A stretch of 62,770 bases of DNA, filler included, from Bipalium vagum (taxonomy: Eukaryota): NCBI GenBank assembly GCA_037834085.1. It is 3 parts of 3 records of this genome, joined end to end, with 100 filler letters (N's around TTAATTAATTAA, not from the genome) between each part and the next. Parts side by side here need not be neighbours in the genome. Positions count along the whole stretch, not along the records: positions 47,180 to 62,770 come from JBBMKC010157782.1; 2 more parts are not named here. One strand, written 5' to 3'. Each line of letters starts with the position of its first letter. The first letter of the stretch is position 1. This document shows positions 1 to 62,770 of the stretch, one piece after another. The notes beneath the pieces are model-generated. The model ran no database searches. It was not told the DNA's origin and saw only the letters and a list, made by a program, of their open reading frames with translations. The translations under genes and the position numbers were made by a program.

Positions 1-244
1 CTCGCCCGTTTTGTGAAATCAATGTTTTTTGAATAAATATGTTCATGTCAATTTATTCTTCAAAATTTAATATTTTCCATTTTCAAAAAAATTAAATATT
101 ATTATATTATTATATTATAATATTATATTAAAACAAAATGAGTTTTCTAAACCTATAAATAGTGAGAATTAATCATGCCAAATTTTATTGAAATATAAAT
201 ATATTTTCGGCTTCATTCTAAGGACTTATCAGCCCAACCATGTA
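1..244. mobile_element. End of a mariner-derived (irritans/Himar1-like TIR) element or MITE
   Basis: Ends ...AGGACTTATCAGCCCAACCATG+TA; the reverse complement resembles the Himar1-type ITR (GGTTGGCTGATAAGTCC). 79-244 is nearly the reverse complement of 62626-62770. Confidence 0.7.
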
Positions 245-670
245 TTATTATCACTGAATCCCCCATTTCTCTTCACAATCAACCCTTGCTGACATTATAC
301 TGGAACCAAACATATAATTTAACTAGATCCCAAAACATTTATATATTTTGATAATTAGCCAAAGCTATGTGAAGTTGATATATAATTTTTATTTGAACTT
401 CATATATATATATTATTAATTTCTGACAGCTCATTCCATATGTTAACAAATTATGACAATAAAACAATGGTTTTTTACAAGTTAATGCATTTTATATTAT
501 ATACTCATAAATAAAGTAACCGTAACTATCATAATTATAATAAATAAAAGTAAGTAACGTAAATAATTAACATCAAGTAATTATTTAAAATGATAAATAA
601 AGTAATTTTATTTGATATAAATGTATTTTTATTAATGTTAAACATTGTTATTGTTAGTTGAAAATTAATC

Positions 671-742
671 GGAGATACCGGGATTGGAACCCGGGACCTT
701 CACATGCGCATGGACTGCTCTGACCGCTGAGCTACATACCCC
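671..742 (-). pseudogene. tRNA-Ala(CGC)-like pseudogene or tRNA-derived SINE head
   Basis: Minus strand reads GGGGTATGTAGCTCAGCGGTCAGAGCAGTCCATGCGCATGTGAAGGTCCCGGGTTCCAATCCCGGTATCTCC: A box, D stem GCTC/GAGC, T stem CCGGG/CCCGG, G3:U70 Ala determinant, CGC at the anticodon position. The anticodon stem does not pair and the T loop is TTCCAAT. Confidence 0.7.
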
Positions 743-1849
743 GACTATTTTTTTTATCAATTTACCTCAGTTATTATTTTATAAATATCCGGAAAACCTA
801 TTAAAGATGACAAGTAAATGACTAAAGAAATTGGCATGTAACAGGATTCAGTCTATCCAGGATGACATACTTTATTATAAAATAACATCAGAGATCAAAT
901 GTAAAAATATATAAACCAAATACAACCACAAGAGTTATTAAGTGTCTTTTAACTATAATTTAAAGTAATATGTTAGAAGTATCATCAGTATTTTAATCGC
1001 ATCATAATAGATAAAATTATACTTTTTCAGTTGCATTTTCAAAATCAATTTTTTAAAAAACATAATTGCAATAAAAGTTGACGAGAAAAAATTTCAAAAA
1101 AATGATTGAAAAACGCCATTTAAATTATTTGTTTTCACTCTACTTTTGACAAAATTTTATATTTATTTTTTATATTTATCATATTTTCCATTTTTCTTAA
1201 TAACTTGGATTATTTTTCAAATAAGCCTCTGAATATTTTTGTTTATTTCTCTATATTTTAAATGTTATGTTATTAAATAAAAATTAAAACAAATACAACA
1301 ATTTTTTTGATTGATATAATTGGTACTTGAAAGAATTGTTTGTTTCAAATTATAAAAAAATTTTTTAAAATCAAACTCCTACAAAAGAAAACGTAATTTG
1401 ACAAATAATAAAATTATAAAATATAAATTACGTAAAAATGATTTATTAGTAAAAGCAATTTATTTTACATTCAATTGATTTATTTCTATTTAATCTTTTC
1501 CTAAAGTTGTAATACACGCGGAATTTCTTCAGTTTGGTGAATTACCGGGGTTGATACAGAAAAATTATCTCGATATTCTGTTATTGATTTGGAAATAAAT
1601 ATTTTTAATTTAATAAATTTAATTATTTTTATTATTTGCTTATTACTATTTTTGAAAAATAAACAAATTTTATTAATTAAATAAAATTCTTATTGATTAT
1701 TTAGAAAATTCTAATTAATCCTATATGAACTATAGTTATGTTTTTTCTAGATCAATTATAATTTGTCAGGAAACGTATTTTAATATGTTATATATTTTTT
1801 CTTGTGACTTAAAATAAGTGAAAAAATTAAATCTAAATATGTAAAATAA

Positions 1850-4800
1850 AACTTTTATTATTTGTTATTTATTTTTGAGTTTTTCTTGGTACATTATTAG
1901 ATCCAAAGTATTGTCAGGGGAATTGTTCAGTCTATTATGTTTCAAAAACAAAAGAAATTCTATTCAGAAATTTCGCAGTCAAATTGTTATGTTTTTTCAA
2001 ATTCTTTGGATCAAAGAAATTTTTCTAAGGCGTCTCACAGTCTGAGTAGTATCAGTAAAAGCTCAATTGGATCTGATTATAGTAATTTAATTACTTTTTG
2101 AATTTTCATAAAAGCTTACTTTGGAATTCATTTTTCGAAGCTGGATGACGTTTTTGCTGAAATTGAAATTACAATTTCATTATATATTGATTTTTAAAAT
2201 GAAATAAGAAGAGTTTTGTTTAACGGCGGGCTTCATGAATGTTATTATTTTTGTGAAATTTGTGTTTAGATAAAGTAAAAGTAGGAGGAAAATATTTTGT
2301 CCTTGGAAATCAATTTATTTATATTATCTTACCATTCGTTGTTGAAGTATCTTTTCTGTTGATATTTTGGATATCGATTTTTAATTTACGGATATTTAAA
2401 TATCGGGAAGAATTTTAATGAATATACACACGATACATTTTAAAATCTCTTTTGCTAACGAACCTTTTATTTTACACATCAAAACAGATTTGAAAAGAAT
2501 CGCATTTCTTTTTTATGTAATGAGTAAATGACAGAGGGAGGAAATTCTTAGTAGTTTCTTTTAAGCAAGACTTTCTAAAAAAATTCTGAACTTTGGGAAT
2601 CTGAGGATGAAAAGGATTCTTAAGAATGATACGCATATTTCAAGAGTTGTATTAATAAATGTAATAATCTTATTTATGAAGTGTACACAGTTGTTTATCT
2701 TTTTCTCAATCAATAATTCTAATAGATTTATATATGATATATTGCTTTAATTTTTGTAAATATAAAAGTAAATTTTTAGTCTTGTTGTGAGAATTAAGAA
2801 AAAATCTGGTCTTTGCAGAAATCATCGTTTTGAATGTTTTTGTGAAAAATCAATAATAAAAATGCAATTATTTTAATTTGTTTATGGAGCTTAGAAGGAG
2901 ACTCTCATCTTCAAAAATGAAAAATGAAATGAAATAAAAATATTAATTACAAGGAATTAACTATTGAATATATTTAACAGTTTTATGAGATATAATATAA
3001 AATTTCCAATCGAAGATTTAGGAACCTCTGTATTTATTTGTATCTTTGAAAGTAATCATATAAAATCCTTATTGAAAAGAAATCTAATTTAAATTAAACC
3101 GGGTTTATGAAAAATATTATAAAAATAATCAGGTTTAAAAAAATAAAACTCAAATCGAGAATCATTTGAAGTTAGAAGTTTTATCTTTGAACACTTTGTA
3201 TTGGAACAAATAAAATCGTTAACGAAGAACCTTGTATCATCACTGTAGCTAGGTAGAAATACTGTTTACTATTCAAAACTATTATTTAATAATTGTCGAT
3301 AATATTCATAATATTAATTAGGAATTATCAAAAATGTTGTTTCATCAGAAATTGGGGGAAAATTTTTAAGTCACAATTTTAAAAATTAGCTATTTTAAGA
3401 TTACATTTTTTAAAGCCTTTTATTAAAATCATTTTAAAATGAAGACAGTTCAGCGGTGGTCTAAATCTCAATAAGAAAATTTTTATCCCATTGTGTTTTA
3501 AATTAATCTGATTAACTTTTTAGTGTCATAATCAGAAATCCATGAAAATTTTATCAGGTTGAATTTTTTTTTCATGATTTAGAATAATTTTCCTTTACAT
3601 TTCTCTTTCTATTGATTTTATAATACTTGTTATGGTAATATTTTAATCTTATATTGATTTTGAGCTGAAAATTATTTTGCTTCATAAACAACTGATTTTT
3701 TGGTGTTTATTTCCGTAATCAAAATGTTTTATGATGTTTCGATCTCAATTAAAAATCTGTTTCAACTGAAGCTATTCTGAAAACCTGTTTCTTATTGATT
3801 TTTTCGGACTTTTCAAGATTATAGAATTTGATTAAAAGGCTTAATCGAACAGCTACTTCACCATATGTAACATTCAGTTCTTCATGTTTTACAAATGATT
3901 ATCTTAATTATCTCGTCTAGATATTCAAGGTCAGAACTGGAAATGAACAATTTATGATTGCTGATTTTTGATAAGAATATATAAATATATATTATTCCAC
4001 ATTTTATCTATAAACAAATAAAAAATTGTTTTATAAATTTATACATCAAATGTCAGATTGATAATAAATAATGATCACTTATTAATTTTTAATAATATTG
4101 TACCTGAGAATGTTATGCACTTTCTATGACATAAATAACACACTAAATACTTTATTAATTTATTCATAATTTTTATGTATCATTGATACAAAAAGTAATT
4201 TAAAAGTTGAAATAATCTAAACATTAATTTTAAGATTGATTTTGGTCAGCCGGTTATTACTTGTTTCGATCGAAAATCACCCGAAAGTCGTTTTATATGG
4301 ATTTTCTCAGCTGGAAAAACAATATTTGGTTGTATGGTGACCTGAACATTGGAAACTTGAACTAATATTATTAATTTATCATCTTTTAAAAGAAGCTCTT
4401 TGTTCAACTGAAAATTTTAAACTTATTATTATAATGAATTCACGAGTTTTCGAAACATTTTGTTTTTATTTAAATCGGTGTTATGAAAAAGTAGATCTCA
4501 GGGAAGATATATATAATCAAAGTTGGTAACGTTTTTTCAAATCTTTCCAGAATTAACGTTTATAATAAAGTACTGCTGTAATTCTAGACTTCGGCACTGT
4601 CATTTTCTCTATGTAAGTTTGCAATTTTATGAATCAAGGCATTACAACTGAAAATAGTGTCACATCTCTGAATGATATCTTGATAGAAATGACATTTTTT
4701 TGAAAATTGAAGACATAAAAAATATTGTGCTTGGATTTCATGTAAAAAATACATAAAATGTGTCGAGATGATTAATTTTATTTAGGTTGTTTTGAAATGG

Positions 4801-4870
4801 AATTTTATTAAAAATTCGGTCATAATATTTCCCACTATTAATATTTCTTATTTTATTGTGGGAATTTTAA
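1850..4870 (+). other. Decayed coding-like block, possible endogenous ssDNA-virus/rolling-circle element
   Basis: Fragmented frames give NGGLH/xVIIF (2222-2252, HUH-like across a frameshift) and FDRKSPESRFIWIFSAGKT followed by WLYGDLN (4265-4347, SF3 Walker-A region-like). Many stops. Confidence 0.25.
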
Positions 4871-5339
4871 GCGTATAAATTTGATCGTTCAAGGTTCCGA
4901 TTAGGCTGCACTCTGCCCTAAATAACGACAAAAAATCGTTATTTTATGCGATTTCTTCTTATATTTCGGTTCAAATAGACCAGTTGTCCAGATTTTTCAA
5001 TAGCCAATTAGTCAACGTCTTTATCATCTTATTTGTTGATTAGTGTTTAAAAATATTTTTATTATTTTTCAAAAAACTATTTTCATATAATTCTGTTTAT
5101 TATTATTAAATATATTTATTAAATTCTGAGTAATAATCATTTGATTTACTAAATTTCTTCGATTTCATCTCTTTCAATTTCCTTTTTGAAAAAAGACAAA
5201 TATCACAAAAATTTCTTTTAATAATGTATAGACTCAACTAACGAATTTATTAATAATTTTATATTTTATTTTTTTGTTCATTTAAAAATGTTTTAAAAAA
5301 ACTTATGCGATTTAAAATTATCAAGCTTAATATATGTAG

Positions 5340-5748
5340 AACCAGCCAGTGGAGATAAAAAATCCAGCAAAATATCAAAGCCTTGTAATAAATTTACCAG
5401 TTCTACAAACTGGCCTCATACCAGACAAAGTGATAGCTGTATAGACACCGTTTTCGGTTACACAAACGTTACGAATTTCCCAGATGATGACTACCTAGCT
5501 CATTCTAAACGTCATTCTGTTAAACGAATATCACTTACGGATTGCAGAAATTTGAACAGTGATTTCGTATCATCTATTGGTGACAATCAATCTGCTGATT
5601 CCATTAAGCAAAATAATCGAGATGGCGGAATACTTGAATCTCAGTCGTCCATTGGTTATAACAATAGTGTCAATGTCCCCAATAATGATCCTCACGAATC
5701 TTTTCCTCTAGAAGATAACTTTTCGGAAATTCAAAGAGACTCGAATGA
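5340..5748 (+). CDS. CAMTA: CAMTA-like gene, internal exon A (Ser/Asn-rich linker)
   Basis: tag| acceptor, |gtgaga donor, open frame PASGDKK...QRDSN over 409 nt. Its phase-2 end matches the next exon. Confidence 0.6.
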
Positions 5749-6124
5749 GTGAGAATATTTTTTAAAATTTATTTTTGAACAGTTTCTTAATATATATTTA
5801 TTAATTTGGATATTATTCGTTGATATCAATAAAAATTTAATAAAATCTTTAATAATAAATAAATAAATAAAATAATGATTAATAATATTATTTTATCGGT
5901 TATAACATGAGATTTTTGTTATTTTTATTTTTACGACTTTTAAATTTGATTACGATCAACAACTTATAATAATATTAGGTTTACATGGATAAAAGTTAAT
6001 AAATTTATTTCTTAAAGTATGTCATTTATTATTGATATTGATTAACTGCAAGTAAATTTTAGTTGAAATTAGTTGTAAGTGTGAATTGGTTTTATAATTA
6101 TAGTTTTTTAGATTTGAAGAACTT

Positions 6125-7330
6125 GGTCTCCTTTTTTAATGTATTCAGCAAGCTTTTCTTTGTTGAAGCATTTGCCATATCGCTTTTCTCTTGATTGCAT
6201 ATCTTTGTGCAGCCTTTCCCCGCGTTCATCGGAAAAATACCTAAATATTTTTCATATTTCTCCTTGTGTTTAAAACAACATGTGCATTTTAGTGGTCACA
6301 TTTAAGCAGGCCAAAGCTTGAAAGCTAGACATTAACAAATCGACTTTTTCTTTCCAGTCTTCCTTGACATTCTTTCTGAGAATATGTCTAGCAACAGAAC
6401 AAAAGTTACTCCAAGCTACATGCTCTTCACTTTTCATTGTTACTGGAAAAGCAATAATATTTCATACGAAGTCTAATTTCAGGTCCAGTGAAAACTCCAT
6501 TCGTTAACTTTGCTTCTGATTTCTTTAATGTTTTGGATGTATATTTAAAGCAATCACTCTCCTTTTCCAATTTTTTAATAATTTTCTGAAAATACCTAGT
6601 TTTACATGCAGGAAAAGAATTGCAATATTGTCAATATTTACTAATGACGTGTTATCAAATATTATACATACAGACCAGTTATGATTAGGATCAAAATCAA
6701 GTTCACTTTGTCTGGAATCGAACATACATTAAAAACCATGAGTATTTTGTGTATACTGACTTTAATCCCTTTATAAAATTTAAAACTTTCAGGTCACATT
6801 ATAAATCACCTATGAGAATAATAGTTTACATATGCATTATTTTCTCAATCGAAGCGCGATCCTCTTGGGCATATGAAATTGGAATAGTTGAAAGCATATG
6901 ATTTTTATACATAAGATCTGCTTTCAGACTGTTTGTTGAAGAGTCAATAAACAAGGACCAATCAAGGCTTTGGTAATTGACATAAAGGTAAGTCATCAAA
7001 TCATTGATATAATGACAAAGACTGATGGAATGGTTGGAATTAGAAAAATTTAATAACATCTTTAATTTTTTCATTTACGTGTCGAACTGTGATCGACATC
7101 AGTTTTTTCTTCAAATCTGGATCATTTTAAGCACGAAAAGGCATTGGACATTAATTTACTGATATTTAATTCTCTACAAAAACGGTTGAATGTTTCTAAG
7201 GACCATTTAAATTATTCAATTTTTATTTCTTCATAATCGGATTCATTTTCACTGTCCTCGTTAAATGATTATCAATCTGGACTAAAATGCATATCTAAAT
7301 GATCAGTTATATCTGGTAAGTCTGACTTAA
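6125..7330 (-). mobile_element. Degenerate Chapaev3-like (CMC superfamily) DNA transposase
   Basis: WSLFIDSSTNSLKA...TIPISY, LVNIDNIAILFLHVKLG and a frameshifted SDE...LHKDMQSREKRYG match remembered motifs LFIDSSKRSLKAVL, LPPLHIKLG and SDEHGERFHQD...EKRY. Frameshifted. Confidence 0.6.
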
Positions 7331-10300
7331 GAATTTGACAGCTTTCAAAGTCAAATTAGTTGGCTTTATGATTTATCAAGGCTCGGGATAATTTTATACC
7401 GTGATCAATATATGTCATGAGTAGTTTGACATCCCAAGGCTCACGGGACGAGAACAAAAATGATATATAAGGATCTCATGAACAGACCAAAGTTGAGAAA
7501 ATAATCTATTATCCGCTGCTCATGGCATATTGGTTAATATAATCTGCTAAGGTATGTTCTTTATCCCTAACACTTATCGCCTGAGTACCCTGAAATACTA
7601 AGGCTCAGTAGAAGGGCATAAAGAAAATAAGGATTAGGAAACAGTGTGTTATATTTCTTTACATATTTTATCTTATAAGGTGTTGGAAAAGATTATTAAA
7701 TGGTGAAAGGTACTGTTGTAAAAATTCATCGTGAAGGGTACTTTTATATAAATTTTTCTTCTAAGAGGCCTACATATTTTCCGACACCTTTTGTAAATTC
7801 CGAGGAAAAATTTTAAGGTCTTTGATATATTTTCTTTATAGTTTTGACGTAAGGCATAGAGTTTCTTTCCGGAATACACGAATAGGAATTGCGTGGAGGG
7901 AGTTAGAGAATACACCCTCTAGACTCAGTTAAGTTTGTCTGTGTTTTATTGTTTAATTTTTCTTGGGGTATTATTAAACAAGATCAACGCAACTGAAGAT
8001 TGGTGAGAAAGGTAAGTCTATTTTGTCTTGTTTTTTTATTTTTAAGCGCAACCAACGAAGATGAAGTCTAATGAGGGTACAAGAAGACAAAAGATGATGA
8101 GAAAGAAAACAGTTTAAAATCAAGAATATTAAACAGTCCAAAAAGAGTGTCTTAAAATAAATATTGCTTTTTTCGGTTTTAGATTTTGAAGAAACTGCTT
8201 ATTTTCTAATTTTCTCATTTCTTATAATTTCATTTTTCAATTTTTCAAAATTACCAATATTATAACTGAAACTCACACTAGCATTGTTTGTTTGTACTAC
8301 TATTTCCAATTTTGTCGATTCAGTTCTATCTAATGGGCAACTTTTATTCATAAATATCCATATTCGTGATTTGAGCAGGTAGTCCAATTTGCAGGACAAC
8401 GAAGTGGAATCTTCTTTGTACTGTCTTGCTTATAACGATATAGATTCCTGTCGCATTCAGTGCAAAAAAATGATAGCGTGAATTCTTTGTCGACATTATA
8501 ACAACTAGTCTTGAAATAATTCAGATAGATTTCTCGTAATACCTTACTGAATTTTCGCCTCGAGCCACATATATAGGAAAATTTGTCTGTCTAAATTTCA
8601 TCTTCTCCTCTGTCCATGATCAAAAAAATTTTTTATAACCCTTGTTTTTAATTGAAATTAGGTCGATAAAACAAAGGATTTATGTTGTTTTATTTGAAAA
8701 ATGTAATTTTATCTCAAATGTCAATAATTTTAAAACTGTGCTAGAGAATTCAAAAAAAATTTGGATTTGTACATAACAGAATCGATTAAATACTGTTAAA
8801 ATTTTACAAGTGCAAATTTCTTGTCATATCAGTGTTTGACAAAAGACTAAGGACAATCCATTTTGTGCATGTTTATATTTGATATGATATTCAATTTTAT
8901 TTGATTTTTTTGTATATTAGTTATGTCTTTAATAGAAGTTTGATGTGTTATATGTGTGAATTATAAAACCATTTCCAAAATTTAATAATAATAATAAATT
9001 AAAAATAATTAAGTTAATAAATGGTAAATAACTAAGTTTCCAAAAATATTAATATCAAATAAATATTTAAAGAGAATAATAAAATTATTTAACTTATATT
9101 ATTTAATTTTATATTATTTAATTTAAAATTTACACTTGCAAAAACCATATAATAGTTAGTGTTAAATTAAAAAAGACAAAAATTTGAACGTAAATCAAAC
9201 AGTAGAAAGATGAATTTCCATAAATCGATTTTACAAGAAAAAATTCCATTTCGCAGTCACGTTGTAATATTCACCCAATAGCCAAGTATCAATAATTCAT
9301 TTTTTGTAATATAAAATTTGAAATTATTAAACACATGCTATTAACAATAGTAAAATAAATGTTTATTTACAACATTACACAATAAATTTAAAAAATTACT
9401 TGCAAAAGGTTTTAATTGATTTAAATAAAAAACTGAATGATCTTTGGTATTTAAATAAAATTTCAATCAAAAGGTATCATAGTATTATTTAGCTAATTAA
9501 AATGTATATTATCAAATACTAATGACTAAAGAAAATCTGATAAAGTTCGAAACATATATCATAACCATAAGTTCTTAAAAAAATTGTTACCAATTCATAA
9601 AAAGCTTTTATTTGAAAAAAAATCCAATGACAATTGTTTTATTTATTTTAGTAATCTATTTATTTATAAAATGTCATTTTCTCCTATCGAACAATTGAAA
9701 ACAAAATTACCAATGGAAATCATAAATTTTAATCAAAAAGAATACGACAATTTTATGGATTTTTTTATTGAATATTTCATAATTCGTATCTATTTTGTTC
9801 AATATTCCTATGGTTTTATGGTCATCTTTATCCATTAGTCGTTCATTATATAAAATATCCCACAAGTAACATAAAAGTTTGATACTATAAATTTATTAAA
9901 TAATTTATTATTTATATTAAATATTTATGGAAAACATTTCATTGTAAGACAAGATTTGTATTTTAAATCTCTGTAACAGAAATTTTCGATTTATTAAGAA
10001 AGAATTATTGTTATTATTATGACAAAGAATTATTGTCATAAAAATTATAAAACGAAAATAGAAAATATTGTGAAGTTTCATAAATTTTTATTATATTCTT
10101 GAGTCAAAATGCAGTTTAAATTGAGATTTTCTTGATTAAAGGACGGTTGATATCATAAAAAATCTATAATTTATTTTTAATAAGTAATAATAATCAATGA
10201 GGAAATTAATTTTATTTAATGAATTATTGAATATTTGACAAATGTCTCTAAAATTTTCCTCTACGTTTTCTGAAAACAGAAATTTTATCGATTTTTTAAG

Positions 10301-12354
10301 GCATAAGCTGACTTTAATTGAGAAATTTTAAGAAAAATTATTTTCTATCAAAATAATAATTTCTTTAATGATTAATTGAAAATATACTTTTGATTTTTGG
10401 ATATTTATGTGATACATCTTTAAGAGACTACTAGGAAAATGGCCATTAAATTATTTTATAATATATATAATTTAAAACGTGCAATTCTAATATTTTCAAG
10501 CTAAATTAAAATTAATTGATGTTTCAACTTTGTTAATTATTTAAAAATTATATATATATATATATTATTTGAAAGTTATAATAAAAACTATTTATTGCAC
10601 TAATTTTACATTTGTAAAGCTCAAAATATGTAAATGATCGAAATAGTTCTGATAAAAATTATTAAAAATATTAATAACAGATAGAAAAAACAAGAAAAAT
10701 AACAAAAATGAATAATATAAAATTGCGTAGATTTTATTGATCTTAAAATTGAAGTGTTAAGATATATTTTAAAGCACTCTTAGGTTATTTAATAAGTTGA
10801 TATTTGATCAGGCCAACTTTTAAATTTTTATTAAATATTTTTTTTAAAATATGGTCAATGATTTATGGTTCCTTGAAGAATATGACATATTTTTGTTGTT
10901 GAATCAATCTTAACTATAATATTTGTTTAAAATATTATAATAATAAACATGATAAATAAAATATAATAATAATAAACTTAATAAACAGAAAAAAATTGAT
11001 AATTATATAATACTTTTCAAAGAATTACAAAATCATCGATTTTTCCGAGATTAATAACGAAAGAAAATTTTCAGAAATATTAATTTTTTTATGACTGTTA
11101 AATTAATTTAATTTAATCAAACCTTAAAATATAATTATATATTTTTAAAAATTCTAAAATTTAATTTTTTTGTATTTTACATTAGTTTAATTAATTATTA
11201 ATTTAATATTTCGATATTGATAGTATTTAGCAAATGTATCAAAATGTTGATTTTTAAAGAGTTTTTCATAATAGGTTTGACTTATTTATAAACTTCATTA
11301 TTGTGGAATTTATTATAATTTTTGTTATTCTCTATCATTATATAAATTATATTTTATCATTTTCTATTAAATATCTACAAAAATTGTCAATGAAAAAATA
11401 TTTCTATTGAAAACTAAGTTAATTGTTTTTTATCACTATTAAAGTACATTGTGAAGGCGAAAATGAATAAATAGTTGCAATATCCTAATTCAACGTGATT
11501 TTTAGCCGGAATTGAGTTAGTGAATAATTATTGAAAGAATTTCTTACTTTATAGTTTTTACCCATAAACTTTAGTTTCTTACTATAACGAATTATTAAAA
11601 ACATTTTTATATTTCTCAATTGATTTTAATTTTCCATACATATAAATATTTTTAAAGTTGGATTAAATTTTTTTCATTGGCACAGGTTTTTATAATTATT
11701 GATATATAGATAAATTTTTAATAATTTTCAATATTTTTGAAACTAAATTATTAAAACCCTATTGGATATATTTAATATAATTATCTTTTCATAATATCAA
11801 ATTAATTTAGGCTTTATTTTTCGGAAAATAATAATTTCTAAAATATTATAAATTATTATTAATTTTAAAAAAATTGTTAGCAATTAAAATTATTCTAATG
11901 CTATATTTTAATTTCTATATATCATTTATCGAATTTCCCATTATATATCATATTATAAAATATCGGATTAAATATTGATAAAGATTTTTATAGAAAATAA
12001 CTTATGGAAAGTGATTTGGTTGTATGGTAAATTAAAAATTCATTTTATAAATACTTTTTTTTCAATGAATAAATAATTTGCTTAAGTTTTTCTGCCAAAT
12101 GAGTTTAGATTTATTTTGTTATGTGAAATGACTCCAATTTTCTAAAACTTGTTAATTACATATGCTTATTATTACTCTAAGAATTATTAAAATTTAAAAA
12201 TTAATAAATATTATATTATAAAATATTATTTATATAAATTAGATATTTATTCACTTTTAAATTTATTGTTATTTATAGTTTATACAATTGTTACTATTGT
12301 TATAAAATTTTTGATTTTTTTTGTTGAAACAGATTTTTCTTGAATACATTAGTA

Positions 12355-12925
12355 TAGGGTTTCCCAACTAGGGGTGCTCGCTCGCAAAGAAAAGGAAATG
12401 GAATAATGATTATGTGCAGGTATTACTTGTAGTGAAGTAACTCAAGATCTGCGAAAACCCCAATGCATACTTTGTAATGTTGTCTTTTCAAACACAAATT
12501 TGAACCCATTGAAGTTGCAAAAACACTTCAAACTGGGAGTGATGGAGCAGATGTTTCAGGTCATGATATTGAATCATGAAAAGCAATATTCACTGGTAAC
12601 CCTTTCAAAATTAGGTTCTACCTCTGTTGCCAAACCACTTTTGATGACTTCATACCACGTAGCTTATAAAGTAGCCGAATCCAAGAAGCCTCATACAATT
12701 TCAGAAGATTAAAAATTGTTCTGGGAAAAGGAGCTTCAAACAAGCTTAAATTAATGACGTTATCAAATAATGTTATTCAGAGCCGAATTCTTGAGTTAAG
12801 CTTGGATATTTTATACCAAGTTATCGCAGATATCCAAGCTAACCTTTTGAAAATCTATCCAGTTAGACGAAACAACTGATGTTGAAAATTGCAGACAACT
12901 CATTGCATTAGTAAGATCGCACAAT
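12355..12925 (+). mobile_element. Truncated hAT (Buster/Charlie/ZBED5-like) transposon 5' part
   Basis: TAGGGTTTCCCAACT terminus; PQCILCNVVFSN BED finger; SYHVAYKVAESKKPHTISE; LSNNVIQSRI; QLDETTDVENC. Confidence 0.85.
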
Positions 12926-13137
12926 AAATGTCGGTTTAAGTATTTTTTAGGTTTATCATTAAAATGTTAATAAATTTTAAATTAAATTAGGTTCAATTTA
13001 ATGTCTAGAATCTGCTACATATTTTATAAATATGATATGATTGTTGTTCATTAAAGCTATATTTTTATCATTTTAGCAATGCTGAAAAAGAAGCAATTAC
13101 GAGCAATTTTTTTAATTGAATTAAATCCTAATTAATG

Positions 13138-13138
13138 A

Positions 13139-13176
<38 letters not shown>
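13138..13176. repeat. (TAT)n microsatellite
   Basis: Direct tandem TAT run. Confidence 0.9.
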
Positions 13177-13178
<2 letters not shown>

Positions 13179-13387
13179 CCTTGGTAATCTTCTAGTCTAT
13201 GGTTCGATTCTGTTCGATTTCTGACCAAACAATTTGAAATAATATATGCTGTACAATTATTTTATTATGTTTAAAAATCGATTCACTGTACTTAAATAAA
13301 AAAAATGATCTTAGATATTTAAAATTTGAATATAATTATCGATTAAAAATTTTGTCTCCCTTAAATTTTTGTTATTTTTCTTTATAG

Positions 13388-13664
13388 TTTCCTTGATTCT
13401 CAAACATGTATTGATAGTTTTGACCTCAACGATTATTCGTATTGGGCAGATATCGAAAGTAGTGTATATATTGATACCTCTTGTCCAAGTAACAATTTTA
13501 CAAATGAGGATTCGATAGATATATCTGGAGATTTTAATCTTGAAGAATTATCAAATTGGCAGTTTGGTGAAATTTCTCAATCCGATTTGTTAGAAATGTC
13601 TATGAACAATTCAGATTTGAATATTGTGATAACAAATTATGCTCCAAGCTGGGCTCCTGTGGAA
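13388..13664 (+). CDS. CAMTA: CAMTA-like gene, exon B (start of IPT/TIG domain)
   Basis: tttatag| and |gtaagt boundaries; ends IVITNYAPSWAPVE, compare CAMTA VTDYSPEWSYPE. Confidence 0.75.
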
Positions 13665-14067
13665 GTAAGTGTAGCTTATATAATAGTAGTACTACTAATA
13701 CTACAGTGCGCGTAAAAAGTTTATTATTATTTATTTATTTAATTATTCACTTTGATAATTCCAACAAAATATTGATTTTGTTTTTACAAAAAATTATAAT
13801 TTGTTTATTGAAGATAAATCAAATCTCAAAGAATCCGAAATAAGAAAAATAAAAATAAAATCTAATTTCAATTATTCTTTCATAAATATGAAAGAAAAGT
13901 GAGACTTAAATAAAAAATATCTTTAGAAATGAAAAAGGCTTATGCTCTCTGAAAATTGAGCTAGAAATATTATTATAATTATAAATAATACTTAATCATT
14001 TCATATAAAAGTACATTAATATTCCAAATAACATCACATAAAACAGGGGGTCAATATTTTTAATAAA

Positions 14068-15272
14068 TATAAGTTGAAGTAATTAAATATTCTTAAAATT
14101 AAAAGAATATAAATAAAAAAAGAATAAAAATAAAAGTAAGATTAATCGATACATGTCTGCCGACGAGTAACAAGTTTATTGATGCCTGTAGAATAAAAAT
14201 CCATGCTTCTGGAGGCAACGAATTCAATAAAAGTCTTTTCGACTTGGGCTCGGTCTTTGAAGCACCTCTCACGCAAGAAGTTGTCAAAATGCTTTTAAAA
14301 TGATAATCTATTAGTGAGAGAGGTCTGGTAGTTGGTGAGTGAGACAACATCTCCTAGCCCAACTCGTTCAGTTTCTGCAGCGTTATTTGGGAGACCTGTG
14401 GACTTGCATTGTCGTGCAACATAATTAAACCCTTTCTGTTGGTCAGTGCCGTGCATATGCGTTTCAGTTTTTAGTGCATTTCTTGGATCTGAGCACAGAA
14501 CATGTGAGCGGTAATAGTTTCTCTAGGATAAAGGAAACTGTGATGAATTAAGCCAGCCATAGACCACCAATCAATCACCATTTTTGTTGTTGCAAATTCG
14601 GCTTTGGGGAATGTTTGGGAGCCTCATCATGGTCCAGGTATTGTGAAGAACGTCTTCGATTATCCCATAAGAGCCAATTCTCATGGCACGACACGATTCT
14701 ATGGAGAATGAGTCACCGTTGTTGCGCAGAATCAGTGAAGATGCCATTTCAAAACGACGGTTTCTTTGATTTTTATTCAGTTTATATGGTACTAATTTAT
14801 TTATTTTTTCACCTTTCCAATTTGGTTTAAAAGGCAATATACGGTGGATTGATTGACGTTGAGTTCATCTGCGACTTCTATGGTAGTTTTAGATGGATCC
14901 CTTTCAATTACCTTTTTCAATTGGTCATTACCAATCGTTGATGGACGACCTCATGCCGAAATCTTTCAAATCAACTATTTTTCATACGTTGATTAACAGT
15001 TCCAGGACTAAATGCATTATTTATTTTCCGAATAGTTTCGCAGGCTTTTTAGGCCTAATTTGTATTCAATATACAAAAATTTTTTCCATGTTTGATTAAG
15101 TCTTCTAGAAAATATATTAATACTAATAATTAATAGTAATTTGTGCAGGAGATACTTCATGAAATGTTAGCTTTCGAATTTTATTAATATGTGGAATATT
15201 AAATCAAGCTATGGATTAAAATCAATTAAGTAATCGAATTACTCAGCAAGACATTTTTTCATCAACCTTATA
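14068..15272 (-). mobile_element. Degenerate mariner transposon
   Basis: LVPYKLN, NRKGLIMLHDNA, LSHSPTTRPLSLIDYHF (WVPHEL / HDNA / YSPDL motifs); terminus TAAGGTTGATGAAAAAATGTC. Confidence 0.85.
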
Positions 15273-15989
15273 TATTCGTGGTTATTCAAAAGTTCTCATT
15301 AATGAACACAAAAATTGAAAGTATATAGGATAAAGAGTATTTTTTATTCTGAGTATTTTTTAAAAAAATGTAATGTTAACTTAATCTTGACTGTTACGTG
15401 AGAGAAAGGTTTGGTGTTTTAGAGATCTCACAATATTCTTCCTATTTTATCAATTATCTTAATTCAGGCGTCGTTGTCAATTTCGACACATTCAGGGTTT
15501 TGTTTTTGTGTATTGTTGATGTATTTCTTATATCCTTTCCTAAGAAAAGTAAAATTGCACGATTATATTTAAGAGATATTTAAATTGATTAATAATTCCT
15601 ATTATTGTAAAATCTACAAGAAATAAGTGCACCTAATTTTTAAAAAATCGAATACTTTTGTTTTTCAACTACATATTAGATTCACATTTGTTTTTCATAA
15701 TTTTTTAAAACAATATTTCTTTTTCAGTTAGTAAAACACAAATTTTCTCTATTTACAAAATATACTCTGGGAAATCATACAAAATACTACAATAGGTTTT
15801 CATATTTTATGTTCTTTGTTTTTTATGTTTATAACAATAATATCTTAGAATTTGAAAATTGAATTTTATATTAGGGTGTATCAAGAGTCTATTTCCATAA
15901 AATAATATTTAAATATAAAAAACAGAAGAACAAAAATTAATTAATTTTCGAAATATAATCCTTTGTTTTCAATGACCTTAATTCATCTC

Positions 15990-16310
15990 TGTTAATTGCA
16001 GAATCTGATGAAAAAACCATACTTTGATTTTGGGGGTAAAAATTTCATAAGGCTATTTAGCGTACTGCTAATAAACTTCTCGTACTTTTTCATTTAACAT
16101 TTTTTCATTTAAATTTTTCTCATCCACCAAGGATTGCTAGCTGGAACGAGCTATATTAAATATTGACATATCTCCTTTGTTAAAGAGTTTAAAACAATTA
16201 GACGCTGAACGTCTGTCAATCACTTCATTACCTTCTACTGAATATATATCTTCAGCTGCAGACTTCGCTTAGGTATCTTAAAATGATTCAATCTGTTGTT
16301 TTTTCGTCAC
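15990..16310 (-). mobile_element. Mariner 5' (HTH) fragment
   Basis: AAEDIYSVEGNEVIDRRSASNCFKLFNKGDMS, similar to the N-terminus of the 62307 element. Confidence 0.55.
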
Positions 16311-16710
16311 TGATAATATAGGAAAAAATACTAACTAAATATAAATAAAGTCTTAATTTATTAATGAAATAAAATTCTGCAATAAAAAACCTTTAAATTG
16401 AATAGTGTTATTAAATGAAAGTTTTAATTAAATAAATTCTAAACTTATATAAGACTAATATTTTTATATGATAATTCAAAGACCCATCCAAATGAGAAAA
16501 AATAATTAAATTCGTTGAGTTAATATTATAAAATACCAGGATTAGATATTTGATTAAATAATAAAATAAGAAAGAGAAATGAAATAAATAATTAAAAAGT
16601 TAAATAGTAAAATAAAAATAAATTAAAATTTTTAGAAGTTTATTATTTTTTTACAATTTTTATAAAGTAAATCAAAATCTTTGTATATTTAACCAAAAAT
16701 TAATTTAAAG

Positions 16711-16849
16711 GGTGGTGGAAATATTCTCATAGCTGGCTCTGGACTATGTGGAGATGTCTTTCGACAAAATCATTGTAATGTAATTTTCGGAGCCATTCCA
16801 AAGCCAGCTGTTTTAGTGCAAGATGGACTGTTGAAGGCTGAAATACCAA
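16711..16849 (+). CDS. CAMTA: CAMTA-like gene, exon C (IPT/TIG core)
   Basis: aag| and |gtaaga boundaries; GGGNILIAG...CNVIFGAIPKPAVLVQDGLLKAEIP, compare GGVKVLITG...CLFDQISVPASLIQPGVLRCYCP. Confidence 0.8.
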
Positions 16850-17049
16850 GTAAGAGCGTTATCCATTTTGGTTGAAATAGTATTGAATAATATAAACATC
16901 ATTTTTATATTCAGATCTGTTATTTGATAAAACAACGAATGATTGAGTAATCGAAATGTCAATTAATAAATCTGCATATATAAAACCAAAGTTACCCGAA
17001 GTACTAATCTATTCATTATGCGTTACCTAAAAAATCAATATTGAACCTT

Positions 17050-17330
17050 TACCGAACAAATAGGCTAAAACAATATTGTAATTTAATATTATTCAGTTGA
17101 AGAATTTAATTATGAGTGGAACAGTTATAGAGAAATAGTAAGATTTGTCTATTTTTCTCATGAAGATACAGATCTTATTTTTAATCCACGATTCGAATGT
17201 TCTTGTAGCCATCCAAGCATTACTATTAGCTAAATATTGAATTTGGATTTTTGAATTTTTAAAACAGCGGTAATTTGTCGATTTCCATATAACTAAAAAT
17301 GGCAGCTTTTCTGTTCCTGTCATATTCTTT
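17050..17330 (-). mobile_element. pogo/Tigger DDE_1 transposase fragment
   Basis: MTGTEKLPFLVIWKSTNYRCFK...YLANSNAWMATRTFESW. Confidence 0.8.
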
Positions 17331-17599
17331 CACATTCTATTTCATGAAATTTTATATTTATTTTTACAAAAATATCAATTTAAGGGTTTATATTTATCAT
17401 TGAATAATCTTTGAGCAATTAAATGTTGTATTTCCTGAAAAAGATGGTATGCTTTCAGGCATGATTGAGATTACTCGTTGAATTTACTGTTGTGGAATAT
17501 AATTCTATTCCATAACAGTCATACATACCATACATGTTGTATTCTCTCTTAAATGTAATCCTACTTCATCCCATTACTGAAAATTAGTCATGTCACCAA

Positions 17600-18601
17600 A
17601 AAATATGTGTGTCTAATGCTGTTTCAGACAGAACGGTGTGAGAGTGGTTTGAAAAATTTCACCAAGACCACACTGATTTGAAAGACGCACCTCGTTCGTG
17701 CTGACCAATTGCAGAAAAGAACCACGAAATGATTGAACTAATCAATCAAGACCGGCACATAAGCAGTTATGACATTGCCAAGGATCTACGCATTTGTCAA
17801 CAATCGGTTTTAAATCATCTCGATAAATTTGGTTACAAGAAGAAGCTTGATAATTGGTTGCCTCATAAGTTATCAGAAAAGGATTTAATCAGGAGAATTT
17901 CTATTTCAGATTCCTTATTGAAAAGAAATGAAATTGATACTCTTCTTAAAAGTATGATTACTGGATATGAAACATGAATCACCTATGATAATAATATTAG
18001 AAAAAGATTGTGGTCCAAAAAAGATGAAGCTCCACAGATAATTGCAAAGCCAAGATTGTCCTCAAGAAAGGTGAGGCTGTCTGTTTGGATTGGAAAGGAA
18101 TCGTGTGTTATGAGATTTTGGAACCCGATCAGACAGTTGATTCTATATTCTATTGTGATCAACTTGATAGATTAAATCAAGCGATGAAAAAGCCGGCCAC
18201 ATTTAGTCAACAGAAAGAATTTCGTGTTCCTTGACGACAACGCCCGATCACACAACTCGTTGATGACTTGTACAAAATTGAAAGAGTTATGCTTGGAATT
18301 TCTGATGCATTCAGCTTATAGTTCAGACCTAGCACCGTCGGACTATCATTTTTTTCGGTCTCTAAAAAAATTTCTTTTCAATGGCTTCAAGAGATGACTG
18401 CTAAAGGTACTTGGAACAGTTCTTCGATCAGAAATCCGAAAAATTTTATAGTGATGGTATTATGACTTTACCAGATAAATGGCGAAAGGTTGTAGATCAA
18501 AAAGGGACATATTTGATTAAATAAATTTTATTTGTTATATATAAAAAGGTTTTTTGTTTTTTACTTTAAAAAGGGCGGAAACCTTTTAGGTTACCTGATA
18601 T
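17600..18601 (+). mobile_element. Degenerate mariner transposon (5' truncated)
   Basis: WLPHKLSE, ITGYET*ITYDN, FLDDNARSH, AYSSDLAPSDYHFFRSL; TIR-like end ...CTTTTAGGTTACCTGA+TA. Confidence 0.9.
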
Positions 18602-18780
18602 AATTCCTCTGTCTGGTTATGTATTTTGTATAATTTTGATTTGCTTAAATAAAAGTTATCTTCACATTTTTTAGAATTTAAAGCTGGTCACTTATGGCTA
18701 ACCCTATATTTTAATATTATATTAATTAATAATAATTCGAATTTTTTCAAGAGATAAGTTGTCTATTATTATTATTTTAG

Positions 18781-18957
18781 GTCAGCTAATGCCCGGTGAG
18801 GTTGGTGTAAAAATTCAAGTTGGATCACAAACCACAGGATTATTGATAATGTTTAAGTATATTGATTCCACAATTTTTTCTGGAAATAAAACTAGACCGT
18901 CCACGAACTCTGAATATGACCTTAATGAAGTGATACGGACCTGGATTTTTCAAAAAG
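18781..18957 (+). CDS. CAMTA: CAMTA-like gene, exon D (end of IPT/TIG)
   Basis: ttttag| and |gtgaat boundaries; QLMPGEVGVKIQV...FKY, compare HDTGLVTLQVA...FEY; phases compatible. Confidence 0.75.
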
Positions 18958-19009
18958 GTGAATCTTAATCTATGTGAATACGTTGATTAATAATTATCAT
19001 TGATCTTAG

Positions 19010-19122
19010 AAAGTGAACTAAAAGTGAAAGTAGTTGATCAGATGTCGTTATTAGAAGAAGAAATAATGAAAATGAAAGTAACTCCAAATTCTAACCTAGA
19101 CCTCAATTTTCTGGATGCAGAA
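19010..19122 (+). CDS. CAMTA: CAMTA-like gene, exon E
   Basis: Follows a 52-nt GT-AG intron; ESELKVKVVDQMSLLEEEIMKM aligns with the CAMTA post-IPT helix; donor gtacat. Confidence 0.65.
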
Positions 19123-19299
19123 GTACATCAATTAAGATTTATTTCATTATATTTTTTAGTATTTAAAGGCTGAAACTTATATTTATTTTTTTAAGTACTT
19201 TCATTGATGACTTATCTGAAATGTCATCATGCTTCATATTTATTCAGGAGGATACTTGTGTAGTTTAAAATTTTTAATCAGATAAAGAAAAACTCTTTT

Positions 19300-20080
19300 A
19301 TGTTGAAGAATAATTGTACTCACTATAACTTCTTTTAATATCATTACACTTGTCCGAACAGTTCTCCAACTGGAGAATCTAATCATTAATGTGGTCTACT
19401 GGAAGACTTTCGAATATATCTTTATAGGTCCTATGACATCAAAATCTGTTGAGAAACGCTTTCACGAAGGAATATTTTGAGGTTTCGGAATAGATCGAAA
19501 TCTGATCTAGCAGATCTTGTGAATATGGTGGAATGGATGAAATCTCGTTATGACAAGAACATCTTTTTGATCCAGTGCATTATCTTGATGAAATAAAAAA
19601 AAATTCTAATTCGGATCTTTTAAAAATAATCATTTTTTCTATCTGGTCAAATAGAACTGAATCATACTCTTCAGTTGTTGTTCTATCGTTTTGAAGTAAT
19701 CAATAACAAAATCTCCATCGCATTCCAATAAATTAATGCCAACACCTTGACTGATCAGGTTCATCTTGGTTGCTTTTGAACTGAATTAACAAATTTAGTC
19801 CAAAATCTGTACTGCTTTTGGATTTAAGGTCATAGTGATAGACCGAATTTTCATCCATAGTTACAGACCCATGGATAAAATCACTTTTTAAACCAGTCCA
19901 AATGTTGCTGAAAAAGGTTTATCGGTTGAATATTTTATCTCCTGTTAAGAAATTTGATACCTATTTTGTGTATAAATTTGTCAGTCTAATTCCTTTGTCT
20001 AGATTTGAAACACTTCTTCAGATTATATGTTCATATCAAGAGGAATTTTACACAAAGTCAATCGTTTTTTTATCGACTAA
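19300..20080 (-). mobile_element. Degenerate mariner transposon
   Basis: VTMDENSVYHYD, FHQDNA, PPYSQDL...SDF.LF.NLK on the minus strand. Confidence 0.8.
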
Positions 20081-21288
20081 AATTTTGTAGAAACTCCCAC
20101 CATAAACCAAGAATGTGTATGGAAAAGTGCGCAGGAAAAAAGGATCAAAAGAAGAAAAAGAAAGGAAGAATCAGTTAGCAAACTCTAAGAATACAAAATA
20201 AATTCATTTTTACAATATGAAACAAAAAAAAATTATGTGCATGAAAATTTTATTGTGTTAATTATTTTCTTATACTAAAAAAAATTCATTCAGATTTTTC
20301 GAAATTATTTGTAATATTGATTTTATAAAAATTATGAAAACATAGTTCTAATGTTTTTATTATGTGTGCTTCCAATCTATTTTAAAAAATAAAAATCACA
20401 ATTATAAATAATAATAAATATTTCTCTTTAGTAAAAGAAATAATAATAATTAAATATAATCTTAATAAATAATTAGATAAATAAATAGAAAATAATTAAA
20501 TTAACTGTTTTCTAATTTGAACACTTCTTTAGACTTATTTAAATCAAGAATATTTTAATCTTCTAATAATAATAATTAATATTGATAATATTTATTAATA
20601 ATTACAAAATTATAATACTCACATTGTAATACATACTCAACAATATCAATAATTGATATTTTATTTAATGACATTTTTGGGCACCCAGAACGAACATCAT
20701 ATCGAATAATTTTTTACAGAATAAATATTCTTATACAAATATACTACTGTGCGATGCTTAAAATTTACATTTTAGAAATATCGGTAAACATCAGTTTTTT
20801 ATCTTTTTTGACATTGATTGTTCTATATAAACACAAATAATCCATTCTTAACTTTTTTGTTAATATCTATTTAATAAAAATCTTTTTTATGGAATCAATG
20901 AAAACACGAGATTGAGACAGTATTAGTTTTTATAACATAATTATTCAAATATAATGGATAAAAGTAAAAGATGTGAGAAATATTACAAACTTTAAAAATT
21001 TTAATAGTATTTTTTATTGGACATCATCGATTTCAATAAATTTTATTTTTTTAGTTTTCTGCAAAAAAAATAAAATGACATGTTGTACTCTCAAAAATGT
21101 TTTAGAATTTTAAATTTATATTAACTATAATAAATAAAATAAATTTTAAATAAGTCTTTAATTTTATAGATTATTTGAACTTTTTTATATTATACTTTAT
21201 TGCATTACACCAATTCTTAAATTTATTCACAAACTTATCATTTTAAGCCATCTATAATTAATTCCGATTGACATTTTTTTTCTTTCAG

Positions 21289-21521
21289 AACATTTCAACT
21301 GAAATGATTAGAGTCAGACGTTGGTGTTGTAGAGACAGTCTTGAGCTGGTTTTGACTCGGTGTTGCTTTACTTGGTGTCGCCGAGCTCTCTACAGTCTCA
21401 AAGGGCATATCGCGCTTGATTCCTCTGACGACAGTTCCAAGCTGGACACATCGTTACCAGTCACCACTGTTGATTGTCAGTTAATGGATTTGCCCTTAAT
21501 TCATCTCATTGCTGGACTTGG
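21289..21521 (+). CDS. CAMTA: CAMTA-like gene, exon F (start of ankyrin repeat)
   Basis: tttcag| and |gtaatc boundaries; ends DLPLIHLIAGLG, compare CAMTA GMTLLHLAAAQG. No further exon found before the scaffold ends. Confidence 0.7.
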
Positions 21522-21979
21522 GTAATCATTAAAGTTTGATATCTATAATCAGTTTGTAATTCATTAATTAATTATATATTTAAATTGAACTTTATTTTCA
21601 TTTTAAATTGAGAACTAAATTTTTTTAATTTGAAGAAATTTTTTCATTCTTTTTTGAAAAATTTTCGTTAAAAATATTTTACAATTTTTAATGAACTCTT
21701 TTTTATCATTTTGAGTTTTAGTTTCTGAGTAATTATAAATAAATAAGGGGTTGTATAAAATTAATGTTTTTAAGTTAAAAAGAAATCGCCATTTTGAAGT
21801 GGCATCTTCATTGCTTTTGCACTTCAACAGTGACATGTCTATTCATCGAATCATGGTGTACGTTGAGAAATAAATTCTATTCTCAAAATTAGGTTAAAAC
21901 TAGCATTCCAGAAAAGAAAATCAAAAATTGAAGAAATTGTAGAAAATATTACATAAAAGAAAATATACATAAATATTAA

Positions 21980-23085
21980 TTACAGAAAAGGTAATAGCAC
22001 TGCAGATCTTTTTATTTCGTATGTTAAAGCGATGGTAACACGAATTTTTGGTTAAGATTAATGGTGAAAGCAAGTATGAGACAAGAAACGAGATTGGCTC
22101 CTTTCACTGTCGTGGAATTAGGATCTCTAAATTTAATTAGTTGTGTAGATCTGCAATCGCATTTTGGCATATATCTTGGTTAGTTATAAGAAATTAGAAA
22201 AATTCCTCAAGGTTTATGTAAGATAGAAGTAAATGTCGGAAGAATGATTATTGACGAGGAAAGATTCCAGGTTGCAGGAAAAGGACTCAAGTACGACAAT
22301 AATCATAAACTATCGAATTTAATTCGACAACACGCTAGTGGCGTCATGGCAGATAATTTATGTTTGTTTAACACACCTTGTCAAACATGATATAACTAAA
22401 GGAAATTCAATAAATATTAAGCCCTACATACAACCGGTTCATTTGGAAAGCAAAATATCGTACGCTTTCAAGATTTTGTAACTCGTCGTGCAATTATCCC
22501 CTCGTATATTTGTTATCGATATTTACATTACAAACTCTGCAGTCGAGCAAATAAGTTTAAGATTGTCAATTTGTCTAATCAGTGTTGGAAAATCCAATGT
22601 TTGAAAAAAAACTTTCATCTATTATTAAAATTTTTGAAAATCAATAATTGTCTTTTATCCTTTTGCATTTCAGCCGGACCAATAATGGGTACCGATAATC
22701 GTAGAGTTGATTCAAATGTAAATTGAATACTACCCATAAATGTAAATAGTGATTTAATTTCTGCATTATTGACTTTACAGAGCTGAATATCTGTCGATAA
22801 CAATGCTTTAACTATTTGATTTATAAATTGCTTTTCATTATTCAAGGATTAGGATATGAATGATTGACTTAATTTGGTTATAACATTGTTGGTAAGCCCT
22901 TTCAAATGCTTTGCCAGATGCTCTTTGCTTGAAAAAAGTTGATAAGCGGTCATACATTATTGGGATGGAACAAATTAAGCAAGAAAGTTCTGATGAAGGA
23001 CACTTTTTGAATTCATTTGGAAATTCAAAACTGTATTTATTAATTTTGGATATATTAGAGGCTGTGATTTTAGACATAAGTACTA
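21980..23085 (-). mobile_element. Degenerate hAT-related (CGGBP-like BED) transposase
   Basis: ELSCLICSIPIMYDRLST zinc-finger-like segment; FINQIVKALLSTDIQLCKVNN...ESTLR helix region; frameshifted. Confidence 0.55.
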
Positions 23086-23174
23086 ATTACAATGATTCAA
23101 ACAATCTTTTAATCACGCTTACAAATTAATTTTATGCATTAAAATTATAATTGATTTACAAAAAATTATATATA

Positions 23175-23274
23175 NNNNNNNNNNNNNNNNNNNNNNNNNN
23201 NNNNNNNNNNNNNNNNNNTTAATTAATTAANNNNNNNNNNNNNNNNNNNNNNNNNNNNNNNNNNNNNNNNNNNN
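23175..23274. other. Artificial scaffold spacer 44N-TTAATTAATTAA-44N
   Basis: Exactly 100 nt, with a palindromic 12-mer giving stops in all six frames; identical to 47080-47179. Confidence 0.95.
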
Positions 23275-24537
23275 TAAACAAAAAAAAGAGTTTCATGCAC
23301 AGAGGTTCGAATCAAGTTAAATCAATAAGTTATTTATGATCTGAGGGCAAATGTTAGTCTGTGCTGATCTGTGCCTGGAAATCTGTTCCTGGGAGTCTCC
23401 ACAGATATAATTGATATTTTCTTCCATATTCACAGTGGTTGGAGAATCAGTGTATGGTGCATCGACAATGTTGGTTTTACATCCTTTGAAATCAGGTTTC
23501 CAATTTTTAGTGGCCTACCTTTTTCATGTGATCGAAAATTTACTCTTTTTTGTACAAATAATTGATTATTGAGCGCTGCTTAAATTTTGTATTTTTGAAA
23601 TAACACCAAACAAGTCAGTTTAAACAATCACTATAAATAGAAAATTCAATAAATCAATTTGTAATATTTAATATTGACATTTGAGATATTCCATTTAAAA
23701 ATAGCACATTAAATATACTGTCATATTGCTGCTCACTTTGAAGCTAAAATATTTTCATCTAGCCTAGTCGTTCTTAATAATACTAATAATATATAAACTT
23801 ATTGTGACATGCAAATTAATGATAATTATTATTATTATTTTAACCACAATAACCATAAAATCAATAATAATATAGCCGTAAACATGAACAGTTGTGACTT
23901 ACTTCAAATTAATAATTTATAAATAGTTAAATAAATTTTCGAGTATAAATAATTATCGAACAATTATTTAATTTTGTTAATTAATGATCTTTTGATTGGT
24001 GCAAATTATTTAAAATCATTACTTATTAATTAATATTTTTATAATTAAAAAAAACTTTCATGTGGCATAAAATAAATCAGTGAAAATATTTTTTTAATTA
24101 AAAAGGCGAAATAATTAAATTTTATTTGATTTATATAATTTTTTTAATTTATCAGTGAACAGTCGAAAGCAATTCTGAAGACATTGTTAATTTTAATGAT
24201 GTCTCGAATATTGATCCGCTTTCGTCTGGAAGCGTCTCAACATCCATTGTTAGGGAAAAGATTATTAGGATGTATATCTATGAATGATTTTATAGGGAAA
24301 TTAATTCTCTAGAAGCTTTTGGATTAAGGAACGTTTTCGTTGGGATTATCAATTTTATTTTTTGGGGAACAGGGGTTTTTTGAGATTATTTTGCCGATAG
24401 AACTGCTAAAAATAGCACGAGGAAATCATTGGAAAGGCTTCGGTTTCTTTATGTGTCTTTAAAGTCGTTTTTTTTTCAAGACATCTTTTTTGCATTCAAA
24501 TACCTGCTTGCTCCTTGATAGATCTATCCCTGTTAAG

Positions 24538-24701
24538 GTAGTCCATCCGGTAAGACTGACAACTCCCAGGATCCGTTGAAGAATCCTCAGTTTGAGATGG
24601 ATTATCAATGTCAACCGAATTATTACCACTGGATTCCAGGTAGCAAAAAGGAGCCGATAAAATCTTCTTTCGTCAGATATGGCCAAGATATGGATGACAG
24701 A
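24538..24701 (+). CDS. Putative internal exon, unknown gene
   Basis: ttaag| and |gtaaga boundaries; open SPSGKTDNSQDPLKNPQFEMDY...GQDMDDR; locally GC-elevated. Confidence 0.4.
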
Positions 24702-26169
24702 GTAAGAAAACTGTTTTACAATAATAATATTGGTTCTTAATAATCCCCACTTGACGATTTTATAAATTTAAGAATAACACTAAATGACGTCATCTGTTGT
24801 TTAATTTGTAGCTTTGCTGTTAATGTTTCCAGACATTATTGTCATTTTTCAAGTCAATTTGGAATTTTTACAAACAATAAACAGGTAATCAATTGTGTAA
24901 TCAGCCTCATTCTCCATAACTTGTCGCCACCTATCAAATGTTTTTTGCTCTCTCAAAGAATCTATTTCAACAGAAGTCTTCTGTACAGTCTTCGTTGCAA
25001 ATAATTACCTTTTTATGGTAACATAACAAAAAGGTACATTTTTGTCGGCTATACTGCTATTGGAATTTCCGTTTAAAACTATTTTCAACAAAATTTATTT
25101 ACATAAGCACCTTTCTTTTCAGTTACAAACAATTATAATCCTCCCAGAAGATAATAACACCTAATACGGTTAAATATTACAGATAATCAATAGTTTATAT
25201 CATTCCATCGTCGAAAGTATCTAGTGAAAGGCTATCGGCGTCATCGTCAGCATTGCTGTTGTTGGGTTTGACATTATCAGCCATTCTCTCAGTATCTGTG
25301 ACAACCAAAATTGACATTGATCTAGGACCATTGTATACTGTGATCCATTTAATATTTAAGAAAAAGCAGAACGAACCAATGGAATTGATGATTTTTTTTC
25401 TGAAGTCTCAATTTTAATATAATTTTGTTGTTCCTCTTGAACAAATAATTGCTAGAAAAATAAATAGACATTACACTATTCAGAAGTGCACGACTTTCTT
25501 TGCCTGTCTGAAAGATCGTTAATGGTGATAAGTTCAGAAAAAGACAATGTTTGTGAGGAACTTTAAGGTGGAAGGCGATTTCGAGGTGAAAAGGGATAAA
25601 AGAAATAATTGTTCTTTGGGAATCTTTATCTTTTACTTTTATATTTTATTCCCAAGGTGAATTCTTAACGGTCTGCTGTTCATAGGCCGTTTTGGTTTTC
25701 CTTTTGCCTTCTTTTACCCCCAACAAAACCCAACTGAAGACATTGTATGCTTCTTAATACAATTATCCTTTTTGATATTTCAAGGAAATTATCCAGCGCA
25801 GAAAAACATGACGATTAATTAGAAAATATGTTTACTTTGCTTTAATTAAGTTTCCCTTTTTACTTGCCATGATATTTACGATCAAAACGACATGTAAACA
25901 TCCCAATCGGCACTGCTGGTGGTAAAAGCGAATTATCAGATGAAAGCAGGAAATCGTTACGGCGGCCCTCTCCCATGCCAACCAGGGAGACCAGTTCTGA
26001 TTCACGGTCGACTGAACTCCCAAAGCGTGAGACTTTCGTCTGGAAACCGGTGATGAAAAGAAATGAAACAGAAGCGTATTTTTCTAAAATGGGATTCATA
26101 TAGTTTTATTGATTTGTTGACCTTTGAAAGATTGAAGTGATGATAATCATCATTAGTTTCCGATTATAG

Positions 26170-26306
26170 AGTTCCATCAGAAACGGGAGCATCAACCAAT
26201 TCCGAGTCCTGGACATGTGCTCGACCTACACCAGTTCCATTCCTCGTAGTCAAAATGTGGAAAACCATTTGAGAAATTCGGAAATGGACGAAATGTACAA
26301 TCAGGA
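26170..26306 (+). CDS. Putative exon of Ser/Pro/Asn-rich orphan protein
   Basis: tag|SSIRNGSINQFRVLDM...MYNQE|gtaaat; a 53-nt intron joins it in phase to the next exon. Confidence 0.45.
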
Positions 26307-26359
26307 GTAAATTGATTTTCAATTGTGGGGTTTGTGTTTGTTGATTTTCAATTTTCAAG

Positions 26360-26870
26360 GTATCTCCACCCGCAAAACTCCTCAATAATGTGCACCCTTG
26401 CAGCATCCCCTTACAACGTGCACTCTTTTTCTACCACTCAACACCAGATTTCACTGCCTCAATATAATTTTTCGTCATTCGCTAATCAGCCGTACCTTTC
26501 AAGTTACCTGTCAAATCACAACAATCAATTTCCACTATTATCATCCTACCCTATTCTTCATTCTCCATCCTTGGAATCCAGTCCAAATTGTGTTGCCACC
26601 ACGGTTCTGCCCCCAATTGTCTCTTCATTAGATGCCAATGACAATGTCATCAGCAATGATTTGGATCTGTCTCCTTCTTTCATTAAGCCCGGAATGATCA
26701 TGAACCAGCAACATGCAACTCAATACTTAACTCCGGCGTCCAAGTTCAAGCAGAACCCTTACAACTACTCTCTGTCTCCAAACATCGGAATCAACTACGA
26801 GTCTCGAACTGTCGATCGTCAAGGATCCGTCTCTACTTTTCCCAACATCGATCAAACAACAAATATTTGA
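26360..26870 (+). CDS. Terminal exon of Ser/Pro/Asn-rich orphan protein
   Basis: ttttcaag| acceptor; about 170 open codons to TGA; GC-elevated; AATAAA downstream near 27003. Confidence 0.6.
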
Positions 26871-27179
26871 TCTCGTTACTCCTTGGCTGTACAGAACTGA
26901 TTCGATCACAAAAGTCTATTTAACATTTCCATCATTCTGGAAAACCTGCTTTCCTTGCAAAGGAAAAGATCATTTAGCCAAATTGTTATGAATTAAAACG
27001 AAAATAAATTTATTTCCATTTTATTCTTTTACCAATAATAATATTTAATAATAGCAAAACACCCCCACCTAAAGAAAAAGAAGGTTTGTATTAAGGTATC
27101 CACAACAATGACTTATAGGAACTTAACTTAATAATATTGGGTTGTGTCATATGAAATATTATATTTATTGATTGGTTGA

Positions 27180-27525
27180 ACCAATGGCTGAACCTTTTAA
27201 CCTTATCAACGGCTTTCTAATGTCTTACAATTGTCTCGTGGGACTAGCGATGAATGTTTTAGCAAGATCCCGAACAGTTTGACTTGAATAAATCACACCT
27301 CGATCAATAATTCGGCATTATCAATGACATTTCCGGGCCTATCACGGTGTGCGTTTGATCGACTTTCTTCACCTTCCACAAATTTCAGATACCACAGACT
27401 AATACTGTTTTCATTAGATGTGTCTTTGCCAATTGCCAAATTAACGTAAACTGCGAGTCGTAATTTCCATTCGTATATTTAAATTGTGCAAATTTCTTTG
27501 TTTGTCAATTTGTGCGCCATTCTTA
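27180..27525 (-). mobile_element. Mariner 5' (HTH) fragment
   Basis: MAHKLTNKEI...LWYLKFVEGEES...RDRPGNVIDNAEL. Confidence 0.55.
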
Positions 27526-28412
27526 ATATTTTCCAAGAATTTATTGGATTATTTAAACAAACATGAAAGTACCATATTTAAATATGAAGATTTCAAAATG
27601 TAATATAATTCATTTGTGCAGCTTTACTGTGAAACATTCTTAAACGTTTGCCAAAATTAACTATTAAATCGAACATTTCATATGGCAACCTAAAAAATTG
27701 AAAATCAATAATATCAATAATTATAATGATTATATTAGAAATAATAATAGAATAATAATTGTAACAGCAATAATAATAATAATAATAATAATAAAACATT
27801 TTTTAATAATTTCAATCTTTGTACAAGCAAAAACATCCATTATAATTTCCATTCTCTTCTTTCTGCTTTCTACATGACTTAATGAAAATTAATTTTTCAT
27901 TTGAAATACAAAATTCAGTTAAAATAAAAAAAGAAAAAAGAAAAAAACATATTTCTTCAAAATATATTTTTCAAAAAAAAACTACAATTATTTAAAGACA
28001 GAAAACGGGAAAATATCTCTTCCTAGTTGAAATAATAATAATGATAATTTCGAAATATAAATATATAATTTTTTATTTATTAAAAATATATTATTATATT
28101 ATTATCACATATTTTATTTGGAGAGAAAAAAATATATTTTTTTATTTGTATAATTTGAAAATGATTCCCATTTTAATTTTCATTTCATTTTAATATTTGT
28201 AAAAAGAAAAAAGAATGTTTTTAATTAGCTTGTTTGATTCTAATGTTTTAATCGATGTTGGGAAGGGCGCTGGTTATGAAATAACGTTTAATATTGATGT
28301 GTAGTTCTTATTGATATCTTTCTTTTCCATTTATAATATGATGGATATTTTTTATTTATTTATTTATTTTGGTTTGGTTTGGTTTGAGAATGAGAAGACT
28401 TTTTGAAGAGAT

Positions 28413-29340
28413 ATTAGGGTTCTCAAATTGAAAGTTCGGTTTTCTCCATAAAATTTTAATTTTTTTAAACAAGTGACAAAACGAATTCAATCGATTATTT
28501 ATTCTCTATTTTATATACAACCTCTTCTCAACAATGTCATTGTTATACCAGGGACTGGGCTTTTCATTAAAGAACTGAGTCGAGGAAGTTTCGATATCAT
28601 GAATTCTGTCAAACTTTTTGCCACGAAGGAAATGTTGTAAAGATCGGAACAAATAGTAATCCGAAGGCGCGATGTCTGGGCTATTTGGAAGCTGGGACAT
28701 TATTTCTCTTTGAAAGGCTTTCAGCTTTTGCTGCGTCACTTTTGCAGTGTATGGCCTACCCTCGTCGTGATGAAAAATTATTTTGTTTCTATTGATCAAA
28801 GAAGGATGTTTTACAAGTAATACATCTCTCAAACGGTCAAGAAGTCCATGTCACAAGTCCATATTGTTCTGACAACATTATATGCAATCCTCACACATCT
28901 CAGCAGTGATGAAACGTGGGACAGAAAGAGATGACAACATACGAACTCAGAGAGCAAACTTTTTTGCGTTGTTTTGCGGGAGCCAATGTTAAGCCTACTT
29001 GCCAGCTCCTTGGTGGTAATCTTTCGTTCGCTGTTCGCATCGTTTCTTTAAATTGTCTTCAAAAATTTTTATAGGACGGCCAGGGAGCTCTTCATAATAA
29101 ACACTTTTTCTACCACGACGAAACTCGACAATCTAATAATAAATAATCTTTTTTGAAGGACATTTATACCCGTGCGTATCGGATAGTTGTCTGTGAATAT
29201 TGGCATTCAATTCTCCGCGCAAGAAGAGAAGTTTGATGACGCTTCTAAATTCGATTGAATCCATCTTTTATTTATTTCACACGCTAATTTACTACAAAAG
29301 AAATGGCAAATAAAACGATTTCCATTTCCATTACCCATAT
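28413..29340 (-). mobile_element. Chimeric, internally deleted mariner
   Basis: 3' half IIFHHDEGRPY...PNSPDIAPSDYYLFRSLQ with TIR TTAGGGTTCTCAAATTGAAAGTTCG; 5' half MDSIEFRSVIKLLFLRG...PGRP of a different type. Confidence 0.85.
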
Positions 29341-29469
29341 AAATTGTGTTTTCAAATATAATCAATATTTATCAATTTCCAATTATATTTCCATGTCTAG
29401 TCCGGATATCTAGGAAAGGCGCCACGAAAAAAATTTAAGTACCAAAAGTCTAAGGGGTTAAGTGTAAAT

Positions 29470-30600
29470 AATAATATCCACTTTTTCTCACTTGGAAAGA
29501 CTACATGCCTCATCTGTGGATCAAAGTGAACAATCATCATATACCAACTTTGCAAATATTGACTGTTCACGTCTTACATCTTCATCATCAAAACCAAAAA
29601 CTTCAGTTACTTTGTAATATCCAATTTGAAATCTGCAAATTCAGTTGATTCACCATTAAATGTCTTCACAGGTAACTTTGCATAATCCATTTTACACAGC
29701 TTAATCACTCTTTCACAAAAAATCTCAATCGGCATTACTCTAACAGACTTCCCAGAAACTACCTTCCTCTTAACATGTCAGTTCGATTTTGTCCGATTTT
29801 CTGTTATTTACTTCTAATTTTACTACACTTGGTTGTCTCTTTTTTCCTCCAGCTAGACTCAAATAATTACAAGGATTTTACACACAGACCTTTATACCGC
29901 ATTGATTAACTAAGGTTGAAAAAGTTCGATACAATGATTTTCACACAAAACCCTCAAATGAGCACTTTTCCTACAAAGGAACTCATAAATTATACCTAAG
30001 CATAAATCTCAATTTTGCTCCTCTTAAATTTTAATAACAACGACGGATTACGATGAGTCAGGTCTGGCAGCTCACCAAATAACGTGTTAATATCTGACTA
30101 GAAAATCTTACAGTTGAGTCGTGCATATATATTACTATTAATACGTGGTCTTGACCTAGGTCTCCACCCCATTAGTTTGACCGAATAACTTATTATCAAA
30201 TAACGTCCTTGAAAGATATAATGAAAATCAGCCCCTTCTTCCATAATACTTTTTATCATTCTTTACCGAAGTCATTTTATATTAACAAGATTTTGGAGAA
30301 GACCTTAGACCACGTAGGTAAAGAACCTATAATCTTAATCGTCTTTATACTGTTAAACACCAACTTATTAGAGGAGTCAATTTTGAGGTCGTTGGCAACG
30401 TTGTTTCCTCATTTACATCACGGATAAAACCAAAGCTGATTTTTGTAGGGTAAAGATTTAGAGCCTGCTGACCTTGAATAATTTACAATTTACAACTTTT
30501 ATTTTATTTATTCTTTTATATCGGAATTTCGTCACCGAGGGACTCGAAAGAGATGGAATAATTTGATGTCCATGGTCTCAGGCTGTCCTTTTTCAGCTCT
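29470..30600 (-). mobile_element. LTR retrotransposon 5' fragment (LTR-like region, PBS, gag start)
   Basis: Minus-strand PBS-like TGGTGAGCTGCCAG at 30064-30077, then gag-like MDYAKLPVKTFNGESTEFADF from 29690. LTR limits uncertain. Confidence 0.45.
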
Positions 30601-30753
30601 CAACGCCAAGAGTATTTTCATTATTATAAAATTATTTTCTAGAAAACTGAAATTATTAATTACTTCCTTGCTATAATTTTCTGTTCCAAATTTTGAGAAA
30701 TTATTCTGAAATTTTTAGTAAAATATTATTTATTTTATTAATATTCCTATTAT

Positions 30754-31001
30754 NNNNNNNNNNNNNNNNNNNNNNNNNNNNNNNNNNNNNNNNNNNNNNN
30801 NNNNNNNNNNNNNNNNNNNNNNNNNNNNNNNNNNNNNNNNNNNNNNNNNNNNNNNNNNNNNNNNNNNNNNNNNNNNNNNNNNNNNNNNNNNNNNNNNNNN
30901 NNNNNNNNNNNNNNNNNNNNNNNNNNNNNNNNNNNNNNNNNNNNNNNNNNNNNNNNNNNNNNNNNNNNNNNNNNNNNNNNNNNNNNNNNNNNNNNNNNNN
31001 N
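30754..31001. other. Assembly gap (N run)
   Basis: Continuous Ns with no linker motif. Confidence 0.95.
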
Positions 31002-32414
31002 TGAAAAAAATGTATCAAAAATTTCTATCTCTTCGAATTTATTCTCAACTTTTCTTTCTTACTTTTTTTTACATTAATGTCATAAGTCCTGTTACATCTT
31101 AGGTACTTAACATTGATCCCAACGTCGAATAAGTAATAATTGAGTTCGCTGAGATATAATCTGGGCATTTTAATATTCGATTAATATTTTTGTCACAATT
31201 CTTTTTATTTTACCGCCTTTTTATTTAAGACGACATCCATATCAAAATTATCCCTTGGATAAAAAAGCTGCACGACTCAAATTTCTCAGTAAAATAGAAA
31301 ACGAAATAAAGTAGAAACATCTAATTATCTTTTGATCTTTAGAAATGAAATTGCAATGATAATTCTAACATATTTGTCTTAAGATCAGATCATTATATCA
31401 AAATTGTTAAAATAATTATGAATAAGAAACCAAATCAGAATGAATTATACAAATAATAGCATTATTTCGTTGAAGCTGGGATATGTGATCCTGTCTTCGG
31501 ACAAGAACAGATTTTTCTTGAATTAGGAGACTAACTTACTACGACTATAATAAATCACAAAAATGTTAAGAAATAAACTGAGAACAGAATTTTATAAATA
31601 GGACATATTATATGATTTCAGTAATGATATTGTAGCTGCATTGAGAGGTAAATATTGTAGTCATTATATTGAAGTCATCCACTATAACCGTTAGGGTATG
31701 GTTTTGGGTATATTAAAATCAGATTGACACTGTCTAAAATGTTTTTTTATATATTTATGTTTTATATTAATATGAATATTAAATATCAAGTATTTTCTAA
31801 GGAAGAAGAAATCTCTGGGACTAAGAACAATTAGATAAGATACAAATATCGTAAAGACTGATATTGTAAAACAAAATATTTATTTTAATGATCTCTACAG
31901 ATTTAGAAAGGGTTGAAACCTAACGATAGATTTGTTTTCTAATTATAAATTATTTCTTTTAACTGTTTTAATATGAAACACCACATTTCCTACAAAAAAA
32001 ATATTCATTTAATCAATATTGTTTTTTTCTTTTTCATGTTTTTAAATTTTTTCTTTTACTCTTTATTCCTCAATAAAATTTACAGAAATGAAATTCTAGA
32101 ATAGAATGATAAAAATAAATAATAAAATAAATGATGACAGGTTTTGGTTTTGAAGAAAAAATATCAAATTTAGAGAAAAACAAAAAAATAAATAAAGAAA
32201 AAAATATTTCGATAAAAACAAGGTAGTCAGTAAACACTTATAATATTTTTATAGTGATTAAAAAATATGATGTTATTGTACTTTAGAAATTATGCTAAAG
32301 AAGTCTACTTTAGCTTCTGAAGAGAAATGAGGCGATTGATAAAATAATAAAAATGATGAAGTTACATTTCAGAGATTATTTAAACAAAACAAAAATATAA
32401 AATATATATCTATA

Positions 32415-33498
32415 TACGAGGTGTTTCATAATTAACATTCCATATTTGTCATTATTAATGTATTTAAATAAAATCAATTTTCAATTTTTTTTAATTTTTA
32501 ATTTTTTAAAATTTACATTTGTCTAAATAAATTAATAAAGCTGATTTTTAAATAAATGCTATCAATCAAAGACCGCATATTTCCAATGAAGCTATACTAC
32601 AAGAAAGGTGAATCTATAGAACGAGGTATCCGAGAATTTGGAAATGCACGCAATATCAAAAGAAAGTAGTTACCTAATGGCCATACTGTCCATGCGTTGA
32701 TTAAAAATTCGAAACGAATGGAACAGTTCATGATTTACCGAGAAGCGAAGAAAACGAAATGAAGACGTAGGGGAAATCGTGAAATCATCGGCAAATCAGA
32801 CTTTGCATTTAACCTTCACTATTGCTAACCTACTATTGCTAATGTATATTGTGTTTCTAAAACAAGTACGTGCAGAATTTTATTTCATGAATTAAAACTT
32901 TATCCGTATAAGCTAAGAGTTTGGCAAGTGTTGTCTGCTAACAGCCAAATGAACAGTGCTTCTTTTTGTCAAAAATTCCTTTCAAAATTTGATGACTAAG
33001 AAACGTTCTTAGAAACTACCAGGTGGAACTATAAAGTCAAATTTTCCAATTTCTTCCAAGCCAAACATGCAAAATAGTCGTTTCTGGACTGAAGATAAAT
33101 GAGAAGTGCCAATAATTGAGATACTTATGTTTTCTCAAACATTCATAGTGTTTGCAGCTTTCAACATTCGCCATGTTCTGCAACCATTTTTCTTTAAAGA
33201 GAACAAAAAACCGTTATTGGTAAATGTTGAGAGATATAGTGAAATGACTATTCGCTACTTCATTTCACAGCTAAAACAAATGCGTATTGGATTTAGCTCC
33301 TCCCCATACTGATATAGCAAAAAAACCTAATCTCCAGTTCTGTTGCTGACAGCGTAATAAGCAAAGGTTTTCTAATGATGATGTATTGTATATTTAATCC
33401 GCAACCATTTTAATGTCAATTAAGTCATTTCAGAATAGTTTTGTTTTCTAATTCTGTTGTATAAGAAAACAGGTATATTAATTATGAAACACCATGTA
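32415..33498 (+). mobile_element. rosa/maT-type (DD41D/DD37D-like) Tc1/mariner element with internal deletion
   Basis: TIRs TA-CGAGGTGTTTCATAATTAA / TTAATTATGAAACACCATG-TA; FETNGTVHDLPRS, ELKLYPYKL, QNSRFW, PFFF...VNVERY. Confidence 0.85.
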
Positions 33499-33779
33499 TA
33501 TTTTATTATATACATATTTAATATAATTTAAAATATTTATTTAGATGTGATAGTATTAACTATTTATTTTAAAAAGGAAAAGTATGCCGAATTTTTTAAT
33601 TTAGTCAGACTAAGATTTAATAATTTATCTTCAATTGATGATCCATAGATTATTAAGGTACAAAAAAAATTTTCTATTGCATCTGGACTATGAGATAACC
33701 AATCTACAGGTTTTATATTCTGGTTGTATTAATTTTTACATATTGTCTTAATTAATTAAAATTTACAAAGATGGTAACA

Positions 33780-34330
33780 TAATGTAGACAATTTAATTTA
33801 TGAATATTACAGAAGTTTGAAAGCATAAGAAACCGATCACAATTTGAATGAAACGCTTAAACCGCATAGAGCACCGCGAACAATGTTTCATTTGTTATAA
33901 AAGTAGAAAAGAAGACTTGGAAGATGAAATCCATTGTAACCATTCATCGGCCCTGACAATAGAGAATTTAACGCTTAAATCGAAACTAACCCACAACCAA
34001 AATCCAGGGACCTTGTTAAAGAATGGAGTATAGAATATCCAACAGAACAGCACAAGAACTCATTAAATATATCCCGAAAGAATGGTGAACGGAAAACAAA
34101 TAAATGTTCGTCAATTTCATTTGAGATGCTGTAAAATTTATGAAATCAAGTACTTTTTTCTTTCAGCCATCCAAAAGGAATTTTGTGGTGATTGCTTTTG
34201 CCTGAAGTAATTTTTGCAAAATTTCAGGTATTGGTATTTGAAGTGTCAACTTCGGAATGAAAAATCTTTCAAAAATTTTTTCGGTCATATGCAAAAGTGT
34301 GTTGACACTTAAGAGATTATTATTTTTCAA
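33780..34330 (+). mobile_element. Degenerate mariner fragment
   Basis: KSRKEDLEDE HTH-linker segment and a C-terminal MQKCVD-like segment. Confidence 0.45.
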
Positions 34331-34382
34331 TAAATTAAAATTATTTTTGGTTTGGTTTGTCCTTTACAAGATTTTGCAAAAT

Positions 34383-35590
34383 TATTAGGATTTTAAATTT
34401 GAAAGTTCGTATTTTATATAATATTTAATACCATTGTTTTAATATTGTTAATATCGTTCATAATAAGGACAACTTTTAAAATCAAAAGTCGATGTAAAGT
34501 ATGAGAAATAAATAAAAAAAATTGTAAAAAATTTTTAACGTATTTATAAATAAACAAAATTTTCAAAATGACGCTCACATTCGGAATTGTATACTGTACG
34601 AGTTTAAGCGGGGATCAAATGCCACCGTTACCACTAAAAATATTAAAAATCTTTATGGTGAAATTCTTAATATTCGCAAATGCCACAAATGATTCGATCG
34701 GTTTTAGAAATGGCATCTACAATATGTGGTGGATAGTGATGTGAAAAAACCTATGATCGAAACAGATCCTAGAAAAAAAATTGAACAATTGCACGATGTT
34801 AAACTTTAGTATCACACAACCACAAAAAGATACTGACAAAAGCAATAGATGCAGTGTTTGGTTAGCTCTTAATTTAACTTTAGAACAGATAAAAAATCGA
34901 CTCAAGATCTGTTACTCATTATTCATTCGACATTTAAAAAAACTATTCTTCTAAAAGTGGATTGTGATTGAAGATGAAAAGTGAATAATGTATAAGAATC
35001 TACAAAACGATATTCAGTGTTTATCGCCAGCCTAAACTCTTGTACCAGTGGTTAAAGCAGGTATTCATCTAAAGAAAGTCTTATTGAGTGTCTTCTGGGA
35101 TTGAAAAGAAGTAATTCACTTTTAATTATTGGAAATGTGTCACCAATAAATTTCGATGTATACTGTAAAATTTTTTACTTTTTGAGATATGCGTCCATTG
35201 TAAACATTCTTCCTTGATCAACATAAACAATAATATTTCATCACAACTGGAGTAGGCTAAACACTGCAAAAGTAAAGCACCAGAAGCTGATAGCCTTTCA
35301 ATGCTAAATAATGCTTCAGCCTCCAAATAACTTAGGCAATTTGTCCAGATCTTTACAATATTTCCTTTGCTGCAAACAGAATGACAGAATTCATCGTCCT
35401 GTCTCAGTTCTTTAATGAAAAGCTCAGTTCTCGGTATGGCAATGCATTGAAAGTTTGATCAAACATTAGGAAGAGGTTGTAGATAAAAATGGATAATATA
35501 AAGTTGATTGACTTCGTTTTTCGATTTGTTTAAATTAGTGAATTTTAATTTTCTATAAGAACGAACTTTCAATTTGAAAACTCAAATAAT
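34383..35590 (+). mobile_element. Full-length degenerate mariner (both TIRs)
   Basis: TIRs TTAGGATTTTAAATTTGAAAGTTCG / CGAACTTTCAATTTGAAAACTCAAA; HIRNCILYEFKRGSNA, IVIEDEK*IMY. Same TIR and C-terminus family as the 28413 copy. Confidence 0.85.
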
Positions 35591-36250
35591 TATCAAGAAA
35601 TATTATTAAGAAAATTCTGAATTTGTTAATATGAATATTTTATTGGAAATTATCTTTGTATCTGTCATCTCTTAAACAAAAGTGCTCAAAAATGATACTA
35701 TTTACTATTTGTGAGATAAATTGAAAATTAGTCTGAGGATGTAGCTCAAATGGTTAATTTTCAACTTACACTATTAATTAAAATCAAAGAACGAGTAAAG
35801 GCAAATTATTTTATAAACAAAAAATATATTATTACTATAAAATAAAAGTAAAAGTATTAAGTTATTCATTTTTTAAAGATTTCCAAATATAAAAGAGAAA
35901 AACGATTTCATAAAAATGTCAAATCAATAAATAAAAGAAAATAAACAAATTAAAGACTTGTTTATTTATAAAAATTCTAAAAATACTAATTTTAAATGAA
36001 GGAATAGTCAATAAACACCTTATTACACATTTCGTACTGTTGCAAAATACTTCAATTAACAAATTCCATAATGACTGAAACATTTTGCTCATTAGTAAAT
36101 GCGCAAGAAAAAAACTAAAAGTAACATCAAAGAACTTTTATGTAATAGAAGTCAAAGGATACTAAAACTTAGCGATAAGTCTCAAAAATAATAACAGGTT
36201 ATTAATAAAAGAATAATTTATCATTGAGACTCAGTAATATAGTATTTATA

Positions 36251-36660
36251 TACGAGGGCTTGTCAAAAGTTCTCTGAAAAATAAAAAAAATTATATTTTA
36301 TTAATGTTAAAAGCATAATTATACGATCATAAGAAAGACAACATGATCAAGTCTGTGTTTAAATGAAATAATTGTGTTTTTCATTATCTAGTCACTTGGA
36401 CAACACTTTGAAATGAAAAACTTCAAAATTAGATGTGACATGTAATATTTCACTAGATTGATTAGAAGTATTCTATGATTATTGATGCAATATAGGAGGT
36501 GTATGGAAACTTTTGACCTTCTAGTACAATAATTTAGGAATTGATAAGATATTTAATGAAGACAGAAAAACTGAAGGATGACCCACAAAAAATAGACCCA
36601 TGATTTAAAAAAGTCCAGCTTATGCCAGCTCTAGTTGAGAAAGATCGTCGTGACACTATT
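36251..36660 (+). mobile_element. Mariner 5' fragment
   Basis: TA-CGAGGGCTTGTCAAAAGTT terminus and a decayed MKNFKIR...EVYG HTH. Confidence 0.55.
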
Positions 36661-37294
36661 GATAAATATATATATGTTTTAATACACACATAAGTAACTA
36701 AATTTTCAAACTTTTATTTTTTTATCCTTTATTATAAAATTATTTAATAATGATAGCTTATTTCATTGTTCTTCTTTAACGTTTAATATGTAATAAATAA
36801 TGAATGAGATTATTCATGTATTCTAGGATTGAATCATTTTCTTTCTCTTCTTGAATATTAATAATACATTACTACCATACCGTTTATAAACCAGCTGTTT
36901 ACTTTCATTGAACTCATCTTTTTTCTTTTCTCATTTATTCTTAAATGAATAACCTCATGTTATTTTTAAAAGTGTTCCCATAAAAATTAAATCTATTTAC
37001 ATGAACCACTCACTGTGTAATGAAAATGAAAATTCTTTAGTACAAAATACCAATAATTTCTTTATACTAAATTCTTCGTTGATGTTTTTATTCCCCTTAT
37101 CTTTCCAGAAAAGAAACACATAAGTGAACTGTTTCTAATATTGATACATTGATAAATAAGCCATATTTATGAAAATAAGATGATCTTTGTCAGACATTTT
37201 ATCATAATTATTTACAAAATTGCATAATTCAAAATTATCTTTCACGGATCATGTTTAGTTTTCAACCCACTTGAGTTAGATAAAATACTTGATC

Positions 37295-37472
37295 AAAAAC
37301 AGTGGGTTAAAGAAAAACCTTGTCTTCAATGGCTTAAAAAAGAACATTGTGCAATGGATTACAAAAAACCTTTTCTTCGATGGGTTAGGAAAAAATATGT
37401 TGCAATTGGTTACAAAAAAAATCTTGTCAATGGATTTTTAAAAATTGTCATCAAGGGGTTAAGAAAAATGTT
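37295..37472. repeat. Degenerate ~25-bp minisatellite
   Basis: About seven imperfect units of the form AAAAAA-x-TGT-x-CAATGG(G/A)TT. Confidence 0.55.
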
Positions 37473-40299
37473 ATATAAACTCCTATGCGTGAAAATATTT
37501 TTGATCTTAGTCAACAGTAGAAGTGTTACTGTTGACTAAAATAGTGTTGACTTTGATACTTATTATAAGAACCGTGGTTAAAAAAGGATGATGAGTGGAA
37601 AGCCTATTGTCAATAGGCTAAAGATAAAAATTTTACTCATGGTACATTCAATCACAAACATAATTTTGTGAACAAAGAGACCAGTTCCAATACCCAGAAA
37701 ATTAAAATTATCTGGAAAACATTAAAAAACAAAAAAAATATTCGAAAGGAATTAATGGAACGGTTCTGAAGTTTTACCTGGACAAATGGACGTGGAGACA
37801 AAATTTTCTTAAGAAAGACCTCAATGCCGTATTTGATTTCTTAAATAAGTTTGATTAATAAATTGTTTCTATTGTTTATATTAATTTTGTATGTTTATTT
37901 TTTTTGTAATTTATTTTTTTTAATATTTTCTGATTGGAAAAAACATGGTTAGAATATAAACACTCAGTTGGAAAATGAACATGGTTAGCTGTGATGGATT
38001 ATAAAACAGACATGACAACCATAAGTGGATTAGAAAAAAAACATGGGTTGAAAACTAAACATGATCATCTTCCACTTCACATTTTATTTTCATTAATGAT
38101 TTCAATAATCCATCCAAAAAATTTTGTAACTTTGTATTGATTACAATTTTTCATGAAGAGACTGGTCAAAGGATATTTCAAGATTGTATTATAAATGATA
38201 TTCTATACCTTCAGAATCTTTTACTAAGAGTCGCTTAATTAAAAACTGAAACATTAATTAAGTTCATAAGACTAAAATCAAATAATGACAACGTTGTGAA
38301 CACTTATTTTGAATATAGAAAAAATGATTTGAAATTAGAAAAAAGATAGATATTCTAATTGAATGCAGACATCCATAATTAATACCGAAACTTGTCGGTA
38401 AACTGAAAATGTGAAATTTTAAGTAATTTCTACAAAAGCATTTTCTCCACCGACCTGTCTCTTTTACAGAGATGGATTTAATATTAATTTGACGAGTCGA
38501 ATTTAAAAAGCTTGTTATAATTTTCGAAGAATCATGGATGTCTGTCATCATGGTCTCTTGAGGAATCTAGGAAATCAGACAAATATGATAATATACCGAA
38601 CTTCTTTTTAAATATTTATGTTCAAAACTGTACGTGTGAAAATATCAAATTTCTTTTGGTAATTTTTAGTGAGAGATTCACATTTCTTAAATCCATATTA
38701 AAATTTAATTTTATTGTGAAAAATGTTCATTTTAAACTATCCAACGTTTTACTTAACAGAGATTTTATTGTAAAAATGTGACCCTTGTATAAATGAATTT
38801 CACCACATTTTACACCATAAAATTAATAAAATTTCATTTTATTCCCCAGTTTTATAGACAACATTGACCTAAGTTTGCCCAATTATATATTTCTTTGAAA
38901 TATGTCTTTTTAATTAATATAGAACTTTAATAAATTAATAAATAAAAAAGGTTCAAAATAAAATCAATTATTTTTAGTGTTATTTAATGTATAACTAATT
39001 CACAGCCTTTGAGAACTGTTATTGCCCAAAACCAATAAAATAAGCCAAATATTATTATAGATTTTTTCAAGTAAAATAAATTTATTTAAAAATTTTTTAA
39101 AAATAATTTTTATTTATTTTTTAAAGACCTTTAATGCCTAAAATTAGTTCAATGATGTACTTTTTGCGTAGAAATTAATATTATATATAAAATTTACAAG
39201 TTTGTTTGATATTATCCAAATAGTTTTTAAAAACCAAAATGAAAGGAAAATATTATTATAAAATGTTTTACAATAAATCAGTGAAATTAATCTGAAACCA
39301 GAAAGTGGTTAGATTTTTTCTTTTACCGGAAATTGAAACCTGTATACCGCCAATAAAAATATATTGATATTTTCGACAAATCCACAAAAAAACATTTAAT
39401 AAATAATATTTTTGTTCATGATGTTTTATTCAGTCATTTTTTCTGAAAAGTTTTGATATGAAAATTAATCAATTAAAAAAAATATTGTAAAAATTTTTTA
39501 AAAAATTTTAATATTGTATTTTAATTTTCTATAATTATTTTTTTTATTTTTGGATATATATATTTCCGAAAAATTGTCCTAAGATTTCAAATTATTTAAT
39601 AAAAAACGAAAATTATCCTTCATATTTTGAGAAATGATATCTAAAATAGTATAATTAAAAATCTACAAATTTATAATTAAAATTTATCGCTTCAAGGAAC
39701 GAAGCTTTGATATTTGTAAAACTAATTTATTTAAAATAAGCAGTTTTTACCAAAATTTTTAAGAATTTTTTTTTTATAAAATTTATCTTTTTTTATATTT
39801 TATTATTCATTTCAACAAAATAATATATCAGAAATGTAATTTTAAAAAAGTTCATTAATAAAAAAAATATTACCATAACCCTTCTCAAGGTTTATCTCCA
39901 TGCTTAATATTTTATAAATATTCATAATATTACAATTTTATTCTTAAAAATATTTTACAACATTTTAATAAAATGTATTTAATTCATTTTTCAATTAAAT
40001 TTTCATTTATTTAATGCATTTAACTCAATGTTAAAACATTTCATAATTATTTCGAAAAATGTTCATCGAATTAAAATCTTATTAAAACCAGGTTGCAATT
40101 TACAGCGCAGTAAATAATTGTTTTGAGAAGATAACATTCAGTACAGATAACAACAAAACTTTATCCATGAATCACCTTGAATTTTATTATTATTTTCAAT
40201 AATAAATAATTAAATATATATTTAAAATAAAAATAAATATAATTATTATATTATTTATTGACAATATTAATTATAAATATTAATAGCTGACGAAACAAA

Positions 40300-41420
40300 G
40301 TATTAGTATAAGTTAGTTTCTATCGTTTTATTGTAGATTAATTTATAATCTAATTTGTTATATTTGTGAAAGAAAATAAAACAAAAAAATTATATTTGCC
40401 TGTATTTGTTAAAATTATTAATATCAATTATTTGTTTAAATTGATTAACTTGGTTATAATGTAAGCAAAATATTTACCGACAGAGATCATTTACTGAAAT
40501 TAGTTTATTCTTATTTCAAAGAAATCAGCAGCAAGAATCGATAGATTTGTGTTACAAGCTTATTGCGAACATTGACTATCAAAAGCAACATGGAGAGAAT
40601 GATTTTGTCGGTTTCAGAGTGATGACTATACCGTAAAAAATAAATTTTAAGCCTTTTGAAAAAGTTTGAAAATGAAGACTCATAAGCACTAATCCAAGAA
40701 GACTTATGCGAAATAATTGATAAAATAAACAAAAGTGGATTGATGCATAGCAAATAAGTGAAATGACCGAAAAGCATCAAGAAAACTGTAAAAGTTTCTC
40801 CGAAATCCATCTTACAAGGTTCTTCTTTTGCTTTCAAAACTGTCAATTGTAATGAAAAATGAAAGCGGTATGAAAATCGTAGATTGTTAGCATCGACAAC
40901 ACGAAGATTAACGAATGAAGATAAAGTATTTGTACATATCTGGCGCGACAAAATATGAATTTTGTATTATGATCTGTGGAAACATCCGGTAAACAGTATC
41001 AACAACAATTGCTCGATTTAAATCAACCAACCAGTTTCAAAAGATCACAATATGCTTCTTACACAGACAAAATAACATTATTTACGACAAGCCACATGTT
41101 GCAATTCGAGTAAAGGTAACTTTGAAATTAGTTGATAGAGTGGCCTTATTCCACTCTCCTTACCCACCAAACATTGTACCAACTTCCACATGTTTCACTC
41201 CACGCTGTATTTTCCTGCTGAGTACACATTTAAATCTGACGAAGAAATTAAAAATTGGATTGATTGTTTCAACGGATCAAAATTTCAACAATCGCACAAC
41301 TCATTCTTTGTGACTGAAAGAAAATCAAATGTGACAGCTACCAACGGATTAATTTATAATGAAATAAATGTTTCGTTACTTAAAAAAAACCTATGGAAAA
41401 TAATTCTCACACCTACAAAA
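40300..41420 (+). mobile_element. Degenerate mariner, Mos1/mauritiana-like
   Basis: KKFENED..ALIQED, HSPYPPNIVPT, AEYTFKSDEEIKNWIDCF. Confidence 0.75.
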
Positions 41421-41725
41421 TTAAAATAAATCAATATAAACATTTACAAAAACATAAAAATAACTCATGAAACAAACAAGTAATTATATATCTTAAAAGC
41501 AATAAAATATAAAATGCTCATACAACAGAAGACATTATCACAAAGTGACAATGACCTCGACATCGAAATTGCATGGAGAGGCACCTCACTGATAATTGTA
41601 TATCATTAACTATTGATTTTGCTTTTATCAAATATTTGAGAAATAATACAAAAATATAAAAATTAAAAAAAATTTTATTATTTTATTTTTATTTTAAGTT
41701 CGATTTTTACAATGGATAAAAAAAC

Positions 41726-42280
41726 CTGTAAAAATTGCCCAAACTCTTTCATCAGTGGCGGAGAGTTGGACTCGTTGCCCATGGAACTGCGAGAACTGCT
41801 GTCGGCAGGACTGCTGGATCTTGAGGAAATCATTGATCCGCTTGTGGTCGTTTTACAGGAATTGACCGTTAATTCCTCTTCATCACTGCAATTGCTGACA
41901 AATGCGTTGCACTTGATTTCTTTTGTGTCGATTTCTTGCAACAATTTACAATGGACACAGAGATTGGGAATGAACAGAGATCCGGCTCGAGTTCTTGAAC
42001 ATTCCTCAATGATTTGCTTGTCGACAATTTCCGAGACCACAGAACTGGATCTCAGCTTCAGCTCGGGTCGATAGCTGGCCGATTCGCAAAACTGTTCATC
42101 GATGGCAAATGTTCGACTATTATCGCTATCGGACTGACAGTTACTCCAATGCTTTTCCTGAGATTTCATATTAATTCTGACAGAATCACATTCATCTTGA
42201 GGCAGATTTATCAGGGGCAAATTTATAAGAGATTGATTTGACGATTTGTAATCCATTGTTGATAGAGAAAAATATCGCAT
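41726..42280 (-). CDS. Large exon of Ser-rich orphan gene
   Basis: 200-codon ORF, GC-elevated over the background. Candidate donors at 41744 or 41725; candidate flanking exons at 42577-42686 and 41524-41588. Confidence 0.6.
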
Positions 42281-42576
42281 TCAATAAAAACGGTTTCAGT
42301 GTTTTTCATTAAACGACATCGCTACATTTTGTTTTAATATGTCCATTTCACTGAATTTCATTTCGGTATCACAGATCGAATTGGAAAAATTGCCTTTTTT
42401 ACAATCCCAATGAAAAATGTCCCTGCGAACGGTTATTTATGGTTCAACGTGGAGATTGAGACAGAAATATGTTTAAATATTTAGCTGAATGAGCCGGACA
42501 TAATGAGAATCGATTCTCCATTTCTATTGGATTCTAGGCCTTGTAATATGTATTGAAATTGCCAAATTGGACTCAC

Positions 42577-42686
42577 ATAAGCTTCCATTGGTAAACTGGG
42601 CTCATGTACTTTGAGCTTTGAAAATCTATTGACAATGAAATACTGTTTGCTTGGGGCACATATTCGGTTTTGTTGATTGTTAACAG
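42577..42686 (-). CDS. Putative upstream exon of the same minus-strand gene
   Basis: ttattag| acceptor, strong |gtgagt donor, open frame LLTINKTEYVPQANSISL...YQWKL. Confidence 0.4.
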
Positions 42687-44009
42687 CTAATAATAATATT
42701 AATAACAAATATAATTATTATAATAGAAAATATTTTAAAATAATTGTGTATATATAATAATGATAATAAATAAAAAAGATAACATAATAATAGCAGTAAT
42801 AATAGTAAAACTATTAATAATAAATATAATAAAAAATATTTTAAAAATAATGATAAAAAAGATATAATAAATAAATAAAAAAAGCAATAATGATAATAAT
42901 AAAAATACAAATAGTAAATTTAATAAAAATATAAAATAATAGTAATAATAATATTAACAATAATAAAGTAGGTTATTTACGATTGTTCACAAAATATTGT
43001 TGGATCACATTTTCTGACTAAGATCATCTTAAAAGGTAGTAAAGAATTGTAATTATTTCTATTTCCAACAATTTAGTCAAGCCTCTAAGCTTTTCCCGTT
43101 AATCCTTTTACATATTGTTTTAAACAAACTTACTCTCACACTCTAAGTCGAACTATTGATAAGCCCGTGGTAATTAATTTTTAAAAATTTAATTTCGGTT
43201 ATCGTAAATAAAAAAATATTCGATTAAAATTATCTTTTTAATTGCTTATTCTTTTCAGGGTTTAAATTATCACATTTACATAATTAAAACAAGCACGTTT
43301 TCATTTAAAACAGTTTTCTTTTTGTATGAGAGATAAATAATTATTATCATCAACGTTGTTAATTTATGACTGTATAAAATATCAAGAAAATGATATTAAA
43401 AAAATATTAGAATATCATAAAAAGCTTTATCTTAAAAAATCATTTCCTTTATGAAAGAAACTGTCAGAGAATAATTAATTTATATTATTTACAATTGTGA
43501 ATAAATAGAGAAAAAATCGGAAATTTTTTTTGTAATGTTTGTAATATTATTAAACAATGGAATAAAAAACATGAATGAAACAATTATTTGATTTTATTAG
43601 TTAAAAATAATTCAGAATTTATTCATCAACCCAATAGACTTAATAATAAATCTTTGCGATGTTATACATTTTATTCAATTGAAATTCGAAACAGATTCGG
43701 AATGTTTTGTTTATAAGCTCTAAATTATAATTTTATGTAGATCAATTTAATATAATATATATGAAATCAGAATCCGTTTTATGTTTGTTCTATTTGCTCA
43801 TATCGATACAGAAATCATAAAATTCTCAATATTTTCTGAGTTTCATATTCACTATTATTGCGAAATATTCTGTCCAGGTTCTTCAATCTATAATTAATAT
43901 TTTCATGCTTTCCCCTTATTTAATTCTGATTAATGTAAACAAGAAATATTAATCTTTTATTATTTACCTCAAAATAACCAATTTATGGAGTAGTAATTAT
44001 AATGTATTG

Positions 44010-44064
<55 letters not shown>

Positions 44065-44078
44065 TTATTATTATTATT
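44010..44078. repeat. (TAT)n microsatellite
   Basis: Direct tandem TAT run. Confidence 0.9.
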
Positions 44079-44787
44079 GTTGATGTCGTTCACTACTAAC
44101 TTTTTAAAGACTATTATTAAAATTTAGTCACCTATTGCGAATAAAGGTATTAAAAAATCTTTTTTATTATAATTTTAAATTCTAATAATTTTTGTAAAAA
44201 AAATTTAAATATTTTAGACTGACATGCTACTGATTAAATATTAGTAGTTGTTCCTAAAATAATATTTTTAATTAATTTTTAAAAATTTAATTTATTTTAA
44301 TAAATAATTAGAATAAATAATTTTAAATTAGCAATCATTTTATTAAAATTTTATTTTTCTCAAAAATTGTATTAAAAGAAAATTACAAGAGAGCAGACGA
44401 ACCTCTACATTTATAACAGTATTATAATGTTTTAGATTTCGGTACATAAAACCTCCATTAAATAATCCTTTATGCACTGTAAAATAATCTATTATATGAT
44501 ATACTACTTAAATGATGATGAATTATATTATTACAAAAATATGGTAAGAAAAATATCACTAAATAAATATAAAACCGAAAGTTTCGATTTCCTGTTAAGT
44601 CTTCTTTTTTTTAAAAGCAATTAAACGAACCAGTGAAATCATTAAAACGAACCCCACTCGTATAGTGAGCAGTTGTAGATTTGCGAGCAAAGGTTACTTT
44701 GTTAAGGTATAATAGTAACAATTTTATAAATATGGAATATCAAATAAATATAATATTGTTTTGATTTATTTAATTTTATGAATTTTT

Positions 44788-44910
44788 ATGAATACCGAAT
44801 ATCCCAAATTGGTTTTAATTATTTTACACTTTTTGAATACCGAATACTGAAAACTGAATATTAAATACCAAATATTTTAATACCATAATTCTGAATACGA
44901 ATATGGAATC
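44788..44910. repeat. GAATACC-type short tandem array (probable transposon subterminal repeats)
   Basis: Repeated GAATAC(C)GAATA variants. Confidence 0.45.
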
Positions 44911-45189
44911 AAGTTTGTCGCAATTAGCCACACCACCTTTTAATTGAAACCTTTTTTAAATTTTAATTTTCTTTTCATTGATTTTGCAATGTGTCAAATT
45001 TTTTGTTTTGTAATTTTTATGATTTTATTAATTTCAATTGTAACACATCACCCACCAAATCATCATTTTACTTTTTAAGAATGGATAAAAAATATTTTTT
45101 GAAGTTTGTAATAAAAGTATTTTAAAATATAACAAGAGTAAACATTTAAATAAAAACAACATTTCAAAAATAGAGCTAATAAAAATATT

Positions 45190-46130
45190 AATTAAAGTAC
45201 TAATGAAAAATAAAAGAAAAATATCTAATTTTTTTAATAAATTTACAATAGGAAAATATCCAGGAGAATTATATTTAAAATCTTTAAACCCTTTTATAAA
45301 ATAATTGCTGCGCACTAATTTACCGGACCAAGAACAAATATTAATAAACATTTAGAAAATTATGAACAAATTTTAGAAAATAAATATTCTTCGAATTCCA
45401 AAATCTAATTCCATTTCAATAAACAGAATTGATAAACTTGTAATGAAACATGGTGTAAAATATATTTCAAAAGATTTACAAGATAGATATGCTTCAGATG
45501 TTGAAATGATACATGAAATGAACAATATTCAAAAACCAACATCAAAAGAGAAACTAGAAAGAATAATAATAAAATTAATTATGATAGGATAACTTTTATT
45601 TGGTCAAAGTTTAACAAGAACTGCTAAAAATATTGCAAAAGAAAAACTATTTGAAGGCAAAGAAGAATTACAATTAGAAAATAAAAAACAATTAGCAAAT
45701 GAATTTCATAAAGAGTTTAGAAAACTTAAGCAATTTTTAAAAGTAAAAGTAAATAATATAGATGATATGTGGTCAGGAGTCTTAACATTTGTACTAAGTG
45801 AAAGGAAACATGAAATAACTTGAACATTAATTGATTTAAATACAAGATATGCTTTTGTTATTCCTTTTAAAAACAAAACTTGAAAATCTATAACGGATGC
45901 TTTTTCATACAATATTTGAAGACTACCAAAGGACAATTAAAAAACTTTGGGTTTATAAAGATATTGAATTTTATAATAAAACATTTGAGGATCTTTGTGA
46001 TGATAATGAAATAGAAATTTATGCAACAGAGAATGAAGAGAAAGATGTTGTAATAGAAAGATTTAATAAAACTTTGAAGAATATGATGTTTAAAAAATTT
46101 AAGGAGCCAGGTAACACAAAATTTTTTCTT
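45190..46130 (+). mobile_element. Polinton/adintovirus remnant: PLA2X domain plus retroviral-like integrase
   Basis: INRIDKLVMKHGVKY...LQDRYASDVEM...KPTSKEKLER (parvo-type PLA2 pattern), then EFHKEFRK...IDDMW, IDLNTRYAFVIPFKNK, EFYNKTF, YATENEEKDVVIERFNKTLKNMMFKKF. Confidence 0.85.
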
Positions 46131-46169
46131 TTTCAAATAGAAATTCATGTTACATTGAAGGGTTCTTAA

Positions 46170-46950
46170 CTATTCACTCATAAAATTATGAATTTGGTAA
46201 TTGACACCCTATATCAATAGTTATAATCCTAATTCATTATTTTTGAGAATTATATTGATATTAATATCTGTTCTTTAAAACACACAATTATTTTGTAAAT
46301 CTAACTGCACCATTAAATTTTTCATTAATAATTTCGAATAAATTATTTAATAAAAATCAAAAGAGAGTTTCCAAAATAAACTGAAATTCTTTTAAAGAAA
46401 AAATACGGTTTTTTCAACCTTTACGGAATGTTTGGGATCATACTATCTCCATCTCATCTAGAAAATACACTAATTCCTGGTTCAGCAATAAATAGGAAAT
46501 ATAAACTTCTCAATGCAATATTCTTTCCATATTTATGACTTAAATGAGAGAACTTAATCAATCTCAATGTTAAAAGGTAAACATTCCAATTTTGCTTTAT
46601 TTTCAAATTAACGGAATATGTCCAATCATGGTGAGTTTGACATCAACAATTTTTTTCAAATTATTTTGCGTTAAGTAAACTAAGATGCTATGGAAACTTT
46701 GATGAGGAAAATGGTACAAGATCATCGTATCACATTGGACAGATAAATCCCTTTTTTCAACTTATTTTATGTTTTCAATAAATTTCAGTACTCAAACAAC
46801 CATGATTTTAGTCCACATTTTGATATGTCCAAATATCTCAGTTCACATTTAAATTTTTCTTTACTAAAACCAACTATACCCTTTGAAGACCATATACTTC
46901 TTGAGAATTTACAAGTTTTTCTCTTATTAGACACTGTGGTATTCTCACAT
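46170..46950 (-). mobile_element. Highly decayed Tc1-like element
   Basis: DPKHS(V)K motif near 46440 resembling QDNDPKHTSK; little else legible. Confidence 0.3.
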
Positions 46951-47025
46951 TATGTGATATTAAATATATTTCAGAATTATTCGCAGTTATTTGAATAAAT
47001 AAAATTGTTACTAATATGCGGAAAC

Positions 47026-47079
47026 TGTAGCAACGTGTGCTCGTCGGCCTTTGACTCCTCACTTTGTGTACTCGTTGTG
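47026..47079. repeat. LTR-like terminus cut by the scaffold end
   Basis: TGTAGCAACG...GACTCCTCACTTT...TCGTTGTG aligns with 51571-51625. Confidence 0.55.
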
Positions 47080-47179
47080 NNNNNNNNNNNNNNNNNNNNN
47101 NNNNNNNNNNNNNNNNNNNNNNNTTAATTAATTAANNNNNNNNNNNNNNNNNNNNNNNNNNNNNNNNNNNNNNNNNNNN
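47080..47179. other. Artificial scaffold spacer 44N-TTAATTAATTAA-44N
   Basis: Identical structure to 23175-23274. Confidence 0.95.
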
Positions 47180-50074
47180 TATTTAATTATTTAAATTATT
47201 ATTCAATTATTAGTAATTTCATCTTAATCGGTCAGGATTGTTTACAAACGAATACAAAATACACATATATATTAGATTTAACACATACACATACGAAATT
47301 AGTTTTTCATGCACAATGATCAGAAAAGTTTTAGTTAAAAAATCAAAATGAAAGTTATAAATCGATATTGGCTGATCCACTTGGCTTCGGGTCGATATTG
47401 GCTGATCCTGATGATTTTGGTTTTGCCACAGTATTTGGACGCAGTCTAAATTATATAATTTATAATTTCTATAATTTTTCTAAAATTATAAAAAATAATA
47501 AAAATAATTACTTAAAATAAAAAAATGATATTAAATTTAAATTAAATAGTCTCAATAAAAATATTTATAGAATATTTAAATTACTAAAAATATAAAAAAT
47601 AAAAAATTTAGTATAAATATAAAACATTTATACAAACGAAGGACGACAACAATAAAGAGGAGAATTTAGTCAGAAATATAATTAGAAAAGTCAGAATAAT
47701 CTGGTATCAAATTTCCAGCATTGTCAAAAGAGATCATATTGGTATCAAATAAAAAATTAATTTGAATACGGAACTATCAGATCTGACAGATCGCCTAGAG
47801 TTACCAGAAGATCCAATATATAAAGTAGCAACAATGCAACCAACAAAAAGGAAAACCAAAAATAAAAAGTTAGTAAATCAATAATTAAATTAAATAACCA
47901 GTCGAGATAGACGGATAGATCCCCGAATACTTTCGAAGCATCAAATAAATTTTTCTTTTTTGTTCCTCCAATATTTATTTTCTTTGCCTTTTCAACGTCA
48001 AGTAGGGCGGAGAAGCGCTTTTTACTTTTGAGGGCTATTGAGGCTAGATTTAGCGAAGAGCATAAACATTATTCTGATCACTCTCCGGGATTTATTAGCA
48101 AACTATTATTTGTTCAACAAAGTATTTAAAGTTTTTAATCGATATTTAAATAAAGTTTTTAAATTTATATAAAAGATTGTTTTATTGTGTCTTAGTGATT
48201 AAATTTTTATTAGTTGAAAGTCACATTTACGTTTTGATTCATATTATTTCGCACGCAAATTACAGTTACCCAGTCGATTTTCAAGAAATAACATATACAA
48301 TCGCAACCTTTCATATATACCGAGCGTGACACTCTCTAAATCCCTCTGATCAAATTTGAAATAAACGAGCCGCCATAAGTTTTGGAGAAATCTCGAGAAT
48401 CCAAGTTAATTAAAACTTAATAAATCCAAACCTCCAAGAACTTAACAGACGGATTGATCCTGGAAAAGGGTAGATTGTCCCTTATTTAGTTTCTTTTGGT
48501 ATTGTTGAAATTCCTTTGATATATGTTCCATCGTTACTGATCTTCCTGGGGAAATGGTTTCGACTGCTATTATAAACATATACCTAAAGTCGTATTCAAT
48601 CAATATTCACCATGACATAAACTAATGCTATTCAGATCGTCTGCCAATCGGTTCAACTAATGAGTGAGCTTCTATGTCTGCTCTGCTTAGAATTTAGAAC
48701 ATTTTATATTCGTGCACGAACGTAAATTTTTTTGTTCTCTGTGACTTTGAATTGGAAAATATGAACTGATCAACGAGGTTTATGTGAGTAGATTGATATG
48801 GTTGTCCGTGAGTACAGTAGATTGCATTTTGCTTCAAGGAGAGCATTGCTCTGTATACTTGTGAGCTTCTAGTACCAATGTTCTTTGTTTTAAAGTTACT
48901 CAACCCATGAATTTACCTTGCTCAAAAATCTCAAAGTAATGATATTTTTTTGGATGCCTCATAATGTAAATTTGAGTCTTATTTAACTAAACTGAAGTGA
49001 TGATTGAAATCACTATTTTTGTTTGATTTAATCACAACAATTACTGATCATATAATGAGTGATTTAAAAAATCAATCAATCAGGTTTATTCAATTGATAA
49101 CTGCTTAATTGAGAAAGTTTACCCGAAAAGGGTATAATTGTGAATAGCAGATAAGCTGTCAGTGAGAAAGTTTTAACATTGATTAATGGATAGTCCATAA
49201 TAAACGCGGTGACAAAGTAGTGAGAGCAGAAATGCAGTGGTTTACTGAAATTGTCAAAAGTAAACAAATATTCAATTCCAATTAAAATCTCGACTATTTC
49301 GTTTCTTCCTAATTTCTGAGATCGGGAAGTTGTGAATCTCTGAAATCATTGAGACGTTTTACCATTTGACATTTAATTCCTTTTGTTTGTTTTCATTGAT
49401 GGTTTATTGATTTTCATTTTATTATAAATCAATTATATATCGACTTTATTTTTCTATAAATATTCGTTTAAAAAAATATATATGATGAAGGAAAATGGCT
49501 TTTTATACTTTTTATAACTGATATTTTGGCGTTATGATAACGTTGTTCACAATATTCTATCAAAATTTTCCATTTATTATTTACTCTTCCTGTTAACTGT
49601 GTTTTTCTACTCTCTTATTTTGGATTTCACAAATAATCCATAAATTCGAGAATCGTCAAAAAGGTGATTATCGCGACACATACCAGACAAACTTTAAAAG
49701 TATATTTTGCTTAAATACCCCACCAGAGGGCTATCTCTGAGCAACTGTAAAGACTCAGCTAATAGTCCGGGAAGCCATGGGAGCTAACCTGTAAGATCGT
49801 TAAATTTCTATTTTTTATTATCCTAATTATTTTGTGTGAGTATTTAAGCTGATTTCTAATTTTTAAATATTTTTATATTGTGCATAATTTTAATTTTTAA
49901 TTTTGTAAATTTAATTTTAATATTTATTTTAAAATAATTTTTATTTTTATTTTTAATGGCACAATATATTAATTTATTAAGAGTGGAAAAATTTTTTAAG
50001 TATTGTTGTTTTAAAAAGCCTTTTCAAAAATATATTATTCAAAATGACTGCCTTTGTTGATATCGCAGCTAACA

Positions 50075-50089
50075 TGGCGACCACACCAG
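50075..50089 (+). promoter_or_regulatory. Primer-binding site (tRNA-Arg-like)
   Basis: ..AACA|TGGCGACCACACCAG, complementary to a tRNA 3' end ...CUGGUGUGGUCGCCA. Confidence 0.55.
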
Positions 50090-51570
50090 AGAATTCTTAG
50101 CCGAATCACTCATGCCTGACTTATTTCGAAGATATAAGTGAGAGAAACAGAGGAAAGGAATATAGAAGAAATAATGGATTTCAGAGAAATATGAACTAGA
50201 TATCAGAAGAAACGGTGGAGGCATTTTCAACATTAGAAGACAGAGAAAGACTGTATGGAAATGGAGAAAGACAAGCACTCGTATTACGAACACCTAAAAC
50301 GGTAGCTAACCCTAACTTTAAAATTTCTGCAGAAAGCACGAAAAACGAAAATGAATATCAAAGGAAACCTAATGATGATTTGTGAAATAGGAGCATTTAG
50401 AGGAGACAGCAGTAGGAATAGAAACATGGAGATGAAGCAAAATGAGACTAATGAGCAAATCGTAAAGAAATTGTTTAATTGTCAGAAGGCAGGGCATTTA
50501 ACAAACCAATATCGAGCAAGGGACTCAGAATTTGGTCCAGGTCCGGGTAGGGATCAGTGGATGAATACAGATATGTTTTGTAGAAACTGTAATGAAACAG
50601 GTGATTTCGCAAAAGAATAAAATAAAATTTTTTAGGTATTGCAGCAAAAGAAGAGATTTGGTAGAAACTTATTGGGCAAAGAATTCAACTTAAAAGCTAT
50701 GTAAACATCGATGGAAAAGTACAATGCTTTAAATGTAAGCAGTATGGAAATGTGGCGAAATTTTGTCTTAATGAAAAGAGGTCACCAAAAAAGGTTTAAA
50801 GATTGGCATTCGGTAATGCAAAAAATAAACATGGTAAGAGATATGGAAGACTATGAGAAAATAGAAAAATTGAGGTCAGAAAACGGAGAGTTATGGCGGC
50901 AGTTGTCCAGCGTAATTGGTCACGAAACAATATCAATGATCCAATCACAGGAAAATGAAATTAAGATATTAATTAGAAACGATTCACTGGAAGAAAAAAT
51001 ATATGTTAAGTGGAACGTAATAATGGGATTAGTGGTATTGGATCAAGAAGAATATAATAAACTTCCAGAGGTATTAGAACGGGAATTCGCAAGGAGCCCA
51101 AGAAAAAATGATAGAATTATAGATTTGTTAAGTTAGGTAGCGGAGCTAGCAGTAACTCCAATAATGCTTGGAAGAGTAATCAAAGTAATAAAACCATACA
51201 TAAGAGAGCTTGGTGTTCACCAGGTTGAGCTTAAGATCCGTGATCCGTATTTACGGAAGATATATAAGATTAAGAGGAATCGGTCAGTGACCAATAAAAA
51301 TCAAATTAAAACTCAAATGGAAGAAATGTCAAAACCGGAAAAACTAAGACCACCGCAAGCAAGACCCAGAAGTAATCCAGTTGGAAGACCAAGGAAGGAT
51401 TCAAATACAAAGTCCTCAGGAATTAACAGAGAAACTAAAGAATTTTACGAAGAGAATTTTTACGGAAAATTAGCCGATCGTTACAGGAAACAGCCTGAGG
51501 AAAAAGCTTATGATGAGAGAGAGTGTCCTGGGTGGTTACATATTTGGATTATGTTGCTATTTTACCTAGA

Positions 51571-52463
51571 CGTGGTAACGCGTGGTCGTGTGCTCGTGAC
51601 TCCTCACTTTTCTAAATCGTTGTGTTCGTAACTTCTTTCAGTATTTTCGAATTTAAAACACCCACCACTATACTGTATCCGCACCCGTAAGAACTAATTC
51701 AAAATAAAACTTTATTTGCTCTAACACAACAATTACAATTTCTAATTCAAGTCAAATTCAAACCAAAACTTTATCAAGAGTAAAATAAAATCAAATTCAA
51801 TGATTACGTTAATGCTAAAATCGAATCAATAATTGATAATAATAATTTAATAACAAAATCGAGAATGAAACAAAAATTAATAAATCGGTCTCACCAAGAG
51901 TGACAAGGGGTTCCCGGGTCACCCTCTAGGCCCTTCTCAGGTCGCTTAGAGGTTCCCAAGCCCGCTGGGTCTCCTTGTAGAAATCCGGCTGCATCATTAA
52001 AAAAAAAATCTGTCTACATAGGAAATTACCAAGATCGTCCTCGGCCGGTACCCCGGTCTCGTCTTCTTCGGAAGTAATCTGGTTAGCGCTGTGGTTTAAA
52101 ATCTTCTTCGAGTAGTCTTCGTCGCAAATAACCATTTTCTCTTGTTTTGTTAAATTATGGAGGCTCTGCCACTAACGGGAATAGCCGTCTCCTTTTATAG
52201 TCGTAGAGCTTGGTCTACGATCACCAATCTCTACGCTTTGAGACGGCTATTTTCTCTAATAGCAACTCACTTCCTGTCAGGAAATCCATTAGCCTGATCT
52301 CATGAAAAATCCCCTCGGCGGAATTTTGCCATTGAGAAAAATTTTACTAAAAATTTTTTTAAAATCTTATTATTATTATTATTAATTAAAAATTATTATT
52401 ATTATTATTCAAAGATTATTATTATTATTATTCTTCAAAAATTATTATTATTATTATTCAAAA

Positions 52464-52496
<33 letters not shown>

Positions 52497-52540
52497 TAAA
52501 AATTCCTATGATTATTATTATTATTGTTATCATGTTTCAA
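51571..52540 (-). mobile_element. Nested solo-LTR-like insertion
   Basis: Abrupt change in composition; imperfect inverted termini (GTGGTAAC..GTTATCAT); minus-strand TATAAAA near 52195 and AATAAA near 51714; homologous terminus at 47026; no clear TSD. Confidence 0.55.
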
Positions 52541-52542
52541 AA

Positions 52543-53368
52543 CCCAACATTTATATGGTACAACTACGAGAGTTTGAGGGAGTATTCAACGTAATCACAG
52601 GGAAAATGTTATCACATTCCTTTTCTAACTTCAAGGATAACAGAAAAAGAAGAAAAGGAGAAAACGCCTATTGTCTTATGATCACAGATAAAAATGAAGG
52701 GATAAGATTTGTTAGAAGAAAAAGAATCCTAAAATATAATACAGAAGTTTACTCCTCAAACCATAAGGTGATATTTATCACCTATCATGAAACAGTCGGA
52801 GAAAAAAGGGTGAGTAAAACGGATGTGTAACTAGCGGATTATACAAATACAAAATATAATTTTGTATATCACATGTTACAACAGGCCATGAGGGAAATGT
52901 ATCATGAGGTTGTAGGGAATGACTGAGGTCTAAATCGGGAGTTGTTATGAACTCGATTTGCTACCCAGCTCGGTGTTTTTACCAGAATGATGGGAGAGGT
53001 GATCTACAGCTACAAGTGTGCAATAGTAAACGTGCAACTGAGGAGAACGGATGAATGCACCAATGACCTATGAGTGATATGGGAAAATGAAGAAGATTGT
53101 GTATTATGAGTCACACAAATCTAGTTAGAAAAAGAAGCAAAACCAAAAAATATTGGAATGTTGAGCAGCAATGTCATCCATATACAAAATAACTCATGAT
53201 ATATGGATCACCCTTTTCGATCGTAAAGAAACAAGCAAGGTGGAGTATTTAGAATTTTTGAAAATCGAGAGTGGACTAAATTTTGAGATTTTGGTTTCAG
53301 GGGGAATATATACAACTCAGGATATTGAGAAAGCTAGAAGGAATATGATGTTCCCAGAAAGAATGTAA
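52543..53368 (+). pseudogene. Chuvirus/herpes-gB-like (class III) envelope glycoprotein remnant
   Basis: YTNTKYNFVYHMLQQAMREMY, GVFTRMMGEVIYSYKCAIVNVQLRRTDECTNDL*V and LVSGGIYTTQDIEKARRNMMFPE follow the order of remembered chuvirus G motifs (YVNSKF.YVE, GEV.Y...C..V.V..R...CY..LPV, LA.SGIY...D...R..IMFP.E). Confidence 0.75.
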
Positions 53369-53389
53369 AGAAAAAAAAAGAATGAAAAA

Positions 53390-53930
53390 ACAAAAAGATG
53401 TTCTTTAGCTAGAAACTATACGACAAGCATCAAAATAAACTGCTGCACCTTTTCGAATCAGGGACACATTAGCAGCCGTTAGCGATGATTCCCAAAGGGG
53501 CATTCGGTGCAAAGAAGAAGAGTGGAAATTCATGAAGAAAGACTTTACTGATGTGAGGATTCTGATGAGGTGGGATTATTAAAAAATGCAATTCACCTTG
53601 GAACACACCGTTGATTTGCGTATGGAAGAAGAAGAAGAAAGATATCGGAATAAGTCTATATTTTTGGTAGTTAAATGCAGTCACGGAATGTAGATGAGAT
53701 GTTGGATGCTTTAAGTAGGCAAAGTATTTCAGTTCCATTGATTCAGGTAATGCCTAATATCAAGTGGAATTAGAGGAGTCATCAAAGATAAAGAAGGGTA
53801 TTTCTACCAAGGAAGTACAGTACTGTTTTAAAAGGATGCTCTTTGGAATAGCGGCAGCCAGGGAACCTTTCTGGAGATAATGTCGACAGTCATCGGTTGT
53901 ATAAAAGGAGCAATGGTCCAATACGTTATT
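53390..53930 (+). pseudogene. Ty3/Gypsy reverse transcriptase N-terminal fragment
   Basis: GIIKKCNSPWNTPLICVWKK, LNAVT, DEMLDAL, AKYFSSID, YCFKRMLFGIAAA; stops before YxDD. Confidence 0.85.
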
Positions 53931-56900
53931 GACAATGAATAATTAGATATAATGAAAGAGTCAGTAAAATTATGAGCTATGCATTACCAAGTACCCATGG
54001 TAGTATCGATAGTTGTTCTCTGAGTTTTTATTAAATATGTTACGAACTTAAGAGGCTGATCCCATAGTAACGTCTTTGTAGGCTAGTTATGCTAAGGTTT
54101 GTACATACAATTATTTTATTTACATTTTCTCAGAGGGCGATGGTAGGATAAAAATACTTGTAAAGAGGTCTGTTAGAGTTAGAATAACAAGAGAAGAGCA
54201 AAAATCTTAAAATAAATAATATTTAAAAATTAAAAAAAAAGAGTCAGTAAAACAAAAATTAAAGCCACATCGGAAGTACATGTCAACCGATACAATATAT
54301 GCAAAAGAAATTATAAGAGAAAAAAGATGTTAAATGTTTCTCAATGAGATCATAAGAAATAATGAGTTGTTCGAGAAGATCCACAACAGGATAAGAGAAC
54401 TACATATACAACACCAATTGACCGTAGAGGGCGCAACAGATTTTACTAATTTCATAAAATTATGCATGTCATTATTTTCAAATGTATTCATATTTTTAAT
54501 AAAACTTAGCTTAATTCATTGATAGTAATTGTATTTAATTTAATGCGTTGTTTAAATAATATTTAAACATTTAGCGGAAATTTAAAATGACTCTAAATGT
54601 CAAAATATAAAAAGTTAGCTATTTATGTTTATTCAGTCATCCTATTTTTTTACTTGGTGCTCGCAATTTGTGTCCTGAATACTTTTGTCAATTTTGCTAG
54701 AAATACTTGTCAACCTGTAAAGCGTTTTGAACCATTTTATTACTGGGTAAGGATTTTTTAGTTATTCAGATAATTCTTTTGAGTAACAAAGCATAACTAC
54801 ATATCTTTTACTGACTCTTTTACCTTTTAATTAATACATCTTTTCAGACGCTGAGGACAAATTTTTCTCACGTTCCTGATTTTAAAAACTATCGATTGTT
54901 CTATTACAACTGGTAATTGCTTTTTAAACTTTTACCATTATTTTACCATATTATTATTTATATCAATTATCATCATTATTTTTATAATTAATATTATTTT
55001 TTTAATTTAAAAAACAGTAAAATTAATAAAAAGTTTTTAAAATATTAATTATATTACATTTTAATTTTTATTAAATCAATATTTAGTTAATTATGTTCAC
55101 TTGATTTAAATCAATAAATTTTAAAATAAATAAGAAATTAAAAATGCAGGTTGGATTTGTGATTTTTGTTGAAATTTTCGATTTTTGATAGAAAAAATGG
55201 GAAATAAATAAAAGCAAACTTTGAACTCCAAATTGATTTTTTATAATTTTAAAACATTTTTTAACTTTGAGTTTAAAATGAAAAAATTATTGACATTTTA
55301 AATATTTATTGAATGATTCTGAAAGATTTTTTATTATTAAAATTTTTTTCCATTTTTATACTTTGCACTAATTAACTGTCGATAGAGAAATAATAACAAT
55401 TACAGATTATAATTTTCTTTACTTTTTTCCTCAATTATTGGATGTGTATTTAATATTCAATTTTATCATTTAAATAAAAGCGTTCACTGACAGTAGTGAA
55501 ACAAATCATAACGCGCTATTTTCAATCAGCATTGACCTAAGAAAGATTAGTCTCAATCGATTTTTTATTAAATTTCTATCGATTATTTTTCAAACGTTTC
55601 TGTTTTTCCACATTTTTATGTAATCTATGAATGAAAATCACTAAATAATTTTTAAAATATATCAAATATTAAAAAACTAATCGATTAATCAAATTAAATC
55701 GATATTTAAAATAATAAACTCATTAAAATAAGTCAATTACCCTATTCTTTTTTATTTATCTTTTCGCAACTAAGTTCTTTGAGCTTCGTTGAATATTCAT
55801 TTTATACTTTTGTTGTATTCATTTTTTAATATTTATTTATTTTCTTATTTTTTTAAAAAAAAACTGTTTGTTAAATTTTTATGATGAATTTTTTGGTCTA
55901 AAATTGGCATATTAAAGATCAAGAAAATCATATAATAATTAACCAATTAGAAAAACATATCTTTTAAATAATTAAAATATGTGTATATTCTTTCATATGC
56001 ATTTTCAGATAACTATACGCGGTCTTCCAAAAAGTTTCTGGGTAGAAATGTTTAAAATATTCAAAAAACATTATCTACAAAATACATTTTAATTACACTA
56101 AAATTTATTCAATAAAGTAAAATCTATCATTCTCAAAACACTTTGGAAGCAAAAAACTGATTAGAAGCTTCTTCAACTTCAAAAAGATAACTTTTGTGCC
56201 TAATAATCGCAATCCTACCAAGGTTCACAATGTCATCCAATCGAATGTTTCTTTGGCATCCTAAAATCTCTTGTATACAAAAAAACTGACCACTTAATAA
56301 AAAGAATACGACTTTGCTTGAAAAAATAGACACTAAGTACGTACAAGTAGCTTGCACAGGTATAAGGACAAATTTGAGACATATAGCCGAAACTGGTCTA
56401 AACTCTGTTGTACATTAATGGAAATACATTGTTATTATGGCAAATATAATTTTATTTAAAAAATTACTGTTTGTTACTTCGATAAAAATTAAATTGGTCC
56501 TTCTTTGTCGACTCCTACATAACCAGATAAATTAAAAATGAAATGTACCTTTGATTTAATTGACACTAATCATTATCATCAACTGCTAACATTGGCAACC
56601 TGTTGTTAGTAATGATAACATTTATTCTTCCAAAGGAAATATAAAATATTCTATTTCAAAATAATTATTTTCTATAATTCATTGATTTCTTATTGACGTG
56701 TGATATACAGTGATGAAAAAAAAAGTATTCGTACGCTTCACTTTTTAAGCTGAAGCGTGTTTTTATTATCTGAATATTTTTGGTTTTCACATAAATCAAT
56801 AGAGAAGCAACACGAAATCGGTGAGAAACACAAACCTTTTATTTATTTCAAATTTTTAGCTTTTGAAAACAAAAACTTTGTATATTGTCTACTCTTATTA

Positions 56901-57875
56901 ATTATGGACCGTAGTCTTCTAACCATCGATACCACTAACTGTTTTGAAATTTCAAATGTTATTTTCGACTAAGATTTCACCAAACCCTCAATTCGTTATT
57001 TTCGGAGGAAAGTTTTTTGCCGAATATTTCTCTCTAAATGCAAACACCACTTTTCTATACGGTTAATATCTGCTGATTGTATCGGAGTAAGGATTATTTT
57101 TCTTGACTTATATAGAAAAGATTCTTTGATCATTTTAGCACTATACTTATATCCTGCTAGAATAAGTAAGTCTTTTCAATGTCTAATTATTATTTTTATT
57201 TGTAAAACAAATGTGATGTACACAAATGTCATAAATTGTATGAAACATGTACAGTGTCATGGCTATAGTCAACCAACGTGGATTTTTTGTCATTTTTATC
57301 ATCGGCAAACGTATTATATCAATGGAATGGGAGATAAATTCATGGTGACTTTTTTTCCTGATCTCTTCTCATTTGCAATGGATACAATTTGAAAATGATT
57401 TTATTCAATATTGAACTGTAGAATGAGATTGTTTCAGTCTTTTCTAATATTGCGAAAGCTAATTTTGTTTTTATAGAACGGCACTATTAACTGTTTGGTT
57501 ATTCTGAATAACATTTTAAATCTGGTGATTATAATTAAGCAAAATAGATGATTAAAACAAATCCTATTTTGGTCAATTAAATATTTTCTTTATTATTTTA
57601 AATCAGAAGGGCGAATTTTTCTATGAATTCAAATCGTATTTTTTTCTATTGACTTACTCAAAAAGTTAACAAATTTTGATAATTAAAACCTGTTTAAGCT
57701 TAAAATGTGACGTTTATGAATACTTTTTTCATCAAGTCTGTCCATAAAATTATTTTTATTTTATACTTTTTTGTACTTTCTGTTATTTAAGTAAAATAGT
57801 TACACGAGTAATTTTATTTAGGATTTTCAGGGGCACTGGGAAAAGGTAAGATAGATATATAAAAATAGATATGAC

Positions 57876-59023
57876 ATGATTATTATTTCACGAGGGAATT
57901 TTAGGCGTGCTGGTGTTCCTGTGCTTTTCATCCATGGAAATGCCGGGGACTTCAACCAAGTAGAGCACATGGCGAATGTTGCTCAGAGTATGTGGAAATC
58001 TCATTATGGCCATTTATCAAATGAAACTGCTGATGATCGTCAACTGGACTTCTTCGTGATCGATTTCAATCGGGAGCAAAGCGGTCTAAGTGACGAAATC
58101 GTCTCGAAACAAACTCGATACGCTCGACATTGCGCGGAATACATTTCAACGCTGTACAGCCAAGAAACTACCATTGTTCTCGTCGGCAATTCCATGGGAG
58201 GAATGATTGTGCGGTCGATCTTTGTCCAATCGGAACAGGACTTGGTCCAATTCATGAGAAAATCGATAATTATCATTTTGACAATTGCCAGTCCGCATCT
58301 GTTGCCAGTACTGGCTTTGGAAAGGGAACTTTATAGAAGATATCAATCAGTCAATTCATTCTGGACTCGGGAATGGAGGAGCAAGTTGCGCAACATTTCG
58401 TTGATATCACTGATGGGCGACGACGGGGACCTGTTGGTGTGGGATGGGTTTGGTGATGTGATGTTTCTGGAACCTGAAAGAGAACTTGAGGGAAAAAAGA
58501 GAAAGGAGGGAAGACAGTCTCGACTTCTTTGGTTGACAACATCGTCTTTTGTCGTTCATCGATTGTTCTCGGCAAATCACGCCGACGTCATGCAATGCAA
58601 AGATTTGGTCGTTTTTATTTGTCGGGCCTTGCTTGGGGTCATCAACGATCGCAGAATCACGTCTTCGGAAATGGTCGTTGGAAAAATGAAGTATGTTTTC
58701 TTCCATAAACAATCAATACCGTGGACGAAGACGGCGAAATTGTGTGGTAAAAGAAAAAAATCGACGAGTCTCACCAACGCCACCACCTTTACCATTGGCA
58801 ACAATAGTAGAATTGTAAAGAGAACGACGACGACGACGAAGTCGACGATTATTGTCAAAGGCAGCTCTGTGAAGGAGATTGTGGAAAACCGTTTTCCAGA
58901 TCCCGTTGAGCGGAATTACAAAATTGGGCCCGTCGATCTGTCCGGTGAAAGTCAGATGTTCTTCATTTCCCTCCGAGGTGGTCGCCCTTGTCGATTGGAT
59001 TTGTTTGTCAGTCCGGAAAATGG
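57876..59023 (+). CDS. PGAP1: GPI inositol-deacylase (PGAP1/Bst1-like), catalytic exon
   Basis: GVPVLFIHGNAG, LDFFVIDFN, IVLVGNSMGG (nucleophile elbow), TIASPH, GDLLV, SANH..MQCKDL; donor gtaggt. True 5' boundary uncertain (57876, 57895 or 57905). Confidence 0.9.
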
Positions 59024-59303
59024 GTAGGTTTCCTTCGGTGAACACTGGAGTTGATCTTGAACCTTTATTTATTAATGGATAAAAATATTTTTTGATTTTA
59101 TTGAATTATAAACGTTTTTATGGTTCTATTAATCAATAAAATAAACTTAATTTGTGGGGTTTAAATCAACAATAAATTTTAAAAAAATGAAGAAATAAAT
59201 AAATAAATAATAATAATAATAATTTTTAAATAAAAACAACAAAAATCGTTAATGAAAAACATATTTTAAAAATTAAATTTTTTAATGACAACATTATACC
59301 CAG

Positions 59304-59701
59304 GTCAAGCCTTTTCGATATCAGCAACTTGACAAGGACGTTACCTTCTTCGGACGATCGTACCTTTCAATATGTGTCATTATTGAAGAATTATAAATCG
59401 AATCGAAAAAAAATCTTTTTCTTCCTTATTAAAATTCTTTTTCCACCTGACCAAAGCGTAACGATCAATTCTGAGATGATCGATTCCAAAACGTTTGGGT
59501 ATTGTGACAAAAGTTACTTTTCTCTTTTGATTTTTCAATCATGGACTCAGACGATTGATGAAATGGTCAATTATCACAGGGTGTATCTTCCTCCTTTGAC
59601 AGAAGTCACCAAACCGTTACGAATTGATATATACCGTTGGAATTGTGCATATTCAAAAAGAACACGATCCACTGGTTCAGGAGAAGGAACCGGAGAAAGA
59701 A
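59304..59701 (+). CDS. PGAP1: PGAP1-like exon (beta-sandwich region)
   Basis: cccag| phase-2 acceptor matches the previous donor; 398 nt open; donor gtgaaa. Confidence 0.7.
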
Positions 59702-59750
59702 GTGAAAATTGAATTTGAAAAAGAAACCCGTTTACTTTGTTTTTTTCCAG

Positions 59751-59814
59751 ATCGCGATGATATTTTGATATTGGTGCCACCTCTGAAAGGTCATTCGAAA
59801 CAATTTGTGTTCAG
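59751..59814 (+). CDS. PGAP1: PGAP1-like exon
   Basis: 49-nt intron with ttttttccag acceptor; RDDILILVPPLKGHSKQFVF|gtgggt in phase. Confidence 0.55.
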
Positions 59815-59980
59815 GTGGGTTTTGGCATTTATTTGATGAAAATACGGATGGAGAAACAGAGATTGGATCGATTTTGTTCTTGTGGGAAAAATTTTTTGAA
59901 GCTTGTTTCTCCTTTCTGTGTGGTTTTAATAACAATTTAAAAGATTAATAATAATAATAATAAATATAAAAATTTAAATA

Positions 59981-60612
59981 TACAGGGTGACCAGAAAAAA
60001 AGTGATAAATAATTTTATTTTTTTCTAGGCTAAATTTGAATTATGCTCATTTAATTGATGATGAATCTGTAAATAATTTTCAGATTATAATTATTATTAG
60101 TTATCAATGAGTACACAGCAAGAAAAGATTTTTGTCTTACATGAAAAAGGATTTTGCAATTGTGATTTTGCAAAAAGCGTTAGAAGATCCATTAATAAAC
60201 GCTATGAAGATCTTGGAAATTTTGAAAGACGTCTATGAAGAGGTAGAAAGAGAACAGTTGATATCAGTCAAAATCGAAAAATTATCAAAAAGCATCTTTG
60301 TTTTAATTCAAGGACTTCAATGCGGAAGATAGGTGATGAGACATAAATTAAGTGTGAATCTGTCAGACTAATTGCTAAAAATGAGTTTAAATACAAGCCT
60401 TACAGGATTCAAAATGTTTAGTTCCTGACCAAAAGAAAAAAATAAGACTTCAAATGTGATTTAAAGTTGAGCTCCGGGCCGCTGGTCAACAATAGGAGGG
60501 AATACTCTTCATAAGTGAGAGGCCATTCACCGTTGAACAGATAGTCATCAGAACCATAGAATTTGATCTCCAGAAGCTCCCTACAATTCTGCTATATTTG
60601 AACACTGTCAAA
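59981..60612 (+). mobile_element. maT (DD37D-like) element, 3' truncated
   Basis: TA-CAGGGTG terminus; GRKRT, SMRKIG, KPYRIQ, ILFISERPFTVEQ, QNHRI. Confidence 0.75.
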
Positions 60613-60952
60613 ATTCGCTGTCTTTTTGTCAAATGAAGATCTGTCGTAGACCATGTCCGTTATTAATTTCCAGATGTCTTCTACAATGTTTAAATCTGAA
60701 AACTTGGCTGGCCATTTTAAGACATTCACGTGGTTCGCTGTCATGAAATCCATTACAATTTTGGCTTTATGGACTCTGCAATTATCTTCCTGGAAGTAAT
60801 ACGTGCCTCTATAATTTGACCTCATACATGGCACAAGTTTATCTTGAAGCATGGCAATGTAGTACACTGCTTTGAACTTGTTTCTAATTATTCTATAAGC
60901 TAGCAGACCATTTGGGAATGTCATTAGCCATACCACAATACCTCCGCCTTTG
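60613..60952 (-). mobile_element. Tc1 (DD34E) transposase fragment
   Basis: GGGIVVW...FQEDNCRVH...WPAKFSDLNIVEDIW; 34 residues between D and E. Confidence 0.9.
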
Positions 60953-61419
60953 AATGAAAGTTTTTAAGTAAAATGAAGATAAAATAAATAATTAATTTTT
61001 TTATTAAAATTATATTAATTGGTTAAATATAAATAAAATGAAAGCACTTTTCAACAAATTTTGTGAAATAAGTTACATTCAATTTTGACTGATGAGTTCG
61101 AATAATAGCAATAACGTGACAGTGACTAACAACCGCAATAAAATTGTACAATGCCTTTTATTCAAAACCGAAAGACTTCCTAAATTACCTTAAGTGTTTT
61201 CTATTCTTTGTTTCCGATAATATTGTAAGCCAGGTTAATCTTATCAAATGAAGACAGTCTGAAGAAGATAAAACAAAGTAATGTAATAAATAATGATACA
61301 ATTAAAAGTTTACTTATGACTAAAATTTCGAAAATGGTTTACGGTTTCGAATATTTCTTCTTTTAGCTGGTTTCACTAACTAAGAGAGGCTTTTTTTATT
61401 CTTAAAAGATAAATTTCAA

Positions 61420-61610
61420 TTTGATCTTGATAGCACTTGTTTTTGGTTTTCTCTTTTAACTCGAACGTATAATTAATTTGTCCTTGTGGAGATTTTTGTC
61501 TTTTCGAAAGATTGTCACAAATCTGTTTATTTTGTCTTCTTTTCGGTTGTCCTCGATGCTTTTTCCCTGGATTATATGTGTCTTACTTAAGAACCCTGAT
61601 TTTTGAAAGA
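61420..61610 (-). mobile_element. RTE-like LINE 3' fragment
   Basis: GKKHRGQPKRR resembles the RTE C-terminal GxRxRGRPKxRW motif. Confidence 0.3.
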
Positions 61611-61666
61611 AAAATTATTTACTGACTTTAGGCTTTTATTTTTGAATTACTTTCCAGCAATTAATT

Positions 61667-62110
61667 TTGAGCAATCTTTCCTTAATTGGAGAAAGACATG
61701 ATATTTATCTGGAAAAAATGATCAATGAACTTCAAAGACCAGAACTCATTGTACGGCAAAATATGCAATATCAAGAGGTCCAAGACTCAAAAGAGAGATT
61801 AGATCTGATCATTACAAATGTAGAGAAGATTATTTACTTGATTGACTCTTTGAAACATTGATATTATTGATAATAAAAAGTATCATAAAGTATTCCGACA
61901 TGATTTTAATATCCAATTGAAGACGATTATTATTGGATCTCTTGGCAAGATACATCCGGATGCAATAGACATTCTAATCAATATTGGAATCCCCATTAGG
62001 AAATTAAGTGCACTCTTAAAGTCATGTGCAATATCAAATATTGAGCAATCGGTGAAGATCTGGAATTTCCATGCTACTGGATATTTGAAAATTTACCGAT
62101 AAATTACATA
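61667..62110 (+). mobile_element. Non-LTR retrotransposon restriction-like endonuclease 3' fragment (NeSL/Utopia/R2-like)
   Basis: ERHD, KERLDLII (PD motif position), IIIGSLG...IGI...SVKIWNFH. Confidence 0.7.
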
Positions 62111-62159
62111 ATAATTCGTGATTTATAACAAAGTATATTTTCCTAATCGATAGTGTGAT

Positions 62160-62480
62160 TATAAGGTGTTGGAGCATAATTAGTTACTAATTTGACAATA
62201 ATATTTTAAAGTAAATTACATTTTGTTAAGTGTTATATATTATTTTAAAGCACAATTTTCATATAACGTAATATTATTTTTAAAATTTAAGTTTATCTTG
62301 CTTGAAATGAATGAAGATAAAATAGCAATTCGTTCACTATTGCGTTATTATTGGAAATAAGGAGCAAGTTCAAAAGTTGCATCAGTAAAATTTGTGAAGT
62401 TGGAGGTGGTATAAGTATAGTCCATCAAAATACCGTCGCCATCTGGCTTAAGCACTTCAACGAAGATGATACCGATAAAT
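62160..62480 (+). mobile_element. Mariner 5' fragment
   Basis: TAAGGTGTTGGAGCATAATTAG terminus; MNEDKIAIRSLLRYYWK, ICEVGGG...TVAIWLKHFNEDD. Confidence 0.7.
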
Positions 62481-62625
62481 TAAAAAAAAAGATAATTGTC
62501 ACCATGACATTAGGTGTGTATAAGTTAATAAAGACACCACAATTGAAATATGCGTGGTAATAAATTAATTATATATGTTTGTTATTTGAAACTGTCAATA
62601 AATATCAATATTAATTTCAATATAG

Positions 62626-62770
62626 TACATGGTTAGGCTGATAAGTCCTCAGAATGAAGCCGAAAAAATATTTATATTTCAATAAAATTTGGTATGATTA
62701 ATTCTCACTATTTATAGGTCTAGAAAACTCATTTTGTTTTAATATAATAATATTTAATTTTTTTGAAAAT
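62626..62770. mobile_element. End of a mariner-derived element or MITE, same family as 1-244
   Basis: TA-CATGGTTAGGCTGATAAGTCC; near-identical reverse complement of 79-244. Confidence 0.7.

Follow-up and report, generated by a model that had tools for sequence, protein, structure and literature searches.

The window that we analysed is a stretch of 62,770 nucleotides of DNA from Bipalium vagum. One locus in it carries, on the plus strand and in this order, gag knuckles (50465-50766), an envelope (env) remnant (52543-53365) and a reverse transcriptase (RT) remnant (53563-53880). The remnant is 4.3 kb long, its features are collected in Table 1, and its coding parts share a purine bias of 58-66%. 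The copy is dead, as the first-pass annotation of this DNA had stated: stops and frameshifts interrupt it, two large pieces are deleted, and a probable insert lies within it.

Table 1. Features of the B. vagum remnant, with positions counted along the window
Feature	Position	Strand	Remarks
Possible 5' LTR	49591..50074	+	TGTTA...TAACA termini; partner copy not found
PBS-like word, tRNA-Arg(UCG/UCU) type	50075..50086	+	10/12 nt match; may be chance ATG context
Decayed gag	50075..50790	+	Three degenerate CCHC-like knuckles (50465, 50573, 50719), doubtful fourth (50625); different frames
Unassigned ORF, accessory or linker region, not integrase	50705..51570	+	Contains GRVIKVIKPY and a GRPRK motif; hydrophobic end
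Interruption, probable secondary solo-LTR-like insert; env N-terminus missing there	51573..52532	-	Imperfect terminal inverted repeat
Chuvirus/HSV-gB-type class III fusion glycoprotein remnant	52543..53365	+	Covers only the centre (profile positions 226-530 of 671)
Deletion junction, A-rich; env membrane anchor and protease missing	53366..53562	+	Spacing compared with relatives
Ty3/gypsy-type RT remnant, N-terminal motifs, stops and frameshifts	53563..53925	+	tblastn and profile; no RNase H or integrase after it

The env remnant is read in plus frame 1 from 52543, where its first 226 codons contain seven in-frame stops; the frame changes once, between ~53140 and 53220, so that the final ~50 codons lie in another one. 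It matches Pfam PF24664 (Monjiviricetes_fusion) with 54.9 bits at a cut-off of 27 (E=5.1e-15), and phmmer recovered 41 relatives at E<=0.001. A profile of ten env relatives matches 52528-53154 (iE 3.6e-36) and 53141-53365 (iE 7.2e-14), the best value in reversed translations of the window, our control, being iE 1.3. In Foldseek, run against a library of viral proteins only, the best match was a chu-like virus G protein (E=2.4e-6), and nine of the ten matches at E<=0.001 are named as glycoproteins. All 37 PDB structural rows listed are class III fusogens, at weak scores (best E=0.048, gB). VIA-align of the env model gave nothing at Z>=5, with gB (Z 3.6) placed below an unrelated coiled coil (3.8); a PDB sequence search with the remnant returned three unrelated rows (E>=0.36), and a word-indexed homolog search over 155 candidates, a weak negative, returned nothing. 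The Pfam and Foldseek matches bear out the earlier claim of a chuvirus/gB-like glycoprotein at 52543-53368.

Downstream of env, all four RT-bearing env relatives match 53572-53877 in tblastn (E 1e-6 to 8e-6). A profile of these four matches 53563-53880 (iE 3.8e-12; reversed control 2.4), which is a one-sided test of RT class that covered these relatives only. The RT continues weakly in a third frame to ~53925. Pfam alone gave no RT match in any of the three frames, and a PDB sequence search with the RT remnant returned 12 retroviral RT rows that are not significant (E 0.38-1.1). The tblastn and profile matches confirm the Gypsy RT fragment that had been noted after env. The earlier assignment to a Ty3/gypsy-type element whose class III fusogen is chuvirus/gB-like was also right. 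From env to RT the spacing is 71 codons, compared with 462-785 aa in three relatives, and a tandem A-rich unit lies at 53358-53398; no protease was matched by profile between env and RT. A PR-RT-RH-IN profile search found no protease, RNase H or integrase in the element, and profile search of the element found no pol domain upstream of env.

In the gag region, the sites at 50719, 50465 and 50573 take ranks 1, 2 and 3 among 125,440 six-frame positions and the candidate at 50625 rank 24; the full C/C/H/C ligand set is kept in none of the four. Three of the four knuckles described before stand as degenerate sites, and the fourth is doubtful. The last knuckle region aligns with gag of relative P0023 (tblastn E=0.009; exceeding 200/200 shuffles), and a capsid profile from three relatives had no match in the element. 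The possible LTR begins TGTTAAC at 49591 and ends GCTAACA at 50074, with TGGCGACCAC directly after. The PBS-like word agrees at 10/12 nt with the 3' end of tRNA-Arg(UCG/UCU) (PMC13524379 supplement 1), and the junction word CA+TGGCGACC is found at no second place in the window on either strand. By blastn, no second LTR copy or repeat of 49591..50074 was found elsewhere in the window. Of the LTR-like end and PBS claimed earlier, LTR-like termini and a PBS-like tRNA-Arg word are present, but no second LTR was found and an ATG runs into the word. The element lacks its 3' part. The similarity of 49591..50074 to 51880-52000 and 54030-54160 on the minus strand is weak and no better than background tiles. 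A DIRS-like arrangement, suggested by inverted similarity of 49591-49830 to 54030-54200, was rejected, as this too did not rise above background tiles; similarity scores against mononucleotide shuffles were largely a product of the AT-rich sequence.

A single stop interrupts the 288 codons of the ORF between gag and env; the other two frames have 30 and 23. Its GRVIKVIKPY had been taken for a Gypsy-type integrase C-terminal-like segment. This cannot be upheld: the GP[YF] core is absent, the segment reaches 0.1 bit with a GPY/F profile from two relatives, and the PR-RT-RH-IN profile does not match it. The ORF had no match in NCBIfam and a best Pfam match, KwaB (E=0.003), below cut-off; a word-indexed search over 1606 candidates found no homolog (a weak negative), and an Atlas search with a 98-aa part no significant one (best 0.79). 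Compared with the N-terminal regions of ten relatives, it gave 0/10 with z>3.5, and profiles were also negative. By eye the ORF resembled a helical segment in P0010, but this likeness was not significant (z=1.3) and was discarded; the single-sequence structure model was left out of the fold search at pLDDT 44. Pfam gave no match at E<=0.1 to BCL2, ubiquitin-like, MATH or BIR domains in the surviving ORF, and two-sequence profiles of Bcl-2-like and ubiquitin-like domains from relatives gave nothing below iE 2.3 in the element; such domains could have been deleted. The most hydrophobic 13-mer begins at 51542, and this hydrophobic end lies where relatives carry the env leader. An env-leader profile from relatives matched neither the ORF end nor the element.

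The interruption before env, already noted in the first-pass annotation, was located at about 51573-52532. Its terminal inverted repeat is not accompanied by a target-site duplication. Its left end is 74% identical to 47027-47079 over 53 nt (best of 1242 tiles), an (ATT)n array lies within it at 52367-52530, and the purine bias of the coding parts is absent from it. These features suggest that it may be an LTR. A TATA+Inr pattern in the interruption was dropped as evidence, since the window has it three times and its definition was post hoc.

Among the 41 env matches, 25 were scanned, and nine of these carry an in-frame env ahead of a protease; four of the nine also have RT-RNase H and three also integrase. 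BEL/Pao pol markers (Peptidase_A17, DUF1759-type domains) were found in 0/25 scanned relatives and, by Pfam, in no frame of the window. In tblastn the four RT-bearing polyproteins match the env as well as the RT of the window, and the two follow each other there as they do here. The best PDB match of relative P0011 is Ty3 Gag-Pol (E=5e-119), P0010 has the order knuckles-linker-env-PR, and P0004 has a weak Bcl-2 match upstream of env. A word-indexed search for homologs of host PGAP1 over 1091 candidates gave nothing (a weak negative).

The data fit a layout of gag, unassigned or accessory ORF, env and pol, in which the RT would lie in its expected position downstream of env, in place of the gag-pol(integrase)-env order with a stray RT that had been implied. 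Most probably the locus is one copy of a Ty3/gypsy LTR retroelement of the GAG-ENV-POL type, heavily decayed and with internal deletions, that has a chuvirus/HSV-gB-like class III env and a Burro-like layout. The frame continuity of an env within a polyprotein is broken here by the insert and the deletions; the gene order is compatible with it. It counts against this reading that continuity from gag and the ORF to env is broken by the interruption. The ancestral element would have encoded one long polyprotein (gag, accessory or linker region, internal signal sequence, env, membrane anchor, PR, RT, RH, IN), presumably cleaved by signal peptidase and by the element's own protease. Gag would have packaged the RNA, and a trimeric gB-like env might have let particles fuse with cells nearby; in the cited literature we found no infection assay. 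After insertion the copy probably lost the env N-terminus, where a probable reverse-strand LTR-like insert now lies, the env anchor with the protease, and everything beyond the early RT. With the stops and frameshifts that accumulated, a product of the original kind would no longer be possible.

A patchwork is a clearly less likely explanation, and indeed an unlikely one: an LTR-gag-ORF block and an env-RT block from two Gypsy elements might have been joined by nested insertion, by recombination at the LTR-like piece or by misassembly. Decay has gone less far in the ORF than in env (stops 1/288 versus 7/226; Fisher p=0.024), so two elements are possible, and the ORF has no match to the relatives. 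The ~960-nt interruption without a target-site duplication and the gappy assembly (424 N) point the same way, as does the PBS type: among the rows listed in supplement 1 of PMC13524379, elements with an Arg(UCG/UCU) PBS carry an F-type env in 10/10. However, both blocks share strand, purine bias and the order of intact relatives such as P0010, and the hydrophobic ORF end lies at the leader position. The env-RT link would stand with or without a patchwork.

It is very improbable that env is a captured chuvirus glycoprotein (a non-retroviral EVE) or a BEL/Pao env of the Anakin type that merely lies among Gypsy debris. The best structural matches in the viral library, chu-like virus G proteins, would agree with this, and chuvirus glycoprotein EVEs beside Gypsy fragments have been reported (PMC10084718). 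In the env tree the window env is nearest to polyprotein envs, but on a long branch, and an AU test (p=0.30) did not reject a tree that groups it with four stand-alone G proteins. However, polyprotein-borne envs match at E 1e-23 to 1e-9 and the four stand-alone G proteins (~650-690 aa) at 5e-5 to 6e-4, and the scanned env matches lack BEL/Pao domains. Equally remote is a gag-pol-env order with GRVIKVIKPY as integrase end and an RT fragment from a separate Gypsy copy: RVIKVI superficially resembles a GPY/F segment and GAG-POL-ENV gB-type elements are described in PMC13524379, but this layout is largely refuted by the missing core, by the lack of PR, RT, RH or IN signal between gag and env and by nearest env relatives that have env before pol.

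The novelty that had been implied for a gB-type env on Gypsy does not hold: the pairing, GAG-ENV-POL order included, is already published (PMC6431247, PMC13524379, PMC10084718). A survey across animals comprises 1512 elements with an env; it describes 114 gypsy elements of arthropods whose glycoproteins are chuvirus-like, and GAG-ENV-POL HSV/gB-type errantiviruses in Nematoda, Bryozoa and Platyhelminthes (Chary & Hayashi, eLife 2026, PMC13524379). The B. vagum remnant shares with the latter a Gypsy-type RT, a gB/chuvirus-like env and the position of env between gag and pol; whereas those are intact and mostly multi-copy, it is a fragment that cannot be assigned to their clades by sequence. In dugesiid planarians, the giant Gypsy elements Burro/GYPSM1 (Arkhipova & Yushenova 2019, PMC6431247; citing Grohme 2018, Jurka 2007) are described with 2-3 CCHC knuckles, an accessory region and, between gag and pol, an in-frame env with mononegavirus glycoprotein matches; our remnant resembles them in the order of these parts. 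From Dugesia japonica the same paper reports decaying fragments that carry stops and frameshifts. Unlike the 25-30 kb Burro/GYPSM1, the remnant is 4.3 kb long, and none of their BCL2, ubiquitin-like, MATH or BIR domains was found in its surviving ORF. Anakin of mosquitoes (PMC7642597) and Tas also carry a chuvirus/gB-type fusogen on an LTR retroelement, but with a BEL/Pao pol, whereas here a Gypsy-type RT follows env; the Tas glycoprotein lies downstream of the polyprotein (PMC7642597), and no integrase precedes env in our copy. Troyka was ruled out by its absent envelope and CG termini (PMC12440569).

The B. vagum remnant is real and decayed, and the kind to which it belongs is known: the pairing of Gypsy pol and a gB/chuvirus-type fusogen, with env between gag and pol, was described for Burro in 2019 and surveyed across animals in 2026. 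For the field's question whether gB alone mediates cell entry, a dead copy is unsuitable as a test. Only a host from a further phylum, or an accessory domain not yet described, would add something. It is rather doubtful that the host lies outside Nematoda, Bryozoa and Platyhelminthes and that 50705-51570 is an undescribed accessory domain, its frame perhaps kept open by later host use; the PGAP1 search that gave no relative would fit a poorly sampled host lineage. If true, this would widen the known range of GAG-ENV-POL gB-type errantiviruses by one animal group and add a new accessory domain between gag and env. The remnant shows that its genome was once host to a Gypsy lineage with an envelope, and it can serve as a probe for better-preserved natural copies.

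The remnants of the element follow one another in the order given in the table, and relatives of its envelope (env) carry env and pol in frame in the same layout. We consider it likely that the locus represents one copy of a GAG-ENV-POL Gypsy element.

Coordinates of the element's parts and of other features in the window
Feature	Position	Strand	Basis or remark
LTR-like end, TGTTA...TAACA termini, then TGGCGACCAC	49591-50074		termini read directly
ORF between gag and env	50705-51570	+	1 stop in 288 codons
Interruption	51573-52532		composition, imperfect inverted termini
Env remnant, central part	52543-53365	+	Pfam, phmmer, profile of relatives
Ty3/gypsy-type RT remnant	53572-53877	+	match to RT-bearing env relatives
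53-nt relative of the interruption's left end	47026-47079	+	reaches into scaffold gap
Decayed integrase-core-like frames	45500-46170	+	weak match to pol profile, iE 0.17
Transposon fragment	28506-28850	-	
Its inverted arms	28599-28782, 35229-35394		partner 6.5 kb off
Tc1-type DDE_3 fragment	60595-60963	-	Pfam E=1e-9
PGAP1 (GPI inositol-deacylase), 390-aa open frame	57855-59027	+	Pfam E=5e-41; 45% GC island
tRNA-like sequence	670-741	-	Rfam, 36.8 bits; not called by ARAGORN
Inverted repeat pair, 132 nt, 95% complementary	117-248, 62622-62753		at both window ends
N gaps	about 23175-23276, 30750-31000, 47080-47179		

The first-pass annotation had proposed a chuvirus/gB-like fusogen, and this was confirmed: the translation of 52543-53220, with X at its 7 stops, matched PF24664 (Monjiviricetes_fusion; 54.9 bits, E=5.1e-15). 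Searching 1.84 billion representatives with phmmer gave 41 matches at E<=0.001 (16 at E<=1e-10; top identity 35%). A profile of 10 relatives aligns to 52528-53154 and 53141-53365, corresponding to positions 226-530 of 671. The remnant lacks ~200 residues at the N-terminus as well as the membrane anchor; cysteine is kept at 2 of the 5 conserved cysteine columns. An AlphaFold model (pLDDT 76), which was built on a 31-sequence alignment and mirrors the family as much as the window copy, found 10 BFVD viral proteins at E<=0.001 with Foldseek, nine of them named viral glycoproteins and one an unnamed entry, with a chu-like virus G at the top (E=2.4e-6). No PDB entry came in at E<=0.001; the 37 matches listed, the best of them at E=0.048, were without exception herpes gB, GP64 or thogotovirus glycoprotein. 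VIA-align returned nothing at Z>=5.

The Gypsy RT fragment was recovered too. All four RT-bearing env relatives match it (E 1e-6 to 8e-6), the same four also match the window env, and the order of env and RT is that of their own chains. Their RT profile reached iE 3.8e-12 on the window and 2.4 on the reversed translations used as control; Pfam alone did not pick up the remnant. Gypsy and BEL RTs are separated by motif differences, and these, together with the relatives' domains and a one-sided match, scored against the four relatives' profile, suggest a Gypsy rather than a BEL RT. Only 71 codons separate env and RT, against 462-785 aa in three relatives, and therefore the env anchor and the protease have been deleted. 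The pol profile search found no protease, RNase H or integrase in the element. The copy is dead, as had been supposed.

The Pfam scan took in 25 of the 41 env matches and found PF24664 in 24, the remaining one being a spurious S-layer protein; none had BEL/Pao markers. An aspartic protease lies downstream of env in the same chain in nine, of which four continue to RT and RNase H and three to integrase. Zinc knuckles precede env in P0010, and Ty3 Gag-Pol is the top PDB match of P0011 (E=5e-119). Accessory regions vary among P0003, P0004, P0010, P0011 and P0013: we noted a weak Bcl-2 match ahead of env in P0004 (Pfam E=0.00096), several protease-like repeats in P0010 and P0013, and, by eye, long hydrophobic extensions past integrase in P0011 and P0013. 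In two trees (20 rows, and 15 rows with P0007, P0008, P0019, P0024 and P0040 removed) a 100/100 branch separates four stand-alone G proteins of ~650-690 aa from the polyprotein envs, and the window env falls with the latter. The window branch is long and an AU test left grouping with the stand-alone set unrejected (p=0.30); the trees are therefore consistent with the main reading and no proof of it.

The 5' half was less clear. Of the four knuckles described for gag, three stand at ranks 1-3 of 125,440 positions; the fourth ranks 24, and no site keeps all four ligands. The capsid profile had no match in the element. GRVIKVIKPY, formerly read as an integrase C-terminus, lies inside the ORF. A GPY/F profile, for which segments were located in 2 of 3 relatives tried, gave it 0.1 bit, and the earlier gag-pol-env layout was a misreading. 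Pfam, NCBIfam, Atlas, a homolog search and the relatives' regions yielded no significant family or homolog for the ORF. A hydrophobic stretch closes it where relatives carry the env leader; the leader profile found no match in the element. The word following the LTR-like end agrees with a tRNA-Arg 3' end at 10/12 nt. Its role as a PBS, like that of 49591-50074 as an LTR, is only plausible, because the window holds no second LTR, the word overlaps an ATG, and all 10 tRNA-Arg-primer elements among the supplement rows examined bear F-type env (PMC13524379).

The interruption has lost the purine bias of the element's coding parts, and its imperfect inverted termini come without target-site duplication; we infer that an LTR-like piece was inserted secondarily and that sequence next to it was deleted. 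It shares 53 nt with 47027-47079 at 74% identity (best of 1242 tiles), and from this resemblance 47026-47079 is possibly another copy of its LTR-like repeat. The main alternative, a patchwork in which the interruption marks the join between two Gypsy elements, we regard as improbable. Its best support is the stop density of the ORF, which is below that of env (Fisher p=0.024); the ORF is far more open than the adjacent env and RT remnants. If the locus is one GAG-ENV-POL element, its product would be a single polyprotein cut by signal peptidase and the element's own protease, and a trimeric gB-like fusogen might have enabled cell-to-cell spread before the copy decayed.

The window is 27.6% GC with 424 N. 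With its eukaryotic PGAP1 exon and its Tc1-type fragment it most probably comes from an AT-rich invertebrate genome; the Atlas clusters bearing on the host were generic eukaryotic ones. At least one N run contains TTAATTAATTAA filler, an assembly artefact giving false repeats. The terminal inverted pair is probably a dispersed repeat, and the tRNA-like sequence a possible pseudogene or SINE head. The fragment at 28506-28850, without a Pfam match, is presumably mariner-like, and the frames at 45500-46170 may be Polinton/Ginger-like. The PGAP1 frame is so divergent that a word-indexed homolog search gave no relative.

The novelty of a gB-type env on Gypsy had been overrated (PMC6431247, PMC13524379). 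HSV/gB-type env is about as frequent as F-type in Ty3/gypsy elements, 114 arthropod gypsy elements bear chuvirus-like glycoproteins, and the GAG-ENV-POL order is known in Nematoda, Bryozoa and Platyhelminthes (Chary & Hayashi 2026, PMC13524379). Gypsy fragments adjoin such glycoproteins (Dezordi 2023, PMC10084718); the Anakin elements defined by Dezordi 2020 (PMC7642597) are BEL/Pao, and Troyka is described as envelope-less (PMC12440569). Burro of planarians works alike: it has accessory domains in addition to 2-3 CCHC knuckles, and its env, which matches mononegavirus glycoproteins, is placed in frame after gag and before pol; decaying fragments occur in Dugesia japonica (Arkhipova & Yushenova 2019, PMC6431247). 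However, we do not file the locus as Burro because no accessory domains turned up in it and the Atlas and PGAP1 searches pointed to no host lineage. In conclusion, the locus is a real feature, filed under GAG-ENV-POL gB-type Gypsy elements as a dead member of an already published kind. It would be of higher interest if this layout proved new to the phylum of the host, or if the ORF encoded a domain both new and retained; this we think rather unlikely.
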